This document shows, piece after piece, positions 1-24,000 of a stretch of DNA of 24,000 nt. The notes beneath the pieces are model-generated. The model ran no database searches and was not told the DNA's origin. It saw only the letters and a program-made list of their open reading frames with translations. The translations under genes were made by a program, and so were the position numbers. The number at the start of each line of letters is the position of its first letter. Within the stretch, counting starts at the first letter, position 1. Source of the DNA: Candidatus Woesearchaeota archaeon (GTDB lineage Archaea > Nanobdellota > Nanobdellia > Woesearchaeales > UBA11576); contig JABGYH010000001.1 in assembly GCA_018675335.1 (NCBI GenBank), forward strand, positions 162,908 to 186,907, written 5' to 3'.

Positions 1-1
1 T

Positions 2-1381
2 GCTCCTTCAATTATTTTTATTGATGAAATAGATGCAATAGCACCAAAAAGAGAAGAAACTAAAGGCGAAGTTGAACGTCGTGTTGTAGCTCAACTTCTT
101 GCATCAATGGATGGACTACAAAGTAGAGGTAAAGTTGTGGTAATTGCAGCAACAAATATTCCAAATGCTATTGATCCTGCACTTCGTAGACCAGGAAGAT
201 TTGATCGCGAAGTTGATATAGGCGTCCCCGACAAAGACGGACGACTAGAAATTTTAAAAATTCATACAAGAAACATGCCTCTTGCAGAAAATGTTCAATT
301 AGAAAAAGTATCAGAAATAACTCACGGTTTTGTTGGTGCTGATTTATCTTCACTCGCAAAAGAATCTGCAATGATTGTTTTAAGAAAAATATTGCCAGAT
401 CTTCAATTAGAAAAAGAATCCGCAATCCCCTCTGAAATGTTAGAAAAATTAAGAATTCATCAAGAAGATTTCTTTGAAGCATTAAAAGTTGTTCATCCAA
501 GTGCGATGAGAGAAGTTTTAATTGAAAGTCCAAATATTAAATGGGACGATATTGGGGGCCTAGATAGCGTTAAACAAGAATTAAAAGAGGCAGTGGAATG
601 GCCTCTAAAAACTCCCGAAGTTTTTACAAGACTCGGAGTTAGACCTCCTCGAGGAATTTTACTTTTTGGACCTCCTGGAACGGGTAAAACCCTTCTTGCA
701 AAAGCAGTAGCTACTGAGTCTCAAGCTAATTTTATTTTAATTAATGGTCCAGAACTTCTTAGTAAATGGGTTGGAGAGTCTGAACGAGGTATTCGAAAGA
801 TTTTTGAAAAAGCTCGTCAAACAAGTCCTTCAATTATTTTCTTTGATGAAATTGATTCTATTGCGCCTAGAAGAAACGCTAGTTCCGATTCTAGAGTGAC
901 TGAAAGAGTTGTAAATCAAATGTTAACTGAAATTGATGGTTTAAAATCAATGCATAATGTAGTAGTTATTGCAGCAACAAATCGACCAGACATAATGGAC
1001 ACTGCACTTCTTCGTCCAGGAAGATTTGACCGAATAATTTTAGCCGATGTTCCAGATAAAACCGCAAGAACTGCAATTTTTAAAGTACATACTGAAAAAA
1101 TGCCTCTTGGAAAGCAAGTTAAGATTGAAAAACTTGCAGACGCAACAGATGGTTATGTGGGCGCAGATATTGAAGCAATATGTAGAGAATCAGCAATTAT
1201 TGCTTTGCGAAAAGACATCAATGCAAAAGAAGTCACTAAAAAAGATTTTGATGAAGCTATGAATAAATTCCCTCCTTCAGTAACTGCAGAAATTAAAGAT
1301 GCATATAAAAAACTTGAAGGTCATTTTAGAGAAGCTCGCGCAAAACAAATGAAAGAAGAATCTCCGACTTATTTTGGTTAA
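2..1381 (+). CDS. cdc48: Cdc48/VAT-type AAA+ ATPase, C-terminal ~460 aa; the 5' end lies upstream of the window
   Basis: The frame of ORF 107..1381 stays open back to nt 2 ([19 protein letters not shown], a D1 Walker B region). The D2 module has Walker [16 protein letters not shown], Walker [13 protein letters not shown] and [20 protein letters not shown]. Confidence 0.9.
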
Positions 1382-1500
1382 AAATAAGATTAACTAAATA
1401 AACATTAAATTCTTTAATTTTTTATATTTAATTAAATTTTTATTAATTATCAAATTATTTATGCCTATTTTTAAATTATTAGTTTCGACTACCCAAATAT

Positions 1501-1508
1501 TTTTATAA
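1501..1508 (+). promoter_or_regulatory. Candidate archaeal TATA box (ttttataa) upstream of ORF 1541
   Basis: A TATA-like octamer is centred about 36 nt upstream of the ATG. Spacing fits a short-leader archaeal transcript. Such strings are frequent in AT-rich DNA. Confidence 0.3.
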
Positions 1509-1540
1509 GTTATTTACCTCAAATATTTTGTTGAGAAAAT

Positions 1541-2080
1541 ATGACTATAAAACAATTAGACATAGGTCCAAATGGCACAATTGATGATGCGCTCAGAGGA
1601 TATTTTAGAGACTTAGTTCAAGACGCATTTTGTTCTACACAATTCCAACCTAGCGAACATGCCGAATTTTATTTAGTTAATCTTTTAGCGTCAGCAGTAA
1701 ATGCAAAAAATATTGAAGTTGGCGCAGGACTACTAAATGGAGTTTATCGCGACGCACCTTTAGCAATTGCATATTTAGAAGGGATAAATATGGCTCCTCC
1801 AATTAAATTTTGGATGATGAAAAGCATAGGAGATTTTGCTTTGTTTCATGTCGGTTTTTTCCCTCAAAAATTTGACAAAGGAGTAGTAAAAATAGATTAT
1901 TTTGTAACAATGGGATCTAATGCATATCAAAACATTGCGCATACAAGAGGATATGTATTTGATGAACTAGCTCAAAATTTTGATCAATTATGTGAAGCAC
2001 TATGGATTGTTAGTGGCAATGATCGAAATCACAAATATGTATTGCAAGGTTTAAGAGAACCCAACCCAAAAATGCATTAA
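1541..2080 (+). CDS. Hypothetical protein (179 aa), no family recognised
   Basis: Clean ORF with ATG start and TAA stop. It fills the gap between flanking genes and looks slightly more GC-rich than its neighbours. No motif recognised. Confidence 0.65.
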   Translation: MTIKQLDIGPNGTIDDALRGYFRDLVQDAFCSTQFQPSEHAEFYLVNLLASAVNAKNIEVGAGLLNGVYRDAPLAIAYLEGINMAPPIKFWMMKSIGDFALFHVGFFPQKFDKGVVKIDYFVTMGSNAYQNIAHTRGYVFDELAQNFDQLCEALWIVSGNDRNHKYVLQGLREPNPKMH

Positions 2081-2128
2081 TAAAAAAAATCAAAAAACCA
2101 ATAAAAAATCATATCTCTCGCCCAAAAA

Positions 2129-2136
2129 TTTATAAA
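2129..2136 (+). promoter_or_regulatory. Candidate TATA box (tttataaa) upstream of the NIF3 gene
   Basis: Centred about 27 nt upstream of ATG 2159, which fits a leaderless archaeal mRNA. Confidence 0.35.
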
Positions 2137-2158
2137 CCAGCTTTCTCTTTTATTTACT

Positions 2159-2905
2159 ATGGCAGACTTAATTAAAATCACAGAATTCTTAGATAAAACT
2201 CTTAAAACAGATGAATTTGTAGAAGAAAATTCACATAATGGATTACAAGTTCAAAATAATCTTAACACTCCAATTAAAAAAATTGGTTTTGCTGTTGATT
2301 CGGATCTTATCACTTTTAAAAAAGCTAAAAAAGCAGGTTGTGATTTAATTATTGTTCATCATGGAATTTTTTGGAATAAAAAAGAAACTATAACTGGAAC
2401 AATTTATAAAAAAATAAAATTTCTCTTAGATAATAATATTGCATTATATGCATCACACCTTCCACTTGATAAACATATCAAATATGGTAATAATGCAAAT
2501 CTTATGAAATTACTTAACGCAAAAATTACATCTGAATTTAATGTGGGCTACATTGGAGAATTTAAAAAACCCGCAGAATTAAAAAAAATAATTAATTTAC
2601 TTAACACAAAAATTAACACAAAATGTCAAGTTATAAAAGGTAACGATAATAAAATTAAAACGTTAGCAATAATTTCAGGAGGGGCTACTTTTGAATTATT
2701 TAACGCAATAAAAGAAAAAGTTGATTTGTATATTACAGGAGAAATAAGCCACGTCATTTATCATCCCGCAAAAGAAGAAAAAATTAATTATATTTGCGCA
2801 GGACATTATGCAACTGAAACTATTGGAGTCAAATCATTAATGCCTTTATTAAAAAATAAATTTAAAATTAAAACTGAATTTATTGAAAATTCAACTAATT
2901 TATAA
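2159..2905 (+). CDS. NIF3 (DUF34 / GTP cyclohydrolase 1 type 2 homolog) family protein
   Basis: Family-like motifs in the expected order: SHNGLQVQN, IIVHHGIFW, LYASHLPLD, GHYATE. Length is 248 aa. Confidence 0.8.
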   Translation: MADLIKITEFLDKTLKTDEFVEENSHNGLQVQNNLNTPIKKIGFAVDSDLITFKKAKKAGCDLIIVHHGIFWNKKETITGTIYKKIKFLLDNNIALYASHLPLDKHIKYGNNANLMKLLNAKITSEFNVGYIGEFKKPAELKKIINLLNTKINTKCQVIKGNDNKIKTLAIISGGATFELFNAIKEKVDLYITGEISHVIYHPAKEEKINYICAGHYATETIGVKSLMPLLKNKFKIKTEFIENSTNL

Positions 2906-3011
2906 TTAAAAAGAACATAATCAATTTAACTAAACAAGTTTAACTAAATTAATATTTTAAAAAAATCATAAACAAAATAAAACATCAAAAAAAAAACTCA
3001 AGGTTAAAAAA

Positions 3012-4307
3012 ATGGCAAATTATGAACAAGGAGATATCGTAAAAGTTATTTGTAAAGATAGAACTGTTGAAGGTATTCTCATGCCTCGCCCAGACATTCT
3101 TGAAGATAATATCACCGTAATCAAATTAGAAAATGGATACAATATTGGAATTGCAAATTCTAACATAAAAACCATTGAATTAATTACAAAGTATAAACCA
3201 AAACAAATCAAACAAAAAAATATAAAACCAAATCCTAAACTCAATAATGTATCTTTATTATCAACAGGTGGAACCATTTCATCCAAAATTGATTATAGAA
3301 CTGGAGGAGTTAGTGCAGATTATACTGCCGAAGATCTTATTGATATGTGTCCAGAATTATTAGATATTGCAAACTTTAAAGCTCAAAAAGTTATGAGTGT
3401 CATGAGTGAAGATTTAAATTATAAAGATTGGCAAAAAATGGCAACTTTTGCTGCAAAAGAATTAAACAGCGAAGCAGACGGAGTAATTCTAACTCAAGGA
3501 ACAGACACATTGCATTTTTCTACTGCAGCACTTTCATTTATGTTGCCAAAACTTAACAAACCAATAGTATTCACAGCATCCCAAAGAAGTATTGATAGAG
3601 GCTCAAGTGATGCATACATGAATCTTATATGTTCAACAATTGCTGCAAGTAATTTTTCGGGTGCAGAAGTTGTTTCTTGTTTACATGGAACTAGTAGTGA
3701 TGATTATTGCATCCTTAATCGAGGAACTAAAGTAAGAAAAATGCATACTTCACGAAGAGATGCATTTAGACCAATAAATGATATTCCTTTTGCAAAAGTT
3801 TGGCCAAATAAAAAAATCGAAATAACTAATAATACATTTAGATCCAGATCAGATTTTGAAGTCGTGCCAGATACAAAATTTGAACCTAAAGTAGCACTCA
3901 TTCAAGTTTATCCTGGAATGGATAGAGACATTATTGATTTTTACATAGATAAAGGTTACAAAGGACTTGTTCTAAGCGCAACTGCACTAGGCCACATTCC
4001 TACAGTAAACAAAGAATTATCATTAATACCTAAACTTGAACGTGCACGCCAAGAAGGAATTCCAGTAGTTATTGCATCACAAACATTATACGGTCGAACA
4101 CACCCATTTGTTTATACTAATCTTAGAAAATTATCTATGCAATTAAATTGTATTTTTGTAGAAGATATGATTCCTGAAACTGCTTATGTTAAATTAAGTT
4201 GGGTTTTAGGACACACAAAAGAAATAGCAGAAATTAAAAAACAAATGTTAACTAATGTTTCTGGAGAAATTAATCCAATTATAGATGAGAGAAGTTACCT
4301 TAATTAA
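3012..4307 (+). CDS. gatD: Glutamyl-tRNA(Gln) amidotransferase subunit D (asparaginase-like)
   Basis: Asparaginase-type motifs LLSTGGTISSKIDYRTGGV and TQGTDTLHFSTAALSF. The gene sits 13-22 nt upstream of gatE, the archaeal gatDE arrangement. Confidence 0.9.
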   Translation: MANYEQGDIVKVICKDRTVEGILMPRPDILEDNITVIKLENGYNIGIANSNIKTIELITKYKPKQIKQKNIKPNPKLNNVSLLSTGGTISSKIDYRTGGVSADYTAEDLIDMCPELLDIANFKAQKVMSVMSEDLNYKDWQKMATFAAKELNSEADGVILTQGTDTLHFSTAALSFMLPKLNKPIVFTASQRSIDRGSSDAYMNLICSTIAASNFSGAEVVSCLHGTSSDDYCILNRGTKVRKMHTSRRDAFRPINDIPFAKVWPNKKIEITNNTFRSRSDFEVVPDTKFEPKVALIQVYPGMDRDIIDFYIDKGYKGLVLSATALGHIPTVNKELSLIPKLERARQEGIPVVIASQTLYGRTHPFVYTNLRKLSMQLNCIFVEDMIPETAYVKLSWVLGHTKEIAEIKKQMLTNVSGEINPIIDERSYLN

Positions 4308-4328
4308 AAATATTGAGATTTGATAAAA

Positions 4329-6230
4329 ATGAAACCAAAATCAGAAAAAAACGACAATAAAGTTAAAGAAGATAACCTGCCCGATCTAGATTACAAAAAG
4401 TTAGGATTAAAATGTGGCATTGAGATTCATCAAAGATTAAAAACTAATAAACTATTTTGTAATTGTCCTTCAATTCTTAGAGATGATACTCCTGATATCA
4501 TAATCACTAGAAAATTACGAGCAGTTGCAGGTGAAACTGGTGAAATTGATATTGCAGCAAGACACGAACTTGAAAAAGACATTTATTTTATTTATGAAGC
4601 ATATTCTGATACTACTTGCCTGGTCGAACTTGACGAAGAACCACCTCATTTAATGAATAAAAATGCACTCGATATTGTTTTACAAGTGAGTTTAATGCTT
4701 GATGCAAAAATTGTAGATGAAGTTCAAATCATGAGAAAAACTGTTGTTAATGGGTCTAATACTTCAGGATTTCAACGCACAGCTCTTGTTGCAGAACAGG
4801 GAAATTTAAAAACTTCCGAAGGAGATGTTTCAGTTTCAGTTATTTGTTTAGAAGAAGAAGCAGCAAAAGATGTAGAAAAAGGCGTTGATAAAAATGGCAA
4901 ACGATTTGCTAAATATAGACTTGATAGATTAGGGATTCCTTTAATTGAAGTTTGCACAGGACCCGACATCAAAACCCCTGAACAATGTTTAGAAGCCGCA
5001 GCAAAAATTGGCATGATTTTAAGATCAACTGGAAAAGTTGCTCGCGGAATAGGAACCATAAGACAAGATGTTAATGTTTCGATTAAAGGTGGTGAAAGAA
5101 TAGAAGTTAAAGGTGCTCAAGATCTTAAAATGATTCCGACCATGATCAAAAATGAAACACTTAGACAAATTGCACTTTTAGAAATTAAAGATCAACTTAA
5201 AAGTCTTAAAGACGAAACTATTAAAGATACTATTTTCGATCTTTCAAAAATATTCAAAAATTGTGAATCTAAAGTTGTTCAATCTGCTTTAAAAAAAGGA
5301 GTTGTTTTTGGAATTAAACTACCTAAATTTAATGGATTAATTGGTAAAGAAATTTGCCCCACTAGACGATTAGGAACTGAATTTTCAGATTATGCCAAAG
5401 TAAAAGCAGGAGTTGGAGGAATTTTTCATTCAGATGAACTTCCAAAATATGGTATTTCTCCTGAAGAAGTTGAATCTGTTAAAACTGAATTAAACTGTGC
5501 AAAAGATGATGCATTTGTTTTAGTTGCGGATTCAAAAATTAAATCAGAGAAAGCATTAAACGAAGTTCTTAGACGAGCAAAACTTTGTAAAAACGGAGTG
5601 TTAAAAGAAGTTAGAAAAGCAAATCCTGATGGGACTACTTCATTTATGAGACCAATTCCTGGCGCTGCTAGAATGTATCCCGAAACAGATACGCTCCCAA
5701 TTAAAACAGATTCTGAACTTAAAAATATTCAATTACCTGAATTAATTGAAGATAAAGCAGAAAGATTTCAGACAATGTTTGGTTTAAGTAAAGATTTAGC
5801 AGAAGTTCTTGCTAAAAGTGAGTTAAGTTTTGCATTTGATAAATTTGTAGACAAATTTAAAAATATTAAAACTGCATTTATTGCTGAAACTCTTATTTCA
5901 ACTCCTAGAAATATTAAAAGAAAATTAAATATTGAAACTGATCATCTTGATGAACTTATTTTCGAAGAACTTTTCTTTTTACTCAATAAAAATGAGATTT
6001 CAAAAGATTCAATTGAAGATATTTTAATTAAATTTGCTAAAAAAGAAGAAGTAAATTTTAAAGATTACAAACCAATGTCTGATAAAGATATTTCAAATGA
6101 AATAAAAAAAATAATTCAAGAAAATAAAAATGTTGAGTTCAAACAGCTAATTCCCAAAGTTATGGCTCAACTAAAAGGCAAGGCAGAAGGTAAAAAAATC
6201 ATGGAACTTCTTCAAAAAGAATCCAAATAA
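4329..6230 (+). CDS. gatE: Glutamyl-tRNA(Gln) amidotransferase subunit E
   Basis: GatB/E-type motifs LGLKCGIEIHQRL, VNGSNTSGFQRTALVA and GIGTIRQDVNVS. The ORF track starts at TTG 4320; I prefer ATG 4329, but either start is possible. Confidence 0.9.
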   Translation: MKPKSEKNDNKVKEDNLPDLDYKKLGLKCGIEIHQRLKTNKLFCNCPSILRDDTPDIIITRKLRAVAGETGEIDIAARHELEKDIYFIYEAYSDTTCLVELDEEPPHLMNKNALDIVLQVSLMLDAKIVDEVQIMRKTVVNGSNTSGFQRTALVAEQGNLKTSEGDVSVSVICLEEEAAKDVEKGVDKNGKRFAKYRLDRLGIPLIEVCTGPDIKTPEQCLEAAAKIGMILRSTGKVARGIGTIRQDVNVSIKGGERIEVKGAQDLKMIPTMIKNETLRQIALLEIKDQLKSLKDETIKDTIFDLSKIFKNCESKVVQSALKKGVVFGIKLPKFNGLIGKEICPTRRLGTEFSDYAKVKAGVGGIFHSDELPKYGISPEEVESVKTELNCAKDDAFVLVADSKIKSEKALNEVLRRAKLCKNGVLKEVRKANPDGTTSFMRPIPGAARMYPETDTLPIKTDSELKNIQLPELIEDKAERFQTMFGLSKDLAEVLAKSELSFAFDKFVDKFKNIKTAFIAETLISTPRNIKRKLNIETDHLDELIFEELFFLLNKNEISKDSIEDILIKFAKKEEVNFKDYKPMSDKDISNEIKKIIQENKNVEFKQLIPKVMAQLKGKAEGKKIMELLQKESK

Positions 6231-6330
6231 ACACTTTTAACTTACTTTTTAATACAACAAACTCATTTAAAATAGAAAACTATAAAAACCACATTTAATT
6301 AAAATAATAAAACGGGTGTTAATACATAAA

Positions 6331-7596
6331 ATGAGTTTACAAATTCAAATTGTTTCACTAGCAATATTATTATTTTTCTCAGGACTGTTTTCAGGTATTG
6401 AAACAGCATTTTTTTCACTTTCTAATCTTAAACTCAGAAGTTTGTTAAAGAAAAAAAAGAAAGGAGCAGATGTTGCATATAAACTTAAACAAAATCCTAA
6501 ACGTTTAATTATTACAATTCTTATTGGAAATAATGTAGTAAATATTGGTGCGGCATCTTTAGCAACAATTATTGCAATTGATCTTTTTGGTTCAAGTGGC
6601 GCAGGTATTGCAACAGGAGTTATGACTTTTCTTGTTTTAATTTTTGGAGAAATTACTCCTAAATCAATCGCAAATACTTATTGTGAAAAAATTACTTTAT
6701 TAGTTGCAAGACCACTTCAAATTTTTATGTATTCAATTTTTCCATTAATTTTATTGTTTGAAGCAATAACTGAAATTATGTATAGTATTTTTAAAATCAG
6801 CAATAAACAACCAGTTTTAACAGAAGAAGAATTCAAAACTTTAGTTGAAATTGGCGCAGAAGAAAAAGTTCTTAAAATTAAAGAAAAAGAACTTATCGAG
6901 GGAGTTTTAGAATTTAGTGATATTACTGCAAAAGAAGTTATGACTCCTAGAACAAAAACTTATGCATTAGATGGAAATATGTCTCCTGGAAAAGCACTTA
7001 AATTAATTGCTAAAAGTCCTTTTTCTAGAGTTCCAGTTTATGAAGATTCAGTTGATAACATATTAGGAGTAATACACATCAAAGATGTTCTTCGAGAACT
7101 ACATCGTAAAGGTGCTAGTGTTCGAAAAATTAAAAAAATTGTTAAAAAACCTTATTTTGTTCCAGAAACAAAAATAATTAGTGAATTATTTAAAGAATTT
7201 CAAGAGAAAAAAGTCCATATTGCTTTTGTTGTTGATGAATATGGGGGAATTTCAGGAATTGTTACATTAGAAGATTTATTAGAAGAAATTGTGGGAGAAA
7301 TCATTGATGAAACAGATATTAATCCGGATTTAATAATGCGTATTGATCATAATACGATTGTTGCTCACGGAGAAACTGAAATTTATCATATTAATGAGTT
7401 TTTAGGACCTTGCCTTGCAGAAGATACTCCTTCAGTTACAATTAGTGGCTTGATATTAGAAAAACTAAAACAGTTCCCAAAAAAGAATGCTAAAATAAAT
7501 CTTGAAAAAGCAATTTTAAAAATTGAAGAAGTTAGCGATAATCATATTCTTAAAGTTAGAATCACTAAGAAAAAACCCGAATCATTAAAAAAATAA
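6331..7596 (+). CDS. CNNM/CorC/TlyC-family membrane protein (DUF21 TM domain, CBS pair, CorC_HlyC domain)
   Basis: N-terminal multi-TM region contains [12 protein letters not shown]-pair region contains VMTPRTK...FSRVPVY...[10 protein letters not shown]...[26 protein letters not shown]-terminal transporter-associated domain follows. The track start is GTG 6316; ATG 6331 is preferred. Confidence 0.85.
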
Positions 7597-7661
7597 ATTT
7601 TCTAAATTGGTTTATCATACCTCAATTTCAAAAGATTAAGTTACTAACTAAAAATAATGAA

Positions 7662-7879
7662 CGAGCCTGGAGGGACTTTCGCCAAACTTTCCGTGTTCAA
7701 ATAAATGGAAAAGATTGTTTCGAACCCTCGGTCTTCTGCTTTCACCAAAAATTGAAATCAAATTAATTTTTAATAATTCTTAGGAGGCAGATGCCCTATT
7801 TACCCGAAATTTAAAAAACTTCACAGCCTACAATTCTCAACGTAAATTTAAGATATTCACCAGGCTAGGCTACAGGCTC
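7662..7879 (-). tRNA. tRNA-Arg(CCU) gene interrupted by three putative introns (D-loop ~60 nt, anticodon loop 37/38 ~40 nt, T-loop ~43 nt)
   Basis: Read on the minus strand. Acceptor stem is GAGCCUG (7879-7873) with CAGGCUC (7669-7663), then discriminator G at 7662. U8 and A9 are present. D-stem is GCCU (7870-7867) with GGGC (7796-7793), and the D-loop starts AGCCUGGU. Anticodon stem is UCUGC (7791-7787) with GCAGA (7739-7735). Anticodon loop is CUCCUAA, anticodon CCU at 7784-7782. Variable loop is AGACC. T-stem is GAGGG (7729-7725) with CCCUC (7674-7670). T-loop is UUCGAA plus one residue. All stems are Watson-Crick or G-U. Exons sum to about 75 nt. Confidence 0.75.
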
Positions 7880-7940
7880 ATCTCGTTCATTCAATTATAC
7901 AATCCAGGTAGTTTAAATTATTTACTGTCTTTCCCAACAC

Positions 7941-7950
7941 ATTTATAAAT
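7941..7950. promoter_or_regulatory. Palindromic TATA-like element (atttataaat) between the divergent tRNA-Arg gene and ORF 7987
   Basis: A 10-bp perfect palindrome about 40 nt upstream of ATG 7987. An SD-like agaggg lies at 7974-7979. It could also serve the minus-strand tRNA, although aataatttaaac (minus strand, about 7909-7920) is better placed for that gene. Confidence 0.3.
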
Positions 7951-7986
7951 AATAATTAATTAATACTTTAAAAAGAGGGCATATAA

Positions 7987-9276
7987 ATGAAAAAGAGGTT
8001 AAAAGAATCTATTTTTGTTAGTATTCTAATTTATGTTGTTTTATTTGTATACCTAACTTCAGTTTCAGAATCATTACCAATTCATGTTCTTGTTGGAACT
8101 TGCCCAATCTTACTTCAAATAGCAACAATAGTTCTTGTTTCAGGAAACCGTCTTGATACTAAACTTGTTTGGTACTCGCCAATCATTTTTTTAGGATTAT
8201 TCTTATTTTTATGGGAAGGAAGCGCAGGAGGATACTTAGCGAAAATTTCAGGTCCTCAAATCAGCATATTAAATTTATTTATGTCATATCTTATAACTTT
8301 AATAATTTATTTTATTGCATTAAAATATTTGCCAAAACCCAAAAACACAAAACATATTCCCTCAACCACCGACCATCCAGAAAAAATTGACAAAGTAGAA
8401 TATGAAAAATTATTAGATAAATATGTTCACCTTTACAAAAATAATGAAAAAAGGATTTGGCAATTAAATAATGAATTAAATTCATTAACTGCAAAAAAAG
8501 ATGGCGACATTCATCAAATTGCACAGTATTATGAACACCAATTAAAAACTCATGCAACTGATGTAACACGTTTAAAACATGAAATGAATGAGAAGAATAA
8601 AATTAGTGAAACAGAATATGAGTCATTATCTGAAAAATATAAGAAAAAACAAAATGATAATCATGCTAGAATTTTAGAATTAACAGAAATGATCAATAAT
8701 GTTCGTCAGAAAAATTGGAAAAGATATATTAATTTACAAGAAAAATATTTGCAAGAAAAACAAATAAATTCTAAAGAGGTTAATAAATTAAATAAACATC
8801 TAAAAACTGTTAGGGAACAACTTGAAATTACTACAACTAATTTTTCCACAAGTCTTAGAAGTATTGAAGATAAATGTAAAGCAATTAATTCAGTAATTGG
8901 CAGAGTTTATTCTGACAGAAAAGGTGGAAGTAAAGAATTAAGAGAATTTTTAGCAATTGAGCGAGATTCATATAATGAGTTTTCAGAAATAACTAAAAGT
9001 TTTTCAGAAGATAATGTTCCAGATTTATTAAAAGTTTTATATGAAATTAGAAGTAAATTAAAAACAATGTATAAAAAAGAAAAACAAGTACTTGATAAAA
9101 TACCACTAAAAACAAAAATTAAAGTTAAGCGAGATAAAAAAGGCGAAGATCCAATCCTTTTAGTTCTAGCAAACAACGATAAAGATCCAATTCTTTATTA
9201 TTATGAAGAAGCAAGTGAGATCACATCTAAACTCATTAAATACCTTCATGAAAACTATTATCAAGGCAAAATATAA
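7987..9276 (+). CDS. Hypothetical membrane protein with a long coiled-coil-like cytoplasmic or extracellular region (429 aa)
   Basis: The N-terminal ~115 aa hold 3-4 hydrophobic helices (FVSILIYVVLFVYL, ILLQIATIVLV, IIFLGLFLFLW, LFMSYLITLIIYFIAL). The rest is K/E/N/Q-rich with a heptad-like character. No family motif recognised. Confidence 0.7.
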   Translation: MKKRLKESIFVSILIYVVLFVYLTSVSESLPIHVLVGTCPILLQIATIVLVSGNRLDTKLVWYSPIIFLGLFLFLWEGSAGGYLAKISGPQISILNLFMSYLITLIIYFIALKYLPKPKNTKHIPSTTDHPEKIDKVEYEKLLDKYVHLYKNNEKRIWQLNNELNSLTAKKDGDIHQIAQYYEHQLKTHATDVTRLKHEMNEKNKISETEYESLSEKYKKKQNDNHARILELTEMINNVRQKNWKRYINLQEKYLQEKQINSKEVNKLNKHLKTVREQLEITTTNFSTSLRSIEDKCKAINSVIGRVYSDRKGGSKELREFLAIERDSYNEFSEITKSFSEDNVPDLLKVLYEIRSKLKTMYKKEKQVLDKIPLKTKIKVKRDKKGEDPILLVLANNDKDPILYYYEEASEITSKLIKYLHENYYQGKI

Positions 9277-9384
9277 AGAATCACACTACAACTATTTAAA
9301 ATAACTAATTAGTTAAATCAAAGACAAGTTTAAAAACATATTCTAACCAAAAACTTTAAAACCCATACTTATTTCTTAATTAAT

Positions 9385-10431
9385 ATGTACAAATTAAAAC
9401 AAATTCCAGAAGATTTTATTGTTGAAGAAATTGCAAATCTTAAATTAGTTCCTAAAGGTAAATTCTTAATATATGAAATGAAAAAAAAAGATTGCAATAC
9501 AGTCCATGCAATTGAACAATTAGCAAAACACCTAAAAGTCCCATTAAAATTTATTGGATTTGCAGGATCTAAAGATCGTCATGCAGTAACAACTCAATTT
9601 ATTTCAGTTAAAAAAGCAAGACCTAATTTTCAATTTTTATTAGATCAATTCTCATCTGACTTAATATCTCTTGATCTTATTGGTGAAGCAGATGAACCCT
9701 TATCTTTAGGCGACTTAGAAACTAATCGATTTGTAATTACTGTTAGAAACTTAACTGATGATGATACGAATAAAATTCAATCATTCAAACCAGATCAGAT
9801 TGAGAATTATTTTGATGAACAAAGATTTTCTGAAAAAAACCCACTCATAGGAATAGAAGTTTTAAAAGGAAATTTCAAAGAAGTCTGTGATCTGTGTGAT
9901 GAATATTGTTGTAGAGATCATTTAAAAAAACAATCAAAAGATTTTGTTGGCGCATTCAAACGAATTCCTATGAAAATAAGACTTATGTATATTCATGCAT
10001 TTCAAAGTTTATTGTTTAATCGAGCATTACAACAACTAACCGAGGAACAAACCAAAAATCCAACTCTAACTAAATATTCATTCGGAACATTTGCTTTTTC
10101 AACACAAGACACAATAACTGAACAAAATTTACCATTAATTGGTTTCGCGTCAGAATTTGAAACTGGAAAAATCAATGAGTTATTCACAAGTTACCTAAAA
10201 GAATATGATATCACACTAAGAGATTTTGCCATCAGATCAATTCCCGCACTATCTTGCGAGGGAGATTTAAGACCTGCATACTTCAAAGTTAGCGGATTCG
10301 AATATGAGCTCATGGATGATGACCTAAATTCCGACAAGAAAAAAATTGTTCTTAAATTTATTTTACCTAAAGGTTCATATGCGACAATAGTAATTAAAAA
10401 GATATTTGGGCAATTAATCAAATCTAAATAA
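9385..10431 (+). CDS. truD: tRNA pseudouridine synthase TruD/Pus7 family
   Basis: Catalytic-Asp motif GFAGSKDRHAVTTQ matches the TruD signature G-x-K-D-x-x-A-x-T-x-Q. NYFDEQRF is also present. Length is 348 aa. A TATA-like aactttaaaac lies about 30 nt upstream. Confidence 0.85.
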   Translation: MYKLKQIPEDFIVEEIANLKLVPKGKFLIYEMKKKDCNTVHAIEQLAKHLKVPLKFIGFAGSKDRHAVTTQFISVKKARPNFQFLLDQFSSDLISLDLIGEADEPLSLGDLETNRFVITVRNLTDDDTNKIQSFKPDQIENYFDEQRFSEKNPLIGIEVLKGNFKEVCDLCDEYCCRDHLKKQSKDFVGAFKRIPMKIRLMYIHAFQSLLFNRALQQLTEEQTKNPTLTKYSFGTFAFSTQDTITEQNLPLIGFASEFETGKINELFTSYLKEYDITLRDFAIRSIPALSCEGDLRPAYFKVSGFEYELMDDDLNSDKKKIVLKFILPKGSYATIVIKKIFGQLIKSK

Positions 10432-10449
10432 TTAATAATTTAATTTTTA

Positions 10450-11313
10450 TTAGATAAAAACACTCACTATTCTCAAACTTAAACTAAACAAATGCTCAAC
10501 TAATGTCCCCATAGCAATAGGCATTTTAGTTTTTAAATAAATTTGATCTTTTGCTTTATTTAGTTGTTCATATATTCTTAAAGCAAATTTATAATCTTGT
10601 TTAAAAAAACTTTCATGTAATTGACCAAATATATTAAACAAATTAATAAAATATTTTTCTAGACTTAAATTAAATTCTTTAATTTGCGATAAATAAAACA
10701 AAGACCCAGATATTTTTTTTAGCATTAAAACTAAAACTACATATTCATATGTTTTTTCTTTTCCAAAATTATTTATGAATATTAATTTTTGACAATAATT
10801 ACTTTGCTTTAATATAGATTGCCTTAATTCTGATATTTCTTGATTTTTTTCAAATGAATTATTAAAACCCTCTAAAATCAAAGAAAACATATATTTTACT
10901 GTAATAAATAATTTATTTAATATTTTATCAAAATCTTTTGGTTCTTCTTTTATGCTATTTTTAATTATTATCTTATCATTTTTCTGATCTATTATTACTA
11001 AACCAGTAAATTTATCAATTAATTTATTAATACCTACAAAGGAAAATTTATTTTTATTTATTATTTCAATCAAATTATACCCTTGCCAATATATTAAAGA
11101 TAACGCAATTCGTAAAGAATTATCATCTAAATCAGTTGCATCCAACTCAATTTTTTTTTCTTTTAATACTGATTGAGGCGCAATTATTAAGTTATTTCCA
11201 TCTTCAGATACTGCAACTTCATCACCCGGATTTAATTCTAATCTATTAACCCATTTTTTAGGAACATATAGTGTAAGACCTGTTCCTCCTTGTTTTATCA
11301 GTTTTCTATTCAT
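10450..11313 (-). CDS. AbrB/SpoVT-type DNA-binding domain protein with a PhoU-like helical C-terminal region (archaeal phosphate-uptake-regulator-like)
   Basis: The N-terminus RKLIKQGGTGLTLYVPKKWVNRLELNPGDEVAVSEDGNNLIIAP is a typical swapped-hairpin AbrB/MazE/SpoVT motif. The remaining ~240 aa are helical, as in archaeal AbrB-PhoU fusions. The PhoU assignment is weaker than the AbrB one. Confidence 0.7.
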   Translation of the reverse strand: MNRKLIKQGGTGLTLYVPKKWVNRLELNPGDEVAVSEDGNNLIIAPQSVLKEKKIELDATDLDDNSLRIALSLIYWQGYNLIEIINKNKFSFVGINKLIDKFTGLVIIDQKNDKIIIKNSIKEEPKDFDKILNKLFITVKYMFSLILEGFNNSFEKNQEISELRQSILKQSNYCQKLIFINNFGKEKTYEYVVLVLMLKKISGSLFYLSQIKEFNLSLEKYFINLFNIFGQLHESFFKQDYKFALRIYEQLNKAKDQIYLKTKMPIAMGTLVEHLFSLSLRIVSVFI

Positions 11314-11363
11314 AATACCCCCAAATCAAGCATCATATTTAAAATTTACGATTTTAATATCTT

Positions 11364-11400
11364 AGATATGGAAGATAGTAAAAAGATATTAATAAGAGAC
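11364..11400. promoter_or_regulatory. Four phased AGATA-like direct repeats in the divergent intergenic region (candidate operator)
   Basis: agatat at 11364, agatag at 11373, agatat at 11384, agagac at 11395. Spacing is 9, 11 and 11 nt, roughly one helical turn. They lie between the AbrB-like gene (minus) and ORF 11441 (plus). Confidence 0.25.
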
Positions 11401-11440
11401 CTTAACTACTAAAGAATAACAAAAATGAGAGATCTTTAAA

Positions 11441-12331
11441 ATGAAACAAAACGAATTTTTAACAAAAATAGGAAAAATTTTTACTATCGCAATAGCTACA
11501 TCAATGATATATGGCCCAACACAGATTGGAACAATCAACCAAGCACAGGCAGCTGAAAAGCCAGAAGAAACAATAAACACACTAATCATTGCTAAAACAA
11601 AAAGAAAAACATCACAACCAACTCACAAAATTAAAACTAACACTACTCAAACAAGAAGCTTATCTCAAATAGTAAATCAAGCAAATCCTAATTCGTCTAA
11701 AACTAGAATTTCATATTTAGCAAAAGGACAACCTGCAACAGACCATGATTTAGCAAGAATTGTTATTCACACAAATAATGCAACCATAAAAATGACAGAT
11801 ATTGCAGATCATTTTCGTGACGCAGATGAAATTCCAGATGTAATAGAACTTAATGGAAAAATAGTTTGTACAGGAAATAATTGTAAACAATACAAAAAAA
11901 AATTCGTAGCAGTAAGAGATCAATTGATAGATCAGCATTTAAAAAACATAGACGAATATGTTCAAAAAGGAAAATATATTTTACCAAAAAATGAAGGTAA
12001 AAATTATTTTATTGAAGACCACAGCGGATTCCTGACATTTTATTCTCCAGATAAAAAATTCAAGTACAGATTTGTAGATAGTGATGGAGATGGGACTCCC
12101 GAAGAAATCCAAATAATAGAATACCAAGGAAATAAATCAAGATTAGTTTTACATGCGATCCGCGATAAATTTACAGAAAAAAAGTTCAAAGGTCTAATGA
12201 GTAAATTATACAAAGGAATGTGTAAACATCAAAAAGTCAAAACTGATTCCGAATATAATTCTAATCCAAAACCAAAAAAGAATGAATTAGATTATGAACT
12301 AGATAAAGCTCTAGATTCTTTAATGAGGTAA
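11441..12331 (+). CDS. Hypothetical secreted or membrane-anchored protein (296 aa)
   Basis: N-terminal signal-like segment IGKIFTIAIATSMIYGPTQIGTINQAQA|AE. T/K/N-rich linker. The C-terminal region has a DSDGDGTPEE acidic loop. No family recognised. Confidence 0.7.
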   Translation: MKQNEFLTKIGKIFTIAIATSMIYGPTQIGTINQAQAAEKPEETINTLIIAKTKRKTSQPTHKIKTNTTQTRSLSQIVNQANPNSSKTRISYLAKGQPATDHDLARIVIHTNNATIKMTDIADHFRDADEIPDVIELNGKIVCTGNNCKQYKKKFVAVRDQLIDQHLKNIDEYVQKGKYILPKNEGKNYFIEDHSGFLTFYSPDKKFKYRFVDSDGDGTPEEIQIIEYQGNKSRLVLHAIRDKFTEKKFKGLMSKLYKGMCKHQKVKTDSEYNSNPKPKKNELDYELDKALDSLMR

Positions 12332-12336
12332 TAAAA

Positions 12337-12729
12337 ATGTCATTGTTAAAAATATTAAGAGTTGAATGCGTAGATGGAAATTATAATGAATTAGATATGG
12401 ACTCTCATTCTGTTCCAGAAGTTTATGCGTATGGATTATTTAGTGAACTTAACACAATAACACAAACTAAACCAACAGCGCATTTAAGACAAGAATCTCC
12501 TTTATTTTCCCGATTAAATAAATTAGGGGAATATATCTCAAAAACACACAGCGACAATGACGACATCATCGCAGTTACGAACAGTCATGGGAAAAAATAT
12601 ATTTCTGCCGAAAAAATAATTTTTTTAAACAATAATCAAACATTCGCATTTACGGCTTACATAACTAATTTAACTTATCCCCAATATGCACTAGTTAAAT
12701 CAATTTATGATAAAATAAAAAAAGAATAG
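12337..12729 (+). CDS. Hypothetical small protein (130 aa), probably co-transcribed with ORF 11441
   Basis: Starts 5 nt after the upstream stop, with SD-like gaggt 8-12 nt before the ATG. No signal peptide and no recognised motif. Confidence 0.6.
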   Translation: MSLLKILRVECVDGNYNELDMDSHSVPEVYAYGLFSELNTITQTKPTAHLRQESPLFSRLNKLGEYISKTHSDNDDIIAVTNSHGKKYISAEKIIFLNNNQTFAFTAYITNLTYPQYALVKSIYDKIKKE

Positions 12730-12754
12730 AAAAAAAATAAACAAAATTAAATAA

Positions 12755-13405
12755 TTATTTTTCAATTGCAGTTAATGCATCATTAACTATTGCTGCAATT
12801 TCTTTTCTGTTTGCATCAACACTATCTAAAATTCCTTTTTGTTTATAATAATCAATTAAAGGTTCTGTTTGATCTCGGTATACTTTTAATCTTCCCCTAA
12901 TTGTTCCTTCACAATCATCATCTCGCTGAAATAAATCGCTTCCGCAAGAGTCACAACGCCCATGTTCTTTTGGTTGTGGAAAACCATCAGGATTAATATT
13001 ATATACCTTACTACAGGACTTACATGTTCTTCTTGCAGCAAGCCTATATACAATCACTTCTTCTGGAACTGTAAAATTAATTACTTTGTGAATTTGCACA
13101 TCAGAACTACTTAACGAATCTGCTTGAGGAATTGTTCGTGGAAATCCATCAAGAATAAATCCATTTTTACAATCATCGTTTTTAATTCTTTCTTGTAATA
13201 TGTTAACAACTAATTCATCTGGAACTAATTTTCCACTATCCATATATTCTTTAGCTTTCAAACCAACTTCAGTTCCTTCTTTTACTGCACCTCGAAGTAA
13301 ATCTCCAGTTGAAATTTGTATTAATTCTAATTTTTCTAAAATTTGTTGAGCTATTGTTCCTTTTCCTGCTCCAGGAGGTCCTAGAAATATTAAATTTTTC
13401 ATCAT
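12755..13405 (-). CDS. adk: Adenylate kinase, long bacterial-type with a four-Cys zinc lid
   Basis: P-loop LGPPGAGKGT, AMP-binding ISTGDLLR, GFILDGFPRT. The lid carries CKSC...CDSC. Confidence 0.92.
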   Translation of the reverse strand: MMKNLIFLGPPGAGKGTIAQQILEKLELIQISTGDLLRGAVKEGTEVGLKAKEYMDSGKLVPDELVVNILQERIKNDDCKNGFILDGFPRTIPQADSLSSSDVQIHKVINFTVPEEVIVYRLAARRTCKSCSKVYNINPDGFPQPKEHGRCDSCGSDLFQRDDDCEGTIRGRLKVYRDQTEPLIDYYKQKGILDSVDANRKEIAAIVNDALTAIEK

Positions 13406-13408
13406 TAT

Positions 13409-13861
13409 TCACCCCAAATATCCAAGTTTTTCTTTTTGTTCGTCTTCTTTGATCCATACTTCTTTGAGTTTACTTACTTGTTTGCGTAAATCTTTTCTGA
13501 AGGGTTTCCAAAAATCAAATACTGACTTGATGAACTTTGCATTTTCTTTATCACTATCATATATACTTATTTCTACAGCCCACCGATTAAAAAACATTAT
13601 TTGTTTATACAAAACCATTAATTGGTCTCGTTCTTGATCTGTAAATGTTGAAGATTCAATCATTATACAAAACTTACTATCTGGATGTATTAACTCATCA
13701 AGTATGCTTCCAGAATGTTCTACATACTCATAAATTTTATTTCGGATATTTCTTAGAATAAACGGCTCTGTTTCAGCTTTACTTATTTCAAAATAATCAT
13801 CCATAACATTAAAATCAGGTAAATCAAATTTCTTTTTTATTAGTCCATATTCTTTTTTCAT
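13409..13861 (-). CDS. Hypothetical protein (150 aa), immediately upstream of adk in the same operon
   Basis: Its TGA stop lies 3 nt before the adk ATG. A TATA-like atatttataaag lies about 25-30 nt upstream of its ATG. No family motif recognised. Confidence 0.65.
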   Translation of the reverse strand: MKKEYGLIKKKFDLPDFNVMDDYFEISKAETEPFILRNIRNKIYEYVEHSGSILDELIHPDSKFCIMIESSTFTDQERDQLMVLYKQIMFFNRWAVEISIYDSDKENAKFIKSVFDFWKPFRKDLRKQVSKLKEVWIKEDEQKEKLGYLG

Positions 13862-14103
13862 ATCAGATGTAAATTTAGAATTGCTTTATAAATATTTGCC
13901 TATACATAATTTTGCTTAAATATACAAATTAAATAAAATTAAGAACCATAAATCTAAATAACATTTTAACCCTAACTAACGTCAAAAACCTAACAAAACG
14001 CCTATAATTAGGATATAGAACACAAAAAACTTTATAAATGAGCCCCAATTTTGCCTAACTTAACTAAAAATGTAGGGGTCTAAATTTCAGACACTTACAA
14101 ACT

Positions 14104-14210
14104 GCCTCCGTGGCTTAGTGGCTATAGCGGCTGACTTGTAAACCAACATAATACCCAAAATTGTTGACCAAGCAATCAGCAGGTCGCGAGTTCAACTCTC
14201 GCCGGAGGCT
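14104..14210 (+). tRNA. tRNA-Thr(UGU) with a ~34-nt canonical intron at 37/38
   Basis: Acceptor stem GCCUCCG/CGGAGGC. D-loop AGUGGCUA. Anticodon stem GCUGA/UCAGC with loop CUUGUAA (UGU at 14137-14139). T-arm GCGAG-UUCAACU-CUCGC. Discriminator U at 14210. The intron 3' end CAAG pairs with loop CUUG, giving a 4-bp central helix flanked by 3-nt bulges (BHB-like). Confidence 0.88.
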
Positions 14211-14246
14211 TTCTTATTTCTAAACGTAAACTTAACTTAGTTAGTG

Positions 14247-14258
14247 AGTTAGCTAACT
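14247..14258. repeat. 12-bp perfect palindrome agttagctaact 37 nt downstream of tRNA-Thr
   Basis: The sequence is self-complementary and is preceded by the related aacttagttag. It could be a hairpin or a protein-binding site. Confidence 0.3.
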
Positions 14259-14416
14259 TTACAGTCTGGCTAAATAGAAAAAGTACTCTAAAACACACCA
14301 TAACAAAATAAATCAATATACTAAAAAACTGAATTAACACAAACACGTTTTCAAGATTCAAGAAATAATCAACAGATTTAATTCAAGATACTAATTTATT
14401 TCAATAAAATGATTAA

Positions 14417-15286
14417 TTAAGAGTTAAATTTTTCTCCAATAAAAAAAGAACCCGCATAGAGAGTGGCACCTACTAAACCGATTATAATATTTGGGGTATA
14501 ATCTCCTTCTTGACCCAAAAACTGAAAAAAATCCCTGCCCATAAATTTACTAATCGCATCTACACAAGCAAAAGATATTGCCAAAGTACCCGCACCATAG
14601 GTTATTTTTTCTACGCAAATACCAATACTATGTTTTGAATATTCCCAACAATATTTTAATATTGCTTTTGGTGATCTAACCTTCAACACATTTCCTAAAA
14701 GACCCATTTTATCTTTAGCTTTTTCAATACTTGCAGATTTAACACCTGCATATCTCATATATTCTAGGTCAACAAGAATTGGTCTTTCTTCTTTATCTAA
14801 AACAAAATCAAAGGCACCTACTTCTTCTTCATACAAATATCCTAATTCATGAACCTTTTCCATTGTTTCAAGCATTTGCTTTTTCAGTTCAGACGTTATT
14901 ACTGCTCCAGCTAGTGTTGGCCCTGGCAATAGTTCCTTAATTACATAATGTAAATCACCTTTCCCTTCCATTCCTTCATGATCACGACTTTTATTTGTTC
15001 TAATTGTTCCTGAATCAACGTAACCAACAATCCCAGGAATATTTTTTAACAATTCAAGATATCTTGCTTCATTAAGTATATTATTTTGACTGCAAACTAA
15101 AGGATGATCAAAATTAAATTTCATAATATACTTTTTACCCTCTTTTTCAACAATCCAAACTGGATGTTTTGTTGTAATTTCAGCTATTGGTCCTACAACT
15201 CTAAAACCTTTTTCAGCTAATAAAATCTCTTCTAAATCACCAAAATATTCTTTTTCTCCATCAATAAAAGGTCTAGTACTTACCAT
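14417..15286 (-). CDS. Hypothetical protein with a protein-kinase-like N-terminal fold (degenerate catalytic motifs) and a C-terminal hydrophobic anchor
   Basis: Kinase-like order of elements: KKYIMKF (beta3 Lys), NEARYLELL (helix C-like), YVIKELLPGPTL (hinge-like), KVHELGY. The HxD...N and DFG positions instead read LYEEEVGAFDFVLD and ILVDLEY. The C-terminus has two hydrophobic segments (GAGTLAISFACVDAI, NIIIGLVGATLYAGSFFIG). The CDS call is solid; the function is speculative. Confidence 0.55.
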   Translation of the reverse strand: MVSTRPFIDGEKEYFGDLEEILLAEKGFRVVGPIAEITTKHPVWIVEKEGKKYIMKFNFDHPLVCSQNNILNEARYLELLKNIPGIVGYVDSGTIRTNKSRDHEGMEGKGDLHYVIKELLPGPTLAGAVITSELKKQMLETMEKVHELGYLYEEEVGAFDFVLDKEERPILVDLEYMRYAGVKSASIEKAKDKMGLLGNVLKVRSPKAILKYCWEYSKHSIGICVEKITYGAGTLAISFACVDAISKFMGRDFFQFLGQEGDYTPNIIIGLVGATLYAGSFFIGEKFNS

Positions 15287-15498
15287 ATATTAATTATACC
15301 CCCACAGATATTTATGAAGTTTTCGTCACAAAATTAATTCAAAATAATAAAATAATATATTAAATTCTTATATTGATTTAATAATAAAAGCTTACAAGAA
15401 CACACGAAAATTTCTTATAAAATAACAAATAAAAACAAGTATAACAACCTAAAAAAAAACCCCAAATAAACATTTATCACTTAAATTCTAAGCAAAAA

Positions 15499-15506
15499 TT
15501 TATATT
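15499..15506 (+). promoter_or_regulatory. Candidate TATA box (tttatatt) upstream of the LysM gene
   Basis: Centred about 30 nt upstream of ATG 15532, consistent with a leaderless or short-leader transcript. Confidence 0.3.
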
Positions 15507-15531
15507 ATCCAAAATTATCTGTAGTAATTAC

Positions 15532-16653
15532 ATGCAAGCATGCCAAAGTTCTAATGTTTACAGGCTAGAAGATTATGTAGCTCAAAACTTTCGAACAGAA
15601 CCAGAAGTATTAATGCAAAATCCTGCCAAAGGATTTGTAAATTCTATTAGCCCTACAGGATACATTACAACAGTAACACAAGAACTTAAAACACGCGGAG
15701 AAGTTTATAGTAAAATAGAATTAACTTCTATAAGAGCTCACCTTAAAGACGCATATGCGCAAGTCAAACATAAAAAAAATAAGTCTTTACTTTCAAATTA
15801 TCGTTCATCTTTAGCAAGAATTGCCAGGTTTAGTTTTCAAGCAGAAATGACAGAAGGAAAAACATTAGATGAACTCTTAACATCTACTAAAACAAATGAA
15901 TATCAAAAATTTATTTTAGCAAAATATCATTTAGCAAACCAAAGCTATACTAAACTTAGATCTTCTAAAGGTTTAGCGTCTATTGATCGTGCATGCAGAT
16001 TAACTAATGAAATTTTAGAAACTAAATTAAGAACAGATCAAAAAGTAACATTTGGCGAACAAAAAGCTTATGATGCACTAATGACTGAATTAATGGATAT
16101 CAGAATATCTGCTAAATATCATGAACCTGCTAAGTTTGAAGAATTAACCCTCGTTCACGAAACAAATTTAGATCTTCCTCCACAAACTATAATTCCTGAA
16201 ATTAGTCATCCCTTAATTGATCAAATTGGATATTTTACACGCAGACATGCTAGTAGTTTTTTATTTATGTGTGGAGTTGTAGTTCTTGCCTGGCAATTCC
16301 AAATGAATTGTGCTTCAAATAAATATGTTCATGCATCATCTTCCACTGCCAAAATCCAACTAGATCCAAATTATGGCAATTCAACGAGTCAAAAAACTCT
16401 TATTCTTAAACCAAACAAGATCACACCACAAACACAACCGCCTATTTTAACTAAACAAGAAGTTCTTCCGCCTGGAAAGTATAGAGTTCAAAAAGGAGAT
16501 ATTTTGTGGAATCTTGCTCAACAATTCAGAGGAGATCCTGATACCTGGGAAAATATGGCTGAAGAATCAGACGTTGAAGAACCAACTTTGCTACAAATAG
16601 GAACAATAATTAATAAAATATCTCAAAAAAAAAACTCAGATAATACAAGTTAA
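15532..16653 (+). CDS. Single-pass membrane protein with a C-terminal LysM domain
   Basis: One hydrophobic helix, SSFLFMCGVVVLAWQF, at aa 241-256 (nt 16252-16299). C-terminal YRVQKGDILWNLAQQF...LLQIGTIINK (aa 317-362, nt 16480-16617) follows the LysM pattern Y-x-V-x-x-G-D-T/I-L-x-x-I/L-A...L-x-x-G-Q/T-x-I/L. Confidence 0.72.
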   Translation: MQACQSSNVYRLEDYVAQNFRTEPEVLMQNPAKGFVNSISPTGYITTVTQELKTRGEVYSKIELTSIRAHLKDAYAQVKHKKNKSLLSNYRSSLARIARFSFQAEMTEGKTLDELLTSTKTNEYQKFILAKYHLANQSYTKLRSSKGLASIDRACRLTNEILETKLRTDQKVTFGEQKAYDALMTELMDIRISAKYHEPAKFEELTLVHETNLDLPPQTIIPEISHPLIDQIGYFTRRHASSFLFMCGVVVLAWQFQMNCASNKYVHASSSTAKIQLDPNYGNSTSQKTLILKPNKITPQTQPPILTKQEVLPPGKYRVQKGDILWNLAQQFRGDPDTWENMAEESDVEEPTLLQIGTIINKISQKKNSDNTS

Positions 16654-16664
16654 AAAAAAAAAAA
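16652..16664 (-). terminator. Oligo-T tract (13 T on the minus strand) 20 nt downstream of the giant gene stop
   Basis: A run of 13 A on the plus strand at 16652-16664. Archaeal termination typically uses oligo-T tracts. Its first two bases are part of the LysM gene TAA stop. Confidence 0.35.
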
Positions 16665-16683
16665 TAATTCAAATAACTTAATT

Positions 16684-24000: not shown

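What the first reader, a model, noticed from the sequence alone, without database searches (positions are those of the whole stretch)
7662..7879. tRNA-Arg(CCU) gene split by three intervening sequences (D-loop, 37/38, T-loop)
A 218-nt minus-strand locus gives a near-perfect cloverleaf only if about 143 nt are removed at three places. All stems are Watson-Crick or G-U, and U8, A14, G18G19, U33, G53, U54U55C56 and C61 are all in place. The removed pieces are ~60 nt inside the D-loop (between AGCCUGGU and A-GGGC), ~40 nt after position 37, and ~43 nt near T-loop position 59/60. The last piece lies between UUCGAA and U-CCCUC. Established knowledge: multi-intron tRNAs with non-canonical positions are well known in Thermoproteales. 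They require a broad-specificity splicing endonuclease: the crenarchaeal alpha2-beta2 type or the epsilon2 type described from ARMAN. Three introns in one gene in a DPANN-like genome are therefore informative about the lineage's EndA type. The D-region insertion carries an internal near-repeat (UUAAAUUUACG and UUAAAUUUCGG). It admits an alternative D-stem (GCCU/AGGC), which would imply a fourth intron at 26/27. The canonical intron boundary looks like a relaxed rather than strict BHB.
Basis: partly seen in the sequence, partly recalled or inferred. Interest (0 to 1): 0.6.

Follow-up and report, generated by a model that had tools for sequence, protein, structure and literature searches.

The report
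Three-intron tRNA-Arg(CCU) gene, Woesearchaeota
This is a real arginine tRNA gene of a small DPANN archaeon, cut into four pieces by three short protein-spliced introns; the type is known, standard tRNA finders miss it, and related species carry the same gene with anywhere from zero to three of these introns.

Summary
On the minus strand, window 7879-7662 encodes a tRNA-Arg(CCU) interrupted by three introns: 60 nt in the D-loop, 40 nt at 37/38 and 43 nt at 59/60. Bulge-helix-bulge (BHB) geometry and seven intron-free orthologs place it after G19, giving a 75-nt product with D-loop AGCCUGGAUA and the arginine determinant A20.

Twenty-nine orthologs from the same order (Woesearchaeales-like, DPANN) splice to collinear 75-nt tRNAs. 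All 21 stem pairs are kept, 11 with compensatory changes. All eight presence/absence combinations of the three introns occur. It is the only CCU decoder found in a 97%-complete genome, and synteny (GatE, TruD) is conserved.

The genome, and 38 of 40 relatives, have one 176-aa alpha4-like EndA, with no beta subunit and no epsilon2 form. It also lacks the lysine-rich insertion of the Nanoarchaeum alpha subunit. No fourth intron is supported.

This scan had already found the same architecture in this genome's tRNA-Arg(UCU). Verdict: a sound new member of a known kind, of moderate interest.

The parts
7860..7879 (-). Exon 1 (20 nt): acceptor 5' strand, U8 A9, D-stem 5' strand, D-loop up to G19
   Evidence: identical in the same-genus ortholog G001
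7800..7859 (-). Intron 1 (60 nt, 28% GC), D-loop after G19. BHB: H = GCCU/GGGU, bulges GG|U and AA|A, h = CCUA/UAGG, h' = GAA/UUC. Contains the near-repeat UUAAAUUUACG / UUAAAUUUCGG and an AGGCU block that pairs with exon nt 13-19 in the MFE fold
   Evidence: (H4 h4 h'3); exon-intron covariation of H across orthologs
7781..7799 (-). Exon 2 (19 nt): A20 U20a A21, D-stem 3' strand, A26, anticodon stem 5' strand, loop C32 U33 C34 C35 U36 A37
   Evidence: pattern ATRGNGYRNCNGCCTCCTA hits 50 of 201 genomes of the order, reversed control 0
7741..7780 (-). Intron 2 (40 nt, 15% GC), canonical 37/38. Relaxed BHB: H = CUCC/GGUG with a U33-U mismatch, bulges UA|A and AA|A, h = anticodon stem (5 bp), h' 3 bp. 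The junction can slide by one A without changing the product
7719..7740 (-). Exon 3 (22 nt): A38, anticodon stem 3' strand, variable loop AGACC, T-stem 5' strand, U54 U55 C56 G57 A58 A59
7676..7718 (-). Intron 3 (43 nt, 35% GC), T-loop 59/60. BHB: H = UUCG/CGAA (4 Watson-Crick pairs), bulges AA|A and AG|U, h = T stem (5 bp), h' long but offset by one unpaired G
   Evidence: this BHB is the unconstrained minimum-energy fold of the whole precursor and of the local substrate
7662..7675 (-). Exon 4 (14 nt): U60, T-stem 3' strand, acceptor 3' strand, discriminator G73; no encoded CCA
7650..7661 (-). T-rich trailer (UUCAUUAUUUUU), terminator-like, as after most other tRNA genes of this genome
   Evidence: flank comparison of 25 tRNA genes; function inferred
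7912..7917 (-). TTTAAA box 33-38 nt upstream of the mature 5' end, candidate TATA box
   Evidence: inferred only, in an AT-rich spacer
7940..7949 (.). TTTATAAATG box, the same motif found about 30-40 nt upstream of several other tRNA genes here. It lies 61-70 nt upstream of this tRNA and 38 nt upstream of the divergent ORF at 7987 (+). Its core is palindromic, so it may serve either or both
   Evidence: inferred only

Best explanation
Window 7879-7662 (minus strand) is the single, functional tRNA-Arg(CCU) gene of a Woesearchaeales-type DPANN archaeon, interrupted by three protein-spliced (BHB) introns after G19, A37 and A59. Shown: the exon order; a 75-nt cloverleaf after excision; a BHB at each junction; conservation and covariation in orthologs; and genes for EndA and RtcB. 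Inferred: the gene is transcribed as a precursor of about 218 nt plus leader and trailer. The genome's only splicing endonuclease, a 176-aa alpha4-like EndA acting as a homotetramer, cuts two nucleotides into each 3-nt bulge of the three BHB motifs. RtcB joins the four exons and probably circularises the introns. The ends are trimmed and CCA is added, since none is encoded. The product decodes AGG.
For: Excision gives a tRNA-Arg(cct) with perfect stems. The BHB-defined splice gives 75 nt with A20 and C35, the classical arginine determinants. Twenty-nine orthologs splice to collinear 75-nt sequences: 100% of cells are paired in 21 stem pairs, and 11 pairs show double-sided changes. Seven uninterrupted orthologs have the same layout, score 63.6-70.2 bits on Rfam tRNA and are called Arg(cct) by ARAGORN. 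The central helix covaries between exon and intron: GCCU/GGGU, GUCU/GGAC and GCUU/AAGU in the D-loop intron, UUCG/CGAA and UUCA/UGAA in the T-loop intron. The bulges AA|A and AG|U are nearly invariant. The same-genus ortholog keeps 72 of 75 exon positions, while its introns differ in length (28/41/60 nt against 60/40/43). GatE and/or TruD synteny is conserved in three-intron and intron-free relatives. No other CCU gene was found. AGG is 9% of Arg codons. EndA with Y112, H122, K153 and RtcB are present. The same three-site architecture occurs in this genome's tRNA-Arg(UCU) and tRNA-Lys(UUU).
Against: In silico, the intron-1 BHB conformer lies 7.7 kcal/mol above a competing exon-intron helix, and the intron-2 conformer 10.3 kcal/mol above an AU-rich alternative. 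The intron-2 central helix has a U-U mismatch. The EndA lacks every insertion so far linked to broad specificity, so whether it can process the relaxed site is unproven. The genome is 97% complete, so a second gene in the missing part cannot be strictly excluded.
Confidence: 0.9

Rival explanations
1. Decayed pseudogene: a former tRNA-Arg(CCU) filled with insertions and no longer expressed or spliced, with AGG read by tRNA-Arg(UCU).
For: No expression data. Two of the three BHB conformers are not minimum-energy folds. The UCU isoacceptor exists and could read AGG by wobble.
Against: All 21 stem pairs are intact and every conserved nucleotide is present. Exons are 96% identical to the same-genus ortholog while introns diverge. 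The insertions sit exactly at BHB-competent sites that are shared and covarying in other families of the order. The UCU gene has the same three interruptions, so the same argument would remove both AGR decoders.
Confidence: 0.04
2. One reading: the D-loop intron is 61 nt at 20/21 (GGU|...AAAU|A), giving a 74-nt tRNA with D-loop AGCCUGGUA.
For: ARAGORN also accepts the 74-nt product. In the MFE fold a 3-nt unpaired GUG follows the competing helix.
Against: There is no BHB at that junction: the central helix cannot pair (hand check, and the pair is absent from the scan). All seven intron-free orthologs read GGAUA, not GGUA. The conserved AAAU before A21 is explained only by the bulge AA plus exon AU. 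It would replace A20, the arginine determinant, with U.
Confidence: 0.04
3. Four-intron model: the AGGC inside intron 1 is the true D-stem 3' strand, and a further intron lies at 26/27.
For: GCCU/AGGC is complementary, and the extended helix nt 13-19 / 50-56 is part of the MFE fold.
Against: Intron-free orthologs show the GGGC block directly joined to A26 and the anticodon stem. The AGGC element is missing from intron 1 of G001, G018 and G024. No BHB was found for the implied junctions.
Confidence: 0.01
4. The gene is functional, but the annotated alpha4-like EndA is not sufficient: an undetected partner subunit or another nuclease is needed for the relaxed or competing-fold junctions.
For: Literature links relaxed BHB cleavage to alpha2-beta2 or epsilon2 enzymes or to loop insertions (PMC5829648, PMC3239211). 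This EndA has none of those insertions. Its best PDB match is the N. equitans alpha subunit, which works with a beta partner.
Against: Sensitive phmmer and profile searches of all ORFs of 50 aa or more find no second homolog. There is one copy per genome in 38 of 40 relatives. Unlike N. equitans alpha, this protein keeps both the catalytic triad and the acidic L10-like loop needed for homotetramer assembly. It aligns to M. jannaschii alpha4 with a single 1-residue gap.
Confidence: 0.15

Closest known systems
Three-intron tRNA genes of Thermoproteales (Crenarchaeota), found with SPLITS-type BHB searches (Sugahara et al. 2007, 2008; reviewed in PMC4090602)
   Same: Up to three BHB introns in one tRNA gene. 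One is at 37/38 and the others lie in the D and T regions; 20/21 and 59/60 are listed sites. The genes are invisible to ordinary tRNA finders.
   Different: Those lineages have alpha2-beta2 EndA with the Crenarchaea-specific loop, whereas here there is a single alpha4-like EndA without it. The lineage is DPANN and the genome is 30% GC. The D-loop site by BHB rule is after G19.
tRNA-Arg(UCU) of the same genome (G000:C3:351405-351613), earlier finding e1-1109599 of this scan
   Same: The same three insertion sites, the same bulge sequences (GG|U, AA|A; AA|A, AG|U) and the same T arm. Intron 1 is partly alignable: 73% over exon 1, intron 1 and exon 2.
   Different: Different anticodon (UCU), acceptor and anticodon stems, and different intron 2 and 3 sequences and lengths (58/27/49 nt).
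ARMAN-2 (Candidatus Micrarchaeum) pre-tRNAs with non-canonical introns, cut by epsilon2 EndA (PMC3239211)
   Same: A DPANN lineage with non-canonical intron sites that overlap those of other archaea.
   Different: ARMAN-2 uses a three-unit, roughly 390-aa epsilon2 enzyme with a specific loop. Here the EndA is 176 aa and has one unit. Its Tyr-to-His spacer is 9 residues, as in M. jannaschii.
DPANN alpha4-type EndAs associated with disrupted tRNA genes (Kaneta et al. 2018, PMC5829648)
   Same: The same general observation: DPANN genomes, including a Woesearchaeota MAG, combine an alpha4-type EndA with many disrupted tRNA genes and incomplete predicted tRNA sets.
   Different: That paper attributes the association to the L3 loop. 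At the site of the lysine-rich N. equitans/ARMAN-2 insertion, which I take to be L3, this EndA and all 80 Woesearchaeal homologs examined have no insertion.

Membership tests
Archaeal tRNA gene with BHB (protein-spliced) introns | Exons join collinearly into a complete cloverleaf with the universal nucleotides | tested here: met
   ARAGORN calls the spliced product tRNA-Arg(cct). The 75-nt product is collinear with seven uninterrupted orthologs that score 64-70 bits on RF00005.
Archaeal tRNA gene with BHB (protein-spliced) introns | Intron 1 junctions lie in two 3-nt bulges separated by a 4-bp helix (hBHBh') | tested here: met
   H 4/4 (two G-U pairs), h 4 bp, h' 3 bp. H is 4/4 in 13 of 15 orthologs and covaries between exon and intron. 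Caveat: it is not the minimum-energy local fold in this gene (+7.7 kcal/mol).
Archaeal tRNA gene with BHB (protein-spliced) introns | Intron 2 (37/38) junctions in a BHB | tested here: inconclusive
   Both 3-nt bulges and h (5 bp) can be drawn, but H has a U33-U mismatch and the conformer is 10.3 kcal/mol above the free fold. H is 3/4 in 12 of 17 orthologs, so this is a relaxed motif.
Archaeal tRNA gene with BHB (protein-spliced) introns | Intron 3 (59/60) junctions in a BHB | tested here: met
   H = UUCG/CGAA, bulges AA|A and AG|U, h = T stem. It is present in the unconstrained MFE of the whole precursor and of the local substrate. h' is offset by one unpaired G.
Archaeal tRNA gene with BHB (protein-spliced) introns | Splicing endonuclease and RtcB-type ligase encoded in the genome | tested here: met
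   EndA at G000:C3:320846-321376 (PF01974 at 1.7e-29, PF02778 at 6.3e-12). RtcB at G000:C8:36438-37703 (2.9e-160).
Archaeal tRNA gene with BHB (protein-spliced) introns | Spliced mature RNA and excised or circular introns observed | not testable with these tools
tRNA-Arg (arginine identity) | Anticodon CCU with C35, and A20 in the D-loop (classical ArgRS determinants, established knowledge) | tested here: met
   C34 C35 U36 and A20 are present in the BHB-defined product and in all 29 orthologs. Aminoacylation itself was not testable.
alpha4 (homotetrameric) EndA system | One EndA gene of about 170-180 aa that carries both the catalytic triad and the L10-type acidic loop | tested here: met
   A single 176-aa gene with Y112, H122, K153 and DAETD. 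It aligns to M. jannaschii 1a79 at 2.4e-30 with one 1-residue gap. Tetramer assembly was not testable.
alpha2-beta2 (heterotetrameric) EndA system | A second, structural beta-subunit gene | tested here: not met
   No second homolog in this genome at E<=100 apart from noise. The marginal ORF C3:92017-92409 has no Pfam hit and only a 37-residue weak match. One copy in 38 of 40 relatives.
epsilon2 (three-unit) EndA system of ARMAN | A polypeptide of about 390 aa with three EndA units | tested here: not met
   The ORF is 176 aa with one N-terminal and one C-terminal domain. It matches only single units of 4fz2.
DPANN alpha4 EndA with L3 loop (Kaneta 2018) | Lysine-rich insertion between the catalytic Tyr and His, as in N. 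equitans alpha and ARMAN-2. That this insertion is L3 is my reading of PMC3239211 and PMC5829648 | tested here: not met
   The query has gaps of 2+4 residues opposite the N. equitans kkGKrser stretch. The Tyr-to-His spacer is 9 residues in this EndA and in all 80 Woesearchaeal homologs.

The most novel reading that the evidence does not exclude
In Woesearchaeales a plain alpha4-type EndA, with no beta partner and none of the L1/L2/L3 specificity insertions, is the sole enzyme that removes introns from non-canonical and partly relaxed BHB sites. BHB introns are also actively gained and lost at three hot-spot sites (after G19, A37 and A59), as suggested by all eight presence/absence states of one syntenic orthologous gene within a single order. 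That would separate broad substrate use from EndA architecture and give a natural system for studying BHB-intron mobility.
Probability: 0.3. Interest if true: 0.65.

Novelty: new member of a known kind. Interest (0 to 1): 0.38.

Why it matters
Annotation: a 97%-complete genome shows only 18-20 tRNAs to ARAGORN and Rfam, and no arginine tRNA at all. Genes like this one explain the gap, and they should not be read as missing decoders or reduced translation capacity in DPANN.

Evolution: one orthologous, syntenic tRNA gene occurs across one order with every combination of three introns. That is a clean dataset on gain and loss of protein-spliced introns at fixed sites.

Enzymology: the lineage pairs heavily interrupted tRNA genes with the simplest EndA type. 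The proposed link between EndA architecture or specificity loops and intron diversity can therefore be tested directly with one recombinant protein and one 218-nt substrate.

Tried and rejected
- **Direct detection.** ARAGORN and Rfam on the unspliced locus found nothing, even at E<=10. This is expected for this architecture.
It gives no BHB and disagrees with the intron-free orthologs, so I rejected it in favour of 19/20.
- **Fourth intron / alternative D-stem.** Rejected.
- **Second CCU gene.** An anchor at C7:73815-74010 was first mis-called 'Arg cct' by my pipeline. By hand it is tRNA-Lys(UUU) with three introns. A scan for CCU anticodon arms gave 102 chance-level hits, and only this locus has a D-arm context.
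- **Beta subunit.** The marginal profile hit C3:92017-92409 (E = 0.016) is not an EndA relative.
- **Thermodynamic support for all three BHBs.** Only the intron-3 BHB is the MFE fold. Introns 1 and 2 rest on comparative evidence.
- **Automatic tRNA census.** My first variant picker was unreliable. I therefore report only hand-checked genes and the count of T-loop insertions.
- **Failed or empty calls.** One search was a malformed call of mine and gave no result. No supplementary files are held for PMC5829648, so I could not see that paper's own call for its Woesearchaeota MAG.
- **Literature.** No paper in the searchable library combines 'three introns', tRNA and DPANN.

Full report
**1. The observation**

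Read on the minus strand, window 7879-7662 contains four GC-rich blocks separated by three AT-rich stretches. ARAGORN finds no tRNA in the whole window. Rfam finds only a tRNA at 14104-14210. A permissive Rfam search of 7400-8150 gives no tRNA match, even a partial one. The exons are 60% GC and the introns 27%, in a genome of 30% GC. The locus lies in the 390-nt spacer between a CNNM/CorC transporter gene (6316-7596, +) and an ORF with no family match (7987-9276, +). GatE lies upstream and TruD downstream.

**2. Where the splice sites really are**

I used the standard BHB geometry. It follows from the anticodon-intron pair between position 32 and intron position -3, which is established knowledge:
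- The four exon nucleotides that end two positions before the 5' cut pair with the four intron nucleotides that end two positions before the 3' cut.
- Each cut lies after the second nucleotide of a 3-nt bulge.

Scanning the locus and five homologs with this rule gave these results:
- **Intron 3.** H is UUCG/CGAA and the bulges are AA|A and AG|U. The T stem forms the outer helix.
- **Intron 2.** It sits at 37/38. H is CUCC/GGUG with a U33-U mismatch.
- **Intron 1.** It moves to GG|U ... GGGU-AA|AUAGGGC, that is, after G19. H is GCCU/GGGU and the bulges are GG|U and AA|A. The outer helix is CCUA/UAGG and the inner helix GAA/UUC.

This explains why the last bases of intron 1 (G-K-N-AAAU) are conserved in all homologs: AA is the bulge and AU is exon. 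The product is 75 nt with D-loop AGCCUGGAUA. In window coordinates:

| Piece | Window coordinates | Length (nt) |
|---|---|---|
| Exon 1 | 7879-7860 | 20 |
| Intron 1 | 7859-7800 | 60 |
| Exon 2 | 7799-7781 | 19 |
| Intron 2 | 7780-7741 | 40 |
| Exon 3 | 7740-7719 | 22 |
| Intron 3 | 7718-7676 | 43 |
| Exon 4 | 7675-7662 | 14 |

These coordinates were checked.

**3. Lineage and relatives**

The window is G000:C8:162908-186907 of a 1.71-Mb, nine-contig genome that is 97% complete. The nearest EndA genes in named genomes all come from Woesearchaeota/Nanoarchaeia MAGs, at 61-74% identity. BLAST of the locus against 40 relatives found the exon blocks at similar spacing in the same-genus genome and in several other families. 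It also found a second locus in this genome, which is tRNA-Arg(UCU) with introns at the same three sites.

An IUPAC pattern for exon 2 hit 50 of 201 genomes of the order, while the reversed control pattern hit none. Twenty-nine orthologs could be parsed automatically. Every one splices to a collinear 75-nt tRNA-Arg(CCU). The intron states were:

| Introns present | Orthologs |
|---|---|
| None | 7 |
| One | 7 |
| Two | 8 |
| Three | 7 |

All eight combinations of the three sites are represented. The seven uninterrupted genes read GGAUA in the D-loop, which confirms the 19/20 junction. They score 63.6-70.2 bits on the Rfam tRNA model (gathering score 29), and ARAGORN calls them Arg(cct). Four three-intron orthologs that I tested (L107, L108, L116, L130) are invisible to ARAGORN. 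GatE and/or TruD homologs flank the gene in both three-intron and intron-free relatives, so these are orthologs.

**4. Evidence of selection**

In the 29 distinct spliced sequences all 21 stem pairs are standard pairs in every sequence, and 11 pairs show changes on both sides. The same-genus ortholog keeps 72 of 75 exon positions, and one of its differences is a compensatory pair in the T stem. Its introns are 28, 41 and 60 nt, against 60, 40 and 43 nt here.

The BHB central helices covary between exon and intron. In the D-loop intron the pairs include GCCU/GGGU, GCCU/AGGC, GUCU/GGAC, GUCU/GGAU and GCUU/AAGU. In the T-loop intron they include UUCG/CGAA, UUCA/UGAA and UUCA/UGGA. The helix is 4/4 paired in 13 of 15 D-loop introns and 11 of 12 T-loop introns, but in only 2 of 17 canonical introns (12 of 17 have 3/4).

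**5. Redundancy test**

It is not met:
- ARAGORN and Rfam list no arginine tRNA at all in the genome.
- BLAST of the locus finds only itself and the UCU paralog.
- An anchor search on the T arm plus acceptor stem finds Arg(UCG) and Arg(GCG) with two introns each, Arg(UCU) with three, and this gene.
- A scan for CCU anticodon arms, with or without an intron, finds no other candidate in a D-arm context.
- AGG makes up 9% of arginine codons, about 3 per 1000 codons.

**6. Folding**

The unconstrained minimum-energy fold of the 218-nt precursor is -58.7 kcal/mol, with a z-score of -2.7 against mononucleotide shuffles. It recovers the acceptor stem and the complete intron-3 BHB. The AU-rich intron 2 also pairs through its 5' bulge.

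On local substrates the BHB conformers cost 7.7 kcal/mol (intron 1), 10.3 kcal/mol (intron 2) and 3.5 kcal/mol (intron 3; here the free fold already contains the BHB). Across orthologs the T-loop BHB is the free fold in 9 of 12, the D-loop BHB in 6 of 15 and the canonical BHB in 1 of 17. For introns 1 and 2 of this gene the support is therefore comparative, not thermodynamic. The competing helix is not conserved, which argues against the four-intron reading.

**7. The enzyme**

The genome has one EndA, of 176 aa. Exhaustive phmmer and profile searches of all ORFs of 50 aa or more find no second subunit, and the one marginal ORF is unrelated. Thirty-eight of 40 relatives also have exactly one match.

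The protein aligns to M. jannaschii alpha4 EndA with a single 1-residue gap (2.4e-30). Its best PDB match is the N. equitans alpha subunit (5e-36), but two differences from that subunit matter:
- It lacks the six residues of the lysine-rich N. equitans insertion between the catalytic Tyr and His.
- It keeps the acidic L10-like loop that N. equitans alpha has lost.

All 80 Woesearchaeal homologs have the same 9-residue Tyr-to-His spacer and an acidic loop. By sequence it is a plain alpha4-type enzyme. RtcB is present.

Kaneta et al. 2018 (PMC5829648) already reported that alpha4-type EndAs in DPANN, including a Woesearchaeota MAG, go with increased tRNA gene disruption and incomplete tRNA predictions. 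They attributed this to the L3 loop. I take L3 to be the insertion described by Fujishima et al. 2011, and on that reading this EndA has none. The two non-canonical introns have near-strict hBHBh' geometry, which archaeal EndAs recognise wherever it lies. The relaxed motif is the canonical one.

**8. Comparison with what is known, and verdict**

Multi-intron tRNA genes, including three-intron ones, and the 20/21 and 59/60 sites are documented, mainly in Thermoproteales. DPANN examples with multiple introns are summarised in PMC5829648. I found no paper in the searchable library that describes three-intron tRNAs in DPANN specifically, but that library is incomplete.

This scan had already reported the same architecture for this genome's tRNA-Arg(UCU), and it had also reported the single EndA. 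I re-derived both here.

The finding is a well-supported new member of a known kind. The points that go beyond routine are the eight intron states of one syntenic gene within one order and the loop-less alpha4 EndA. Splicing itself remains inferred, because no sequencing runs could be searched.

Noticed in passing
L134:116-311 (G000:C7:73815-74010, +): tRNA-Lys(UUU) with A1-U72 and three introns at the same three sites (after G19, 37/38, 59/60). It starts 7 nt after a tRNA-Asp(GUC) gene (C7:73694-73807) that carries only a 39-nt T-loop intron. The pair looks like a tandem tRNA cluster.
   Followed up: partly
whole genome G000: Only 18 (Rfam) to 20 (ARAGORN) tRNA genes are visible in a 97%-complete genome. 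My anchor search finds about 36 tRNA loci, 15 of which carry a 31-67-nt insertion in the T-loop, mostly with the UUCRAA|N ... YGAA-AG|U signature. Several further genes (a putative Met-CAU at C2:131133-131332, Ser-GGA at C2:132075-132250, Leu-UAG at C3:82242-82498) may also have three interruptions, but I did not resolve them by hand.
   Followed up: partly
L105, L108, L111, L114, L130 (37/38 introns of tRNA-Arg(CCU) orthologs): The 64-69-nt canonical introns of five orthologs share a conserved block AUGAAGAGAGUUAGCUGA (C'-like box, short spacer, D box). Most also have an upstream UGAUGA/AUGAAGA C box, which makes this a C/D-box guide-RNA-like element inside a tRNA-Arg intron. The 40-nt intron of the window's gene has neither. 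No target was identified.
   Followed up: partly
L106 (G179:C3, around 12095-12113): The single-intron tRNA-Arg(CCU) ortholog is followed about 60 nt downstream by a 15-nt direct repeat of its own 3' end (AUCCUCUCAGGCGCG). This looks like the attachment-site scar of an integrated element. The same genome has a second copy of the exon-2 pattern on another contig (C45).
   Followed up: no
window 14104-14210 (+): tRNA-Thr(UGU) with a 34-nt canonical intron (Rfam 55.6 bits). It is the only tRNA that standard tools see in this window.
   Followed up: no
window 4320-6230 (+) and 9385-10431 (+): GatE and TruD flank the tRNA-Arg(CCU) locus, and homologs of one or both flank the ortholog in several other families of the order. 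In this genome a CNNM/CorC gene and an unannotated 429-aa ORF lie between them and the tRNA.
   Followed up: partly
window 7987-9276 (+): A 429-aa ORF divergent from the tRNA gene, with no Pfam family at E<=0.001. A palindromic TTTATAAA box lies 38 nt upstream of its start.
   Followed up: no
G000:C3:351405-351613 versus window 7879-7662: Intron 1 of the Arg(UCU) and Arg(CCU) genes of this genome is partly alignable (shared UGAGAAU and GUUU blocks; 73% over exon 1, intron 1 and exon 2). This hints at common descent or transfer of the D-loop intron between the two AGR isoacceptor genes.
   Followed up: partly
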